The notes under the pieces were generated by a model that made no database searches, was not told the DNA's origin, and worked only from the letters and a program-made list of their open reading frames with translations. From Thermodesulfobacteriota bacterium (GTDB lineage: Bacteria > Desulfobacterota_D > UBA1144), in NCBI GenBank assembly GCA_036340075.1, contig JAYYZJ010000005.1, positions 1 through 64,000 on the forward strand: a stretch of 64,000 bases of DNA, in the 5' to 3' direction. Shown one piece after another: positions 1-64,000 of this stretch (position 1 is its first letter; the number at the start of each line of letters is the position of its first letter). Made by a program: the position numbers and the translations under genes.

Positions 1-1
1 A

Positions 2-283
2 ACTTTAGCTATTATTGTTCTGGGTCTGGTTGCTTTTTCAATTGGAACAGCATCAGGTGTTTTAATGGCTAAACTATTAAACAAAGTAAGTAAATCTGAC
101 ATAAATCCTTTAATAGGTGCAGCTGGTGTATCTGCAGTTCCAATGGCTGCAAGAGTTGTTAGTAAAGTTGGAAATGAAGAAGATAGCTCAAACGTTCTAT
201 TAATGCATGCAATGGGACCCAATGTTTCTGGAGTGATAGGATCTGCTGTTGCTGCAGGTATTTTAATTTCTATCTTTGCTTAA
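2..283 (+). CDS. oadB: Na+-translocating decarboxylase beta subunit, 5'-truncated by the window edge
   Basis: The frame is open from base 2 ([24 protein letters not shown]...). It carries the family motifs [18 protein letters not shown] and [15 protein letters not shown]. Confidence 0.92.
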
Positions 284-293
284 TTTTTATAAT

Positions 294-800
294 CTATATT
301 GTGTAATTTTTGAATCTGGTAATATTTTTTCTTCTCTTATATAAGAGTACAAGGGCCAGAAGAAAAATATTTGTAAACCATACCTCTGGTCTAGACCATG
401 AAAAACCATCTATATAAAAGTCTGAAAAAGGCCAGAAGATTTTAGTTGGGAAAAACTCCTTAGAATGAGAAATAGAATCTACAACAGTATGAAAAGGCCA
501 TGCTAATGCAACGTACCACAAATAATCTTTTCTGAAAAAGTATAATAAGAAAACAAGTAAGAACCCAGCAGTAAAACTATGAGAAAAGTCATACATAATA
601 AAAACCCAATCGGGTATTGTTTCTAATGGTGGAGGACCACCAAAATCTCTATCAAAGAAAGTTCCGTTAAAAATACGTAAAATTATCCAAGGGCCAAAAG
701 CTATAATATCGGGGCATGCGCCAAACAACAAAGCAATAAGATTGGTTCCTTTTTGCCCAAAGAGAGCTTTCCCCCATAATGCATGACTAAATGTATCCAA
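294..800 (-). CDS. Membrane-bound metal-dependent hydrolase-like protein (YdjM-like)
   Basis: Hydrophobic 168 aa protein with MDTFSH, PD, SHS and HxxxD motifs. TTG start directly after the hflC stop. Confidence 0.6.
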   Translation of the reverse strand: MDTFSHALWGKALFGQKGTNLIALLFGACPDIIAFGPWIILRIFNGTFFDRDFGGPPPLETIPDWVFIMYDFSHSFTAGFLLVFLLYFFRKDYLWYVALAWPFHTVVDSISHSKEFFPTKIFWPFSDFYIDGFSWSRPEVWFTNIFLLALVLLYKRRKNITRFKNYTI

Positions 801-1649
801 TTAATCTATCTTTCTGATTAAATCTAATAAATTAGAATCTATAGGTAGAAATATTACTGACTTCTCATCAATAATTTTGTCATAAGCATCTAACTTTCTC
901 ATAAACTCGTAAAAACCTGGATCTCTAGAATAGGAATCAGAGTATATTTTTGTTGCTACTTTATCGCCTTCACCTTTAATTTTTTCACTTTTTGAATATG
1001 CTTCAGCCAAAATTATTTCTTTATTTTTGTTTGTTTCTGCTCGAATTTTTGCTGATTCTTCTTCCCCTTCTGATCTATATCTTTTTGATATCCTTTTTCT
1101 TTCAGCTACCATCCTATCAAAAACGCTCTGTTGAACTTCTGCAGGTAAATCTGCTCTTTTAATTCTTACATCAATCAATTCAATGCCATATTCTTTAAGT
1201 TTTTCGCTACTACCCTCTTTAACCTCATCCATTATTAATTCTCTATTTTCAGCTATTACTTCATTTAAGTTATGAGTAGCTAATTCTTCTCTTAATTCAG
1301 AATAAACAATATCTTCAATTCTAGTATTAGCGCTGAATAAGTTTCTTACTGATTTAAAGAAAACCAATGGGTCTACAATTTTCCATCTTGCAAGAAAATC
1401 GACGACTAATCTTTTTTTATCCAAAGTTAAATATTGACCTGGTGGTGCATCGGTTGACAATATTCTTTTTTCAAATCTTGTTATTTTTTCAATAAAAGGT
1501 TTTTTAAAATGGAGACCTGGCTTTGTTATTGCTCTCTTAAATTCTCCAACTTGAGTAATAATAGCCTGTTCTTTCTCATCTACAGTAAATACAAAAGTAG
1601 GAACAAAAATTAAAAGTAAGATTATAATTGGTAAAAACTTCTTCATCAT
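801..1649 (-). CDS. hflC: FtsH protease modulator HflC
   Basis: N-terminal TM plus SPFH domain (PGLHFKKPF, DVRIKRADLP, RMVAERKR). Lies downstream of hflK. Confidence 0.93.
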   Translation of the reverse strand: MMKKFLPIIILLLIFVPTFVFTVDEKEQAIITQVGEFKRAITKPGLHFKKPFIEKITRFEKRILSTDAPPGQYLTLDKKRLVVDFLARWKIVDPLVFFKSVRNLFSANTRIEDIVYSELREELATHNLNEVIAENRELIMDEVKEGSSEKLKEYGIELIDVRIKRADLPAEVQQSVFDRMVAERKRISKRYRSEGEEESAKIRAETNKNKEIILAEAYSKSEKIKGEGDKVATKIYSDSYSRDPGFYEFMRKLDAYDKIIDEKSVIFLPIDSNLLDLIRKID

Positions 1650-1650
1650 A

Positions 1651-2658
1651 TTAATCCTTAAATACTTCTTTTAGTGGTAATAAATTTATTGAACCTCCTG
1701 CTGAATCTGTACCTATTACTTTTTTTGGCCTTTTTAATATTTCTTCCATCCTTTCCAAATAAATCCTAGTCCTCGTTACTTCCTTATCTTTCTTATACTC
1801 AGAATATATCTGATTAAATCTAGCAGTGTCACCTTTAGCATTAGCAATTCTTTGTTCTCTATAAGCTTCTGACTCTTTAATCATTTTTTCAGCTTCACCT
1901 CTAGCTTTTGGGATTACATCTTCAAAGAAAGCTTTAGCTTCATTAATTAATCTTTCCTTATCTTCTTTAGCTCTTACAACTTCATTAAATGCGTCTTTAA
2001 CCTCTTCTGGTGGGTCAACAATTTGTAGCTTAACGTCTGTAATCTGAACTCCAGAACTATATGAATCTAACAATGTCTGTAAGAATTCTCTGGTCTTAAC
2101 TTGAATCTGATCTCTACCTGTAGTTAATGCATCATCAATTTTTGTTATACCCATAACACTTCTTAATGCTACTTCTGCAGTATTTTTAATTGTTATGTCA
2201 GGATTAGCAACTTTAAATAGAAAATTGCCAGGATTTTTAATCTTCCATTGGATAATAGCTTGAGCATCAACTATATTTTCATCTTTTGTAATCATTAAAG
2301 ATTCTTGCAATACATTAATTCTTGCTCTGTCTGATCTAAAACCTATCTCTATTCTTCTAACTTTCTCTACATTAACTTTAGTTAAACTGTCAATAAAAGG
2401 TATTTTTAAATGCAGTCCAGGGTTTGAATAACTCGAAAGCTTTCCGAATCTCTGAACGACTCCAACTTCTCCTGGATCAATTGTATAAACACTTGATAAC
2501 AGTGCTAAAAGTACAAAAAATGATGGTAATAAAATAAGCAATCTTTTTATTTTTTTATCTTCATCTGAACGTGTAGAAGGTGTAGAGCTACCATTGGTTC
2601 CGGACCTTTTATCTAAACTGTTAATAAAATCTATTATTGCTTTGATTAATTTAAACAC
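1651..2658 (-). CDS. hflK: FtsH protease modulator HflK
   Basis: SPFH domain (GVVQRFGK, MITKDENIV, PPEEVKDAF, IPKARGEA, VTRTRIYLE). GTG start. Confidence 0.93.
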   Translation of the reverse strand: MFKLIKAIIDFINSLDKRSGTNGSSTPSTRSDEDKKIKRLLILLPSFFVLLALLSSVYTIDPGEVGVVQRFGKLSSYSNPGLHLKIPFIDSLTKVNVEKVRRIEIGFRSDRARINVLQESLMITKDENIVDAQAIIQWKIKNPGNFLFKVANPDITIKNTAEVALRSVMGITKIDDALTTGRDQIQVKTREFLQTLLDSYSSGVQITDVKLQIVDPPEEVKDAFNEVVRAKEDKERLINEAKAFFEDVIPKARGEAEKMIKESEAYREQRIANAKGDTARFNQIYSEYKKDKEVTRTRIYLERMEEILKRPKKVIGTDSAGGSINLLPLKEVFKD

Positions 2659-2687
2659 TGGGATTAATTTTAACTAAAAAATCAGGA

Positions 2688-3878
2688 TTAACCAATTTTG
2701 TTAAAATAATCTACAACTTTAGATATGGTCAAATCTCCAGTTACATTAATAGCTGTTCTAAACATATCAAGAAATCTGTCAATTCCTGCAATAATAGCAA
2801 TTGCTTCTATAGGTATTCCAACTGATGTGAAAACTATTGTCATCATAACCAAGGCAACAGAAGGAACTCCTGCAGCCCCTATGCTACCTATTGTTGCTGT
2901 CATTGAGATGATTACGTACTCGGCAAGAGAAAGCTCTAGGCCTATTAGTTGTGAAATAAAAATTGCGGAAAGCCCTAAATATATAGCAGAACCATCCATA
3001 TTGACTGTTGCACCAATTGGCACAACAAAAGATGAAACTTCTTTGCGAATTCCTAAATTCTTATTGGCTGTATTTAAGGTTAAAGGCATAGTCGCGGAAC
3101 TACTTGAAGAAAAGAAAGCAAAAATTATTGGCTCTTTTATCTTTTTGAAAAAATCATATGGGCTACATTTGGTAACTAACTTAACTATGGTTCCATAAAA
3201 GAAGAACATGTATATCAAGAAAATTATTATTGTTAGAAGAATAAATTTTATGAGTGAAAACATAATTGCTCCATCAATAGTTGCAAGCAAATTAGAGAAT
3301 AATGAGAATATTGCTATTGGGGCTAAAAACATTATGTAGTTTACTGATTTTAAAACCAAATCGTTAAAATATGAGAATATTTCTTGTAATTTGTTTTCGT
3401 ACTTTCCTGAAAATCTGATTGTTATGCCTAAAAGGATTGATAGAATCATTATAGCAATCGGATTGCCTTCCGAAATCAATCTAAATATATTAGTTAAATC
3501 GATTGCCAAAACACTTAATGTAGAGCCTAAATTTACTTCATTGCTAGCAACTATCTCAGAAGATAGATTAATTATTTCTCCAGTATTAAAATTGATATTA
3601 GATCCAAGAAGTAATGCGTAACTGATAGCTATAAATGTTGTTGATAGGTATAAACCTAGAGTAAGGGGCACAATCTTTACTGCTGAAGCATTTGAACCAA
3701 ATGATGCGACCGAGTAAGTTATAGTTCCAAAAATTAGAAATGGAACAAAGTATTTAAGTATTGAAATAAAATAAGTTCCCAAAAATTTAACTTGTATTGC
3801 AAGTTCTGGCAAATAAAAGGCAAAAGGTATTGCTAGTAAAAATGCAATTAACATCCATAGAGAAAGTTTTTTTTGCAT
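2688..3878 (-). CDS. Dicarboxylate/amino acid:cation symporter (DAACS/GltP family)
   Basis: Serine-rich SSSSSATMP, GATVNMDG, GAAGVP and DRFLDMFRTAINVTGD motifs. Confidence 0.92.
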   Translation of the reverse strand: MQKKLSLWMLIAFLLAIPFAFYLPELAIQVKFLGTYFISILKYFVPFLIFGTITYSVASFGSNASAVKIVPLTLGLYLSTTFIAISYALLLGSNINFNTGEIINLSSEIVASNEVNLGSTLSVLAIDLTNIFRLISEGNPIAIMILSILLGITIRFSGKYENKLQEIFSYFNDLVLKSVNYIMFLAPIAIFSLFSNLLATIDGAIMFSLIKFILLTIIIFLIYMFFFYGTIVKLVTKCSPYDFFKKIKEPIIFAFFSSSSSATMPLTLNTANKNLGIRKEVSSFVVPIGATVNMDGSAIYLGLSAIFISQLIGLELSLAEYVIISMTATIGSIGAAGVPSVALVMMTIVFTSVGIPIEAIAIIAGIDRFLDMFRTAINVTGDLTISKVVDYFNKIG

Positions 3879-3897
3879 TATCTTAATTTATAAGGGT

Positions 3898-4545
3898 TTA
3901 TTCCTTAAGTCCTTCAAATAAAGTTTTATTAAGATTTTTAAGGAGATTAACCGAATCCTCAACTTTTTTTGCAATTTCTTCAGTAAGTTTTTCTGATTTT
4001 ACTGTATATAGATGCCAACGAGGGAAAATAAATCGCATTTTAAAATATACATCTCCTTGCGGTGTAAGAACCGTTGCCTCAAAATTAGAAGCTGACAAGA
4101 AATTAAATTTTTCTAAAGAATAGCCGTCATAATTATTGCTTGAATCGATTGTTTCTGTTTTAGTCTTATTGCTACTTGATTGATTGCTACCTGATTTCTT
4201 TTCTGCAATCTCAACAATTTTAATTATACCTTCAGGTGTAACAGCTTTTTTTATTGCAACATCTAGAGCTTTACCACCAAAGATTTCACCACCAATTTTC
4301 CTGATATCTTCAAATACTCCTTCTACTGGATTATCTAGTTCTTTTTTTCTTAGCTCTGCCCTACTCTTTAAGTATTCACTTACATCTTGTTTTACCGAAT
4401 CTTGCATCTCTGGCCATATTACATAGGCATTTAGGATATCTACATCTTTATTTTTAACACCCATTCCAATTTTATAAAGACTATAAAAAGGGGAAAGAAA
4501 AACTAAAATAATAATTAATGCTAATGTCCAAAAAAAGATTCTCAT
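3898..4545 (-). CDS. Membrane-anchored hypothetical protein (DUF2939-like)
   Basis: N-terminal TM followed by SPFYSL...D...L..YV.WP.....SVK and a later VTPEGI, a pattern I recall for DUF2939. Confidence 0.55.
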   Translation of the reverse strand: MRIFFWTLALIIILVFLSPFYSLYKIGMGVKNKDVDILNAYVIWPEMQDSVKQDVSEYLKSRAELRKKELDNPVEGVFEDIRKIGGEIFGGKALDVAIKKAVTPEGIIKIVEIAEKKSGSNQSSSNKTKTETIDSSNNYDGYSLEKFNFLSASNFEATVLTPQGDVYFKMRFIFPRWHLYTVKSEKLTEEIAKKVEDSVNLLKNLNKTLFEGLKE

Positions 4546-4602
4546 ATAACAACCATCCTACTTTTTGCTAAATACAGGAAAGTTAAAGTTAAGTTAATAT
4601 AT

Positions 4603-5394
4603 TTATTCATTAAATTCAAACTCAAGATTGTGACCATAATTTAGTTTACGAAAAGATTCTTGTCTGTCTTCAAAGTATCTACAATAATCACAATCTGACG
4701 TGGGCTCTGGTATTTTGTCGCTTGAAAGTACTGATTTTAATTCCTTTAATTTTTTAGGAATCCATTTAGTACTTCCTTTATATTCCAAAAGGGTTAAATC
4801 AAATTGCAACATAGGTATATCGTTACGATTAAGAAAACCTTCTTTTAAACCATTTGCATAAAGGAAATATCCAACTTCATCAACTTCAAGATTATTATTA
4901 ATAAGTAAAAATTGATAAAATTCCATTTGTCTTTTATAAGCTGGCCACCATCCATCATCCGAAATGTTAATTTCTCCAGCCTTAGATGTTGCTTTGTAAT
5001 CTACTACAACAACTTTATTTGTATCTAAATTAAGCCATAAATCATCAACCGCACCAAAAAGTTCTAGGTTTAGATCTTCATCGATATATCGAACACCAAC
5101 AAAATTGTTTCGCCAATCATCTAATCTTGAATCACTAAATGGTATATAATTTAAATCTTTTTCAATAAATAAAGGGTGTTTTTCTTTGCTTGCTCGATAA
5201 AAATCAAACTCATTTTTAAATAAAGCATCAACTGCGATATTAAGGGTAAATGGTGCAAACTTTACTTGATTTAAACCTTTGACAATATCTAACCAAAAAC
5301 ATCTCTTACAGTTAATAAATAAATCAAACTTAGTTCTACTAAGAGGAAATGGCTTCTTGGAATCAGTACGATATACTCTATTTTTTCGTAACAT
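4603..5394 (-). CDS. PD-(D/E)XK (RecB/AddB/Cas4-like) nuclease
   Basis: GAVDDLW, VVDYKAT and RQMEFYQ nuclease motifs. Cysteine pairs CKRC near the N-terminus and CDYC near the C-terminus. Confidence 0.85.
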   Translation of the reverse strand: MLRKNRVYRTDSKKPFPLSRTKFDLFINCKRCFWLDIVKGLNQVKFAPFTLNIAVDALFKNEFDFYRASKEKHPLFIEKDLNYIPFSDSRLDDWRNNFVGVRYIDEDLNLELFGAVDDLWLNLDTNKVVVVDYKATSKAGEINISDDGWWPAYKRQMEFYQFLLINNNLEVDEVGYFLYANGLKEGFLNRNDIPMLQFDLTLLEYKGSTKWIPKKLKELKSVLSSDKIPEPTSDCDYCRYFEDRQESFRKLNYGHNLEFEFNE

Positions 5395-5455
5395 AGATTA
5401 TAAATTCAATATATTACATATTTTGTTTGGTATCAAATTTTTTAAAAATTAAAAA

Positions 5456-6742
5456 CTATTTTATAAATATTAATCTCGTACCCTTGTCTTGGTTGAAATA
5501 ATTAAGTGCCCATTTAATAAGGACAGATGCTTTATTGTCAAATCCTATCAAATAGCAGATATGTACAAAAATCCATAGAACCCATGCAAGAAATCCTTTT
5601 GCTGAAATATAGCCTAAATCAGCTACGGCTTTATTCCTTCCAATTACTGCCAAATTACCTTTGTTCTTATATTTAAATTCCTTTTTGTATTCCTTATTCG
5701 CAGCTCTATTTTTTATTAATTCAGCGACAAAAACACCTGACTGCATAGCAACGGGAGCTATACCAGGTAGATACTGATCTTTTCCAACTGTAAATCTAGC
5801 TAAATCGCCAACGACAAAAATATTGTCATATTTTGGTATGGTGAAGTCTTTGTTCACTAGAACTCTACCGACATTGTCTAACTCAACACCAGTTGTATCA
5901 TTTAAAATCTTACCCATTACGGATGCCATAACCCCAGCACCCCAAAGAATAGTTTTAGATTCAATATTCTTTTTGACCCCATCACTAGTAAAAAACACAG
6001 TATCATTCTGTATGTCTGTAACCATAGAATTAACTAAAACCTTAACACCCATTCCCTCTAGATATTTTTTAGAAATATCTGACAAACTTTTCTTAAAAGT
6101 GGGAAGAATATTTGGTAAACCTTCTAATAAATAAATCTCACAGTCTTTTTTTGTATCTAAATTATGAAAATGCTTATCTAAAGTTATAAATGCTAAATCA
6201 GCCATAGCTCCTGCTAGTTCCACACCTGTTGGTCCTCCCCCAACTATTACAAATCTTAGAAACTGTTTTCTTCTAATTGGATCTGTTTCGTTTTCTGCTA
6301 ATTCGAACGCAGTAAAAATTCTTCTTCTTATTTCAAGAGCATCCTCTACTGTTTTAAGTCCAGGTGCATGTCTTTGCCAATCATGGTGGCCAAAATAATG
6401 ATGACTTACTCCAGTAGCAACAATTAAATCATCATATCTAATTTTTGAATGGCTATACGTCTGGATATATCTACTATCAGGTTCAATTCCTGTTACGGAA
6501 TCCATTCTGACTGTTACATTCTTTTTGTCACCAAAAATCGATCTTATAGGAGCACTAATGTCAGGAGCTGAGATTGTCCCAGTTGCAACTTGGTAAAGCA
6601 AAGGTTGAAATAGATGAAAATTTCTTCTATCAATCAAAGTAACATCTACATTGGAATCGACCAATTCGTGAACAGCATAAAGACCACCGAATCCAGCCCC
6701 TACTACAACTACATGGTGTCTATCATTTCCGTTTTTAGCCAT
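5456..6742 (-). CDS. ndh: Type II NADH:quinone oxidoreductase
   Basis: Two Rossmann motifs (GAGFGG, GGGPTGVE), FQPLLYQVATG, and APVAMQSG. Confidence 0.92.
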   Translation of the reverse strand: MAKNGNDRHHVVVVGAGFGGLYAVHELVDSNVDVTLIDRRNFHLFQPLLYQVATGTISAPDISAPIRSIFGDKKNVTVRMDSVTGIEPDSRYIQTYSHSKIRYDDLIVATGVSHHYFGHHDWQRHAPGLKTVEDALEIRRRIFTAFELAENETDPIRRKQFLRFVIVGGGPTGVELAGAMADLAFITLDKHFHNLDTKKDCEIYLLEGLPNILPTFKKSLSDISKKYLEGMGVKVLVNSMVTDIQNDTVFFTSDGVKKNIESKTILWGAGVMASVMGKILNDTTGVELDNVGRVLVNKDFTIPKYDNIFVVGDLARFTVGKDQYLPGIAPVAMQSGVFVAELIKNRAANKEYKKEFKYKNKGNLAVIGRNKAVADLGYISAKGFLAWVLWIFVHICYLIGFDNKASVLIKWALNYFNQDKGTRLIFIK

Positions 6743-6768
6743 TTGTATATTTAATTATAACTGAATAG

Positions 6769-9483
6769 TTAAACTTTTAATTGCTCTTCGCATTTCGTAC
6801 AAATATTAGGATCGGAGCTAGAAAATGATTCATTATCGAAAAACATCCAACATCTTTTACATTTTTTATTCTTTGTTTTTTCTACTGTTACACTAACTTC
6901 AGAAGAAGTTCCTTTGGATACATTTAATTCTGATATAAGAAATACCTTTTTTAAAAGATTTAAATTCTCTTCGAGAATTAATAACTTATCTTCTGGTGAC
7001 TTTATAGAAACTTTTGCCTCAAGAGAATTACCAAGGATTTTATCTTTTCTCTTTTTTTCTATCTCTTTTAAAACAATATCTCTAAAAAATAAAATATTTT
7101 CCCACTTTGATTCCACACTCTCGTTTATAAATTTTTCATTAGATAAGCTATGTTCAAAAACACTCAGTTCTGATTTATCATAATGTTGCCATGCTTCTTC
7201 AGTTGTAAAAGATAAAACTGGTGAAAGCATAATGCTTATTTCTTTGAAAATTACTGATAAAGCAGTTTGACATGAAACTCTTTCTTTAGAATCTGGTGAA
7301 TATGTATATAGAACATCTTTCTGTATATCTAAATATATTGAACTTAAATCATTAGAACAAAAATGTATAATATCGTTTAGTCCAATATGAAATAAATAGG
7401 AGTTAAAATATTTGATGTAATTTTCTTTGGTTTTACCTAATCTGGAAAGAATCCATTTATCTATTTCTTCTAATTTTTCTAAATTGATTTTCTTTTCGTT
7501 ATCAAAATCATATAGATTACCCAAAAGAAATCTAATAGTATTTCTAATCTTCTTATATTTATCGGTAACGGTTGATAGTATGTCATCTGAAATCCTAACT
7601 TCAGAAGAATAATCTTCTGACGCGACCCATAATCTTAAAATATCTGCTCCATTTTTCTTAATTATTTTATCTGGATCGAAGACATTGCCTTTTGATTTAG
7701 ACATCTTTTGACCTTGACTGTCGACCACAAACCCATGAGTCAATACAGCTTTGTAAGGTGCAGTATTATTAATTGAAACAGAAGTTAGCAGACTACTTTG
7801 AAACCAACCTCTATGTTGATCATTACCTTCTAGGTATAAATCAGCAGGATATTTGTTATGATTTGTAAGTACTGACTTCCATGAGGATCCAGAATCAAAC
7901 CAGACATCTAGAGTATCCTGTCCTTTAATTAAATCTTTTGATTCTTTTTTATATTCTTCTGGCAATAAATCTTCAACTTCCAATTCCCACCATGAAGAGG
8001 AACCATTTTTAGCAAAAATCTCTTTAATATTCTCAATCGTTTTGTCATTTATAAATACTTCATTAGTATCCTTATAATAAAAAACTGGTATTGGCAAACC
8101 CCAAGATCTTTGTCTTGAGATACACCAATCAGATCTTTCTTCAATCATTTTAGATATCCTATTCACTACTTTTTCGGGATACCATTTAACTTTGCCAATC
8201 TCATCTAGCGCCATATCTTTAAATTTATCAACAGAAGCAAACCATTGATAAGTAGCTCTAAAAATCGTAGGTTTTCCAGTTCTCCAATCATAAGGGTACT
8301 GATGATTGTATTCCTCTAATAAAATCAAAAGATTTTTTTCTTTTAAAATATCTATCACCTTTTGATTCCCTTCTTTTAATACATTAAGTCCAACTAAATC
8401 TTCTCCAACCTCTTCTGTGAACCTACCAGCAGCATCCACAGGAGAATAAACTTCGAGATTATTTTTGATACCAGTAGAATAATCGTCGGTTCCATGACCA
8501 GGTGCTGTATGAACAAGTCCTGTACCAGTTTCTTTGGTGACATAGTCTGCTAGTACAATGGGTGAGGTTTGTCCGGTTATAGGAGAAATATAATTTAATT
8601 TTATTAAATCCCTTCCTTTTATTTTAGTGATTAAAATTAATTTCTTATTAATTTTTTCTTCTAAAACTTTAGAAAGAGTTTCTTCAATAATTATTGAAGC
8701 ATCATCTATTTCATAGATTCCATAGTTAAAATCTTTATTTACAGAAACAGCTTTGTTTGCTGGTAAAGTCCATGGCGTAGTAGTCCAAATAATAAGAAAT
8801 AAAGGTTTACTAACTTTTTCAAATAAATCCTTATAGTTTATTATTTCTAATTTTACATAAATACTTTTAGATATGTGGTTTTCTGGATAATCTAACTCAG
8901 CTTCGGCAAGCGCTGTTCGCGAGCTTGGGCTCCAGTTTACAGGCTTTAATCCTCTATAGATATAACCTTTTGAAAACATATTCCAAAAAACATCAATCTG
9001 ATTAGCTTCAAAATCAGGATTAATAGTAAGATATGGATTATCCCAATCACCTAAAACACCTAACCTTTTAAACTCTTCTTTTTGGGAGGATACAAAAGAA
9101 AGTGCAAATTCTTCACACAATTCTCTTATTTTTATCTTTGAAATATTTTTGTCTTTAATTTTTTTTGACACCTGGTGTTCTATAGGTAGGCCATGGCAAT
9201 CCCAACCTGGTATATAATCAATTCCTTTTCCAGTTACAGAATTATATTTTATAATAATGTCTTTCAATATCTTATTTAAACAATGGCCTATGTGGATTTT
9301 TCCATTAGCAAAAGGTGGGCCATCATGAAGAATAAACTTTTCATTGCTTTTTTCCCTCATTGACTGATAGATATTTTTTTTGTACCAAAAATCGATAATT
9401 GAAGGTTCATTTTGAGATAAATTTGCTCTCATTGAAAATTCTGTTTTTGGTAGATTTAGTGTTTCGTTATAATCTTTACTCAA
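6769..9483 (-). CDS. ileS: Isoleucine--tRNA ligase (type 1)
   Basis: HIGH, GWDCHGLP, WTTTPWTLP, WCISRQR and KMSKS motifs. C-terminal CKRC...CTKC zinc finger. TTG start. Confidence 0.98.
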   Translation of the reverse strand: MSKDYNETLNLPKTEFSMRANLSQNEPSIIDFWYKKNIYQSMREKSNEKFILHDGPPFANGKIHIGHCLNKILKDIIIKYNSVTGKGIDYIPGWDCHGLPIEHQVSKKIKDKNISKIKIRELCEEFALSFVSSQKEEFKRLGVLGDWDNPYLTINPDFEANQIDVFWNMFSKGYIYRGLKPVNWSPSSRTALAEAELDYPENHISKSIYVKLEIINYKDLFEKVSKPLFLIIWTTTPWTLPANKAVSVNKDFNYGIYEIDDASIIIEETLSKVLEEKINKKLILITKIKGRDLIKLNYISPITGQTSPIVLADYVTKETGTGLVHTAPGHGTDDYSTGIKNNLEVYSPVDAAGRFTEEVGEDLVGLNVLKEGNQKVIDILKEKNLLILLEEYNHQYPYDWRTGKPTIFRATYQWFASVDKFKDMALDEIGKVKWYPEKVVNRISKMIEERSDWCISRQRSWGLPIPVFYYKDTNEVFINDKTIENIKEIFAKNGSSSWWELEVEDLLPEEYKKESKDLIKGQDTLDVWFDSGSSWKSVLTNHNKYPADLYLEGNDQHRGWFQSSLLTSVSINNTAPYKAVLTHGFVVDSQGQKMSKSKGNVFDPDKIIKKNGADILRLWVASEDYSSEVRISDDILSTVTDKYKKIRNTIRFLLGNLYDFDNEKKINLEKLEEIDKWILSRLGKTKENYIKYFNSYLFHIGLNDIIHFCSNDLSSIYLDIQKDVLYTYSPDSKERVSCQTALSVIFKEISIMLSPVLSFTTEEAWQHYDKSELSVFEHSLSNEKFINESVESKWENILFFRDIVLKEIEKKRKDKILGNSLEAKVSIKSPEDKLLILEENLNLLKKVFLISELNVSKGTSSEVSVTVEKTKNKKCKRCWMFFDNESFSSSDPNICTKCEEQLKV

Positions 9484-9831
9484 TTAAAAACCTTTAATAA
9501 TTTTTTCAATATTGTCATAAATTTTTCTTGAAAAGATAACCCACTGGTCCCACATTTCAATATTATATTTATCTCCTTTTACTGTTTTTACAATTCTTAA
9601 GCCATATTCTTCTTTAGATAATTCTATATCTTCCTCTTTTTCGACTATTGAATTAAAAATAGAACTTAGCTTGTGCAAGATCCGTACATTCTTTTCTTCT
9701 CCGTCTCTGATTTCTGTAATCAATAATCGTACTGGAACCGTCTTTGTACCTGCACTTGTTCTCATCATCGAAGAGCCTTGACCCCATCCTGTTTGCAATC
9801 TGGGTGTTTCAGCCCATAGCTTCATTTCCAT
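9484..9831 (-). CDS. Hypothetical protein
   Basis: 115 aa ORF filling the gap. Its stop abuts the ileS start. No family recognised. Confidence 0.7.
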   Translation of the reverse strand: MEMKLWAETPRLQTGWGQGSSMMRTSAGTKTVPVRLLITEIRDGEEKNVRILHKLSSIFNSIVEKEEDIELSKEEYGLRIVKTVKGDKYNIEMWDQWVIFSRKIYDNIEKIIKGF

Positions 9832-9912
9832 ATTAGATATATAACATCTATTATGTTCAAATTTATCAAAAAGTCATTAGATTTAGATTTAATTAAAATG
9901 TACGATATTCAT

Positions 9913-11313
9913 ATGGAAGTTTTTGATGTAGTGATAATAGGCGGTGGTCCTGGAGGCTATGTTGCAGCAATTGAGGCAACAAGATTGGGTTTGAAAACTG
10001 CATTAATAGAAAAAGAATCTTTAGGAGGAACATGTTTAAATAGAGGATGTATACCATCAAAATCATTACTTAAGTCTGCCGAAATTGCAGATGAACTTTT
10101 AAACAAATCGAAGAAAAGGGGTTTTAACTTTGATAATTTATCATTTGATTATCAAAAGATTTTGCAAAATAGCAAAACAACAGTAAGAAGGCTTAAAAGT
10201 GGTTTAAACACTTTACTCTCAAATAAAGGAATAAATATTATTGAAGGCGAAGCTTCTTTTCAAGACTCAAGTACTTTGAAAATTAAATCCAAAGACTCTA
10301 AAAATGAAATAATTAAAGCCAAAAATATTATTGTCTCAACTGGCTCCACACCATTTTTTCCTAAAGAATTAGAGCCTGATGGTAAATTAATCATTGATAG
10401 CGACTATGTTCTAGAATCTGAAGAGCTACCAAAGAAAATATGTATAGTCGGTGGTGGATACATAGGTATTGAATTTGCATATTTTTACTCAAGTTTTAAC
10501 GTTGAAGTCTTATTAATAGAAAGCGAGGAAAATATTTTGCCTGCAATAGATTCCGAAATAAGTATCGAATTGAAGAAATCATATGAAAAAAGAGGTATAA
10601 AAATCTTCGAATCTTCTTTTGTAAAAGAAATTGTTAAAAATGATTCAACAGCAAGCATTATTTTATCAAACCCTGAGTCCACCATAACTATTGATAAAGT
10701 TGATAAAATATTAATTTCAACCGGAAGAATTCCAAATACTCAAAATCTTAATCTTGAATCTGCTGGTGTAAAAATAGATCAATTTGGTTTTATTAAAGTG
10801 GATGAAAACTTTAGAACAAACATAAATAATATATATGCAATAGGTGATGTCATAGGAGGATTAATGTTGGCCCATAAAGCTAGCGAAGAAGCTTTTTTAT
10901 TAATAAATAAAGTTATAGATAAAGGTGAAGATTTATCTCAAAAATCTTTAATTGTACCTGCATGTATTTACTGCCAACCAGAAATTTCATATGTAGGCAT
11001 TACAGAAGATTTGGCAAAAATTAAAAAGATACCTTACACATTAGCAAAATATCCATTTAGAGCAAATGGTAAGTCGCTAGCTTCGGATGAAACTTTAGGT
11101 TTCTGCAAGATTTTAATTGACAAAGAAGATAAAATTATAGGTGCTCATATCATAGGAAAAGGAGCAACTGAAATGATTGCGGAAATAACATTAGTTATGA
11201 CGAATAATCTTACTTTCAAAGCATTGTCAGATACTATTCATCCTCACCCTACTCTTTCAGAAATACTTTTTGAAACTTCTCATATACTAAACAAAACACC
11301 GAGGAATTTTTAA
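9913..11313 (+). CDS. lpdA: Dihydrolipoyl dehydrogenase
   Basis: GGGPGGY, redox-active GGTCLNRGCIP, GGGYIG and HPHPTLSE. Start moved from 9853 to the ATG at 9913 on family length. Confidence 0.95.
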   Translation: MEVFDVVIIGGGPGGYVAAIEATRLGLKTALIEKESLGGTCLNRGCIPSKSLLKSAEIADELLNKSKKRGFNFDNLSFDYQKILQNSKTTVRRLKSGLNTLLSNKGINIIEGEASFQDSSTLKIKSKDSKNEIIKAKNIIVSTGSTPFFPKELEPDGKLIIDSDYVLESEELPKKICIVGGGYIGIEFAYFYSSFNVEVLLIESEENILPAIDSEISIELKKSYEKRGIKIFESSFVKEIVKNDSTASIILSNPESTITIDKVDKILISTGRIPNTQNLNLESAGVKIDQFGFIKVDENFRTNINNIYAIGDVIGGLMLAHKASEEAFLLINKVIDKGEDLSQKSLIVPACIYCQPEISYVGITEDLAKIKKIPYTLAKYPFRANGKSLASDETLGFCKILIDKEDKIIGAHIIGKGATEMIAEITLVMTNNLTFKALSDTIHPHPTLSEILFETSHILNKTPRNF

Positions 11314-11314
11314 A

Positions 11315-12433
11315 ATGATAAACAAAAAAAGATTATTATCTACTTTTATAGATTTGGTTAAAATTGATAGTGAGTCACGTAACGAAAAGAATGTTGCTGA
11401 ATATATAAAAAAGAAACTAAAAAGGCTTAATATAAAATTCAAAATTGATAATTCTAAAAATAAAACTAAATCTAACCATGGGAACATTATTGCTCGGCTT
11501 GTATCTAATCCTAAACTACCTACGATAGTTTTGTCGTCTCATATGGATACCGTTGTACCTGGAAATGGTATAAAACCTATAGTTAAAAAGAATTTTGTAA
11601 TTAGTAGCGGTGACACTATTTTAGGTTCTGATGATAAAAGTGGTCTAGCAATAATTCTAGAAATCCTTGAGGTTTTTAGCACAGGAAAATTTAATCATCT
11701 AAATATAGAAGCAGCTATAACAACTTGTGAAGAAATAGGATTATTAGGAGCTAAATATCTAGACTATAAACTTTTAAAATCAAAGGAAGGTATTGTCCTC
11801 GATAGCACTAGTCCTGAAAGATTAGTAACAAAAGGTCCAGCTTCAGACTTATTCAATATTGAAGTTAATGGAATAGAAGCCCATTCTGGCGTCAATCCAG
11901 AATTAGGATTAAGTTCAATAAAAGTAGCATCTGAAATAATAAATAAAATACAAACTGGAAGAATAGGTAGAAATACGACTTTAAATATTGGAAAAATCAA
12001 TGGGGGATCTGCTATTAATATCATCCCTGGTAAAACAACAATCTCATGCGAGATTCGGGGTCATAGCGAAAAGAATATTTCCAGACAGTTAGACAAAATA
12101 CAAAAAATGTTAAAGAGGACTGAAAAAAAATATAAAAAACTTAATAAAAGGTTTTCAATCAAATTTAGAAAAGAGAGAATTTATGATTCTATTAACATAA
12201 ATAAAAATTCTTTGATTGTGAAAAGAATACTTAAATCCTGTAAAGAATCAGGCTATAAAATTAATATCGTAGAAACTGGTGGTGGAGCAGATGCAAATTT
12301 CTTTGTAAAAAATGGTGTGAATACAGTTAATCTAGGAACTGGAATGAGAGAGTTTCACACAAAAAATGAAAAATTAATTTTAAAAGAATTTTATCAATCT
12401 GCTGATATAGTATTCAAAAGCTTATTAGATTGA
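11315..12433 (+). CDS. M20 family peptidase T-like metallopeptidase
   Basis: SHMDTV, LGSDDKSG, EEIGLLG, AHSG, GGGADAN and FHT metal and catalytic motifs. Confidence 0.9.
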   Translation: MINKKRLLSTFIDLVKIDSESRNEKNVAEYIKKKLKRLNIKFKIDNSKNKTKSNHGNIIARLVSNPKLPTIVLSSHMDTVVPGNGIKPIVKKNFVISSGDTILGSDDKSGLAIILEILEVFSTGKFNHLNIEAAITTCEEIGLLGAKYLDYKLLKSKEGIVLDSTSPERLVTKGPASDLFNIEVNGIEAHSGVNPELGLSSIKVASEIINKIQTGRIGRNTTLNIGKINGGSAINIIPGKTTISCEIRGHSEKNISRQLDKIQKMLKRTEKKYKKLNKRFSIKFRKERIYDSININKNSLIVKRILKSCKESGYKINIVETGGGADANFFVKNGVNTVNLGTGMREFHTKNEKLILKEFYQSADIVFKSLLD

Positions 12434-13093
12434 ATCAATTAGGTTCTGATTTATTTCGATATAATTCGAAACCACTTTGTCAGCCTCACTAAGCCGTGAT
12501 TCTTCTACTGCATTAGTTATAGCTATTGTTTTCATTCCTGCTGACTTTGCAGCTAGCACACCCTTTGGAGTGTCCTCAATTACAACAACCTCTGCTGGTT
12601 GAATTTGTTCAGTTACATTTACGTCTTCTAACACTTTAATATAAGTTTCTGGATTAGGTTTGGGATAATTAGTTTCATCTGAGGAAATAATAACTTGAAA
12701 GATTTCCATAAGATTCTCTTTTTTTAATATTCTTAGAATCTCTTCTCTTCTTGCACCAGAACCTATACTTAGGATATATCTTTTAGATAAACTATTAATT
12801 AAGTCTAGAACTCCTGAATATATACCTGTTTCCGCTTCATGGTTTTTATCAAAGTATTCATGTTTCTCAGAAATTAATTTATCAATTAGGTCAGAGCTAA
12901 AATCAATATTCTCTTTTGCAAGCAAAGTAGTAAAGACTCCATTATCATCAAATGAGCAATAGTCTTTATAATAAACTTCTCTGGTTATATTCTTTTTTAA
13001 AGGTATAAGTGCATGATTGAAAGCCTTTAAGTGAAGTGATTCAGAATCATAAATAACTCCATCAAAATCAAAGATTACTAATTTTTTGGTCAT
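12425..13093 (-). CDS. HAD-superfamily phosphatase (beta-PGM/CbbY-like)
   Basis: FDFDGVIYDS, KPNPE and IEDTPKGV motifs. Confidence 0.88.
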   Translation of the reverse strand: MTKKLVIFDFDGVIYDSESLHLKAFNHALIPLKKNITREVYYKDYCSFDDNGVFTTLLAKENIDFSSDLIDKLISEKHEYFDKNHEAETGIYSGVLDLINSLSKRYILSIGSGARREEILRILKKENLMEIFQVIISSDETNYPKPNPETYIKVLEDVNVTEQIQPAEVVVIEDTPKGVLAAKSAGMKTIAITNAVEESRLSEADKVVSNYIEINQNLIDSI

Positions 13094-13184
13094 AAATATG
13101 AGTTAATCATATATCCATTATCTTCAGTAATCAAAATATTTAATAAACTTTTAATGATTATAAATTCATAATATACTAAAACTC

Positions 13185-14156
13185 ATGTTTACTAGAGGTA
13201 GAAGATTAAGAAAAAACAAAAATATGAGGGATTTGGTTGAGGAAACATCTATAAATATTAATGATCTTATCTTGCCATTGTTTATTCTCGAAGGAAAAAA
13301 CAAGGTAGAAGATATACCTTCAATGCCAGGTGTTCAGAGAAAAACTATTGATTATCTGCTTGTAGATATAAAAGAAGCTATAAGTTTAGGAATTAAAGCT
13401 GTGATACTTTTTCCTGTCATACCAGAAAAGAAAAAGAATAAGAAAGCAACGGAGGCGCTAAATAAAAAAGGTCTGCTTCCTACTTCTATAAAAAAAATAA
13501 AGAAGGCTTTTCCAGAATTAATTGTTATTTCTGATGTTGCATTGGATCCATACAACTCAGATGGGCATGACGGAATATTAGAGAAAGGTGAAATACTTAA
13601 TGATAAAACAGTTGAAATATTATGTAAGCAATCTCTAATTCATTGTGAAGCTGGTGTAGATATAGTTGCCCCGTCAGACATGATGGATGGACGAGTATTT
13701 GAAATTAGAAACAAGCTTAATTCAAAAGGATATGAATATGTTTCTATAATGTCATATGCTGCTAAATATTCATCTTCATTGTATGGACCTTTTCGAGATG
13801 CTTTGAATTCCGCTCCAAAAAAAGGTGACAAAAAAACATATCAAATTAATCCAGCTAATTTTAATGAATCTATAAAAGAAGTCTTAAACGATCAGAATGA
13901 AGGTGCAGACATGTTGATTATTAAACCAGCAAGCTTCTACCTGGATATTATCAGAGAAGCTAAGAATCTTTGCTTTTTGCCTATAGTCGCTTATCAAGTT
14001 AGTGGAGAATATTCAATGATTAGAACCACTGCAGATAAAGGATATCTAGATTTAAACGACGTTATGCATGAATCTCTTTTGTCGTTGAAAAGAGCTGGTG
14101 CTGATATGATTATCACCTATTTTGCCCTAGAGTATGCAAAATTAATAAGAAAATAA
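13185..14156 (+). CDS. hemB: Porphobilinogen synthase, aspartate-rich (Zn-independent) type
   Basis: APSDMMDGR, YGPFRDA, IKPA and AYQVSGEY. The metal loop reads DVALDPYNSDGHDG, without the three cysteines. Confidence 0.97.
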   Translation: MFTRGRRLRKNKNMRDLVEETSININDLILPLFILEGKNKVEDIPSMPGVQRKTIDYLLVDIKEAISLGIKAVILFPVIPEKKKNKKATEALNKKGLLPTSIKKIKKAFPELIVISDVALDPYNSDGHDGILEKGEILNDKTVEILCKQSLIHCEAGVDIVAPSDMMDGRVFEIRNKLNSKGYEYVSIMSYAAKYSSSLYGPFRDALNSAPKKGDKKTYQINPANFNESIKEVLNDQNEGADMLIIKPASFYLDIIREAKNLCFLPIVAYQVSGEYSMIRTTADKGYLDLNDVMHESLLSLKRAGADMIITYFALEYAKLIRK

Positions 14157-14165
14157 ATTAAAAAA

Positions 14166-14606
14166 CTAATTCTGAAGGTAATCTTTATAGTTAAGTATAA
14201 AAACCCCTGCAACAATTAGAATTGTTCCTACTATCTTTTCAGTAGTAAAATCTTCTTTTAAGAAAATAAAAGCATAAAAACACGTAAACAAAGGATAGAT
14301 TGCTGTTAAAGGTACAATTTTTGAAGCTGAAGATCCAGCAAGTGCATTAAAATAAAGGTATATGCCAACAACTGCTAAAATTCCAGGTATTAGAATCAAC
14401 ATTAAATTTCTAAAACTTAGCTGATCAACGCTAAATGCTTCATTAGAAGTAATAAATATTGGAACAAATAAAGATGTTACTAATACAAATCTTACAAAAA
14501 GAACAAAAAGTGGTGACATCGATTGCAAACTAAGTTTCTCGAAAATTGGAGCTAATCCCCAAATTGCTGCAACTAAAAGTGCTAATAAGTTTGGATTAAG
14601 ATTCAT
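14166..14606 (-). CDS. EamA/DMT family small transporter (single domain)
   Basis: About five TM helices. AIWGLAPIFEK, ASKIVPL..YP and FLKE motifs. Confidence 0.8.
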   Translation of the reverse strand: MNLNPNLLALLVAAIWGLAPIFEKLSLQSMSPLFVLFVRFVLVTSLFVPIFITSNEAFSVDQLSFRNLMLILIPGILAVVGIYLYFNALAGSSASKIVPLTAIYPLFTCFYAFIFLKEDFTTEKIVGTILIVAGVFILNYKDYLQN

Positions 14607-15303
14607 TGAGATGCTCCATTATATTTTCTAAAGAATTTATTTTTGTTGCTTCTATATTATTGATTGAATTATCGTCTCTTACAATTAATAAAGACTTCAT
14701 GCCTACCTCTAAACTTGCAAGATAATCCAGCTTGTAATTGTCTCCAACATGTATTGAATTCTCGGGTAATGACCCAACCTTTTCAAGAGATTTATAAAAT
14801 ATTCTCTTATCTGGCTTAGAAAAGCCTGATTCTGAAGATATTGTAAAGGAATCAATGTTTTCAGTAATTTTCAATTTCTCACAGACTTTATATATTCGAG
14901 AATCAAAATTTGAAGTAATTATTACTTTGTAACCCATTTTCTTTAATTTTTTTAATGCGGGTAAAGTATCTGGATATATCTCCCAAGCTTCGGAAGAAAA
15001 ATAATCATATAAATCATCAAAATATTGATCAAAATCTTTGAACATGCCTAAATCAAGAAATATATCCTTAACTAATACATACCACCAATTCTTTTCTGCA
15101 TTAAATAAATCTTCACCTTGTAATGAAGTAAAATGTAACCCTTTTTTTGATGAAAAATGTTTTTTAAAAGTAGTTGATATTTCTTCTGGATTGTATTGAT
15201 TTGTATAATTTTTGAGTATTTTTGAATAAGCCGCGCCTAATCCATCTTTTATAAAAAATAGAGTATCAGCTGCATCTAGTGATATAGTATTATATTTAAT
15301 CAT
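14596..15303 (-). CDS. HAD-IA family hydrolase (REG-2-like)
   Basis: LDAADTL, SNFD, KPDKRIF and HVGDN motifs. ATGA overlap with metH. Confidence 0.85.
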
Positions 15304-18300
15304 TCAACTAAATTACTTTGCAATAAGCTTTTTAATTTATCTCTTGAATATGTTTTATTTTCGCAATACAAGCTAAATTGCTCCTGATTTATCTTTCCTA
15401 GATTAAAATATTTAGATTCGGGATGAAAGAAATAAAGTCCACATATTGAAGACGGCGGGTTTATAGCAAAATTCTCAGTTAGAGAAACATTAATATTCTC
15501 CTCAACTTTTAGAAGATTCCATACCTTTAATTTTTCTGAATGATCAGGACATGAAGGATAACCATGCGCTGGCCTACTTCCCTTATACTTTTCTTTTATC
15601 AATTCATCTATACTTAAATTGCTATCATCGCCATTTTTCTCTCTTATCTTTTTATGTAAATACTCTGCACAACCTTCAGCAATCCTATCAGCAAGAGCTT
15701 TAATCAATATTGATCTATATTCGTCTCCTTTTTTATTAAAAGTCTCTGCATATTCATCAATCTCATAACCAGAGGAAACAACAAATGCGCCTAAAACATC
15801 TTTATGAGTTTTTTCTGGAGATATAAAATCAGATAGAGAATAATAATGCTCTCCTGTAGTTTCTTTCTTAACTTGTTGTCTCAAAAAATAGAACGTCTCT
15901 AATTTATTAAGAAAATTTTTATCGTAGATTTCAATACTTTCATCAATGCTAATCGCATTCCAAACTTGAGTTACTCCTTTTGGTTTAACAATATTTTCGC
16001 CAAGCATCGTTTTCAGCATAATTTGAGCATCATTAAACAAACTCTCAGCTTGTTCTCCATATTTGTTATTCTTAAAAATTCTGGGGTATACACCCTTAAG
16101 CCCCCAAACCCAAAAAAATGGTGACCAATCGAAATAATCAATAATTTCTTTTAAATTAAAATTCCATACGTTTAAACTAAAATCGTCTGTCTTGTTATTA
16201 ATTAATGAAAAATCCGGAACATACTTCTTATCTCTAGCCTCATTCATTGAAACAAATTTAATATCTTTATCTTTTTTGTATTTTTTAGCATAATCTTTTT
16301 GTTGTTTAACTAAGTCTTTTTTATATTCTTTAGATGTTTCTTTATTTAACAAATCCCTACAAACTCCTACTACTAAAGAAGCGTCTGCCACATGAGCTAC
16401 AACTTCCTTTTTATATTCAGGTGCAATTTTAATTGATGTATGAGCTTTACTAGTTGTAGCTCCTCCTATGAGGACGGGAACTTTTAAATTATTTTTATCA
16501 AATTCTTTTACATTTGATATCATCTCTTCTAATGAAGGGGTTATTAATCCACTCAATCCAATAATATCTGGTTTGAATTCTTTTGATTTTTCAATAATTT
16601 CACTGCACGGGACCATAACACCAAGATCCAATACTTCGTATCCATTACACCTTGCTACAACAGATACTATATTCTTTCCAATATCATGCACATCGCCTTT
16701 TACAGTAGCAATAAGAATTTTTCCCGCCGAAGTTGCGTTAGCTTTTTCTTTTTCCATAAAAGGCTCAAGATAATTAACAGCCTTTTTCATAACTCTTGCA
16801 CTTTTAACTACCTGAGGCAGAAACATTTTTCCTTCTCCAAAGAGTTCTCCAACTATTTTCATTCCATCCATCAATGGTCCTTCTATTACATCTAAAGGAG
16901 ATGGATACTTAATACGAGCTAATTCAGCATCCTCTTCTATTTTTGTCGAAATACCCTTGATTATTTGATGAGAAATTCTCTCTTCTAAATCATAATTTAA
17001 CCATTCATCTTGATTCTTTTTAACTTCATTTGAAGATGCAATATTATTTGCAGAATCAATTAATATATCCGTAGCATTTTCAGACCTGTCGAATATTACA
17101 TCTTCGACTTTCTTTAACAATTCTCTATCTATTTCTTCGTAAATCTCAAGCATTCCGGCATTAATGATTGCCATATCTAGACCATTATTTATTGCATGAT
17201 ATAAAAATGATGAATGCATTACTTCTCTAACCTTATTATTTCCACGGAAGGCAAAAGATAAATTACTTATCCCACCACTAGTTAACGAGCCGGGACACGA
17301 ATCTTTAATCTTTTTTATTGACTCTAAAAAATTAACTGCGTATTTTTTATGTTCGTCAATTCCTGTAGCTATTGTAAGAATATTTGAATCAAAAATAATA
17401 TCTTCTGGATTAAAACCAACTTTGCTTACTAAGATATCGTATGCTCTTTTGCAGATTTTTACTCTATCCTCTATTTCTGTAGCCTGTCCATCTTCATCAA
17501 AAGCCATAACAACAACAGAAGCACCATAATCTAAAATTTTCTTTGCTTGATCAATAAATACTTGCTCGCCTTCTTTAAGACTTATTGAATTCACAATCCC
17601 TCTTCCTTGAATACATTTTAGTCCTGCCTCTATAACAGACCATTTTGAGCTATCAATCATTATAGGAACTTTTGCAATATCCGGGTCTGAAGCTATTAAA
17701 TTCAAGAATTTAGTCATACATTCTTCACTATTTAACATTCCCTCATCAAAATTAACATCTATAATATGTGCTCCATTTTCAACCTGTTGTTTTGCGACTT
17801 CTAACGCTTCCTCGTAATTTTCTTCTTTTATTAGTCGTGCAAATTTAGGAGAACCAGTAACATTCGTTCTTTCTCCGACTATCAGAAATGTATTAGTATC
17901 ATCTTTAATTAAGTGTTCAAGCCCACTAAAAGATGATTGTCTTTCTAAAGGTATACTTTTCCTTGGTTCCTTACCTTTTATAACTTTATTAATTGATGCT
18001 ATATGTTCTGGAGTAGTTCCACAGCATCCACCAACAAGATTTAATATCTTAGAATCAAAAAATTTTTCCAATTCTTTAGCTGTCATATCAGGTGTTTGGT
18101 CATAACCTGTTTCTGACAATGGATTTGGAAGTCCAGCATTAGGATAGCAAAAAGTCTTGCAATCTGAAATTTTAGATAATGTATTTGCAAAATCATAAAG
18201 AGACTCCGCCCCTAAACCACAATTCATTCCTACAGCATATGGATTGGCATGCCTTATAGATTCCCAAAATGCATTAATTGTTTGTCCTGACAAAGTTCTT

Positions 18301-18977
18301 CCAGATTTGTCTGAAAAAGTAACAGACAAGAAAACTGGAAAAAACAAACTAGTTTCATCGAATAATCTCTTAAGTGCAAAAATAGCTGCCTTAAGATTTA
18401 AGGTATCAAATGTAGTTTCTGGTAAAAATATATCTACTCCTGCTTCTAGTAAATATTTTGATTGTTCATAATAACTTTCCGCTAACTCATCAAAGTTAAT
18501 GTTACGATTACCTGGATCTTCAACATCAGGAGAAATGGAAGCAGTACGGTTTGTAGGGCCCAATGCACCGGCAATTAAAATCCTTTTACCATTTAGATTG
18601 TCTGAACATTCGTCTATTGCTTTTTTAGCTGCTTCAACTCCTTTTTTATTAATTTCAGCAACTTTACTTTCTAGCTTATAGTCTGATTGTGCTATGCTGG
18701 TACCATTAAAGGTATTAGTTTCGATAATATCCGCTCCAGCAAGGATATATTCTTTATGTATTTTCTTGATAATATCATTATTTGTCACATTAAGGATGTC
18801 GTTATTTCCTTTTAAATCTATAGAGTGTTTTTCAAGAATTTTCCCTCTGTAATCGTTTTCTTCTAATTTATATCTTTGGATCATAGTACCCATTGGGCCA
18901 TCCATCAATATAATTCTTTTTGACGATTCATCATCTAAATATTTAAAGACTTCACTTTTATTTTGATTACCATTCAT
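15300..18977 (-). CDS. metH: Cobalamin-dependent methionine synthase
   Basis: 1225 aa with all domains: homocysteine-binding (GMNC, GGCCGT), pterin-binding (GERTNVTGS), B12-binding ([15 protein letters not shown]) and the activation domain ([12 protein letters not shown]). Confidence 0.98.
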
Positions 18978-19773
18978 CTCTTAACTGCCTCAATAATTTA
19001 AATCTAACACTAATATCTTCATTAACGAATAAATCCTTATTCTTTAAATCATCTAAAAAAGAAAACTCATCGATTCTAAAAAATGGATTATGTTTTTTTT
19101 CAAAAGCTATATCTAAAACTGGTGACAAAAGATTCTCTTTGTAACCTTCCTTTAATTTAATTAGTTCATTACTGATTTTACTCTGTTTGGAAAATAAAGA
19201 TTCAATAAAGAGTATGTTGTTGTAAAGGTAATCATGTCCTACCAGAAGATTTAAATTATCAGGTAAATTTTTTAATTTGTGAAAAATAGTTCTAAACAAC
19301 ATAGTGACATCACCTCTAAATTTAGTATTACCTACTCCGCAATTGAATATTGTATCAGCACATAATAAATAATTATCAAACATTAGTGAAATATGTTCAG
19401 GGCAATGACCTGGTGTATGAAGAACCTTTATATTAAGTTTTCCTAATTTTATTAAATCGTTCTCAAAAATAGTGTCAAATTTAAATTCAAACAACTCCTT
19501 GCAAGAATCATGAGCTAATAATTTTAAATTATATTTATCCATAAAAAAAGAATTTTCTTTTATATGGTCAGGATGTGCATGTGTATTTATAATGTATCGG
19601 GGTTTCAATTTTTCTGTTTTAATAATATTTTCAACGATCTTTTTATCTAAGGGGTCGACAATAATACACTCATTACTTTCAATAGAAGATATGATATAAC
19701 CAATATTTCTATCACTTTCAGGGACTAAAAATCTATAAATAATACATGAATCACTATCAAGTTTTTCATACAT
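18967..19773 (-). CDS. gloB: Hydroxyacylglutathione hydrolase-like metallo-beta-lactamase-fold protein
   Basis: THAHPDH, HTPGH, ADTIF, GHDY, EKKHNPF and C-terminal LRQLRDEW. Confidence 0.75.
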
Positions 19774-19779
19774 TTTTTT

Positions 19780-19785
19780 ATTATA
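19780..19785 (-). promoter_or_regulatory. Probable -10 box of a leaderless promoter for the gloB-metH operon
   Basis: Perfect TATAAT on the minus strand, followed by six A residues and then the ATG at 19773. Confidence 0.55.
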
Positions 19786-19807
19786 CCCTCATAAAAAAGA
19801 GGAATTA

Positions 19808-19835
19808 TTGTTTTTTTTGTTTTTAGCATTATAAT
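19808..19835 (+). promoter_or_regulatory. Probable sigma70 promoter for the thrC-like operon
   Basis: TTGTTT (19808-19813), a 16 nt spacer, then TATAAT (19830-19835). Confidence 0.45.
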
Positions 19836-19850
19836 AACTTCGTCGTCATT

Positions 19851-19949
19851 TAACTCTAATTGCAGCGACTTTAAATAATTGCTAAACGGAGAAAGGGTAT
19901 TTTCTTTACCTTTCCTCTTCGAGTTACAAATTTTGTATATGTGAGAGGA
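19851..19949 (+). ncRNA. Candidate structured cis-regulatory leader (unclassified)
   Basis: TAACTC (19851-56) pairs with GAGTTA (19921-26) and encloses two hairpins. TCCTCT (19913-18) is also complementary to the SD AGAGGA (19944-49). Confidence 0.4.
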
Positions 19950-19954
19950 TTCAT

Positions 19955-21214
19955 ATGTCTAATAGTTTTGTAGTTAATCTAAGTTGTGCATCAAAGGATT
20001 GCGATCAAGAGTTCGAAAAAAAGGACTTATATGTATGTGATTTTTGTTTCGGCCCTCTTGAGCCACGTTATGATTATGAAAAAATCAAAGAAGAATTATC
20101 AATTGAAAAAATTCAATCAAGAAAAAAAAATATGTGGAGATACAAAGAACTGCTCCCACTTGATGAAGAACCTACTGTGGGACCAAATGTAGGATACACA
20201 CCATTAATTAAAGCTGATAATTTAGCAAAAGAACTTGGTGTAAAAGATTTATATATTAAAAACGATGGTGTAAATCATCCGTCCTTATCTTTCAAGGATA
20301 GGGTCGTAGCAGTAGCTTTATCAAAAGCTAAAGAACTTGGTTTTAAAACTGTAGGCTGTGCATCAACAGGCAACTTAGCAAACTCTGTTTCTGCTCAAGC
20401 TGCTGCTGCAGGTTTGGAAAGCTTTATTTTTATACCTTCGGACTTAGAAGAATCTAAAGTTATAGGAACAAGTGTGTATGGATCAAATGTAGTTGCCGTA
20501 GAAGGGAATTATGATGAAGTAAATAGATTATGCACAGAAATATTAGGAGATAAAAAATGGGGCTTTGTTAACATTAATTTACGAACTTATTATTCAGAAG
20601 GTTCAAAAACAGTAGCATATGAAATTATAGAGCAATTAGGATGGGTTGCTCCAAAACATATTGTTGTTTGTATGGCAAGTGGTTCTTTACTAACTAAGAT
20701 ACATAAAGGAGTTAAAGAATTCGAAAAAATCGGTTTGATTAATCCAAATGAAACAATGATATATGGGGCACAAGCCTCAGGCTGTTCTCCTATCTCAACG
20801 GCGGTTAAAAATGATTGGGAAACGTTTAAGCCCGTAAAACCAAAAACTATAGCTAAATCTCTCGCTATAGGGAACCCTGCGGACGGCTTAAATGCGATTA
20901 ACTTGTTAAAGTCTACGGAATCATACTCAGAAGATGCAACAGATGAAGAAATTGTAGAAGCAATGATTCTACTAGCTGAAACAGAAGGTATTTTTACCGA
21001 AACAGCAGGAGGAGTTACTCTTGCTTGCGCTAAAAAGTTAATCGAAAGTGGAAGAATACCAAAAGATGAATCAATCGTTCTTGTTATTACAGGTAATGGT
21101 TTAAAAACTCAAGATCCACTAGTGAATAAAATTTCAAAACCTTTTATAATAGAACCAAACATAGATTCATTTAAAGAGAAAGTTAAAGAAGGAGAACAAA
21201 ATGGCAAAAGTTAA
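19955..21214 (+). CDS. thrC: Threonine synthase-family PLP enzyme (possibly an O-phosphohomoserine sulfhydrylase, MetM-like)
   Basis: SFKDR (PLP lysine), ASTGN, EGSKT, TEGIF and ITGNGLK. N-terminal cysteine knuckle. Overlaps a sulfur-carrier gene. Confidence 0.85.
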   Translation: MSNSFVVNLSCASKDCDQEFEKKDLYVCDFCFGPLEPRYDYEKIKEELSIEKIQSRKKNMWRYKELLPLDEEPTVGPNVGYTPLIKADNLAKELGVKDLYIKNDGVNHPSLSFKDRVVAVALSKAKELGFKTVGCASTGNLANSVSAQAAAAGLESFIFIPSDLEESKVIGTSVYGSNVVAVEGNYDEVNRLCTEILGDKKWGFVNINLRTYYSEGSKTVAYEIIEQLGWVAPKHIVVCMASGSLLTKIHKGVKEFEKIGLINPNETMIYGAQASGCSPISTAVKNDWETFKPVKPKTIAKSLAIGNPADGLNAINLLKSTESYSEDATDEEIVEAMILLAETEGIFTETAGGVTLACAKKLIESGRIPKDESIVLVITGNGLKTQDPLVNKISKPFIIEPNIDSFKEKVKEGEQNGKS

Positions 21215-21476
21215 AATCCCGACACCACTTAGAAGACTAACTGGAGAAAAAGATGAAGTTGAAACATCTGCTGGAAATATATCTGATATGATTTTAGATT
21301 TAGAAAAACAATATCCAGGGATGCAAGAAAGACTATGCGATTCTGATGGGAGCATTAGAAAATTTATCAATATCTATGTAAACGAAGAAGATATAAGATT
21401 TATGGATGCAGAAAAGACTTCTATATCGAATGAAGATACAGTCTCCATAATTCCTGCTATTGCTGGTGGTATTTAA
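21201..21476 (+). CDS. MoaD/ThiS/CysO family ubiquitin-like sulfur carrier
   Basis: [24 protein letters not shown] and C-terminal [18 protein letters not shown] upstream. Confidence 0.92.
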
Positions 21477-22543
21477 TTAAAAAAGTTTTTTATTTTATTT
21501 AAATAATCTGTTATCGGATTAGCTGAATCTTGATCTATTTCTTTTTGAAACTCTTCCATTAATTCTTTTTGTCTAGAATTAATATCTCTAGGAAAAATTA
21601 CATTAAGCTTTACGTAAAGATCTCCAAAGCTGTCAGAATTAAGTCTTCGAATCCCCTTTCCTTTTAATCTCATAATTTGAGCATGTTGAGTACCTGGTGG
21701 AACTTTTATTTCTGACTTTCCATCTAATGTAGGTATGTCAATCTTTCCACCAATAACTGCTTGGGGAATACTAATTGGTACTTCACAAATTATGTTTTCT
21801 CCTTCTCGAGTAAAGAATGGGTGATCTTTGACCACTATATTTACTATCAAATCACCCCTTGGGCCAGAATCAAAGGGAGCATTTCCTTCTTCAGCAATTC
21901 TTAAGGAAATACCTGTATCTACGCCTGACGGAATAGTCACATTAATTGTTTTATTTTCAGTATCTTCTGGAAAAGCTCCAGCTCCACCACATGAACCACA
22001 CGTTCTTTTGTGTTGAAACGGCCCTAGATTCTGAACAACACCACCTGCTCCATTACATGCCTTACAAACATCATAAGTCTTAATTCTTCTTAATTGAATT
22101 TTCTTGTCTACACCTTTTACAGCTTCATCAAACTCTAAGACTACTTCGACTCTTAAGTCGTTATTATTGCTTTTCCTTCTTCCTCCACCACCAAAAAAGT
22201 CCTCAAAAGCTGAGCCTTCAAGTATATCTTCTAAATTGATTGATCCTCCTGGAAAACCTCCACCAGGAAAACCTCCACCAGGGAAACCTCCTCCAGGGAA
22301 ACCTCCTCCTGCGCCCCCACCTTCAAAAGCTGCAGAACCAAATGTATCATATTGCGATCTTTTCTCATTATCTCCTAAGACTTGATATGCTTCATTTATT
22401 TCTTTAAATTTCTCTTCGGCTTTCTTGTCACCTTTGTTCCTATCTGGATGATATTTAAATGCAAGCTTCTTATAAGATTTTTTTATTTCATCATCAGAAG
22501 CATTTTTTGAAACACCTAGTGTAGAATAAAAATCCTTACTCAT
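21473..22543 (-). CDS. dnaJ: DnaJ chaperone with a reduced zinc finger
   Basis: J domain with HPD, G/F region, two CxxCxGxG motifs and a C-terminal substrate-binding domain. Start moved to MSKDFY at 22543. Confidence 0.93.
22251..22310. repeat. Four 15 bp tandem repeats encoding (GGGFP)4 in the DnaJ G/F region
   Basis: Plus strand: ggaaaacctccacca twice, then gggaaacctcctcca and gggaaacctcctcct. Confidence 0.95.
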
Positions 22544-23219
22544 TGTCTGTGCCTTTGCCTGATGAAACAATTACTAATACAGGTCTAAAGAGTTTCTCGT
22601 TAATAAGATAACCTTCCTGAATAATATTTATAATTTTATCTTTAGGTATATCTTCTGATGGGCTAACTTCTATAGCTTCATGAAAAGTTGGATCAAAATC
22701 ATCTCCATTAGAACAGACTATTTTTGTTATATTATTCTTTTCTAGGAATGAATCAAATTCTTTATAGACTGCGGACATTCCTTTATAAAAATCTGTTTCT
22801 TTATTAGCTTCTTTATATAAAATCAGACCTCTTTCGAAATTTCCAATAAATCCTAAGATATCTTTTAGTACAGTTTCCTTAGCGTATGTAGAAGCAGAAG
22901 TTTTTTCTTGTAATGACCTTTTTTTATAATTTTCAAATTCCGCTCCAAGTAATAATAATTTTTCATATACAACTTTCTGCGCTTCTTCCAAATCATCAGT
23001 TAGAGATAGATACTCCTTCAAGTCTTCTTCTTCTTTTAAAAATAAGATTAGTGCTTTTGAAAAATTAGAATCTTTGGGGATATCAAAGGAAAATGATTCG
23101 GAATTATCCTTTGTTGATTCGTTCTTTAATTTTAAAGACTTTAATAAATCAACAATTTCATCTTTAGTTTCAATTTCTTTTTCAAGAACTTCTGAGTTCT
23201 TTTCTTTCTCTGATTCCAT
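22536..23219 (-). CDS. grpE: Nucleotide exchange factor GrpE
   Basis: [17 protein letters not shown] and QEGY....LFRP..V motifs. Confidence 0.92.
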
Positions 23220-23276
23220 ATTGTTCTCAACTGGTATAATTTTTAGTTTTTTTATTTGTGGTACTAAAAATAAGCA

Positions 23277-23522
23277 TTACTGTTGCTTTTTATATTTTTT
23301 ATTGAACTTCTCTATTCTACCAGTAGTCCCACCGGATCTTTCTTTTCCAGAATAAAATGGATGAGATGAGCTAGATATCTCGACTTTTACTAATGGATAT
23401 TCAACACCTTCGTGAGTTATAGTTTCATCAGTCTCAACACTAGAAGAAATTATAAAATTATCATCAGTGGTTATATCTTTAAAAAGAACTTTTCTATAAT
23501 TTGGGTGAATATCCTTTTTCAT
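23277..23522 (-). CDS. rpmE2: 50S ribosomal protein L31 type B (cysteine-free)
   Basis: MKKDIHPNYRKVLFKD, YPLVKVEISSSSHPFYSG and GRIEKFNKKY. No cysteines. Confidence 0.95.
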   Translation of the reverse strand: MKKDIHPNYRKVLFKDITTDDNFIISSSVETDETITHEGVEYPLVKVEISSSSHPFYSGKERSGGTTGRIEKFNKKYKKQQ

Positions 23523-23558
23523 AGGTGAAAATACTAACAGCTCAATAAAAATTTACAA

Positions 23559-25475
23559 CTATTTATCAGTAAACTCTGCATCAACTACATCATCTTTGTT
23601 ATTATCATTGTCTTTTTTATCTTTACTTTTATCTTCTGATGCTTCAGTTTCAGCTTGCTTGTTTGCCTCCTTATACATTTTCTCAGCTAAAGTATGTGAA
23701 ACTTTTGTTAATTCTTCTGATGCTGCTTTAAGCTCGTCAACACTTACTGAATTTAATGATTCTTTCGCTTTGGTAACAGCATCTTCAATTTCTTTCTTTT
23801 CAGCTTCATCTATTTTGTCAGAATTCTCTGATAGTGTTTTTTCTGTTGCATATACAAGCTGATCAAGATTATTTCTTTCTGAAATCAAATCTTTTTTCTT
23901 TTCATCTTCCTCAGATTTTGATTCTGCATCTTTGACCATGTTATCTATTTCTTCATCAGAGAGGCCAGATGAAGCTTCAACTTTTATTTTTTGTTCTTTA
24001 TTTGTAGCCTTATCAAGGGCAGAAACATTTAAAATACCAGATGAATCAATATCAAAAGTTACCTCAATTTGAGGAATACCTCTTGGTGCAGGAGTAATTC
24101 CATCCAAAATAAACTTTGCTAGAGTTCTATTATCAGCTGCTATAGATCTTTCACCTTGAGTAACATGAATTTCAACGCTTGGTTGATTATCTTGTGCTGT
24201 ACTGAATATTTGACTTTGTTTAGTTGGTATTGTCGTATTCCTAGAAATTATAGGTGTATTTACTCCCCCAAGTGTTTCTATTCCTAAAGATAGAGGGGTT
24301 ACATCAAGTAGTAAAACATCTTTAACGTCTCCACTTAAAACTGCACCTTGTATCGCTGCACCAAGTGCAACAACTTCATCAGGATTAATACCTTTATTTG
24401 GCTCTTTACCAAAGAAATCTGTAACTGTTTGCTGTACCAAAGGTATCCTAGTAGATCCTCCAACTAAAATTACTTCATTAATCTCTGAGGGTTTAAGACC
24501 CGCATCTTTTAGAGCATTTTTACATGGCTCCAATGATGATTTCACTTTTAAATCAATTATTTGCTCTAATTTAGATCTAGACAATTTCACTAAAAGATGT
24601 TTTGGTCCATTTTGGTCAGCAGTAATAAAGGGTAGATTAACTTCGGTTTCCATAGAAGATGACAATTCAATTTTAGCTTTTTCAGCTCCCTCTCTTAATC
24701 TTTGGAGTGCCATTTTATCTGAAGTTAAATCAACTCCATTCTCTTTTTTAAATTCAGATGCTAAGTAATCAATTATCAATCTATCAAAATCGTCACCACC
24801 TAAAGATGTGTCTCCATTAGTAGATTTAACTTCGATAACACTTTCACCTTCCTGTTCTCCTACTTCGAGTATAGATATATCAAAAGTCCCTCCACCTAAA
24901 TCGTATACGGCTATTAATCCATCCTTTTTCTTATCAAATCCATAAGCTAAAGCTGCAGCGGTTGGTTCATTAATAATTCTATCAACATTTAATCCAGCAA
25001 TTTTTCCAGCATCTATAGTAGCTTGTCTTTGGCTATCATTAAAATAAGCAGGTACTGTAACTACCGCATCAGTAATTTTAGTTCCTATATGGGACTCAGC
25101 TGCTGTTTTAAGTTTGGTTAATACATTTGCTGAAATTTGTGGGGGTGAATATTCTTTATCATCAATCTTTATCCAAGCATCTCCATTGCTATTTTTTACC
25201 ACTTCATAAGGGAGAACTTTTCTATCTTCGGCTGTCTCTTCAAATCTTCTTCCTATAAGTCTCTTTGCTGAATATACAGTTCTTTCAGGATTTACTACTG
25301 CTTGCCTTTTTGCCGGCTCTCCAACTAATATTTCATTATCCTTTTGTGTGAAACTCACGACAGATGGGGTAGTCCTGTTCCCTTCCTCGTTGATAATAAC
25401 TTTAGGCTCATTAGATTCTACTATTGCTACACATGAATTAGTTGTTCCTAGGTCAATTCCTATCACTTTTCCCAT
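23559..25475 (-). CDS. dnaK: Chaperone DnaK
   Basis: [27 protein letters not shown] and C-terminal DVVDAEF. Confidence 0.99.
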
Positions 25476-25506
25476 TAAAATACACCTCTTCTATCAATTT
25501 ACCTAG

Positions 25507-25534
25507 AAGCTAATCATTAATAATCGGATGTCAA
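25507..25534 (-). promoter_or_regulatory. Probable sigma70-type promoter of dnaK
   Basis: Minus-strand TTGACA (25534-25529), 16 nt spacer, then TAGCTT. SD AGAGGTG before the ATG. Confidence 0.45.
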
Positions 25535-25537
25535 GGG

Positions 25538-26695
25538 TTAAATTAGACTAACAACTGTTGTAGCAGCTTCTTTCATTGTGGTTGCAGCTGTAATATTTAA
25601 GTCAGATTCTTCTAAAATCTTCTTTCCTAATTCAACATTAGTCCCTTCGAGTCTAACGACTAAGGGTACTTCTATTCCTACTTCTTTTGCCGCAGTTATA
25701 ATTCCTTCAGCGATTGTATCACACTTCATGATTCCACCAAAAATATTAACGAGAATTGCTTTAACATTTGAATCGCTAAGTATCATTTTAAATGCTTGGG
25801 TAACTTGCTCAACAGATGCACCACCCCCAACATCTAAAAAGTTTGCTGGTTCTGCACCATGATGTTTGATAATGTCCATAGTTGCCATTGCAAGTCCAGC
25901 ACCATTAACAAGACATCCTATATTTCCATCCAATTTAACAAAGCTAAAATCCCATTTCTTTGCTTCTAACTCTGAAGGTTCTTCCTCTGTTGGATCATGT
26001 AATTCGTCATATTCTTTATGTCTAAATGCTGCATTATCATCAAAGTTAATCTTGGCATCAAGTGCTTTAACAAGATTGTCTTCTGTAATAATTAATGGAT
26101 TAACTTCTACTAGTGCACAATCCATATGAGTAAATAAATTATACATTCCGTTAATTATTCCATTTAACTGCTTAGTTTGATCCTTGTCAAAACCAAGAAA
26201 ATATGCAATTTTCCTTATATGAAAAGGCTGGATTCCGGTTACTGGATCAATTGGTTGAGTTAATAACTTTTCCGGTTCTTCTTCTGCCACCTTTTCTATA
26301 TCAACACCACCTTCAGGACTAGCTATTATTACATTTTTTTCAGACTTTCTGTCTGTAACGAAAGAAAGATAAAATTCTTTTTTTATTGTTGATGCTTCTT
26401 CAACATAAACTTTGTTAACCACCTTGCCTTCTGGGCCAGTTTGATGAGTTACTAAAGTCATTCCCAACATCCTTGCAACTTCTTCTTTGACTTCACTAGA
26501 TGAGCTGACAAGCTTAACACCTCCCGCTTTACCTCTTCCACCTGCATGAATTTGTGCTTTTACAACGTATTCATTTGCTTCAATTGATTTTGCATAATTT
26601 TCAGCTTCTTCTGCATTTTCAAAAACTTCACCTTTTGAAGTAGTGATATTAAATTTTCTAAATAAATCTTTAGCTTGATATTCGTGAATATTCAT
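25538..26695 (-). CDS. sucC: Succinyl-CoA ligase beta subunit
   Basis: MNIHEYQAK start at 26695 (ATGA overlap with sdhB), KAQIHAGGRGKAGGV, NGAGLAMATMD and NFLDVGG. Confidence 0.98.
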   Translation of the reverse strand: MNIHEYQAKDLFRKFNITTSKGEVFENAEEAENYAKSIEANEYVVKAQIHAGGRGKAGGVKLVSSSSEVKEEVARMLGMTLVTHQTGPEGKVVNKVYVEEASTIKKEFYLSFVTDRKSEKNVIIASPEGGVDIEKVAEEEPEKLLTQPIDPVTGIQPFHIRKIAYFLGFDKDQTKQLNGIINGMYNLFTHMDCALVEVNPLIITEDNLVKALDAKINFDDNAAFRHKEYDELHDPTEEEPSELEAKKWDFSFVKLDGNIGCLVNGAGLAMATMDIIKHHGAEPANFLDVGGGASVEQVTQAFKMILSDSNVKAILVNIFGGIMKCDTIAEGIITAAKEVGIEVPLVVRLEGTNVELGKKILEESDLNITAATTMKEAATTVVSLI

Positions 26696-27450
26696 TTGGC
26701 AACCTCTTTTTTGAAAAATTTTCTCCAAATCCAAAGAATTGGATCAAAATAACGATCAACAACTCTTTCTTTAACTGGAATAATAGCATTATCTGTAATT
26801 TGAATATGCTCAGGACAAACATTAGTACAACACCTGGTAATGTTACACATTCCTGATCCATGTTCTTCTTTTGCTGTAGGTATTCTATCTTCTGAATCTA
26901 AAGGATGCATATCTAATCCTGCGATTCTTAGCATAAACCTAGGACCAACAAACTTATCTTTTTTACCATGGTCTCTTAAAACATGACAAACATTTTGGCA
27001 GAGATAACATTCGATACATTTTCTAAATTCTTGAATTCTATCAACATCTTGTTGCATCATTACATAATCACCATTCTCATTTTTTAATTTAGGATCTGGT
27101 GTGAATGGAGTAATTTTTTTATTTTGCTCATAGTTCCAGGAAACATCTGTTACAAGGTCTTTTATAATTGGAAATGTCCTAATTGGTCTTACATATATAG
27201 TATCTTCAGGGCTATATTCATTCATTCTTGTCATACATGAAAGCTTGGGCTTTCCATTTATTTCTACACTACAAGAGCCACACTTCCCTGCCTTACAGTT
27301 CCATCTAACAGCTAAGTCACCAGCTTGTTCGGCTTGAATACGATGTATAACATCTAATACAACCATACCTTTGTCTACTTCAATTTTGTACTCTTCCATC
27401 TTTCCACCTGATTTATCCCCTCTGTACAATCTGAAATTTCTAATAGCCAT
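26692..27450 (-). CDS. sdhB: Succinate dehydrogenase iron-sulfur subunit (actinobacterial Sdh1-like)
   Basis: WNCKAGKCGSC, CIECYLCQNVC and CNITRCCTNVCP cluster motifs. Confidence 0.95.
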   Translation of the reverse strand: MAIRNFRLYRGDKSGGKMEEYKIEVDKGMVVLDVIHRIQAEQAGDLAVRWNCKAGKCGSCSVEINGKPKLSCMTRMNEYSPEDTIYVRPIRTFPIIKDLVTDVSWNYEQNKKITPFTPDPKLKNENGDYVMMQQDVDRIQEFRKCIECYLCQNVCHVLRDHGKKDKFVGPRFMLRIAGLDMHPLDSEDRIPTAKEEHGSGMCNITRCCTNVCPEHIQITDNAIIPVKERVVDRYFDPILWIWRKFFKKEVAK

Positions 27451-27453
27451 TAT

Positions 27454-29304
27454 TTACCCCTTCTTTAATCTATCATTAAGAACTTCTTTGTCTAATTCTT
27501 CTATTGTTGAGTTAGCTATCCTCTCTAAATCTGGATCTGCTTTAATTCTTTGAATTTTTTCTGTTTTCATTGAACCATCAGAATTCTTACTGACAACAAC
27601 ATTGTATTGCAACCATTCGTCCCTTTCTCCTGGACAATCTATTCTAGTATGAGCTCCTCTACTTTCTTCTCTTAATAAGGCTGATTGAGCAACAGCTTCA
27701 GCAGTAATAATAAGATTTTTGAGAGACAAAGCTTCATGCCAGCCCGGATTAAATTGACACGCACCATCGGCTTTAACATCTTTATACTTTTCTTTAAAAT
27801 CTTGCAATTGTTGTATACCTGTTTTTAATAATTCATCTGAACGAACAATTCCTACATTGTCTTGCATAGCTTCTTGTAATTCCTCATGCAGCAAATAAGG
27901 ATTTACTCCTGTGTCTCTATTTAGTATATCTGTAGCATTACGAATGCTTTGTTTTACTTGATCATTGTCAATTATTGGAGAGCTGGATAAATTATTTATA
28001 TAATTCCCTGCTCCATCTCCAGCCAATTTACCAAAAACTAGAAGGTCTGATAAAGAATTACCTCCTAATCTATTTGCTCCGTGCATACCGCCAGAAGCTT
28101 CACCACAAGCAAAAAGACCTTCCACCTTTGACATTTGAGTATCTGGGTCAACTTTAATTCCCCCCATAAAATAATGCAAAGTTGGTCCAACTTCCATAGG
28201 ATCTTTGGTGATATCTAATTCTGCTAAAACCTTAAATTGATGATACATTGAAGGGAGTTTCTTTTTTATATCTTCTGCGCTTCTCTGGCTGGCTATATCT
28301 AAGAAAGCTCCGCCATGAGGTGATCCTCTTTCCGCCTTTACTTCCGCTCTAATTGCTCGTGCAACAACATCTCTAGTTAAAAGTTCAGGTGGTCTTCTTG
28401 CACTTTTATCTCCAGAAACAAATCTAGCAGCCTCTTCTTCTGTATCAGCAGTTTCTGAAGCAAAAGTTTCTGGAACGTTATCAAACATAAATCTTCTACC
28501 TTGATTGTTAACTAATATTCCACCTTCTCCTCTTACTCCTTCAGTAACTAAAGTGCCACGAACTGAAGGTGGCCAGACCATACCAGTAGGATGAAATTGA
28601 GTAAATTCCATATCCATCAATTCTGCACCTGCATCATATGCCATTGCATATCCGTCTCCAGTATATTCCCAAGAATTTGATGTTATTTTCCATGCCTTTC
28701 CACCGCCGCCGGTTGCCATAATAACAGCTTTTGCTTTAAAAATTATGAAATCTCCACTATCTCTCCAAATTGCCACCATACCGGAAACTTTGTTTCCATC
28801 TTTCAATAAATCTAACCCGGTACATTCCATATATATATCTATACCTTGATGAACACCGTAATCTTGAAGTGTTCTAATAATCTCCAAACCTGTTCTATCT
28901 CCAACATGTGCCAAACGAGGATATCTATGTCCACCAAAATTTCTTTGATTAATTAATCCATCTTTAGTTCTATCGAAAACTGCGCCCCACTCTTCAAGTT
29001 CACGTATTCGACTTGGTGCTTGTTTTGCATGAAGCTCGGCCATTCTCCATGTATTAAGGAATTTTCCTCCACGCATTGTATCTCTAAAATGAACTTTCCA
29101 ATCGTCTCTTTCATCAACATTAGATAATGATGCAGCTACACCACCTTCAGCCATAACTGTATGAGCTTTTCCTAAAAGGGATTTGCAAATTAGTCCTGTA
29201 CTTAATCCTTTTGATGAACACTCAATTGCTGCTCTAAGACCAGCACCACCTGCTCCAACTACAATAACATCATGCTCTATTAATTTAATTCCATCTAAAT
29301 CCAT
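27454..29304 (-). CDS. sdhA: Succinate dehydrogenase flavoprotein subunit
   Basis: GAGGAG, KAHTVMAEGG (covalent FAD histidine), QFHPTG, HGANRLGGNSL and ESRGAH. ATG at 29304 with a GGGGA SD. Confidence 0.96.
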   Translation of the reverse strand: MDLDGIKLIEHDVIVVGAGGAGLRAAIECSSKGLSTGLICKSLLGKAHTVMAEGGVAASLSNVDERDDWKVHFRDTMRGGKFLNTWRMAELHAKQAPSRIRELEEWGAVFDRTKDGLINQRNFGGHRYPRLAHVGDRTGLEIIRTLQDYGVHQGIDIYMECTGLDLLKDGNKVSGMVAIWRDSGDFIIFKAKAVIMATGGGGKAWKITSNSWEYTGDGYAMAYDAGAELMDMEFTQFHPTGMVWPPSVRGTLVTEGVRGEGGILVNNQGRRFMFDNVPETFASETADTEEEAARFVSGDKSARRPPELLTRDVVARAIRAEVKAERGSPHGGAFLDIASQRSAEDIKKKLPSMYHQFKVLAELDITKDPMEVGPTLHYFMGGIKVDPDTQMSKVEGLFACGEASGGMHGANRLGGNSLSDLLVFGKLAGDGAGNYINNLSSSPIIDNDQVKQSIRNATDILNRDTGVNPYLLHEELQEAMQDNVGIVRSDELLKTGIQQLQDFKEKYKDVKADGACQFNPGWHEALSLKNLIITAEAVAQSALLREESRGAHTRIDCPGERDEWLQYNVVVSKNSDGSMKTEKIQRIKADPDLERIANSTIEELDKEVLNDRLKKG

Positions 29305-29306
29305 AA

Positions 29307-30155
29307 TTAATATCCCCAAGTGTTGTAATCAACCCAACTTCCATTTGCCACCATTCGTACATAAATATCTGCAAAAGCTACCCATATCATGCTAATCCAT
29401 GCCCATAGCTGATGTCTTCCATTGAGCCATGAAACTCCCTGCCAAATTCTATAATTAAGGGTTGGTTTTCCTTTAGGACAAGTATAGCAATCTTGACCAC
29501 CTCCAATTACATGTCTAAAGGCATGGCATCCAAAAGTATATCCAGCCAATAGAATTGGATTCAATAGCAAAACAATTGTTCCAACTCCAATCCCAAACTC
29601 ACCATTTCTAAAAAAAGCAAGGAATGCATCATAAGTTAAAATAAAAATAAAAAGTAGTGCGATATACATTGTGTATCTATGAAGATTTTGAAAAAGAAAC
29701 AAATTAGTTTCGCCCTTATAGTCTTCTTGCCCTATTCCTTGTACTGCACAAGCAGGAGGTGCCATAAAATAAGCGCGGTAATAAAATTTTCTGTAGTAAT
29801 AACAAGTTAATCTAAAAGAAAGTGGACCAAACAAAATAAAAATAGCTGGAGATGCTGGAATTAAATTAGGCCACCAAGTAGGCCATGATCCAAGCAAGCT
29901 ATGACTTAATGGAGCAGACCCTAGTGCCGTTGGATCTATAAAAACAAGTGGTGAGTAAAAAGGAGATAGGTATCCTCCAAAACCTTGTGCTCCTGCGCTC
30001 CACCAATAATAGTCAGCCTGAAATACCGCCCATGTTGTGTATATAACAAAAGCAAAGAAACCTAAACCTGTCCATAGTGGTTCAATCCACCAGTTGTCCA
30101 GTCTGTTTGTTGTACCTAATCTGATAGTACCTGAAGCATTTTTAATTTCGGCCAT
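29307..30155 (-). CDS. Succinate dehydrogenase membrane anchor (Rv0249c-like)
   Basis: Multi-TM protein upstream of sdhA with YLSPFYSP, RLTCYYYRK.YYR.YF..PPACAV, QNLHRY and YTFGCHAFRH. Confidence 0.85.
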   Translation of the reverse strand: MAEIKNASGTIRLGTTNRLDNWWIEPLWTGLGFFAFVIYTTWAVFQADYYWWSAGAQGFGGYLSPFYSPLVFIDPTALGSAPLSHSLLGSWPTWWPNLIPASPAIFILFGPLSFRLTCYYYRKFYYRAYFMAPPACAVQGIGQEDYKGETNLFLFQNLHRYTMYIALLFIFILTYDAFLAFFRNGEFGIGVGTIVLLLNPILLAGYTFGCHAFRHVIGGGQDCYTCPKGKPTLNYRIWQGVSWLNGRHQLWAWISMIWVAFADIYVRMVANGSWVDYNTWGY

Positions 30156-30243
30156 TATAAAACTCCAAATTAAATCTTAGACTTTACGAAAAAGATTAAC
30201 CTCTATTATAACTGAATTGATTAAAAGGTTATTATAAAACATT

Positions 30244-31188
30244 TTATATTATTTTGAGATTATCAATAAGATTACAAAGGTCTTTTACGTGAGAAGCCGA
30301 TACAGCCAATTCTTTCTTCTCGTCTTCAGACATACTTACTTCAACAATCTTTTCTACTCCTTTAGAAGATAAAACAGCTGGCAGACCAAGGAACTGATTC
30401 TTGATTCCATATTCACCATCTGCAAAAACACATGTAGGTAGCAATTTCTTTTGGTCTTTTAAAATTGATTCGGCCATATCAATAGCTGAAACCCCTGGAG
30501 CATAAAACGCGCTCCCAGTTTTTAGAAGTTTCACAATCTCTGCTCCTCCATCTCGAGTACGCTGAATAATCTCATCAAGCTTTTTATTTTTAATTAATTG
30601 AGAGATAGGGATTCCTGATACTGAAGTGTAATCTTTAAGAGGAACCATATCATCTCCGTGTCCCCCTAAAACCAATGCACTAATATTAGATGCAGCAACA
30701 TCTAATTCCATTGAAAGAAAAGCTTTAAATCTAGCAGTATCAAGCACTCCAGCCATCCCCATAACTCTTTCCTTTGGGAAATTACTTACTTTGTAAGAGA
30801 CATAGGTCATCGCATCTAGAGGATTAGTTACTACTATTAATATTGTATTTGGGGAATTCTCAACAACCTTTTCTGTTACTTCTTTAATAATTTTAGTGTT
30901 AGTTGTAATTAAGTCATCTCTGCTCATACCAGGTTTTCTAGCAAGACCAGAAGTAATAATTACTAAATCTGAATTTTTAGTATCTGAATAATTATTCGTT
31001 CCAATGATTTTAGAAGAAGATCCTGAAACAGATAGCATTTGGGTTAAATCTAAAGCTTTTCCTTGTGGCAGACCTTCTACTATATCAAGTAAAACTACAT
31101 CTGATAAATTTAATTCTAAAGCTCTATATGCAGCAGAGGCACCAACATTACCTGCACCAATAATTGATATCTTTGGAAGATTTGACAA
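30244..31188 (-). CDS. mdh: Malate dehydrogenase (LDH-like)
   Basis: GAGNVG, ARKPGMSRDDL, VTNPLD, GGHGD and GSAFYAP. TTG start. Confidence 0.97.
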   Translation of the reverse strand: MSNLPKISIIGAGNVGASAAYRALELNLSDVVLLDIVEGLPQGKALDLTQMLSVSGSSSKIIGTNNYSDTKNSDLVIITSGLARKPGMSRDDLITTNTKIIKEVTEKVVENSPNTILIVVTNPLDAMTYVSYKVSNFPKERVMGMAGVLDTARFKAFLSMELDVAASNISALVLGGHGDDMVPLKDYTSVSGIPISQLIKNKKLDEIIQRTRDGGAEIVKLLKTGSAFYAPGVSAIDMAESILKDQKKLLPTCVFADGEYGIKNQFLGLPAVLSSKGVEKIVEVSMSEDEKKELAVSASHVKDLCNLIDNLKII

Positions 31189-31224
31189 TTAATTAAAGAA
31201 CCCCCGTTCAACATAGATTGTATT

Positions 31225-32472
31225 TTATACTTGATCCATGTTTTTTATTATTGCATCACCAAATTCAGAACATTTAAGAAGATTCGCTCCTTCTATTTGT
31301 CTTTCTAAATCATAAGTAACATCTTTATCAAGTACGGTTTTTTCCATAGCCTTTACTATTAAATTTCCAACTTCTCTCCAACCAATATGTTCAAACATCA
31401 TAACACCTGACAAAATTACAGAACCTGGATTCACTTTGTCTTGTCCTGCATATTTGGGTGCTGTACCATGAGTTGCTTCAAACAATGCTATCTCGTCTCC
31501 TATATTTGCACCAGGGGCTAATCCTAAACCACCAACCTGAGCTGCACAAGCATCAGAAAAATAGTCACCATTTAAATTAGGTAAAGCTAAAACATCATAC
31601 TCGTCAGTTCTAGTTAAAATTTGTTGTAGCATGTTGTCTGCTATTCTGTCTTTAATAACAATCATTCCTTCAGGAACTTTACCATTATGCTTGTCCCACA
31701 AGTCGTCTTCACTTATAGTAACATCTGCAAATTCATCCTTTGCTAATTCATAACCCCAATCTTTAAATGCACCTTCAGTAAATTTCATTATATTGCCTTT
31801 GTGTACAAGTGTGACACTTTCTCTATTGTTATCGATTGCATACTGAACAGCTTTTCTTACTAAACGTTTTGTACCAAATGCACTTATTGGTTTGATTCCT
31901 ATGCCAGAAAGATCTCTTACGTTAGCACCAAGTTTATCTTGAAGATATTTAATTAATTCATTTGCTTCTTGCGTGTTGCTTTCATATTCAACTCCAGAAT
32001 ATACATCTTCAGTATTTTCTCTAAAAATAACCATGTCCATGTAATGTGGGTTTTTTACAGGTGAAGGTGTTCCTTCAATCCATCTAACAGGTCTAACACA
32101 AGCATACAAATCCATTATTTGCCTTAAAGATACATTAAGACTTCTTATTCCTCCTCCAACAGGAGTTGTAAGAGGTCCTTTTATTGAAACTAAATATTCG
32201 CTAATAACATCAGTAGTTTCTTGAGGTAACCATTCTTTTGTAATTTCTAATGCTTTTTCTCCAGCATAAACTTCTGCCCATGATATTTTTTTTGATCCTT
32301 TAAAAGTTTTTTCTACGGCGGCATCAAAGACTCTAACTGAAGCTCTCCATAAATCTGGACCTATCCCATCTCCCTCAATAAATGTAATTATTGGATTATC
32401 AGGAATATTATAAGTTCCATCCTGGTTAACTGTAATCTTGGCTCCGTCACTTGGTATTTTTACGTTTGACAT
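31225..32472 (-). CDS. icd: NADP-dependent isocitrate dehydrogenase
   Basis: [35 protein letters not shown] and [12 protein letters not shown]. Confidence 0.98.
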
Positions 32473-32534
32473 GTCAATTCTCCCTGTAATTAGTACAATG
32501 AAAAATATAATAAATAAAAGGAAAAAATCAATTA

Positions 32535-35198
32535 TTAATTTGCTTTTTGCATTTGTCGTAGAACAGTTTGAAGTATTCCACCATTATAAAAGTATTCTAC
32601 TTCTACTAGTGAATCGAGCCTACAAAGAACTGTTATTTCTCTCTGGTTATCACTATTCTGAACTTTTACCGACAATTGAGAAAGTGGCTTCAAATCGCTT
32701 GAAATACCTGTTATTGTAAAAAATTCATCCCCTTTGATTTCATGAAATTCCGCATTTTCACCATCAATAAACTGTAGAGGTAAAACTCCCATTCCAACCA
32801 AATTACTTCTGTGGATTCGTTCAAAACTTTCTGCTATTACGGCTTTAACTCCTAAAAGCATAGTCCCTTTTGCAGCCCAATCTCTGGAACTACCTGTTCC
32901 ATATTCTTTTCCTGCTATGACAATTAAAGGAGTCTTAGTTTCTTTATAGCTCATCGCTGCATCATAAATTGGTAAAGTTTCATTTGTATCAAAGAACCTT
33001 GTAAAGCCTCCTTCAACATCTTCTAACAATTTGTTCTTTATTCTAATATTTGCGAAAGTTCCTCTCATCATTACTTCATGATTTCCTCTTCTTGACCCAT
33101 AACTATTAAAATCTTTAGGGTCGACTCCTCTATTAGTTAAATATCTTCCTGCGGGTGTATCTTCAGTAAAAGAACCAGCTGGTGATATGTGATCTGTAGT
33201 AATTGAGTCACCTAAGTATGCTAGAACTCTTGCATTCTCAATATCTGGCACTTTTGGCAAGTCATTTGAAAATTCATCAAAGAAACCTGGCTTCTGTATA
33301 TAAGTCGACTTTGTATTCCATTCGTAAATTGAACCCTTAGGAACAGAAATCGACTCCCATCTTTTGTCACCAATAAAAATGTTGTTGTATCGATTAACAA
33401 AAGTGTCAGGAAGAATTGAACTATTAACTGTTTCTCTGATTTCATCATTGCTTGGCCATATATCTTTCAAATAAACATTTGATCCATCAGTTGATGTTCC
33501 TATTTTTTCTTCATAAAAATTAATATCAATAGTTCCAGCTAATGCGTAAGCAACAACTAGTGGTGGGGAGCCAAGATAAGACAATCTAATTAATGGATGC
33601 ACTCTCCCTTCAAAATTTCTGTTACCACTTGAAACTGCTGCAACATGCAAGGAATTGTCTGTAATTGGTTTCGCCACTTCATCTGGCAAAGGACCACTGT
33701 TGCCTATACATGTTGTGCAACCAAAACCAACGGTTTTAAATCCAATATCAGATAAGCTTTTAAGCAATCCAGCATTCTCTAAGTAATCAACAACAACTTT
33801 TGATCCTGGCGCTAAACTAGTTTTTACATAAGAAGGCACTTGTAATCCTAACTCTGTTGCTTTCTTAGCAACTAAGCCTGCTGTAATCATTACGTAGGGA
33901 TTTGAAGTATTTGTACAGCTTGTTATTGCTGCTAAAACTACTGAGCCGTTACGTATTGACTCGCTTGAATCTTCAATTTCAAAATTATCATCATTAGTAA
34001 TTTGTCTTGATTTCAACTCTTGCTTTAAATTGCTTTTCATTTCTGACAAAAGAATTCTATCTTGAGGTCTCTTTGGTCCAGCAAGAGCTGGTTGAACCGA
34101 TTCAAGATTTAAATATAATGTTTTTGAATATTCTGGGTCTTGGCTTGAGGCATCTCTAAAACTATTTTGATTTTTATAATATTTTTCTACTAACTCAATT
34201 TCCTCGTCAGTTCTGCCAGTTAATTTTAAATAATTTAATGCTTCTTGATCCACAGGAAAAAACCCCATAGTTGCACCATATTCAGGAGCCATATTTGCAA
34301 TTGTTGCTCTATCCGGTAGCGGCAGATTATCCAAACCAGGGCCATAAAATTCAACAAATTTACCAACAACGCCTTCTTGTCTAAGCATTTCAGTAATATT
34401 TAGAACTAAATCAGTCGCGGTAACTCCTTCGCATAAATTTCCTTCCAACTTAAATCCTACAACATCAGGGATTAAAAAATATAAAGGCTGTCCTAGCATA
34501 GCTGCTTCTGCTTCAATCCCACCTACTCCCCATCCAAGAACACTAATCCCATTAATCATTGTTGTATGCGAATCTGTTCCAACTAAAGTATCAGGTATAC
34601 AAACTTCTTGATTGTCTTGATTAACTTTTTGAACCAATTTGGCAAGGTATTCCAAATTAACCTGGTGAACTATTCCATTTCCAGGGGGGACGGCTCTAAA
34701 ATTAGTAAAAGCTTCTTGTGCCCATCTTAAAAAAGAATATCTTTCTTGATTTCTTTCAAACTCAAGCTTTGTATTCAATGAGAGAGAATCTTGCTCTCTG
34801 AAATAATCAACTTGTACTGAATGGTCAATCACTAAATCTACTGGAACTAATGGATTAATAGAATCAGTTTTTCCACCTAGTTTGTTGACAATGTCTCTCA
34901 TAGCAGCCAAGTCAGCAACACAAGGAACACCAGTAAAATCTTGCAATACCACTCTAGAAGGTTTAAATGGTATTTCAAATTTTTCATTATTATTAGCAAT
35001 GAATTTTTTAATTAGTTCTTCTTTAACAATTTTGTTATCAAAATTTCTAATTAGATTTTCAAGAAGAACTCTGAGGGAATATGGCATTAATTTTAAGTCA
35101 AAAGACAAATCTTCCGATAATTTAGGTAATGAATAAAAAGAAAACTTTTTTCCATCATCAGAAAGCTCTTTAGTTACCAAATAATCACTTTTATTCAT
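32535..35198 (-). CDS. acnA: Aconitate hydratase A
   Basis: [33 protein letters not shown] and [10 protein letters not shown]. Confidence 0.98.
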
Positions 35199-35204
35199 CT
35201 ATAA

Positions 35205-35660
35205 TTACCTTTCAGCAAAATTAATCTTTTCAATTTGTTTAATTTTATCAAGTCTAGATTCATGTCTTCCGGATTCATAATCAGTCGTTAGCCAAAGTTC
35301 AATAATGTTTTTAGCAACGTCTGCTGAAACATATTTAGCACCTAACGTAATAATATTAGAATCATTATGTGATCTAGACATTATTGCTATATTTACGTCA
35401 TTAGCTACTACCGCTCTAATATTTAAATATTTATTTGCAACTATATTCATACCGCAACCAGAGGCACATATTAAAATTCCTCTTTGATATTGATTTTGAG
35501 AAACTCTTTTTGCAACCTCGGAAGCAGAGTCTGGATAATCAAATGCATCTTCCGAATATGTTCCAAAATCTTTATATTCGAATTTTAATTTTTCTAAATA
35601 TTCTTTTATCTCTTCCTTAAGGAAGAATCCTCTATGGTCAGAACCAATAGCAATTTTCAT
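35205..35660 (-). CDS. rpiB: Ribose-5-phosphate isomerase B
   Basis: IGSDHRG, DYPD, ICASGCG, SHND.N and GRH..R. Confidence 0.95.
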   Translation of the reverse strand: MKIAIGSDHRGFFLKEEIKEYLEKLKFEYKDFGTYSEDAFDYPDSASEVAKRVSQNQYQRGILICASGCGMNIVANKYLNIRAVVANDVNIAIMSRSHNDSNIITLGAKYVSADVAKNIIELWLTTDYESGRHESRLDKIKQIEKINFAER

Positions 35661-35661
35661 T

Positions 35662-36897
35662 TTACTCCTCGAATTTTTTAAAAACTAAAGTACAGTTTGT
35701 TCCACCAAAACCAAAAGAATTACTTACTACAACTTTAATATCTTTCTCAATGGAAACATGAGGAACATAATTAAGGTCGCATCCTTCTTGAGGATTGTCT
35801 AAATTTATAGTTGGAGGAACTACTCCTTCGTGTATAGCCATCGAACAGATACCTGCCTCAATACCTCCAGCAGCTCCTAAAAGATGACCAGTTATTGATT
35901 TTGTAGAACTAACAAGAAGGTCTTTAGAATGTGAATTAAAAACTTCCTTTATAGCATTAGTCTCATTAATATCATTCTGTTGAGTAGAGGTTCCATGAGC
36001 ATTTATGTAATCAACTTCATCGTAATTAATTTTAGAATTTCTTAAAGCAGAATTCATACAAATAACTGGGCCTTCTATCGAAGGTGAAGTTATATGATGT
36101 GCATCTCCACTCATACCAGAACTAAGAAGTTCAGCATAAATAGTAGCACCTCTCTTTTTTGCATGATTTAACTCTTCAAGTATTACAAGTCCTGAGCCCT
36201 CAGACATTACAAATCCGTCTCTATCAGCATCGAAGGGTCTTGAAGCTCCTTTTGGATTATCATTTCTTGTTGATATTGCTCTCATAACATTAAAACCTGA
36301 TATTGCTACATGTACCAAAGGTGCCTCAGCACCACCTGCAACCATTGCGGTTGCATCCCCTCTTTCAATCATCATAGCCGCATAAGCAATAGCATGAGCT
36401 CCAGCGGCACATGCTGTAGCAGTAGCGCAATTAGGACCTTTTAAATTGTTAAAAATTGAAACATAACCTGCGGCCATATTGGGCACCATTGAAGGGACAA
36501 AAAATGGTGAAACTCTGGAAGGACCCTTGTCTTTGTAAACAACTACATTGTCTACAAAAGTTTGAATACCACCTATGCCTGAACCTATATAAGAACCTAT
36601 TAGATGAGAATTTTTTTCAGTTATTTCTAGACCAGAATCTTTAAGTGCCATTGAAGCAGCTGCTGCTGCATAACAGATAAACACATCGCTTCTTCTAGCT
36701 TCCTTTGGATCCATAAAGTCTTCTGCATTAAAATCGGAGGGAACCTCTCCCCCAAATTTAGTCTTTAAATCAGAAGCATCAATCCTTTTTAGAAAATCAA
36801 TCCCTGAAATTCCTTCTTTAACTTTTGGCCACACCTCCTCTTTCCCAATTCCAAGAGAGGAAAGCATGCCTACACCTGTCACTACTACTCTATTCAT
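35662..36897 (-). CDS. fabF: 3-oxoacyl-ACP synthase II
   Basis: TACAAG, INAHGTST, TGHLLGAAG and NSFGFGGTN. Confidence 0.97.
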   Translation of the reverse strand: MNRVVVTGVGMLSSLGIGKEEVWPKVKEGISGIDFLKRIDASDLKTKFGGEVPSDFNAEDFMDPKEARRSDVFICYAAAAASMALKDSGLEITEKNSHLIGSYIGSGIGGIQTFVDNVVVYKDKGPSRVSPFFVPSMVPNMAAGYVSIFNNLKGPNCATATACAAGAHAIAYAAMMIERGDATAMVAGGAEAPLVHVAISGFNVMRAISTRNDNPKGASRPFDADRDGFVMSEGSGLVILEELNHAKKRGATIYAELLSSGMSGDAHHITSPSIEGPVICMNSALRNSKINYDEVDYINAHGTSTQQNDINETNAIKEVFNSHSKDLLVSSTKSITGHLLGAAGGIEAGICSMAIHEGVVPPTINLDNPQEGCDLNYVPHVSIEKDIKVVVSNSFGFGGTNCTLVFKKFEE

Positions 36898-36899
36898 TA

Positions 36900-37139
36900 T
36901 TATTTCTTATTTTTTTCTATGTAATTAATGGCATCACTTACTTTTAATATTTTTTCAGCATCTTCATCCGCTATCTCAACACCAAATTCATCTTCCATGC
37001 TCATTATCAACTCGACAAGGTCTAATGAGTCTGCGCCTAAATCCTCTATAAATTGAGAATCAAGAGTAACTTCGCTCTCGTCTTTTCCTAGCTGTTCAGC
37101 AATCATTGTAATTACTTTTCCTTTAATTTCGTCTGACAT
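36900..37139 (-). CDS. acpP: Acyl carrier protein
   Basis: [14 protein letters not shown] phosphopantetheine site. Confidence 0.98.
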
Positions 37140-37150
37140 ATATGTCCTCC

Positions 37151-37891
37151 TTAGGTGTAAAGACCACCATTAATCTTTAATATCTCTCCAGTTATATATG
37201 ATGAATCATCTGAAGCTAAAAACAATACGGCTTTTGCAACATCTTCCGGTATACCAAATCTTGACAAAGGAATAATCTCTTTATACTTTTCTTTTATTGC
37301 ATCAGGAAGAACATCTGTTATATCAGTTTCGATAAATCCTGGGCTAATAGCATTAACATTAATATTTTTAGAACCCAACTCCTTTGCTAAAGATTTAGTG
37401 AATCCCATGATAGCTGACTTGGTAGATGAATAATTAACTTGTCCTGGGTTTCCCATTTCGCCTACCACAGATGTTATATTTATTATTTTTCCATACTGAT
37501 TTTTAATCATTGATCTAACAACATTTTTTGTACAGTTGTATACTCCTTTAGTGTTTACTTCAAACACTTCGTCCCATTGCTCTTCTTTCATTCTCATAAA
37601 AAGAGAATCTCTAGTTATTCCTGCATTATTAATCAAGATATCAATCTTTTCATATTTTTCCAAAATGTATTTGATTTTATCTTCTACTTCTTTCGTATTG
37701 GCAACGTTAAAATTCAGTATCTCACCTGAGCCACCTGAATCCTTAAGAGTACTTAAAACTTCTTTGGCAGAATCTTCAGAATTTCCATAATTGATAATTA
37801 TCGTTGCTCCTGCTTTAGCAAGTTCAAGACAAATCGCCCTACCTATACCTCTAGATCCACCTGTTACTAATGCGATTTTTCCTTCAAGCAT
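37151..37891 (-). CDS. fabG: 3-oxoacyl-ACP reductase
   Basis: [16 protein letters not shown] and YSSTK. Sits in the fab cluster. Confidence 0.97.
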
Positions 37892-37893
37892 AA

Positions 37894-38808
37894 TTATATT
37901 TTGTCCAAATCGGCTTTTTCACCGAAATTTAAAACTTGGCAATCTGGGACTATTCTTTTAATCAGCCCTGATAAAACATTTTTTGGTCCAACTTCCAGAA
38001 AAGATTTAACTCCTAGATTCTTGTTTAGATAATTTATTGATTGATGCCATAGGACTGGACTAACCAATTGATCCAGGAGAAGATCTTTAATCTTGTCTTT
38101 GTCATCCATAGTTTTAGCATTAAAATTGGAAACCATGGGAATTTTAAAATCGAGAAAATTAACCGAATCTAAAACAACTTGCATTTTATCAACTGCTGAT
38201 TTCATTAGTTCAGAATGAAAAGGAGCGCTTATATCTAGTAGAACGACTCTCTTTGCTCCTGCTTTTTTTGCTAAATCAGCTGCTTTCTCTACTGCCATTT
38301 TGACTCCTGAAATTACTACTTGTCCAATACTATTGTAATTTGCAGGTGCTACATAAGATTGGTCATTCGATGCTTCTTTACAAATTTCATTTACTTGCTC
38401 GTCTGGCAAACCTAAAACTGCAGCCATACCACCTACTCCAACTGGAACAGCTTCTTGAGTATATTCACCTCTTTTTCGTACTGCCCAAATCGCATCCTCA
38501 AAATTAAGTGATCCAGATGCTACTAAAGCTGAATACTCACCAAGGCTATGGCCAGCTACGAAACATGGTTTGATATCTTTTATAGATGTTAGAACTCTAT
38601 GGGCTGCTGTACTTACAGTTAATATAGCAGGTTGTGCATTTACAGTTAAATGAACCTCTTCACTTTCGAAGCACAATTTTTTCATATCAATTCCTAATTT
38701 TTCACTTGCTTGAGCAAAAGTAATCCTTGCCTCTTCAAAGTTTTCATATAAATCTTTTCCCATTCCTACATACTGGGAACCTTGTCCTGGAAAAACTAAA
38801 GCTAACAT
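37894..38808 (-). CDS. fabD: Malonyl CoA-ACP transacylase
   Basis: FPGQGSQ, GHSLGEY and SAPFHS. Confidence 0.97.
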   Translation of the reverse strand: MLALVFPGQGSQYVGMGKDLYENFEEARITFAQASEKLGIDMKKLCFESEEVHLTVNAQPAILTVSTAAHRVLTSIKDIKPCFVAGHSLGEYSALVASGSLNFEDAIWAVRKRGEYTQEAVPVGVGGMAAVLGLPDEQVNEICKEASNDQSYVAPANYNSIGQVVISGVKMAVEKAADLAKKAGAKRVVLLDISAPFHSELMKSAVDKMQVVLDSVNFLDFKIPMVSNFNAKTMDDKDKIKDLLLDQLVSPVLWHQSINYLNKNLGVKSFLEVGPKNVLSGLIKRIVPDCQVLNFGEKADLDKI

Positions 38809-38842
38809 TTAAGTGCTCCTTTATTTTTTATCATATTAGTTA

Positions 38843-39007
38843 TCAATTCTTTCTAGAATTTTGGTATTCCTCAATCGATCTAAATCTATGAGAAATTTTG
38901 AGTTCTCCGGATTTTTTATCTTTAGAAAGTCCACTTAAAGTAATTTTTTGGTGATTTCTTCTCTTTCTAACTTTAGATTTTGAAGTTTTTCTTTTTGGTA
39001 CTGCCAT
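38843..39007 (-). CDS. rpmF: 50S ribosomal protein L32 (cysteine-free)
   Basis: MAVPKRKTSKSKVRKRRNH, start at 39007 with an AAAGGA SD. Lies upstream of the fab genes. Confidence 0.93.
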   Translation of the reverse strand: MAVPKRKTSKSKVRKRRNHQKITLSGLSKDKKSGELKISHRFRSIEEYQNSRKN

Positions 39008-39045
39008 AATAATGTCCTTTAATTTGGTATTATAGGGCAAAATTA

Positions 39046-40557
39046 TTATTTTACAACTTGCAATAACTTTCTTGTGATTTCGTGAGATGGAGAGGTAAAA
39101 ACTTCCTCAGTATTACCCATTTCTACTATTAATCCTTCAGATAATACAAGTACTTTTTCACATAAATCCTCTATTAATCTATAATCATGTGTTATGAACA
39201 AAACTGTAAAATTTTTACTTCTTAATAATTCCTTAATAATTGAGATTATCTCTATCTGTGATTTAACATCCAATGAAGACATTGGTTCATCAAATACAAT
39301 GAATTCAGGATTCGACAATATAGCTTTTAAGATTAATATTTTTTGCCTCTGTCCACCGCTTAAGGTAGATGGAAATTGATTTAAAATTTCAATAGGCAGC
39401 CTTATTTTAGAAAGATTATTTTTAATAATTTCCTTTTTTTCATTAGAATTATATTTTTCAATATTAAAAAATGAATCTAAAAGTATATTCTGAATCTTCC
39501 TTTTTGGATTCAAAGAACCGAGTAAATCTTGAAAAACAATTTGAGCCTTATGTGAATAATCTTTACTGCTAATTTGATTTATATTTTTACCATTATATAG
39601 AATCTCTCCCGAACTAGGAACTAGCAACTTAGTTATTAACTTTGAAATTGTACTTTTTCCTGAACCACTAAGACCTATTAAGCCTACAGCTTCTCCTTTA
39701 TTTAAAGAAAAGTTTAGATTGTTTAATATCAATTCTTTCTCTTTATCAAACTTAAAAGAAATATTATTTAGATTTATGAGTTCAGTTCTTGAATTAACTA
39801 TTTCTTCTACTTCTGGAAGATTATTTCTTGCTAGTGATCTAGAGTCATCATAGTATCTTCTAATTTCAAAAACATTTTTATATTTTATTATTTTTTTATC
39901 TTTAACCTCATAACATTCGCTAGAATAATTGGAAACTATTCTTGGGTCATGAGTAATAATTAGTATTGTAAGTTGTCTATTGGTTGAGATTTTAACTAAT
40001 AAGTCCAAAATAAGTTTTTCATTTACTGCATCTAAAGATGATGTCGCCTCATCTGCTATTAACATTTCTGGATTATTTTGAAGGGAAAGAGCTATTAAAA
40101 CTCTTTGAGCCATACCTCCGCTAAGTTCATGAGGAAACTTTTTTAATAAAATATCTATTTCGTGAAAACCAACTTCTAATAAGAGATTAGTTGCAATTTT
40201 TTTAACTTCGGAATCATTAAGTTTGTTTTTTGCATTCGTTTCGAAATGCTTTAAAACAGTAAGAGTAGGATTTAATGATGACAAAGGCTCCTGTGGTATA
40301 TAGGATATATTTTTTTCATATCTATCTACGATTTCTTGACCGTTGTATTTAAATGACTTAAATTTCTTTTTTGCATTATATAGAAATTCTTTTGACATTA
40401 AAGAATATGCAAACAATGATTTTCCTGAACCGCTTTCTCCTACAATCGATACTATCTTCCCTTTTTCAATACTAAAATTAGAGTCTTTGAGTAAAACTTT
40501 ATCCTCAGCTTCTAAAGATGTCAGGATTAGAGATTCAACTTCCAGTAGATTAACCAT
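39046..40557 (-). CDS. Fused dual-domain ABC ATPase (DppD/DppF-like)
   Basis: Two Walker A motifs (GESGSGKS, GLSGSGKS), two signature motifs (LSGGMAQR, LSGGQRQK) and FITHD. Confidence 0.9.
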   Translation of the reverse strand: MVNLLEVESLILTSLEAEDKVLLKDSNFSIEKGKIVSIVGESGSGKSLFAYSLMSKEFLYNAKKKFKSFKYNGQEIVDRYEKNISYIPQEPLSSLNPTLTVLKHFETNAKNKLNDSEVKKIATNLLLEVGFHEIDILLKKFPHELSGGMAQRVLIALSLQNNPEMLIADEATSSLDAVNEKLILDLLVKISTNRQLTILIITHDPRIVSNYSSECYEVKDKKIIKYKNVFEIRRYYDDSRSLARNNLPEVEEIVNSRTELINLNNISFKFDKEKELILNNLNFSLNKGEAVGLIGLSGSGKSTISKLITKLLVPSSGEILYNGKNINQISSKDYSHKAQIVFQDLLGSLNPKRKIQNILLDSFFNIEKYNSNEKKEIIKNNLSKIRLPIEILNQFPSTLSGGQRQKILILKAILSNPEFIVFDEPMSSLDVKSQIEIISIIKELLRSKNFTVLFITHDYRLIEDLCEKVLVLSEGLIVEMGNTEEVFTSPSHEITRKLLQVVK

Positions 40558-40610
40558 ATAAATTAAATCTTAGTTTATTTCCTACTAATATAAAAGTGTA
40601 TAATTGTTTT

Positions 40611-41081
40611 ATGGAGAATTTATTCAAAAAGATTCTTATGGCTGGTCTTGTTTTAGTTGTCGGGTCAACTCTGGTCTTTGTTTACTTAAATCACATTAAA
40701 GCAGTAAAAATTGAAGCTAACTTAGAAGTAAATAGTTTGATTCAGAAAGAAACCTTCAAAAATAGAGATGAAGTACTTTCTTATATTAAAAAATCTGAAT
40801 CAAAAAAATACAGTAATTCTTCATACTTGCTACCTTTGCTTTCTAGCAACTATTTTCTTAAAATTAATAACAAAGAAACTGCTCTAGAAATTTTGAAAAA
40901 TATTTCTAATTCAGAATCTCCTCTCATTAATGACTTAGCTTTTTCTTTACAAAGCAGAATTTATGCAGAGATGGATATTTGCGACAAATCGAGAGATTCT
41001 TTTAAGAAGATTAATTCTTATAATTCAATAGCAACAGATACAAGAACTTATATAGGAAAATGCTTGGAGGTATTGAACTAA
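40611..41081 (+). CDS. Membrane-anchored helical hypothetical protein (TPR/YfgM-like)
   Basis: Single N-terminal TM followed by a helical-repeat-like region. The family call is tentative. Confidence 0.5.
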   Translation: MENLFKKILMAGLVLVVGSTLVFVYLNHIKAVKIEANLEVNSLIQKETFKNRDEVLSYIKKSESKKYSNSSYLLPLLSSNYFLKINNKETALEILKNISNSESPLINDLAFSLQSRIYAEMDICDKSRDSFKKINSYNSIATDTRTYIGKCLEVLN

Positions 41082-41431
41082 TGTTTCTATACATTTTAAT
41101 TGGAATTGCTGGCGGTTTTATGAGTGGGTTTATGGGTATAGGTGGTGGTCTAATTATGGTTCCATTGTTAGTGATATTGGCAAAATTTACTCAACATATG
41201 GCTCAAGGAACATCTTTAGCTGTTCTTACCTTGCCAGTTGTGATTTTTGGAGCATACCAATATTATCAAGAAGGTAATATAAACATGAATGCCGCAATAA
41301 CAATAGCTATTTTCTTTTGTATTGGCATATTTCTAGGTTCAAAGACTGCTCATATGCTTTCTTCAGAGAATTTAAAAATTATATTTGGTTTTTTGATGAT
41401 TTTTATTGGAATTAGAATGATAATCAATTAG
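41081..41431 (+). CDS. TauE/SafE (TSUP) family permease, half-size
   Basis: GFMSGFMGIGGGLIMVP and QHMAQGTSLA motifs. TAATG coupling to the upstream gene. Confidence 0.85.
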   Translation: MFLYILIGIAGGFMSGFMGIGGGLIMVPLLVILAKFTQHMAQGTSLAVLTLPVVIFGAYQYYQEGNINMNAAITIAIFFCIGIFLGSKTAHMLSSENLKIIFGFLMIFIGIRMIIN

Positions 41432-42365
41432 AAGTGAAACAATCACAATACTTAATTAAATCTTCCTTGTTCTTAAACCAAATCATTTCTTTATCTTTTT
41501 TCAACCAAGTTAATTGTCTTTTAGCAAATCGTCTAGTGTTAGTTTTTATTTTTTCTATAGCTTCATCTTTAGTTAAATCTCCCTTAAAATATGAGCATAT
41601 TTCCTTATATCCTATAGAACCAAGCGGCTTAATGTTGTAGCCAAAGGATTCAATTAAAGCATCAACTTCATCAAAAAGTCCTTCTGATATCATTTCATCG
41701 ACTCTAGCATTTATTAATTCATCCAACTTACTTTTAGAAATTAAAAGAGCAACCTTAATAATTTCACAATCTTTAAGGGGAATTTGTTCTTCTTCTGCAA
41801 ACAACTCTGATGGAAGTCTGCCAGTTAGTTGATTTATTTCTAAAAATCTAATTATTCTTTGACTATCATTGGAACTTATTTTTTTTGCTTGAACTGGGTC
41901 AATATCTCTGAGCTTATTGTACATATGCTCTATCCCATTAGAATTTAGCTCTTCCAATAATTTATTTCTATCTAATTCATTTTTAGATAAATCGGAAATC
42001 AGACCATCTACTAATGCTTTAATGTAGAGCTGTGTTCCTCCTGAAATAATCAATTTGTCTTTACTAGATAAATCTATTACTTCCCTAGCAATTTGCATAT
42101 ATTCCCATGCGTTAAAATCCTGATCTGGCTCTATTATATCAACAAGGTGATGTCGTATCTCGCTCATTATATTCTTTGGAGGCTTACCTGTACCTATGTC
42201 AAACTTTTTATAAACATGCATTGAGTCTGCTGAAACAATCTCTGTTTTGTATCTTTTTGCTAATTCAATAGAAATAGTTGTTTTACCACTTGAGGTAGGC
42301 CCAGTTAGTATTATAATTTTTTTTTCGTTTATTTTATTCTCGGAAATCTTCAATGTTCTTATCAA
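41424..42365 (-). CDS. miaA: tRNA dimethylallyltransferase
   Basis: GPTSSGKT, SADSMHVY, DIGTGKP, GGTQLY and TRRFAKRQLTW. The start is uncertain (TTG at 42365 or 42353, overlapping pnp). Confidence 0.96.
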   Translation of the reverse strand: MIRTLKISENKINEKKIIILTGPTSSGKTTISIELAKRYKTEIVSADSMHVYKKFDIGTGKPPKNIMSEIRHHLVDIIEPDQDFNAWEYMQIAREVIDLSSKDKLIISGGTQLYIKALVDGLISDLSKNELDRNKLLEELNSNGIEHMYNKLRDIDPVQAKKISSNDSQRIIRFLEINQLTGRLPSELFAEEEQIPLKDCEIIKVALLISKSKLDELINARVDEMISEGLFDEVDALIESFGYNIKPLGSIGYKEICSYFKGDLTKDEAIEKIKTNTRRFAKRQLTWLKKDKEMIWFKNKEDLIKYCDCFTSN

Positions 42366-44433
42366 GTGCTTCTTTTCTGCTTAATCTTATCTTCCCATCT
42401 CTTTCTTTGGATAAGCACTTTACTAGCACTTCATCTCCTTCTTTAAGAACATCGGAAACTGTTTTTACCCTTTCTTTTGCAAGTTCTGAAATGTGAATTA
42501 GACCATCAAGAGTTGGACTTAGTCCAACTATTGCTCCAAAGTCTAATATTCTTTTAACTTTTCCTATGTAATACTCTCCAGCATCAATATCTCTAACTAT
42601 GTAAGATATATCTTTTAGAGCTGATTTTGCATCTGACTCATTAACTGCTATCACATTAACCTGGCCTGAATCATCTATATCAATCTTTACATTATTGTCT
42701 TCTGTAAGTTTTTTTATGTTCTTTCCGCCGGAACCAATAATATCCTTAATTTTGCCTGGATCAACATGAATTGTTGTTATCCTAGGTGCATAAGGTGAGA
42801 TATTTTCTTTTTTGTCACTTATTGTTTTTGCCATTTCCGATAAAATATGTAGTCTTCCTTGCTTTGCTTGCTCAAGAGCCTCTTGTAGTAATTCTTTACT
42901 AATTCCTTGGATTTTGATATCCATTTGCAAAGCAGTAATTCCTTCTGATGTTCCACATACTTTAAAGTCCATGTCGCCAAGATGATCTTCGTCTCCTAAA
43001 ATATCTGAAAGAATTAAATGATTTGCATCTTCTTTGATAAGACCCATTGCTATACCAGCAACGGGAGCTTTTACCGGGACACCTGCGTCCATCAAGGATA
43101 AAGAAGATCCACAAACAGTAGCCATTGATGAAGAACCATTGGATTCTAATATATCTGAAACTAGTCTTACAGTATATGGAAATTCTTCCGAACTAGGCAT
43201 AACTCCCATTACAGCTCTTCTAGCTAACTCCCCATGACCTATTTCTCTTCTCCCAGTTCCTAGCCTATTTGAGACCTCGCCAACACTAAAAGGTGGAAAA
43301 TTGTAATGTAGCATAAAGGTTCTTCTTTCTTCGCCTTGTAAAGTATCAAGTCGTTGTTGATCATCTTTTGAACCAAGCGTACATGCTACCAATGCTTGAG
43401 TTTCCCCCCTGGTAAAAACTGCGGATCCATGTGCTCTATGAAGAACGCTAATTTCAGTTGATATATCTCTAATATCTGTAAAAGATCTGCCATCAATTCT
43501 AATTTTTTCACTTACCATCATATCCCTAACTGCAGTTTTTTTATAATTATCAAATATATTTTTAAATTCTTTTTCATTAAAATTTTCGTCTTCTGAAATT
43601 TTATTTAAGGTGTTGGTATATAAATTCGAAATAGAAGTATTTCGATCTTGCTTTGATTTGATTCTAATAGAGTTTTGCATCTCTTCTGCAATTAATCCTT
43701 CTACTTTTTCAACAACTTGAGGGTTTAAATCCTTTTCAGGGACAACTCTTTTTTCTACACTATCAGAAATTAACTTAATTTGAAGATCGATTATTTCTTT
43801 AATATGAGAATGTCCGAACATTAAGGCATCTATAATCTCATCTTCTGGCACAGTATCTGCTTCTCCTTCGACCATAAGTATCGCATCCTTACTGCCGGCT
43901 ATTATAAAATTTAAATCTGATTCCTGTATCTGTTCATAAGTAGGATTACAAATAAGTTCATTATTTACTCTTGCTACTCTTACTCCACCTAATGGTCCAT
44001 CAAAAGGTATATTGGAAACTGTTAATGCAGCAGATGCTGCTGTTATAGCAAGTACATCTGGTGGATTCTCAGAATCAGCTGAATAAACTGAAATAATGAC
44101 CTGTGTTGGATAATTATAATTCTTTGGGAACATAGGTCTTAATGGCCTATCAATTAATCGAGAAATCAATGTTTCGAATTCAGTGGGTCTTCCTTCTCTC
44201 TTAAAATATCCTCCTGGTATTCTTCCAGAAGAAAAAGCTTTCTCTTGGTAGTTTACAGTTAGTGGTAAAAAATTGTCGTCTACTGGCTCCGAAGAACTTA
44301 CAACTGTAGCAAGAACTTGTGTCTCTCCAATTTGAGCAAGAACAGAACCATCTGCTTGTTTCGCTAACTTTCCTGTTTCTAAAGTATAAGTCTTGTTAGC
44401 TATTACTTCATTTATGTTTTTATATGAACTCAT
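42334..44433 (-). CDS. pnp: Polyribonucleotide nucleotidyltransferase
   Basis: RLIDRPLRP, FTRGETQ, RREIGHG, ESNGSSSMA and DHLGDMDFKV. KH and S1 domains present. Confidence 0.99.
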   Translation of the reverse strand: MSSYKNINEVIANKTYTLETGKLAKQADGSVLAQIGETQVLATVVSSSEPVDDNFLPLTVNYQEKAFSSGRIPGGYFKREGRPTEFETLISRLIDRPLRPMFPKNYNYPTQVIISVYSADSENPPDVLAITAASAALTVSNIPFDGPLGGVRVARVNNELICNPTYEQIQESDLNFIIAGSKDAILMVEGEADTVPEDEIIDALMFGHSHIKEIIDLQIKLISDSVEKRVVPEKDLNPQVVEKVEGLIAEEMQNSIRIKSKQDRNTSISNLYTNTLNKISEDENFNEKEFKNIFDNYKKTAVRDMMVSEKIRIDGRSFTDIRDISTEISVLHRAHGSAVFTRGETQALVACTLGSKDDQQRLDTLQGEERRTFMLHYNFPPFSVGEVSNRLGTGRREIGHGELARRAVMGVMPSSEEFPYTVRLVSDILESNGSSSMATVCGSSLSLMDAGVPVKAPVAGIAMGLIKEDANHLILSDILGDEDHLGDMDFKVCGTSEGITALQMDIKIQGISKELLQEALEQAKQGRLHILSEMAKTISDKKENISPYAPRITTIHVDPGKIKDIIGSGGKNIKKLTEDNNVKIDIDDSGQVNVIAVNESDAKSALKDISYIVRDIDAGEYYIGKVKRILDFGAIVGLSPTLDGLIHISELAKERVKTVSDVLKEGDEVLVKCLSKERDGKIRLSRKEALDKNIEDFRE

Positions 44434-44438
44434 CGAAA

Positions 44439-44699
44439 CTATTTTCTCAAGCCATGCTTAGAAAGAATCTCGACATACTGATTATTGTCTTTTCTTTTTA
44501 TGTATTTTAACAATTTCCTTCTTCTTTCGATCGCCAACAACAAACCTCTTCGTGAGGATGTGTCTTTTTTAAAAGTCTGGACATGCTTAGTGAGTAATTC
44601 TATTTTTTTTGACAAAATGGCAATTTGAACCTTAGTTGAACCAACATCTTTTTCAGTGGATCCAAATTCACTAATTATTTCCTTCTTATTTAAACTCAA
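44439..44699 (-). CDS. rpsO: 30S ribosomal protein S15
   Basis: DVGSTKVQIA, KKDTSSRRGLL and RRKLLKY. TTG start with a GAGG SD 7 nt upstream. Confidence 0.97.
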   Translation of the reverse strand: MSLNKKEIISEFGSTEKDVGSTKVQIAILSKKIELLTKHVQTFKKDTSSRRGLLLAIERRRKLLKYIKRKDNNQYVEILSKHGLRK

Positions 44700-44753
44700 T
44701 CATAAACCTCTCTATTTTTAATAGCTTAATAATTAATCAATTATCTTTAAAAA

Positions 44754-45674
44754 TCAAGTACGATTCTCTTTTTGTAAAAACAGTTTCATTTTTGAAGATA
44801 CATACCTGCCTTCTTTATCAAATTCATTGTTAATTAAACCTACCGGGTATTGGTTAATAGTAAGCACCTTATTTAGGTCTTTTTTTGACTTTATGCTCAA
44901 TTTGTTAGATAAATTTATCAAGAAGTCTTTATCGATTTTCTTATGATTATTATGTTGTTTTAATCTTTCTAATAATTGAGAATTTATTTCAACTGTACTA
45001 AATATTTTATCAATATTAAAAAAATTAGCACAATTGTCTTTCATTAATGAGAAATAATTATTTGAATCATCAAGTTCGAATATACCGGTTGACAATCTTC
45101 TTAAATTAGCAACGGTGGCACCTAAATCTAATCTATATCCTATATCTCTAATCAGTGCTCTAATATATGTTCCTTTTGAACAATCGACTTTTAGTTCAAA
45201 ACTATATTTTTTAATATTTAAAATAGTAATGTCATATATAGTAGATGCTCTTTCAGGTAATTTTATTTCTCTACCACTCCTTGCATACTTATATGAAGGT
45301 GTTCCTTTTACTTTAATTGCTGAATAGCTAGGTGGAACATATAAATACTCTCCTAGAAAAGAAGCTACTGTATTTTGTAGTTGCTTTGTTTTAAGGGCTC
45401 TTACTTTGTTTGTCTTTATAATTTTTCCTGAAATGTCTAAAGTTTCTGTTTCTATACCAATAATTGCTTTAACTCTGTATGTTTTTCTATCTTCATCTAT
45501 GAATGGTATCAGCTTTGTAAGATTTCCTAAAAAAATTGGTACTACTCCTGTTGCAAGAGGATCGAGTGTGCCAGTATAGCCAGCTTTTTCAGCTCCAAAG
45601 TGTTTTTTAATCTTATTGGTTATATGAGATGTTGTCATCCCATAGGGTTTATCAATTAATAAAATTTTATCCAT
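44754..45674 (-). CDS. truB: tRNA pseudouridine(55) synthase
   Basis: DKPYG, GTLDPLATG, PPSYSAIK and CSKGTYIR. Confidence 0.95.
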   Translation of the reverse strand: MDKILLIDKPYGMTTSHITNKIKKHFGAEKAGYTGTLDPLATGVVPIFLGNLTKLIPFIDEDRKTYRVKAIIGIETETLDISGKIIKTNKVRALKTKQLQNTVASFLGEYLYVPPSYSAIKVKGTPSYKYARSGREIKLPERASTIYDITILNIKKYSFELKVDCSKGTYIRALIRDIGYRLDLGATVANLRRLSTGIFELDDSNNYFSLMKDNCANFFNIDKIFSTVEINSQLLERLKQHNNHKKIDKDFLINLSNKLSIKSKKDLNKVLTINQYPVGLINNEFDKEGRYVSSKMKLFLQKENRT

Positions 45675-46686
45675 TTTTTAATTCATTAACAATTTTTTCC
45701 GTTAAAGCTTCTAGTTTTCCATTAAATGTAAAACCGGAGGCATTTTTGTGTCCGCCTCCTTCAAACTTTTGTGCAAAATCTGATAAATCTTTAAATCCAT
45801 TGGCTCGTAAACTAATTTTCCATTTATCATTATCAATCTCTCTTATGAATATCCCTATCTCTACATCTGAATAATTTAGTAGTGAATTTGCTATACCCTC
45901 AGAATCCTCTTTTGAAGTTGAGGTCTTATCATAAAAAGATCTGGTGCAATAACAAATTGCGGTTTTAAGTTGCTTATGAAATTCAAGAGTAGAATATATA
46001 GAAGATTTTAGCTCTAATCTTTTTATTTCGCCACTGTCATATACGTTATTGTTTATTAATTCTAAATCTCCTCCTCCGGATAATAATTTGGTGCAAACAT
46101 CAAAAGTTTCTACGTTAACATTAGAATTTCTAAATGATGAAGTATCAGTAATTATAGTTGCAAGAAGGGAAGTTGAAATTCTTGAATCAATAGCAACTTT
46201 AATTTCTTTTTGAAATTCCATAATTAATCTATGTACTAAAATACCAGTAGAAGATGCTTCGGAATCTATATATGTGCCTTGCGCATTATATATTTTATTG
46301 TTTTCATGGTGATCAATTACAATAATTGATAAGTCTTTATCCTTCATCTTAGAGTTAATATAAGTTTCCATTTCTTTTCCTGTTCGTTCTAAATCATTCA
46401 AATCTAAAAGAATAATTAAATCTAAATCCTTAGGGAGATTTTCAATAGAATTGTAAAATGGGATTTCTTCCGATTTTAGAAAAGATAAATAATGAGGGAT
46501 ATCATCTCGATTATATATACAACAAGCCTTAGATAAAATATATTTTAAGAAATAATACAACCCAAAAGAAGACCCTATAGCGTCACCATCGGGATTATAA
46601 TGAGATACTATTAATATCTTTTTATTCGAATCAATTATTTGTTTAATATCAAAAAGGTTAGATTTTTCAAAACTTCGAGAGTCCAT
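45667..46686 (-). CDS. nrnA: DHH/DHHA1 phosphoesterase (NrnA-like oligoribonuclease)
   Basis: HYNPDGDAIGS, IDHH, TDT and GGGHKNASG. Confidence 0.88.
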   Translation of the reverse strand: MDSRSFEKSNLFDIKQIIDSNKKILIVSHYNPDGDAIGSSFGLYYFLKYILSKACCIYNRDDIPHYLSFLKSEEIPFYNSIENLPKDLDLIILLDLNDLERTGKEMETYINSKMKDKDLSIIVIDHHENNKIYNAQGTYIDSEASSTGILVHRLIMEFQKEIKVAIDSRISTSLLATIITDTSSFRNSNVNVETFDVCTKLLSGGGDLELINNNVYDSGEIKRLELKSSIYSTLEFHKQLKTAICYCTRSFYDKTSTSKEDSEGIANSLLNYSDVEIGIFIREIDNDKWKISLRANGFKDLSDFAQKFEGGGHKNASGFTFNGKLEALTEKIVNELKNG

Positions 46687-46694
46687 CTTCTTTA

Positions 46695-49247
46695 CTAGAT
46701 AGTTTGATTTATTTTATCAAAAGTATAAATTTCTATTGTATCTCCTTGTTTAATATCTTCTGTATTTTCAAACCCTATCCCACATTCAAATCCACTTGAA
46801 ACTTCTTTGACATCATCTTTGAATCTTTTTAATGATGTTATAGTAGTTTCAAAAACTATCTCCTCTTCCCTCTTTATTCTTATATTGTGTCCTCTTACAG
46901 CCTTACCGTCATTGACGAAACACCCGGCAATCTTTCCTTGTTTAGAAAGATTAAAGACTTCCCTAATCTCTGCATATCCAGTAATTTTTTCTTCTAGAAT
47001 TGGGTCAAGTAGACCTTCGAGTAATTCTTTTATCCTATCAAGGATTTCGTAAATTATTTTATATGTTTCACATCTAACTGATGATTTGTCTAATAATGCT
47101 TGAACTTTACTTTCCACTTTAGTTGAAAAACCAAGAATTATTGCTTGTGTAGATTCTGCTAGCATGAAATCAGATTCATTTATATTGCCGACTCCAGAAT
47201 GAACAATTTTTGCCTTACATCGATCTGATTCAAAATTAATTAGCGCAGATACTAGCGCATCAAGAGAACCCTGAGTATCAGATTTAACTACAACAGGTAG
47301 TTCTTTAATTTGATTAAGCTGTAAATCTGTATCGATAAAATCTAATCCAACAGTATGAGGTTTGTAGGATTTTTCTTCTTCAATTGCTGACAATCTATTT
47401 CTAATGACATCTTTAGCAACTTTATCATTCTTGACTATATTATATTGTAAGCCAGCTTCAGGAACACCATCTAATCCAAGTATTTCAACAGGATATGACG
47501 GACCAGATGATTTTAGTTGTTTTCCTTTGTCGTCAATTAAAGCGCGAATTTTTCCTGAATTCGTACCACAAAGAATTATGTCTCCTTTTTTAATTTCTCC
47601 TTCTTTGGGAATTAAAGTTGCAACTACTCCTCTACCTTTATCTAAGTAAGATTCTAGTATATAGCCTGAAGAAGGTACGATGGAATTCGCTTTTAATTCC
47701 ATAACATCGGCTTGTAGAACTATAATTTCTAACAAATCATTAATTCCTTTTCCATTAAGTGCCGATACTGGAACAAAAGGTACGTCACCACCCCAATCTT
47801 CTGGAGTAAGTCCTTGTTCAGACAATTGGCTCTTGATAGACTCAACATTTGAATCTTCTTTGTCAATTTTGTTAACAGCAACAATAATAGGAACACTTGC
47901 GGATTTTGCATGACTTATAGCTTCTATTGTTTGTGGCATAACCCCATCATCGGCCGCAACAACTAATATGATGATGTCAGTCAAACTTGCTCCACGAGAT
48001 CTCATTGCGGAAAAAGCAGCATGACCAGGAGTATCTATAAAGACTAAATCTTTACCATTAACATCTACGCTGTATCCTCCAATTGATTGTGTTATTCCAC
48101 CGTGTTCTTTATCAGCAACCTTAGACTTTCTTATATAATCAAGCAAGGAAGTCTTTCCATGATCGACATGACCCATAACTGTTATAATTGGTGGTATAGA
48201 TCTTATATCAGAGTCTTTACGGACAAAACCTTGCTCTAGAACTGTCTTTTCATTATACGAATCAACTTCTACATCATAATTAAATTCTGAAGCAATAATA
48301 GTCGCCTCATCTGAATCAATTTCATCTTTAGCAGTTAATTTTAAGCCCAGCTCTGATGCCTTGTTGATAACTTGATTAATTTTTAATTTTAATTTGCTTG
48401 CCAAAAGAGTGATAATAATTTTTTCTTGTATTTTAATTTTATTAATTTTAACTTTAGCTTTTGTATCTTTATCTTTTTCGATATCATTGCCTATTTCTTC
48501 TGTTGCTGCAGAATCTTTTTGATTCTTAGCTTTCTTTGCAAAATTATTTGATATTAAATATTCTTTTCTGCCTCCAGGAAGTTTTGCTCTTACTGCTTTT
48601 CTTAACACATCCATTGCATCTTCATCGATAATCTCTTCTTTGGATGGCTTAATTTGAACTTTCTTCTTCTCTACTGGTTTGCTTTTTTTAGTTTCTCTTT
48701 TCTTTTCTGCAACTGCTTCAGGAGGGAATTTTGGTTTTGGTTTTGCTTCTACCTCATTCTTTTTAAAAGGCTTATTAGTTTTTTCAGTTTTTTGTTTTCC
48801 TTGAGAAGGTGAATCCTTTTCTTTTGCTGGATCATAAACTCTTTTGCTCTCTCGCGAACTTGGTTTAACAGATTTTTGATTTTGCTTGGCTTGTGATTGA
48901 TTTGTCCTTTCTTTAGCTTTATTTTGATCTAAATCTTTTTCTTCGGAAGATACCACTTTTTCTATTTCTTGTTCTGGCTCTTTCTCTTTATCTTTAACAA
49001 TTGGTGCTTTCTTTCTTCTTATAGTTACTTTTGCACCTGTTCTCTTAACTATATCTCTTGGGGATTTCTGCGTTTTAATGTTTGTAGCATCTGGAAAGAA
49101 AGAATTCTTAATTCTTAAAACATCTTCATCTGTTACAGAGCTTGCTGAACTTCTCGCAACAATTGACAACTCTTTGCATTTAGACAGTAAATCTTTAATT
49201 TCTACTGAAATTTCTAAAGCTAAATCTTTTAATTTGGTTTTTCCCAT
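46695..49247 (-). CDS. infB: Translation initiation factor IF-2
   Basis: MGHVDHGKT, DTPGH, NKID and SLKRFKDDVKEV. Confidence 0.99.
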   Translation of the reverse strand: MGKTKLKDLALEISVEIKDLLSKCKELSIVARSSASSVTDEDVLRIKNSFFPDATNIKTQKSPRDIVKRTGAKVTIRRKKAPIVKDKEKEPEQEIEKVVSSEEKDLDQNKAKERTNQSQAKQNQKSVKPSSRESKRVYDPAKEKDSPSQGKQKTEKTNKPFKKNEVEAKPKPKFPPEAVAEKKRETKKSKPVEKKKVQIKPSKEEIIDEDAMDVLRKAVRAKLPGGRKEYLISNNFAKKAKNQKDSAATEEIGNDIEKDKDTKAKVKINKIKIQEKIIITLLASKLKLKINQVINKASELGLKLTAKDEIDSDEATIIASEFNYDVEVDSYNEKTVLEQGFVRKDSDIRSIPPIITVMGHVDHGKTSLLDYIRKSKVADKEHGGITQSIGGYSVDVNGKDLVFIDTPGHAAFSAMRSRGASLTDIIILVVAADDGVMPQTIEAISHAKSASVPIIVAVNKIDKEDSNVESIKSQLSEQGLTPEDWGGDVPFVPVSALNGKGINDLLEIIVLQADVMELKANSIVPSSGYILESYLDKGRGVVATLIPKEGEIKKGDIILCGTNSGKIRALIDDKGKQLKSSGPSYPVEILGLDGVPEAGLQYNIVKNDKVAKDVIRNRLSAIEEEKSYKPHTVGLDFIDTDLQLNQIKELPVVVKSDTQGSLDALVSALINFESDRCKAKIVHSGVGNINESDFMLAESTQAIILGFSTKVESKVQALLDKSSVRCETYKIIYEILDRIKELLEGLLDPILEEKITGYAEIREVFNLSKQGKIAGCFVNDGKAVRGHNIRIKREEEIVFETTITSLKRFKDDVKEVSSGFECGIGFENTEDIKQGDTIEIYTFDKINQTI

Positions 49248-49265
49248 ATTTCTTTAATTTACCCT

Positions 49266-50591
49266 TTATTTTTCCTTATTTTCTTCTAAAGAATCTTCTT
49301 CGCTCTCCTCTTCTTCAGATTCTTCGTCAACATTTATATTTCTTAATTTTTCTTGCAATGCAGTTCTTGCTGCTAATTGTATTTTTTCTACATCTTCGTC
49401 ACTAGATATTCCTGATGATTTTTTTACATCTTCAGCGTCTCCAAATGCTATATCCTCCAATGTATGAAAACCTCCAGCAAATAATAAATTAGCATTGACC
49501 TCGGATATGTTGGGAAGAGTTAGTAGTAATTTAACTACACTTTCTTGTTCTTCCTTAAGCTGTTCGTCGGTTTTGACTGTAATTTCCCATTCTATTAATT
49601 CGGAAGCCAATCTTACATTCTGTCCCTTCCTTCCTATTGTTAATGAAAACTGATCCTTGTCTACTATGACTTCCATTATTTTTGAACCTTCATCAAGGAT
49701 TACTTTTGTTACTTGAGCAGGAGATAAAGCATTACAGGCAAATTTGGCTATATCCGCAGACCATGGAACTATGTCTATCTTTTCTCCCTTAAGTTCTTGT
49801 ATTATGTTTTGAACTCTTGATCCTCTCATTCCTACACATGCTCCTACTGGATCAATGTCGGAGTCTGATGAAGATACCGCTATTTTTGTTCTTCCTCCGG
49901 GATCTCTAGAAATGCCCATAATTTGAACAATACCCTCATTTATTTCTGGGACTTCAGACCTAAATAAAGATTCTACAAAATCTTTATGAGCTCTTGAAAT
50001 TACTAGCTGGGTTCCCCTTTTGTCTTCTTCAATCTTGAGCAACACTGCTCTTAATCTGTCTTTTGGTTGAAAATATTCTCTAGGAACTTGTTCATCATAG
50101 GGAATAATGGCTTCTGTCCTTCCTATATCTACAACAATCGTGCCTCTCGAGATCCTTCTAACGATTCCATTAATCAATTCGCCTTGTCTGGTTCTAAATT
50201 CCTCATAAATAACTTTCGCTTCAGCTTCTTTTAGCTTCTGAATAATTTTTTGTCTGGCATTTTGAATAGCTATCCTCGTATAATCAGGACTTAATTTTAC
50301 TCCTATCTCTTCATCAATCTGAACCTCTGGATCAAATTTTCTTGCTTCTTCCAGTGAAATTTCCATGTCTTCGTCAAAAACATCGTCAACTACTTTTTTA
50401 AATTCAAAAAGTTCTAACTCGTTATATTCGTTAAATTGACATTCTAAATCCTTGTAAAGAGGATCTGTCTTTAATAATTTATGTGCAGCCGAGACTACTG
50501 ATTCGTTAACCGCTTCAAGAATGATTTCCTTATCTATTCCTTTATCTTTTGATACTGACTCTATTACTCTTGCTAATTCATCTAAACTCAT
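49266..50591 (-). CDS. nusA: Transcription termination/antitermination factor NusA
   Basis: S1 and KH domains (DPVGACVGMRGSRV, IGRKGQNVRLA) and an acidic tail. Confidence 0.98.
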   Translation of the reverse strand: MSLDELARVIESVSKDKGIDKEIILEAVNESVVSAAHKLLKTDPLYKDLECQFNEYNELELFEFKKVVDDVFDEDMEISLEEARKFDPEVQIDEEIGVKLSPDYTRIAIQNARQKIIQKLKEAEAKVIYEEFRTRQGELINGIVRRISRGTIVVDIGRTEAIIPYDEQVPREYFQPKDRLRAVLLKIEEDKRGTQLVISRAHKDFVESLFRSEVPEINEGIVQIMGISRDPGGRTKIAVSSSDSDIDPVGACVGMRGSRVQNIIQELKGEKIDIVPWSADIAKFACNALSPAQVTKVILDEGSKIMEVIVDKDQFSLTIGRKGQNVRLASELIEWEITVKTDEQLKEEQESVVKLLLTLPNISEVNANLLFAGGFHTLEDIAFGDAEDVKKSSGISSDEDVEKIQLAARTALQEKLRNINVDEESEEEESEEDSLEENKEK

Positions 50592-50869
50592 CTACTCTCT
50601 CCTTCTTCTAATAATCTATTTGTTCCTGGAGAAGAAACTTCTAATATATAAGAAGATTCAAATAAATCGTCAAAACCGTCAATATTATTTATTACATTAT
50701 TAAATTTTACACAGTCATCAATATTCACTCCTTGATCTTTATCGATATAAACTATCAATTTTAAAGAAGAAGAACTTTTTGTAAGTTCAATATCAACTAA
50801 TCTGTATTCAGTGGTTTTGCACTGCCTTTCTAATATATCTAGCACCTTTGTTTTTAAATCCTCTGTCAT
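50588..50869 (-). CDS. rimP: Ribosome maturation factor RimP, N-terminal domain only
   Basis: L.VYID...GVNIDDC and YILEVSSPG. First gene of the nusA operon. Only 93 aa. Confidence 0.88.
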   Translation of the reverse strand: MTEDLKTKVLDILERQCKTTEYRLVDIELTKSSSSLKLIVYIDKDQGVNIDDCVKFNNVINNIDGFDDLFESSYILEVSSPGTNRLLEEGESR

Positions 50870-50882
50870 TTCTTACCCTAAT

Positions 50883-50912
50883 AAAAAAAGAAGCGGGGCA
50901 TGCCCCGCTTCT
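50883..50912 (-). terminator. Intrinsic terminator or attenuator between uvrB and rimP
   Basis: Perfect 24 bp palindrome AGAAGCGGGGCATGCCCCGCTTCT (50889-50912) running into a T7 tract on the minus strand. Confidence 0.88.
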
Positions 50913-50946
50913 CTAAATTTAAATTTATTTTAACATTTCGTTTGGA

Positions 50947-52947
50947 CTATTCAATTGTATCAACAAATGAGAGCTCTATCTTCCTTAATTCCTTAATTCT
51001 ATCTCGCAATTTCGCTGCTTCTTCGAATCGTAGATTCTCTGATAGTACTTTCATTTCTTTCATTAATTTAGATATTTCCTTTCCTATTTTATGAGGTGGT
51101 ATGGTTATATTTTGTTGAAATTGCTTATCATGATAGTCAATTTCATATATTTGCGAAAGATTCGAATTAATGTCTTTATTGATGGATTTTGGGATAATAT
51201 TATTTTTTTCATTATAATCTAGTTGCATTCTTCTTCTCCTATTGGATTCGTCAATAGCTGAACTCATAGATTTAGTAATTTCTTCTGCATACATAATAAC
51301 TTTTCCATTAATATTTCTTGCTGCTCGACCAAATATTTGAATCAAAGAAGTTGATGACCTAAGATATCCTTCTTTGTCTGCATCAAGAATTGCAACGAGA
51401 GAAACCTCAGGTAAATCCAATCCTTCCCTAAGCAAATTTATCCCAACTAATACATCAAATTTATCACCTCTAAAATTTTTAATAATTTTAATTCTTTCTA
51501 GAGTTTTAATATCTGAATGCATATATTCTGTCCTTAATCCTTTATCTTTAAAATATGCTGTAAGCTCTTCCGCCATTTTTTTAGTCAAAGTAGTAACTAA
51601 TATTTTTTCTTCATTCTTTATTGTTTTGTTTATTTCATCAACTAAATTATCAACTTGATTTTTTGCTGATCGTACTTCTATCTCTGGATCAACTAATCCA
51701 GTAGGTCTAATTATTTGTTCTATTACATTTTTTGAAGACCTACTAGTCTCATATTTAGCAGGGGTAGCGGATACGTAAATTATTTGATTAATTTTTTTTT
51801 CGAATTCTTTAATATTCAAAGGTCTATTGTCTAATGCCGATGGTAGTCTAAATCCATGTTCAACAAGTGTTTGTTTTCTGCTTCTATCTCCTTCATACAT
51901 ACCTCTTATTTGCGGAACTGTTTGATGGCTTTCGTCAACTATCATAAGAAAATCATCAGGGAAATAATCTAGTAGTGTAAACGGTGGCTCGCCCTCTTTC
52001 CTTTGATCTAAATGTCTTGAATAGTTTTCTATTCCTGGACAAAACCCCATTATTTCCATTAATTCTATATCTTTCAGAGTCCTTTCCTCTATTCTTTTCA
52101 TTTCTTCTAATTTTCCATTTTTTTTAAAAAATCTTTTTTGTTTTTCTAGTTCTTTATTGATTGATTCAATAGCTTTTTCAGTTGTAAGTTTTTCTACAAC
52201 ATAGTGAGAACCCGGGAAAATAATCACCGAATCTATTTCTTTTATCATTTCTGATGTGTATGAATCAATCTCGTAAATTTTTGAGATAGTATCTCCATCA
52301 AATATGATTTTAAGTGCTTTATCATCTAAGTTGGCTGGTACAATGTCTACGTTATTCCCTATGGCTCTAAAGGTTCCTCGATTTAACTCGACTCTCGATC
52401 TAGCGTATTGAACTTCAGTTAATTTTTTTAATAAATCATCTCTTGAAATTTTCATTCCGACTTTGACTTTAGTAATCATTTCGTAATAATCCTTTGGCTT
52501 CCCAATTCCAAAAATACATGAAACACTTGAAACTATAATTACATCCCGTCTGTCAAAAAGTGAGCTTGTAGATGCATGCCTAAGCTGATCAATCTGTTCG
52601 TTAATCTTTGAATCTTTAGCTATATATGTATTGGTAGAAGGCACATATGCTTCAGGCTGGTAGTAATCATAATAGCTAACAAAATAATGAACTGCATTAT
52701 TAGGAAAAATTGTTTTGAATTCCTCAAAAAGTTGTGCAGCAAGCGTCTTGTTGTGAGCCATAATAAGAGTTGGTTTTTTTACTCTTTCTATTACATTAGC
52801 AATCGTAAATGTTTTTCCACTTCCAGTTACGCCTAATAATGTTTGTTCTTTGTTTCCGGAGAGTATATTGTCAGAAAGTTCAGTAATTGCATATGGTTGG
52901 TCCCCCTGTGGCTTATAATCTACATTAATCTTAAAAAGCGAAGACAT
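50947..52947 (-). CDS. uvrB: Excinuclease ABC subunit B
   Basis: GVTGSGKT, YYDYYQPEAY, DESH, GFRLPSALDNRPL and a C-terminal UVR domain. Confidence 0.99.
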   Translation of the reverse strand: MSSLFKINVDYKPQGDQPYAITELSDNILSGNKEQTLLGVTGSGKTFTIANVIERVKKPTLIMAHNKTLAAQLFEEFKTIFPNNAVHYFVSYYDYYQPEAYVPSTNTYIAKDSKINEQIDQLRHASTSSLFDRRDVIIVSSVSCIFGIGKPKDYYEMITKVKVGMKISRDDLLKKLTEVQYARSRVELNRGTFRAIGNNVDIVPANLDDKALKIIFDGDTISKIYEIDSYTSEMIKEIDSVIIFPGSHYVVEKLTTEKAIESINKELEKQKRFFKKNGKLEEMKRIEERTLKDIELMEIMGFCPGIENYSRHLDQRKEGEPPFTLLDYFPDDFLMIVDESHQTVPQIRGMYEGDRSRKQTLVEHGFRLPSALDNRPLNIKEFEKKINQIIYVSATPAKYETSRSSKNVIEQIIRPTGLVDPEIEVRSAKNQVDNLVDEINKTIKNEEKILVTTLTKKMAEELTAYFKDKGLRTEYMHSDIKTLERIKIIKNFRGDKFDVLVGINLLREGLDLPEVSLVAILDADKEGYLRSSTSLIQIFGRAARNINGKVIMYAEEITKSMSSAIDESNRRRRMQLDYNEKNNIIPKSINKDINSNLSQIYEIDYHDKQFQQNITIPPHKIGKEISKLMKEMKVLSENLRFEEAAKLRDRIKELRKIELSFVDTIE

Positions 52948-53012
52948 ACTGTTATTTTAACGGATAATTACTGAATTGACTTTTTAAGTCCTTTTTGGTT
53001 TTCTTTCATATT

Positions 53013-54527
53013 ATGAAAAGCACTGTTTATTTGGTAGGAGCTGGTCCTGGTGATTCTGGGCTAATAACAGTAAAAGGAAAAGAATTAATTTCTAAAGCTG
53101 ATGCAATCGTTTATGACTACCTGGCAAACAATGCTCTTATTAAGGAAACTAAAAAAGATTGCAAAATAATCTATGCAGGAAAAGGTCTAGGTTTTAAAGC
53201 AATGTCTCAAAATCAAATAAACAAAAAGCTGATAAATTTAGCTAAAAGTGGCCTAAAAACAATAGTTAGACTGAAAGGTGGAGATCCATTTTTATTTGGT
53301 AGAGGTGGAGAAGAAGCAGAAGACCTTAAAAAGAATAAAATTAATTTTGAAATAATTCCTGGTGTTACTTCTGCAATCGCAGTACCTGCATACGCAGGAA
53401 TTCCAGTAACTCATAGAAATATAACAAGTACTTTAGCAATCGTTACAGGTCATGAAGATCCAGAAAAAAATAAAACATCTATTGCATGGGATGGTTTAGC
53501 AAAAATGAAATCTATAGTATTTTTGATGGGAACTAAAAATTTAAAAAAGAACTTAAGAAATTTGATAGATAATGGTATGTCAAGAAATACAAAGATAGCC
53601 GCTATTAATTGGGGGACTTATTCTAAACAAAAAACAGTTGTAGGAACATTTGAAGACATACATGAAAAAATTAGGTCTAATAAAATCACATCCCCATCAA
53701 TAATTGTAATAGGTGAAATTTGTAAGCTAAGAAGAACATTAAACTGGTTTGAGAAAAAACCACTTTTTGGAAAAAATATAGTTGTAACAAGAGCTAGAAA
53801 AAATGCTAGTGTCTTGTCTCAAGAAATAATCAACCTTGGAGGAAATGCAATTGAAATTCCAACAATTGAAATTAAGTCTAAGCCATCTAGAACTATTCAG
53901 AATAATATAAAAGACATGAAAAACTATGATTGGCTTATTTTTACAAGTGTAAATGGAGTGGAAATATTTTTCGATGAGTTTATTAAAAAGTTTAAAGACA
54001 TAAGGAAACTTGGTGATGTCAAAATAGCCGCCATTGGTTCAGAAACAAGTAGAGCAATTAAAAACCTAAAAATTAATGTAGACCTTGTACCCAAACTTTT
54101 TACAGCCGAAGGCTTAATCGGAACTTTCAAAAAGAGAAAAATTAAAAATACTAGAATACTTGTCCCAAGAGCTGAGCTAGCAAGGGATACTTTAATTAAA
54201 GAGTTGAGAATTAGTGGAAATATAGTAAAAGAACTAAAAATCTATGATACTGTTTTACCTTCAAAAGAAAATAAAAAAGTAATCCAGAATAGAATTTATA
54301 AAAATAAGATTGATTATATAACTTTTACAAGTTCTTCTACTGTTGACAATTTTTTTAAATATATAAGCCCTTCACAAATAAAGAAACAAAAAAATATAGC
54401 ATATGTATGTATAGGCCCTATAACAGCGAAGACACTAAAAAAATACAAAATTAAGCCAAGTTTAATTTGTAAAAAATACACTATAGATAATCTACTGAAA
54501 GAAATTGTGAAGTTTGCTAAGAAATGA
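53013..54527 (+). CDS. cobA: Fused uroporphyrinogen-III C-methyltransferase / uroporphyrinogen-III synthase (CobA-HemD)
   Basis: N-half: VGAGPGD and RLKGGDPFLFGRGGEE. C-half: VVTRA, FTSVNGV, FTSSSTV and IGPITA. Confidence 0.95.
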   Translation: MKSTVYLVGAGPGDSGLITVKGKELISKADAIVYDYLANNALIKETKKDCKIIYAGKGLGFKAMSQNQINKKLINLAKSGLKTIVRLKGGDPFLFGRGGEEAEDLKKNKINFEIIPGVTSAIAVPAYAGIPVTHRNITSTLAIVTGHEDPEKNKTSIAWDGLAKMKSIVFLMGTKNLKKNLRNLIDNGMSRNTKIAAINWGTYSKQKTVVGTFEDIHEKIRSNKITSPSIIVIGEICKLRRTLNWFEKKPLFGKNIVVTRARKNASVLSQEIINLGGNAIEIPTIEIKSKPSRTIQNNIKDMKNYDWLIFTSVNGVEIFFDEFIKKFKDIRKLGDVKIAAIGSETSRAIKNLKINVDLVPKLFTAEGLIGTFKKRKIKNTRILVPRAELARDTLIKELRISGNIVKELKIYDTVLPSKENKKVIQNRIYKNKIDYITFTSSSTVDNFFKYISPSQIKKQKNIAYVCIGPITAKTLKKYKIKPSLICKKYTIDNLLKEIVKFAKK

Positions 54528-55237
54528 ATAGATTTTTTGTTGATGAAAAGATAAATAGAGATCAAGAATTGAAAATAGAAGGTGATAATTTTCATCACTG
54601 TATAACGGTTCTTAAACATAAAATTGGAGACAATATCGTAATCTTTGATAATACTGAGAGTGAATACCATTGCAAAATAATCGGAATAAAAAAACACCAT
54701 TTTTTAGTTGAGATTCAATATTTAATGCCAAAGAAAGAAGCTGGACCTAGAATTCAGGTATATCAGTGCATGCCCAAAGGAAAAACAATAGAAGATATTA
54801 TCGAGAAATCTGTTGAACTTGGTGTTTCAATCTTAATACCTGTTGTATCTGAAAGAACGATTAAAAAATCTAAAGAGGTCAAAGAAAGATGGCTAGATAT
54901 TATAGAGAGTGCCACGAAGCAATGCGGAAGAAATGATTTCATGAAAATCTCTGAACCGATATCATTTTTTGAAATATTTGGGATTGATGACTCAGATTTA
55001 AAGATAATCTTTTATGAAAATAGCGAAAACAGAATGCATAATTGTAATTTTCGAGCTAAAGATGTTAATACAATATCAATTATTATAGGGCCAGAAGGTG
55101 GGTTTAGCCAAAAAGAAGTTGCTTTAGCAAAAGAAAATGATTTTGAAGATATCTCTCTAGGAAACACTGTATTAAAATCGACAACTGCATTAATTTTAGG
55201 TGTCGGTCTAATAAAAATGGTTGTTAATAATAATTAA
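54524..55237 (+). CDS. rsmE: 16S rRNA m3U1498 methyltransferase
   Basis: HCITVL, EKSVELGV, ATKQCGR, IGPEGGFS and SLG..VL. Confidence 0.93.
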   Translation: MNRFFVDEKINRDQELKIEGDNFHHCITVLKHKIGDNIVIFDNTESEYHCKIIGIKKHHFLVEIQYLMPKKEAGPRIQVYQCMPKGKTIEDIIEKSVELGVSILIPVVSERTIKKSKEVKERWLDIIESATKQCGRNDFMKISEPISFFEIFGIDDSDLKIIFYENSENRMHNCNFRAKDVNTISIIIGPEGGFSQKEVALAKENDFEDISLGNTVLKSTTALILGVGLIKMVVNNN

Positions 55238-55572
55238 ACTTTTAGAAAGAAAATTTTAACTAATCCCATAGCTAAAGCAGTAATACCGCAACAACAAATC
55301 ATAGTAATTACAAATGAATATCCATTTTTAAGCATGTAAGGTAGAAGTAAGAACATAGGTACTGTAGCTAAACCAAAATATAAAATCTCAAGACTTAAAC
55401 TTGCAATTCTTTCAGTATCTTTAGTCTCATAATAAATCCATGAAAAAGTAATTAAGGATACTAAAGGAAGAGCTATTATGAGAGCAGCTAACACAGTACT
55501 TCTTTTTGAAACTTCAGAAGCTAAAACTATAATCGCTGCAGATATAAGTAACTTGATAATATACTGAGTCAT
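55234..55572 (-). CDS. Small membrane protein (DUF3147-like)
   Basis: IIKLLISA.II...SE..KRS...AALI.ALPL.S pattern with four TM helices. Confidence 0.65.
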   Translation of the reverse strand: MTQYIIKLLISAAIIVLASEVSKRSTVLAALIIALPLVSLITFSWIYYETKDTERIASLSLEILYFGLATVPMFLLLPYMLKNGYSFVITMICCCGITALAMGLVKIFFLKV

Positions 55573-55573
55573 A

Positions 55574-56842
55574 CTAATTCCTTTTTTTAATTATACTAAA
55601 CCCTAGACCAATTATGATAAATAATAAAAAAATTCCAGCAACGACAGTTTTTGTACTAAAAATTGAGTCATACTTTTTAAATTCTAAGATAATTGAATCA
55701 CCATTTTTAATATTTACTATAGAATAAGTAGTATATTCTTCATCAACAAACTCTTTAATATTGGTATCTTTCTTTGTGTATTCTAAATTTTTGATATCAA
55801 ATGATAATTTATTTTCTGGAATAATAATTGTTAAATTCGGTATATTGTTTAAAAAGACCTTAGAGATTGAAGTAGAAAATAAATTTAATTTTAATGTATA
55901 TGTTAGAACTAATCTTCTAACTCCTGGTGGCATAGGAAGAGTATCTGTTATTTTATTATCAGACACTATAAATGTGTCAGGATTTCTATGAGGAAAGCTT
56001 AGGTTTTGAGTTTTAGAGAATAGAGAATAGTCATTTATTAATCTTACTTTTTCACTAAAAATATTCTCTCCAACAAAAATATTTCTTGAAGAATTATTAA
56101 CATTAATTATTTCTGCGACGACTAGTGATTTCGAACTTTCATCATAAGTAATTATAAAATGTGCTGATTCTACTTTTATATTGTCTTTATTCTGTGTTGT
56201 GTCGAATACAGTTAAATCAATTTTCTTTTCTTTTTCTTTTGGCAAGAAATAAAATTTATCTGTAGAGTATTCAATACCATTGTGCATAAGTATGATTTTA
56301 TAGGCCGAATTTCCCTTTAGATTATCAAAAGAAAAATTGCCATTTTTAATTAATTTCTTCTTTGAAAATAAAACTTTATCGGCTAATAAAGATCTAAGCT
56401 CAATTTCTTTATTATTAAGAAATTTATCTGTAGTAAAATTATTTACCTTACCAGCAATCTTTCCCTTAGTATTTTTTCTAATCCCTTTCTTATTATTTCT
56501 TATATAATTAATAATAGATTTAGCTTCTATTGAATTTACTTGCATGTTAGGCATTGGTGGATAGCCAATATTAATAGGCATTTTTGAATACTTCTTATAA
56601 ATAGATTCTGGATTAGTAATCCACGTAATTAAATCTTCTTCTGAATATTTGTCTAATGCATCATATAAATCTGGTCCAGCAAATTTACCTCTACCAATTG
56701 TATGACAAGTAATACATCTTTTTTCAATAAAAAGATTTGACCCTGGCTTCTCTTCACTTAAAGATGCTTTGCTAACGAATATAACAAATAATACGAAAAT
56801 AAAATGAAGTAAAAGTTTTAATTTTAGATTAATTTTATTCAT
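55574..56842 (-). CDS. Membrane-anchored monoheme cytochrome c with a large C-terminal beta-rich domain
   Basis: N-terminal hydrophobic or signal segment, CITCH, GPDL, likely distal methionine in PPMPNM, and a C-terminal TM. Confidence 0.82.
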   Translation of the reverse strand: MNKINLKLKLLLHFIFVLFVIFVSKASLSEEKPGSNLFIEKRCITCHTIGRGKFAGPDLYDALDKYSEEDLITWITNPESIYKKYSKMPINIGYPPMPNMQVNSIEAKSIINYIRNNKKGIRKNTKGKIAGKVNNFTTDKFLNNKEIELRSLLADKVLFSKKKLIKNGNFSFDNLKGNSAYKIILMHNGIEYSTDKFYFLPKEKEKKIDLTVFDTTQNKDNIKVESAHFIITYDESSKSLVVAEIINVNNSSRNIFVGENIFSEKVRLINDYSLFSKTQNLSFPHRNPDTFIVSDNKITDTLPMPPGVRRLVLTYTLKLNLFSTSISKVFLNNIPNLTIIIPENKLSFDIKNLEYTKKDTNIKEFVDEEYTTYSIVNIKNGDSIILEFKKYDSIFSTKTVVAGIFLLFIIIGLGFSIIKKRN

Positions 56843-56948
56843 CCCAATTAGTTTTCTTTATCTTATTTTCATTGTCCATAAAAATTGGGGAAAGCACATA
56901 AGACAAAACAACAATGGTAATCAAAGACGAAATTATAAGACTACTCAT
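56835..56948 (-). CDS. Small single-TM protein (37 aa), absent from the ORF track
   Basis: Hand translation gives MSSLIISSLITIVVLSYVLSPIFMDNENKIKKTNWDE. It overlaps both neighbours by 8 nt. Confidence 0.65.
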   Translation of the reverse strand: MSSLIISSLITIVVLSYVLSPIFMDNENKIKKTNWDE

Positions 56949-58866
56949 AATTGTTTCTTCTCCTAATCATAAGTACTGCTCCACCTATTATTGATACCAT
57001 ACTCCCAATCCATAAGAATGATACTAAAGGATTAATATAGACTTTGAAGTTAAAATTTCCTTTTAAATTTTGATCAATAAGAATTAAATAATAGTCTCTA
57101 GTTAAAGTAGAGTATATGGCAACCTCAGTCTCTTTGTTAATCTCCCTATTACCTTCATATTTGTAATTATTTTGTTCAGGGTTAAGAAGGTATTTGTCAT
57201 CACCATCATACAAAGCTAATCTAGCTCCTAATATTTTCTTTGCCTCATTTTCCTTTTCGTATACATCCGTAAGTTCTATCTTGTAATTACCTACGATTGC
57301 AGTTTCTCCTTTTTTTAAACTTATATCGTATCTTGATGCAAAAACAGAGGAGTAATTAATTCCTAATACAATCAGTACGATTCCTAAATGGACTACAAAT
57401 GCGCAGTATCTTCTGGCTTTAAATTTAATTACTTCTTTTGACTTATTTTTATATTGAAATCTAAAATCTATAATTAGTTCTTTAAGCATTACGGAGATAA
57501 CCAAGAGAGATAAAAAAAGAATCATACTTGTTTTGTAGTCATATGTTAAAACAAAAGATATGAGACTGAAAATTGTAGAGATTATCAATGGAGCAAGCAA
57601 GTATTTAAATAAAATATCTGGACTTCCTTTCTTCCAAGGGACTATGGGTGCTATAGACATTAATAACATTAGCAATAAAATATTTGGGAAATTAACTAAA
57701 TTATAAAAGCTTGGTCCAACCAATATTCTTTCTCCTGTTATAAATTCAGATAATATTGGAAAAGTTGTTCCTAATAAGACTGTAAGAGTTATAACTAAAA
57801 AAAATATATTGTTAAAAATAAAAAAATTCTCTTTTGATATAAGTGAATTTATTTCTTCGTCTGATTCAATATGGCTTCTATTTTTATAATATGACCAAAA
57901 AGAAATTATCAAAATAAGCAATATAAATGCTATGAAATAGTTTGCTATTCCTGATTGCGCAAACGAATGTACAGATGAAATTAAACCACTTCTAGTTATA
58001 AAAGTTCCAAAAATTGAAAGAAAGAACGCTAGGAAGATTAAAAAAACATTCCATTTTCTTAATAAACTTCTTGATTCCTGTGCCATTGAGGAGTGCAAAA
58101 AAGCAGTTAAAACTAGCCATGGCATCAGGGCTACATTCTCTACCGGATCCCAGGCCCAATATCCACCCCAACCTAATTCTAAATACGCCCATCTTGATCC
58201 TAAAAGAAGACCTGCTGATAAAAAAACCCAACTAAAATAAGTCCAGCGTTTAGAAATTTTAATCCATTTATCAGAATTATCTTTAGCTAGGATTGAGGCA
58301 ATAGAAAATGCGAAAGGTACTGTAAGAGCGATATATCCAACATATAGAGTTACTGGATGAATCGCCATATAGATATTTTGTAAAATCGGATTCAATCCTC
58401 TACCATTTGCTTCTGGTGACATTAATGTTTCAAAGGGGCTCTCAATAAAAACTATAAGAAGGATAAAGAATACGAGCACGAATAGAATTGATGCTTGAGT
58501 TATAGGGATTAATTTGTCTCTCGACTTTGTTATGGAGACAATAAATAAATAAATTGACATAATCCATGACCAAAGAAGAAGTGATCCTTCTTGGCCTGCC
58601 CATAAAGCAGCTACAGAATACATCATAGACAAATCATTACTTACATTTTTAGCAACATATGCATTTGTATAATCTTTGGTGATTAACAAATAAATTAAGA
58701 TTCCTATTGTAATTGTTAATAGGACTAAGACAGAATTAATACAGCGAGTTCCTATAAATACAAATCTATTCTCTTTTCTTAATATTCCCAAGCAAAGAAA
58801 AGAGAATCCTAAGGAAGCAACTAAAAATGAAAGAAAAAGAGATGCCTCTCCAACACTATTGAACAA
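56941..58866 (-). CDS. ccmF: Cytochrome c heme lyase CcmF
   Basis: WAGQEGSLLLW, GLNPILQ, IHP, LGWGGYWAWDPVEN and TRSGLISSVHSF. Confidence 0.97.
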   Translation of the reverse strand: MFNSVGEASLFLSFLVASLGFSFLCLGILRKENRFVFIGTRCINSVLVLLTITIGILIYLLITKDYTNAYVAKNVSNDLSMMYSVAALWAGQEGSLLLWSWIMSIYLFIVSITKSRDKLIPITQASILFVLVFFILLIVFIESPFETLMSPEANGRGLNPILQNIYMAIHPVTLYVGYIALTVPFAFSIASILAKDNSDKWIKISKRWTYFSWVFLSAGLLLGSRWAYLELGWGGYWAWDPVENVALMPWLVLTAFLHSSMAQESRSLLRKWNVFLIFLAFFLSIFGTFITRSGLISSVHSFAQSGIANYFIAFILLILIISFWSYYKNRSHIESDEEINSLISKENFFIFNNIFFLVITLTVLLGTTFPILSEFITGERILVGPSFYNLVNFPNILLLMLLMSIAPIVPWKKGSPDILFKYLLAPLIISTIFSLISFVLTYDYKTSMILFLSLLVISVMLKELIIDFRFQYKNKSKEVIKFKARRYCAFVVHLGIVLIVLGINYSSVFASRYDISLKKGETAIVGNYKIELTDVYEKENEAKKILGARLALYDGDDKYLLNPEQNNYKYEGNREINKETEVAIYSTLTRDYYLILIDQNLKGNFNFKVYINPLVSFLWIGSMVSIIGGAVLMIRRRNNYE

Positions 58867-59269
58867 TGGTCGACCTATTATCCACTAATTTTTCCTCCTC
58901 ATATTTTGTTGGACATTTAGCAAACAACTTGTTAGCAAAAAAAGTATCTTTATCCATAGAGCCTTCAACTACCGCCTCTATGTTGTCTTTGAAAATATCA
59001 GGTATCACTCCTTTATATTCTACATAAATCATGGAATTTTGGTCTTTAATTTTAAATGAAATTGAACCATCTTCGTTTGTTTTTATTGAACCCTCTTGAA
59101 CAATGCCTGAAACTCTTAATCTCTTTATCTTACTAAAAGATTTAGCTTCAACTGCCTCAGATACTGTAAGGTAGTAAACCAATGAAGACTCTATCGCCTT
59201 ATAAATAAGAAACGAGAAGAAAAGGATTAGGAATATTGAGAGTATCTTTATCTTGTTTTTTGGCGACAT
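58856..59269 (-). CDS. ccmE: Heme chaperone CcmE, CxxxY variant
   Basis: YYLTVSE, Y.GVIPD.F and FAKCPTKY. Confidence 0.95.
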   Translation of the reverse strand: MSPKNKIKILSIFLILFFSFLIYKAIESSLVYYLTVSEAVEAKSFSKIKRLRVSGIVQEGSIKTNEDGSISFKIKDQNSMIYVEYKGVIPDIFKDNIEAVVEGSMDKDTFFANKLFAKCPTKYEEEKLVDNRSTIVQ

Positions 59270-59271
59270 TA

Positions 59272-59379
59272 TTAACGCTTCCTGTTAATTTTATTATTAA
59301 TATAGAAAAGATATCCAAAAAGAATTAGCCAACAAACGACTTGAGAGTAAAAAAGATATTCTAAAGAATCTATAACCAT
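59272..59379 (-). CDS. ccmD: CcmD-like small membrane protein (35 aa), absent from the ORF track
   Basis: Hand translation gives MVIDSLEYLFYSQVVCWLILFGYLFYINNKINRKR: one TM and a basic tail, between ccmC and ccmE. Confidence 0.8.
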   Translation of the reverse strand: MVIDSLEYLFYSQVVCWLILFGYLFYINNKINRKR

Positions 59380-59402
59380 GTCAGTATTTTAACTTCGAAT
59401 CA

Positions 59403-60032
59403 CTATTTATCTAGTTTTAATCTTAGGTCGAAAATGGAAAGATACAAGAAAAAGAAACCAGCTAATGTAACAAGCAATGTGTCCATCATTTCTGGCGAAA
59501 TTCCTCCTCCCTCTCCACCAAAGACAACAGGAGAAATTCCTCTCATTACTCGAACTGAAATATAAACTATTGGCAAATCTATAAAACTTATTATTGCAAA
59601 AACTGCTGCATATCTAGGCACTCCTGCGCTAGTAGAAAGCTTATGAAATACAAGATAAGAAGAATACAAAAGCAATAGAATAAAAGTAGTAGTTAATTGA
59701 GGATCCCAAGTCCACCATGTCCCCCAAATTGGTTTCGCCCAAAACATTCCTGAAATTATTGTTAAAAGAGTGAAAACTACTCCTATTTCTCCATTTACAT
59801 ATGCATACACAGAATTGATTTTTTTGTTATCAACAAGAAACTTAATTGAAAAAAACAAATTCATTATAAAAGCGATTGTGAAAACTAGTACATATGCCAT
59901 ATGAAAATAAAATATTCTTTGTACGTCTCCCATAACGATTTCTCGTGGTGCATATATAAAAATCATATAAAGACTTATTGATATTAAAATTAGAGAGATT
60001 GTTGGCGAGAATTTGAATAATATTTTAAGCAT
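59403..60032 (-). CDS. ccmC: Heme exporter CcmC
   Basis: QRIFYFH and the WWD domain WAKPIWGTWWTWDP. Confidence 0.95.
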   Translation of the reverse strand: MLKILFKFSPTISLILISISLYMIFIYAPREIVMGDVQRIFYFHMAYVLVFTIAFIMNLFFSIKFLVDNKKINSVYAYVNGEIGVVFTLLTIISGMFWAKPIWGTWWTWDPQLTTTFILLLLYSSYLVFHKLSTSAGVPRYAAVFAIISFIDLPIVYISVRVMRGISPVVFGGEGGGISPEMMDTLLVTLAGFFFLYLSIFDLRLKLDK

Positions 60033-60035
60033 AAA

Positions 60036-60701
60036 TCACCTTCTTAAAGAATAACTAAAGAGTATTGGACACACAGCCAAGAGAAGTATATCGAATGCTA
60101 TAAGTACTTGCAAAGAAAATGTATTAACAAAATTAATTAAATCTAGAATATTTATTTCAGACAAGCAATTATAGGACAGTACCAAAAAGGGAATAATTAA
60201 AGGATAAATCATAATCAACATAAACTGTCCTTCGGATCTAATCCGCTCCAACATTAAAGAAAAAGTAGTGAGTATTATCGAGAGTCCCAATGAAAATGAA
60301 ATAGAAAAAATAATAAAACTAATTACATTGTTAAAGAAAAAGTCTCCCAATAAAAATATAAACATTACAAGAGCCACAATTAGTATTAAAAAATTAAGTA
60401 AAAATGTAAATAATATTTTTGATAAACATAGTACAGATAAATCGAAAGGTATATTGATAAGAATTAGCTCACCCTGCGAAGTAACTTCTTGTCTCGATAT
60501 CCTTTGATTTGTTATTAAGTTAATAATTAATATAGTAAGAAAAAACAAATGAACAGGGTTTTGTTCACCAATAAAAACAAAAAACATAAGTGATACAGCA
60601 GGAGCTAAAATTAAAAAATAAATTATATTTAATTTCTCTCTAAACTCTGACACTAAATCTTTCCATAGAATTAAGTTAACAATTGATAAATATTTTCTCA
60701 T
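60036..60701 (-). CDS. ccmB: Heme exporter CcmB
   Basis: WKDLVSE and YPLIIP in a highly hydrophobic protein between ccmA and ccmC. Confidence 0.85.
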   Translation of the reverse strand: MRKYLSIVNLILWKDLVSEFREKLNIIYFLILAPAVSLMFFVFIGEQNPVHLFFLTILIINLITNQRISRQEVTSQGELILINIPFDLSVLCLSKILFTFLLNFLILIVALVMFIFLLGDFFFNNVISFIIFSISFSLGLSIILTTFSLMLERIRSEGQFMLIMIYPLIIPFLVLSYNCLSEINILDLINFVNTFSLQVLIAFDILLLAVCPILFSYSLRR

Positions 60702-60706
60702 TAGAC

Positions 60707-61324
60707 TTACAATTCAAAAAAAGAATCAGGATTCAATCTTTCTACAAAAAAAGAATTATCTGAAACTAGCAGTGTCCCTCCGTTAGAAATATATTCGTTA
60801 ATTATCTGATTTAGATTTTCTACTGATTTAGTATCCAAAAAGCTATAAGGCTCATCAAGCAATAAGATTTCGGGTTGAATTAAAAAAGATATTAGCAAAG
60901 ATACTCTCTTTTTTATTCCATCTGACAACTCATCTACTCTTTTGTTGATAAAGTCATTAACTTGAAAGTCTTTTATTAACTTATTCCTAAAATTATAATC
61001 TTTTGATTTAAAAATACTCGAAAAGAATTTTATGTTTTCAAAAGCCGTTAATCCTTGATAAAGTGCCGAAGAACTTGGTAAATAAAATATTTGATTATGT
61101 ATTTCGTTTCCTATATTTCTTATATTGTTATTTTCGTAAAAAATATCTCCTTCGTAATCTTCAATTTGAGAAGCAACTATCTTCATCAATGTAGACTTCC
61201 CTGAACCATTAACACCTTTAATCCAAAAAATAGAATTTCTATTTACATTTAAGCTAATTGACTCAAAGACTAGATTTTCGTTATAGCTTTTCTTTAATCC
61301 TTTTATCTGTATTATGTTATCCAC
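60707..61324 (-). CDS. ccmA: Heme exporter ATPase CcmA
   Basis: [16 protein letters not shown] and LLLDEP. First gene of the ccm operon. GTG start. Confidence 0.88.
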
Positions 61325-61370
61325 GATATATAACTTTACTTAATTAGGGCAATAAATTAAAATTTCAAAG

Positions 61371-61751
61371 ATGAAGTTCTTACACACAATGATAAGAGTT
61401 GGAGATCTTGATAAATCAATTGACTTCTATACTAATATAATCGGTCTAAAATTAGTAAGAAAAACTGAATATCCTCATGGTGATTTTACTTTAGCTTTTC
61501 TTGCTATTAATGAAAATGATCCAGAACCTTTTTTAGAATTAACCTATAATTGGGGGATTGAAAATTACGACTTAGGCAAAGGTTTTGGGCACATAGCTAT
61601 AGGTGTCGATGATATTTATTCTATTTGTGAAATTATTAAAAACAAAGGGGGGAAGATAACTCGAGAGCCAGGTCCAATGAAAGGAAGTAAATCAATACTT
61701 GCTTTTGTTGAAGATCCAGATGGTTATAAAATTGAGTTATTGCAAAGATGA
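61371..61751 (+). CDS. gloA: Lactoylglutathione lyase (glyoxalase I, short E. coli-like type)
   Basis: LHTMIRVGDL, LELTYNWG, GFGHIAIGV and DPDGYKIEL. Confidence 0.96.
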   Translation: MKFLHTMIRVGDLDKSIDFYTNIIGLKLVRKTEYPHGDFTLAFLAINENDPEPFLELTYNWGIENYDLGKGFGHIAIGVDDIYSICEIIKNKGGKITREPGPMKGSKSILAFVEDPDGYKIELLQR

Positions 61752-61752
61752 A

Positions 61753-62157
61753 ATGATATCCGTAACAAGAAAGGCGAATTTTAATGCTGCGCATAGACTA
61801 CATAATCCTAATTGGTCAGATAAAAAAAATGCCGAATTCTATGGATTATGCAACAATGAAAACTATCATGGACACAATTACGAATTAGAAGTAACAGTTA
61901 CAGGAGAAATTGACAGCGAATCTGGATATTTAATTGATTTAAAATATCTTGGCAATGTAATAGAACAAGAAATAGAGTTGAAATTTGATCATAAAAATTT
62001 AAATCTTGATACTACAGAATTCGAGAATTTAATACCCACTGCAGAAAATATAGCTATAGTCATTTGGAAAATTCTTAGAAATAAAATAAAAAAGGAGCTC
62101 GAAATAAAGGTTCGTCTTCATGAAACACCAAGAAACTATGTGGAATACTCTGGTTAG
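61753..62157 (+). CDS. 6-pyruvoyl-tetrahydropterin synthase family protein (PTPS/QueD fold, CX5HGH type)
   Basis: FNAAHRL, CNNENYHGHNY, FDHKNLN, TAENIA and ETP. Start moved to the ATG at 61753. Confidence 0.9.
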   Translation: MISVTRKANFNAAHRLHNPNWSDKKNAEFYGLCNNENYHGHNYELEVTVTGEIDSESGYLIDLKYLGNVIEQEIELKFDHKNLNLDTTEFENLIPTAENIAIVIWKILRNKIKKELEIKVRLHETPRNYVEYSG

Positions 62158-62189
62158 AACTTATAGTAATTTAGTTTATATTTATTGTT

Positions 62190-63215
62190 ATGGATTTAAA
62201 ACTTTTAAAAGAACTTTGTGATTGTCCTGGTGTACCTGGTTGTGAAAATCTTGTAAGCGAAATAGTTCAAAGAGAATTAAAGAATTATTCTGAAGAGATA
62301 ACAACAGACCCTATGGGTAATGTAATTTTTAAAATCACAGACAATAATGGTCCCAGAATTCTTGTTGACGCACATATGGATGAAGTAGGATTTATTGTTT
62401 CGCATATAGAAGAGAATGGAATAATCAGAGTAATACCTTTAGGTGGTATTGACCCAAAACTTTTTTATGGTCAGAGGCTTACTATATGGGGTAAAGATGA
62501 AATAGATGTAACTGTTGGTGCAATCCCACCCCACATAAGGAAAGATACCGATAGTGCTCCAGAAATTGATGATTGCATTATAGATTCTGGAATTGAATAT
62601 AAAAAATTAAAAAAACTAGTCAAAGTTGGTGATCCAGTAACTTTCTCTACTAAATGTTTAGTTGATAATGGGAGAGTCTTATCAAAAGCTTTAGATGATA
62701 GAGTTGGTCTTTTTGTAGCAATTGAAGCTATTAAAAGCATTAAGAAAAAAAATCTTAAATGTCAGCTTACTGTATCTGCCTCAGTCCAAGAAGAAATGGG
62801 TTTGAGAGGAGCAAGAATCATTAATTCAAGAGTAAAACCAGATTTTTCTATTGCTCTAGAAGGAACAGTTTCAAATGACTTACCAGGAGTTCCAAAACAT
62901 AAATCGTTAGCTCATATAGGTGCTGGTCCAGAAATTCGTATATCTGATAAATACCTAATAGCTGATAGAGATTTTAATACTTTTATAGAAAATTTAGCAA
63001 CTTCTAATAAAATTGATTATCAATTGACGGCAAAAAATGCTGGTGGAACAAATTCTACAGCTTTTCAAGTTACTGGAGAAGGGTCAAAGGCAACTGTTTT
63101 GTCAGTACCAGTAAGATATCTACATAGTCCTAGCTCAGTAGCAACCTTGAACGATATAGAACTAACAATAAAGCTACTCACTAAGATTATTTTAAATATT
63201 CATAAATTTAACTAA
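62190..63215 (+). CDS. M42 family metallo-aminopeptidase
   Basis: AHMDEVG, KALDDRVG, QEEMGLRGA and RYLHS. Confidence 0.93.
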   Translation: MDLKLLKELCDCPGVPGCENLVSEIVQRELKNYSEEITTDPMGNVIFKITDNNGPRILVDAHMDEVGFIVSHIEENGIIRVIPLGGIDPKLFYGQRLTIWGKDEIDVTVGAIPPHIRKDTDSAPEIDDCIIDSGIEYKKLKKLVKVGDPVTFSTKCLVDNGRVLSKALDDRVGLFVAIEAIKSIKKKNLKCQLTVSASVQEEMGLRGARIINSRVKPDFSIALEGTVSNDLPGVPKHKSLAHIGAGPEIRISDKYLIADRDFNTFIENLATSNKIDYQLTAKNAGGTNSTAFQVTGEGSKATVLSVPVRYLHSPSSVATLNDIELTIKLLTKIILNIHKFN

Positions 63216-63541
63216 TGAAAGAAAATATAATATTAGAAATCTTCAATAGAGCATTTAAAGATGCTACCTCTTTGTCAATCAATCTCCTAGAAGATAGAAT
63301 GATTAAATTAAAGATTGATAATCAAGATTTGGCCTTAATTGAGACTTTATCAAATGAAGAATTAGATGAAATGGCCGGTAAAATAAGGGAAGAGAACATG
63401 GAACTTCTTGAGACTTTATCTAGCAGTAAAGAGAATAAGGATGATATTGAATCTCAGATTTTAGATAATTTTTTTGTTGAAATAGTTAGCACTATAGATC
63501 GAGTTTACAATCTAATAATCAGCAAGCAGCTTGGTGGATGA
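63215..63541 (+). CDS. Acidic helical hypothetical protein
   Basis: 108 aa ORF coupled to the M42 gene by a TAATG overlap. No family recognised. Confidence 0.7.
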   Translation: MKENIILEIFNRAFKDATSLSINLLEDRMIKLKIDNQDLALIETLSNEELDEMAGKIREENMELLETLSSSKENKDDIESQILDNFFVEIVSTIDRVYNLIISKQLGG

Positions 63542-63610
63542 AGCTCCTATTCGTTCAGCTTGAATACTTTGCAAATAGTCAATAATCTGTTAAAAATATA
63601 GTGCTGGGTC

Positions 63611-63973
63611 ATGATGGAATACAGTTTTTTTCTTATAATCTTTGTAGCTATTATTAGCATTCCCCTTCTGATGATTTTTACATCCAAAGTGATTAAATTC
63701 ATACTGGGAAGAAACACAAATCCCTTAGATACAATATATGAGTGTGGAGAGCCAAGCATAGAAACATCCTGGAAACAAATACCAATTTCTTATTTTAAAA
63801 TTGCATTAATCTTTATACTTTTTGATATTGAATTAGTCTTCGTCTTTCCATGGATATTGAGCTTAGACGACCCAACTAAACTATCATATTTTTCTTTCAT
63901 AACTTTTATAATAATACTATTTATAGGCTGGATTTATGCATATAAAAAGGGTTATTTAAAATGGGAAATGTAA
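63611..63973 (+). CDS. nuoA: NADH-quinone oxidoreductase subunit A
   Basis: YECG, FILFDIE..F.FPW and YAYKKGYLKW. Three TM helices. Confidence 0.95.
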   Translation: MMEYSFFLIIFVAIISIPLLMIFTSKVIKFILGRNTNPLDTIYECGEPSIETSWKQIPISYFKIALIFILFDIELVFVFPWILSLDDPTKLSYFSFITFIIILFIGWIYAYKKGYLKWEM

Positions 63974-64000
63974 AAAAATCATTAGAAGATATAGGAACTT
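63961..64000 (+). CDS. Start of the next gene, probably nuoB (truncated by the window edge)
   Basis: An ATG at 63961 overlaps the end of nuoA and is open to the edge (MGNVKKSLEDIGT). The identity rests on synteny only. Confidence 0.4.
   Translation, partial: MGNVKKSLEDIGT

Follow-up and report, generated by a model that had tools for sequence, protein, structure and literature searches.

The closest described counterparts of the RNA leader analysed here are the SAM-II riboswitches (RF00521, SAM_alpha; metX/metA type), a class described from alpha-proteobacteria (Rfam title; PMC6061858), and the SAM-V riboswitches (RF01826; metY and bhmT of 'Ca. Pelagibacter ubique'), which act as translational OFF switches in a small marine organism's genome (PMC6061858). 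In the solved fold, U47 pairs with the adenine of SAM and A50 binds its amino-acid end, while U8-U10 lie in a major-groove triplex beside the SAM sulfonium; U10 takes part in a base triple and also binds a Mg2+ ion that holds the SAM carboxylate (PMC6061858). The DNA analysed here, termed the window, is a 64,000-nucleotide stretch of a Thermodesulfobacteriota bacterium (assembly GCA_036340075.1, contig JAYYZJ010000005.1, positions 1 to 64,000, forward strand). Within it, positions 19842-19927 are best read as a SAM riboswitch comprising a divergent SAM-II-class aptamer (19842-19891) and a lineage-specific 36-nt expression platform that would act as a SAM-driven OFF switch, a reading to which we assign a probability of roughly 0.72. 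Judged by its sequence, the element belongs to the known SAM-II family, as a divergent representative, and is no new RNA class. The analysis establishes similarity to SAM-II, conservation, covariation of one hairpin (P3), the gene context and that each of two alternative pairings can form; from these we infer SAM binding by the leader, the identity of the bound fold, control at translation and the mechanism set out below.

The leader extends over 113 nt from about 19842 to the ATG, as read from the window sequence, in agreement with the long leader of about 110 nt described in an earlier note on this DNA. The strings named there (TATAAT 19830-35, TAACTC 19851-56, AGCGA 19864-68, TTGCT 19879-83, TCCTCT 19913-18, GAGTTA 19921-26 and AGAGGA 19944-49) are all present at these positions. 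The features of the locus are listed below.

19808-19813, plus strand: -35-like TTGTTT, 16 nt 5' of the -10 box (read from the sequence)
19830-19835, plus strand: -10 box TATAAT (read from the sequence)
19842-19846, plus strand: 5' strand of SAM-II P1, GUCGU, pairing with 19865-19869 (cmscan alignment to RF00521)
19847-19852, plus strand: third strand L1, CAUUUA, with an invariant AUUU on the AUUU of the model; U19849-51 are the putative U8-U10 of SAM-V
19851-19856, plus strand: UAACUC, overlapping the end of the third strand and the linker, partner of GAGUUA 19921-26; invariant in 48/48 sequences
19854-19857, plus strand: linker CUCU, the 5' strand of P2a, pairing with GGAG 19888-91 in the proposed pseudoknot
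19859-19863, plus strand: descending strand of P2b, A-UUGC, with an invariant UUGC on the UUGCA of the model; putative A18, U19, U20 and G21 of PMC6061858
19865-19869, plus strand: 3' strand of SAM-II P1, GCGAC (cmscan alignment to RF00521; leader alignment)
19870-19880, plus strand: A-rich L3, UUUAAAUAAUU, the expected minor-groove strand, with AAA-AA on conserved model positions
19881-19886, plus strand: ascending strand of P2b, GCUAAA, in which U19883 and A19886 are the putative U47 and A50 equivalents
19888-19918, plus strand: P3 hairpin, with base GGAG/CUCU, a 1x1 mismatch of A19892 opposite C19914, a 7-bp upper stem and a 7-nt loop
19913-19919, plus strand: anti-SD UCCUCUU at the 3' base of P3, complementary to the Shine-Dalgarno (SD) region GAGAGGA 19943-49
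19921-19927, plus strand: GAGUUAC 'decoy' element, partner of UAACUC 19851-56 and 3' end of the 86-nt conserved element
19944-19949, plus strand: SD AGAGGA, 5 nt 5' of the ATG at 19955-57 (read from the sequence)
19955-21214, plus strand: ThrC-family PLP enzyme with a Cys-rich N-terminal segment (Pfam PALP 234 bits; TIGR00260 282.5 bits)
21201-21476, plus strand: ThiS/MoaD-family sulfur-carrier protein, MetO-like (Pfam ThiS 56.8 bits; C-terminus ...AGGI)

The transcript is predicted to start at about G19842. Of 36 unique family leaders, 35 have a TAnnnT hexamer whose end lies 5-7 nt 5' of the element's first G, and the other carries an N within the hexamer; TTG occurs at the -35-equivalent spacing in 33/36. 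The TTGTTT site is absent from the output of a simple promoter scan because this -35 falls under the scan threshold; at a sister locus (L025) the promoter scored 10/12, with an extended TG present. A GGAG-type SD is kept across the family leader alignment. Two marine metatranscriptome runs contained 0.23 and 0.17 of the sampled words, with contigs on 19566-19767, 20111-20354 and 20737-21003 only, outside the leader; two further runs gave no contigs here. Single-sequence folding statistics for the leader are unremarkable and uninformative (MFE -23.5 kcal/mol, z = -1.31; 23/200 shuffles equally stable).

A whole-window Rfam scan at gathering thresholds returned no matches. A permissive local scan revealed a match of RF00521 to 19832-19905 over model positions 1-79, with 27.9 bits and an E-value of 1.6e-4 (1.1e-4 for the whole genome), the sole RF00521 match in the genome; this score falls short of the gathering cut-off of 36 bits, which is an operational criterion and not a structural one. 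The 5' half, 19842-19891, fits the model end to end, and every one of its conserved letters (AUUU, UUGCA, UUAAA-AA and GCUAAA) is matched in the leader and varies little or not at all across 34 leaders. RF00521 also matched, below threshold, 18/18 genomes of the same family versus 2/22 other genomes of the class, the latter two weakly. No genome of the family (0/19) reaches the cut-off, the highest score being 35.8 bits, while metagenomic RNAs with the same P1, L1 and P2b pattern do so, at 39.0, 38.2, 36.9 and 36.0 bits. The earlier note had described an unclassified leader and potentially a new RNA motif, and had proposed an Rfam scan: the scan is empty at gathering thresholds, and the sub-threshold SAM-II fit, together with relatives at 36.0-39.0 bits, removes the novelty. 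Its by-eye comparison had covered SAM-I, SAM-IV, Moco and TPP only. The SAM-II long loop model (RF01726) reached 17.5 bits (E 0.73) at the leader against a cut-off of 44, and the SAM_V model (RF01826) gave no match there; L3 (19870-80) is stemless, and the leader is therefore of SAM-II and not of SAM-V type. The only SAM_V match in the genome, 59998-60065 (19.6 bits, E 0.5), lies within coding DNA, in two minus-strand open reading frames, and was treated as a chance match.

Alignment with PMC6061858 revealed that the residues contacting SAM in the solved SAM-V/SAM-II fold have putative counterparts in the leader, nearly invariant and with identical spacing in the 5' half. Mapped onto the solved SAM-V structure, U47 would correspond to U19883, the U20:A48.U9 triple to U19861:A19884.U19850 and the A50:A18 pair to A19886:A19859. 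P2b would comprise the pairs U19860:A19885, U19861:A19884, G19862:C19882 and C19863:G19881, with A19859 opposite A19886 and U19883 unpaired, as in the solved fold, and none of its four pairs varies among 48 distinct sequences. GCUAA is likewise invariant, and its sixth position is A in 45/48 and G in 3/48 (31 and 3 of the 34 leaders). The five base pairs of P1 are formed in 100% of these sequences, with a closing pair of U-G in 27 and U-A in 21. The proposed proximal P2a is conserved as a complementarity of CUCU to GGAG, AGAG or AGGG in 98.7% of cells, all changes being one-sided; the position of CUCU 19854-57 agrees with that of P2a of SAM-II and SAM-V in PMC6061858. Since P1, P2a and P2b are invariant or display one-sided changes only in the 48 distinct sequences, the aptamer fold rests on SAM-II likeness and not on independent covariation. 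Linker and tail complementarity for the canonical P2a was not significant in metagenomic relatives, either in an unrestricted test (mean helix 3.37 vs 3.35) or in a restricted, crude test over 41 metagenomic linker types, where 186/1000 and 61/1000 shuffles reached the observed values. Inspection by eye of the xxxTCAAC linker types found one change that compensates (CUC:GAG to UUC:GAA) and one that disrupts the pairing (GUC vs GAA).

The 3' half presents a different pattern of conservation. A hairpin at P3 is predicted in 34/34 leaders; its strands GGAGAAAGGGTA (19888-99) and TACCTTTCCTCT (19907-18) span 12 positions with two G-U pairs and one A-C mismatch, the A19892/C19914 1x1 mismatch being conserved. 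Across 59 leaders (48 distinct) aligned by fitting to a model, 97.5% of the P3 cells are paired and five of its pairs show changes in both strands, in 45 cells, a value equalled in 0/500 shuffles. The hairpin that the earlier note named P3 is thus real, and the covariation it proposed to look for in orthologous leaders is found, within a structure conserved in relatives. Its P1, the distal helix UAACUC:GAGUUA, is also borne out, with 100% of cells paired and two A-to-G variants (in 1 and 3 of 48) that only turn U-A into U-G. In contrast, its P2 is paired in 80.4% of cells, two of the five pairs being broken in 21/48 and 26/48; this helix is incompatible with SAM-II P1 and unsupported, and the G-to-A change at 19865 that breaks it also improves SAM-II P1 from U-G to U-A (21/48). 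The three-way junction built from these helices therefore stands in two of its three arms and in the anti-SD, but not as a ligand-binding fold. The distal helix and P3 most likely constitute the expression platform, that is, a ligand-free alternative fold and not the ligand pocket, and the junction probably represents the ON fold adopted without SAM.

The complementarity between anti-SD and SD, also recognised earlier, corresponds to a duplex energy of -8.5 kcal/mol, and both alternative pairings are available. When the aptamer and GGAG were held closed, at least 3 nt of the SD paired with the anti-SD in 34/34 leaders. When UAACUC:GAGUUA was enforced, the SD had at most one paired nucleotide in 23/34 leaders, and was fully free in only 16/34. 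Before pseudoknot and ligand terms are added, the nested ON fold exceeds the OFF fold in stability by a mean of 3.5 kcal/mol (range -8.5 to +0.7), as would be expected of an OFF switch driven by its ligand. In the window's own leader without ligand, the predicted energies of the OFF-like nested fold (-21.6) and the ON fold (-21.0) are nearly equal, and the SD is already paired in the unconstrained MFE structure. Thermodynamics alone therefore gives no evident switch at this leader, which would have to rely on kinetic control during transcription. Because the distal helix includes U19851, the U10 equivalent, it should compete with the SAM-bound fold.

Taken together with the aptamer, the hairpin module probably masks the SD of a methionine-synthesis operon at high SAM levels. 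In the proposed switch, the 5' aptamer (19842-19891) would form an H-type pseudoknot from P1, the U-rich third strand, P2b and a short P2a, and the next 36 nt, containing P3 with the anti-SD UCCUCU and GAGUUAC (19921-27), would serve as the expression platform. Without SAM, UAACUC 19851-56 would pair with GAGUUA and P3 would close to its base, locking the anti-SD away, such that the SD AGAGGA 19944-49 would be free and the metM/metO-like operon translated. With SAM, the triplex and pseudoknot would capture the third strand and linker and pull GGAG from the base of P3; the released UCCUCUU would then pair with the SD and turn translation off. A cis-acting translational switch sensing SAM is the reading with the best support, in line with the guess in the earlier note of a translational switch possibly sensing SAM, methionine or sulfur status.

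It is possible, although we hold this view tentatively, that the leader represents a structurally distinct SAM-II sub-class, in which strands exchanging three ways would carry the signal of ligand binding from a minimal triplex pseudoknot across about 55 nt, as a module shared across phyla. Two identical CUCU tracts, one in the aptamer linker and one at the base of P3, would exchange among the purine tracts GGAG, GAGUUA and SD, with the conserved GAGUUAC as a decoy that grips the third strand of the aptamer when SAM is absent. Another possibility is a three-way junction within the pseudoknot, built from P3 and the distal helix. If so, the occurrence of the module and a near-identical core in marine Dadabacteria-type genomes and a Marinimicrobia single-cell genome would indicate that the riboswitch has spread between phyla.

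The gene downstream of the leader (19955-21214) encodes a probable MetM-like homocysteine synthase. The genome carries a second ThrC homologue, 31% identical, on another contig, and the adjacent ThiS-family carrier ends one residue beyond its C-terminal GG (...AGGI). A ThrC paralogue separate from the housekeeping ThrC, next to such a carrier with a C-terminal GG, is the gene arrangement of the MetM/MetO route, here with putative activity. The MetM-like proteins of the family genomes are 74-87% identical, and full-length homologues are approximately 55-58% identical to cyanobacterial homologues, a group named as MetM homologues in PMC12172450.

In 18/18 sister genomes of about 1 Mb each, the 86-nt element (19842-19927) is found 3' of a conserved -10 box. 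A model of this element (R1) located one copy in the source genome, at 19842-19927 with 105.1 bits, and gave no matches in 101 other genomes sampled across the phylum. The lineage carrying the element is labelled marine Dadabacteria in named records. In 18/19 genomes the element lies about 110 nt 5' of the ThrC-like (MetM-like) gene, on the same strand, and in two sister genera it is also found 5' of rhodanese-like and CysI-like sulfur genes. A search for exact pattern matches, covering one genome per species, located three loci, two in a Dadabacteria-type metagenome-assembled genome and one in a Marinimicrobia single-cell genome. SAR11 SAM-II RNAs had been considered as the nearest relatives of the aptamer (AACTCAAC linker type) and were dropped, as the exact-pattern scan gave just those three loci. 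At the sister locus L025, the fold 3' of the riboswitch displays no clear attenuator (z = -1.93, no terminator). A literature search combining SAM-II or riboswitch with taxon names including Dadabacteria found no link among the matches listed.

The bound-state P2a is either the proximal CUCU:GGAG or the distal UAACUC:GAGUUA with P3 as an insertion, each about 100% conserved. Were the distal helix to serve as P2a of a SAM-II-type aptamer, P3 would sit between P2b and P2a and create a three-way junction inside the pseudoknot, and control could operate through mRNA stability, Rho or pairing of GAGUUAC with coding sequence. Such a topology is consistent, the 5' part of the loop pairing with the most 3' segment, and the 6-bp helix, 100% conserved and keeping U-G in its only two variants, has the stronger isolated duplex (-4.3 vs -2.3 for the proximal pseudoknot helices). 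We nevertheless consider it unlikely: it would use up U19851 and A19852, the equivalents of U10 and G11, which form triples and hold Mg2+ in the solved fold, and close metagenomic relatives of the aptamer (L190, L132 and L215 types) are without any distal element. An intact P3 together with the distal helix would also leave the SD mostly free, so that SAM would activate a methionine-synthesis operon, the opposite of the expected sign. Complements of GAGUUAC do follow the start codon in some relatives (GTAACTT at +9 in 7 leaders, TAACTC/TGACTC at +5 in 3), but that of the window itself is a weak, G-U-rich TAGTTT. A SAM-II riboswitch acting mainly on transcription or mRNA fate, by premature termination, Rho or RNase access, appears decidedly unlikely here. 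Most SAM-II riboswitches are transcriptional (PMC6061858), a hairpin and U-run lie 3' of the same core in metagenomic relatives and in the Marinimicrobia single-cell genome, and the SAM-II riboswitch of S. meliloti metA is reported to act on RNA stability as well as on translation (PMC9373788). However, a terminator scan of 19500-20100 found no terminator-like sites, P3 is trailed by CGAGUUACAAAUUUUG and not by a U-tract, and in 34/34 leaders the SD is complementary to P3's invariant pyrimidine strand.

The two remaining explanations dispense with a SAM-II aptamer. That the element is no metabolite sensor but a protein-binding site, an sRNA target, or a promoter and UTR conserved within one family draws on the origin of all 48 distinct sequences, which come from one small-genome family and related metagenomic contigs, such that conservation could partly reflect shared ancestry. 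Yet conservation of the aptamer core far exceeds that of the flanking spacer, the P3 loop and coding DNA, the element precedes four unrelated sulfur/methionine genes in sister genera and the SAM-II match runs end to end, making this explanation highly improbable. A new riboswitch class built on the three-way junction (P1, P2 and P3 of the earlier note), sensing SAM, methionine or another sulfur metabolite, would accord with the conservation of that P1 and P3, with the -17.1 kcal/mol to which the junction evaluates and with the lack of any Rfam family over its cut-off. It founders on the P2 broken in 21/48 and 26/48 sequences and on the location of the most conserved nucleotides, which belong to the SAM-II core and not to the junction; moreover, relatives with the same core that lack the P3/GAGUUA module are Rfam-positive SAM-II RNAs. 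We regard it as extremely improbable.

Read as a divergent SAM-II riboswitch, the element suggests that Rfam thresholds miss the SAM riboswitches of a whole lineage, since 0/19 genomes pass and 19/19 carry it. The SAM-II class would extend to streamlined marine genomes labelled Dadabacteria, and probably also to Marinimicrobia, and would be tied to the recently described MetM/MetO route to homocysteine. The leader also lends independent regulatory support to the ThrC paralogue as an enzyme of the methionine pathway and not a threonine synthase. The hairpin, anti-SD and decoy module is proposed as a compact example of a very small pseudoknot aptamer controlling a distant ribosome-binding site.

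Compared with SAM-II, the leader would have the same H-type pseudoknot layout, sharing the AUUU third strand, UUGCA, a stemless A-rich L3 and GCUAAA, with a putative short P2a directly 3' of the latter, and both lie 5' of a methionine-synthesis gene. The host differs, being a marine Dadabacteria-type lineage, and, unlike in SAM-II, the putative P2a of the leader has just 4 bp, is AU/GU-rich and uses a 3' strand that doubles as the base of a conserved hairpin. The SD is placed 55 nt 3' of the aptamer and not inside P2a. A known SAM-II aptamer has an SD-like 3' end 74 nt 5' of the start codon used, compared with 64 nt from GGAG to ATG in the window; in that system the riboswitch SD is required as a standby site and a terminator lies between, in contrast with the window, where a separate canonical SD lies 5 nt before the ATG and the anti-SD in the conserved hairpin is the likely relay. 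With SAM-V the leader shares the binding-site nucleotides, including an A at the A18 position, and identical numbering of the 5' half (U8-U10, A18-G21). In contrast with SAM-V, L3 of the leader is without the P3 stem-loop and the locus gave no match to the SAM_V model, and whereas SAM-V places the SD directly in a 2-bp P2a, the signal in the leader would need to be relayed through the hairpin. Finally, in the Streptomyces metM-metO operon (Hasebe et al. 2024, as cited in PMC13759103 and PMC12172450), a ThrC homologue is followed by a ThiS-family carrier behind a SAM-sensing leader, the arrangement also proposed for the window, whose ThrC-family protein presumably has MetM activity.

The leader occupies a 181-nt gap between the minus-strand ORF of an MBL-fold hydrolase (18967-19773) and a plus-strand ORF (19955-21214), and direct reading of this gap bore out all strings and coordinates of the earlier note. 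An 86-nt element within it (19842-19927) combines a SAM-II-like aptamer (19842-19891) with a P3 hairpin, an anti-SD sequence and a GAGUUAC "decoy".

Features of the leader, all on the plus strand. Equivalents of SAM-V residues are putative, their mapping being inferred from PMC6061858.
19830-35, plus: -10 box TATAAT, read in sequence
19842-46 with 19865-69, plus: SAM-II P1, 5 bp, from the RF00521 alignment
19849-51, plus: U residues, third-strand U8-U10 equivalents
19851-56, plus: TAACTC, pairing with GAGTTA at 19921-26 (distal helix)
19859, plus: A, A18 equivalent
19860, 19861 and 19862, plus: U, U and G, equivalents of U19, U20 and G21
19864-68, plus: AGCGA, 5' strand of the P2 of the earlier note (3' strand TTGCT, 19879-83)
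19883, plus: U, U47 equivalent (SAM adenine partner)
19884 and 19885, plus: A and A, A48 and A49 equivalents
19886, plus: A, A50 equivalent
19888-99 with 19907-18, plus: P3, 12 positions, read in sequence
19913-18, plus: TCCTCT (anti-SD), read in sequence
19944-49, plus: AGAGGA (SD), read in sequence
19955, plus: ATG, start of the ThrC-family ORF

The Rfam scan suggested in the earlier note gave no match in the window at curated thresholds. A permissive scan limited to 19700-20050 aligned positions 1-79 of the SAM-II model (RF00521) to 19832-19905 with 27.9 bits (E 1.6e-4), below the cut-off of 36 bits, and the SAM-II long-loop model (RF01726) was weaker (17.5 bits). Across the 0.96-Mb genome, RF00521 picks out the leader alone (E 1.1e-4), and the alignment matches the conserved single-stranded and tertiary SAM-II elements AUUU, UUGCA, UUAAA-AA and GCUAAA. 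In the SAM-V structure described in PMC6061858, U47 pairs with the SAM adenine, the A48 and A49 triples flank the sulfonium and A50 binds the amino-acid end. The window RNA and the crystallised RNA have the same spacing between the start of P1 and G21. Since L3 (19870-80) is stemless and the leader is not matched by the SAM_V model (RF01826), the window RNA is of SAM-II type and SAM-V identity was ruled out. A weak SAM_V match at 59998-60065 (19.6 bits, E 0.5) lies within two minus-strand ORFs (59403-60032 and 60036-60701) and was treated as chance, not as a riboswitch. Judged from its sequence, the leader RNA has the motifs and the predicted architecture of SAM-II and falls short only of Rfam's operational score cut-off. 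The leader finding is real and correctly located, while its claim to be unclassified, and potentially a new motif, is largely removed by this sub-threshold likeness, which leaves a SAM-II variant.

A metagenome scan that required P1, AUUU and UUGCA but allowed any 8-nt linker returned at least 120 loci (at least 112 unique sequences). Many among the matches listed resemble classical SAM-II leaders: they show terminators, tandem aptamers, and linkers that complement the tail (for example AGGTTCAC with GCTAAAAGAACC). When 20 loci of the matches listed were scored with Rfam, four first aptamers reached the RF00521 cut-off of 36 bits (39.0, 38.2, 36.9 and 36.0 bits) and one second aptamer exceeded that of RF01726 (45.8 versus 44 bits). 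Because such relatives reach the RF00521 cut-off, the window RNA lies only slightly below the boundary of the curated family. One type has a very close core in which the linker alone differs (AACTCAAC), followed by a hairpin with a U-run, GGGTTGA and often a second aptamer. Within the named genome collection, one Dadabacteria-type MAG carries this type and a Marinimicrobia single-cell genome carries it twice. Some of these relatives among the matches listed are devoid of any distal element, which speaks for placing that element in the expression platforms and not in the aptamer. A core almost identical to the window's is found in both matches on the Marinimicrobia SAG contig (L241) and at metagenome loci L144, L216, L228, L176, L190, L132 and L215. 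At these loci it precedes a terminator-like hairpin and then a second aptamer of SAM-II long-loop type (one passing RF01726 at 45.8 bits), resembling, in another phylum, the Pelagibacter SAM-II/SAM-V tandem. Further metagenome loci (L138, L155, L183, L236, L238 and similar), on GC-richer contigs, carry two SAM-II-like aptamers back to back without a spacer, the second P1 beginning inside the tail of the first.

RF00521 matches below threshold are present in 18/18 same-family genomes (each ~1 Mb), with up to five per genome in one genus; among 22 further genomes from the class, just two have a match, weak in both. An exact 22-nt core pattern located 35 loci in the species-representative genome collection, all in MAGs or SAGs (Dadabacteria UBA1144- or "Deltaproteobacteria bacterium TMED58"-type titles, NAT/SAT/SP or evidently mislabelled bins); from these titles, we take the host lineage to be streamlined marine Dadabacteria. 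In 35 of 36 unique leaders the element starts 5-7 nt past a TAnnnT -10 box, and 33 of the 36 carry TTG at the -35 position. R1, a covariance model of the element built from 34 unique leaders, finds a single copy in the window's genome (19842-19927, 105.1 bits) and, in a 120-genome phylum sample, matches 18/18 family genomes and 0/101 others. Context was read from 30 of the 38 R1 matches in that sample: 18 of 19 genomes have a MetM-like gene ~110 nt downstream in the same orientation, the lone genome without this linkage being 77% complete. Extra copies in two sister genera stand before rhodanese/3-mercaptopyruvate-sulfurtransferase-like and CysI-like genes, with one sister-genus copy ahead of a distant methanethiol-oxidase-like gene. 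Together the linked genes make up a regulon for sulfur and methionine, which is what a SAM sensor would be expected to control. A copy at loci L078 and L167, followed by a small ORF, retains P1, the third strand and UUGCA without GCUAAA, P3 or GAGUUAC, and looks like a decayed riboswitch.

Helices were compared across 59 leaders (48 distinct) fitted to R1. The previously proposed P3 is well borne out, with 97.5% of cells paired (36-51% in slid controls) and five pairs changed on both sides (45 cells), a result reached by 0/500 shuffles. RNAfold of the segment alone returns the hairpin in 34/34 leaders: RGRG:CUCU forms its 3-4-bp base, a 1x1 mismatch facing an invariant C is conserved, and the upper stem varies. 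The folding of the leader on its own is not unusual (z = -1.31). SAM-II P1 is paired in 100% of cells, its closing pair being U-G in 27 and U-A in 21 sequences, while the P2 of the earlier note is paired in 80.4%, its G-C pair broken in 21/48 and its A-U pair in 26/48. As one G-to-A change makes P1 U-A and breaks the G-C pair of P2, SAM-II P1 is favoured and P2 is not upheld. The distal helix UAACUC:GAGUUA, which the earlier note termed P1, is paired in 100% of cells, with U-A to U-G changes in one and in three sequences; only 2 of 18 possible single substitutions in GAGUUA preserve pairing, and precisely those two were observed and no others, which supports the helix modestly. Proximal P2a (CUCU 19854-57 with GGAG 19888-91; CUCU:RGRG) is paired in 98.7% of cells with one-sided changes only, and P2b in 100% without variation. 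The suggested covariation test is therefore positive for P3 and finds no both-sides change in the aptamer helices, so that the aptamer pseudoknot rests on homology and not on covariation.

The pyrimidine linker (UAA)CUCU and UCCUCUU at the 3' base of P3 have alternative purine partners in GGAG, GAGUUA and the SD, and 34 leaders were folded under two constraint sets. With the aptamer and RGRG held, mimicking the ligand-bound pseudoknot, the anti-SD is predicted to pair with three or more SD nucleotides in 34/34 leaders; with UAACUC:GAGUUA enforced, P3 is complete down to the base, and no more than one SD nucleotide is paired in 23/34 leaders and none in 16/34. Constrained predictions thus yield both of the mutually exclusive folds envisaged earlier, SD free and SD sequestered. 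On average, the nested ON fold is favoured over its OFF counterpart by 3.5 kcal/mol (range -8.5 to +0.7; 34 leaders), and the pseudoknot helices alone are weak (-2.3 kcal/mol; distal helix -4.3, window anti-SD:SD duplex -8.5), so ligand energy could tip the balance. The distal helix consumes U19851 and A19852, whose equivalents in the solved fold (PMC6061858) belong to the triplex and to a Mg2+ site on the SAM carboxylate, and the junction-like fold is for this reason assigned to the SAM-free state. Of the proposed three-way junction, the distal helix and P3 stand and P2 does not. The SAM-free ON state would consist of the distal helix and full P3, and the SAM-bound OFF state of the pseudoknot and anti-SD:SD pairing; from these modelled folds we infer that the RNA would work like a SAM-II or SAM-V translational OFF switch. 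No intrinsic terminator was predicted at the leader. For the leader in the window itself, the nested ON and OFF folds are isoenergetic (-21.0 versus -21.6) and the SD is already hidden in the unconstrained MFE, so control there would have to work kinetically, P3 and the distal helix being formed ahead of SD transcription. In several genera a second complement of GAGUUAC occurs inside the MetM-like coding start, as GTAACTT at codons 4-5, +9 of the ATG (L004, L005, L034, L036, L038, L039, L043), or as TAACTC or TGACTC at codons 2-4, +5 of the ATG (L046, L049, L051); the window has only a weak, G-U-rich TAGTTT (19963-19968). It may be a second sequestering helix or chance in AT-rich DNA.

ORF 19955-21214 encodes a ThrC-family PLP enzyme (Pfam PALP, 234 bits; TIGR00260, 282.5 bits), and the next ORF downstream (21201-21476), whose start overlaps its end by 14 nt, a ThiS/MoaD-family protein. 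A second ThrC homologue on another contig of the same genome (C12:53658-54671; 31% identical), presumably the housekeeping threonine synthase, makes the riboswitch-linked gene a paralogue, whose full-length protein relatives include cyanobacterial proteins (54-58% identity). PMC12172450 describes MetM as a ThrC homologue, cyanobacterial homologues adjoining a metO-like gene and S. albulus metM with a SAM riboswitch upstream; a SAM riboswitch with a metM/metO-like operon is thus a pairing known in another phylum. The window's ThrC-family protein is a putative MetM by sequence, and the C-terminus of the ThiS-like protein, ...AGGI and not GG, suggests that a protease may remove the last residue before thiocarboxylation or use. 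Upstream of the leader, divergent MetH (1225 aa) and the MBL-fold, glyoxalase-II-like hydrolase (15300-19773, minus) share an 11-nt overlap and diverge from the same 181-nt gap, in which no promoter-like site for the pair was found; the hydrolase start codon has no obvious SD. At sister-genus copies L025:1620-1709 (plus strand), L026-L031, L045 and L047, the riboswitch SD serves a Cys-rich ORF of 21-29 codons (e.g. ...DTCCCNFSNLCCCNYK, ...APCCCCCN) instead of the gene; a spacer of ~70-170 nt and the gene's own SD follow, ahead of rhodanese-like, CysI-like or methanethiol-oxidase-like genes. GAGUUAC is also complementary to the Cys-Asn codons (UGUAACU). These copies look like SAM riboswitches gating a Cys-codon leader peptide, which, if true, would mean two-signal control.

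Compared with SAM-II, the window RNA adds a conserved 36-nt hairpin, anti-SD and decoy module and belongs to a different host lineage; among the papers listed by literature searches, none linked SAM-II to Dadabacteria-type taxa. Corbino 2005, Gilbert 2008 and Poiata 2009 are among the references of PMC6061858. The SD of the window RNA also differs from SAM-II in lying ~55 nt from the aptamer, comparable to S. meliloti metA, likewise a case of control at a distance (PMC9373788).
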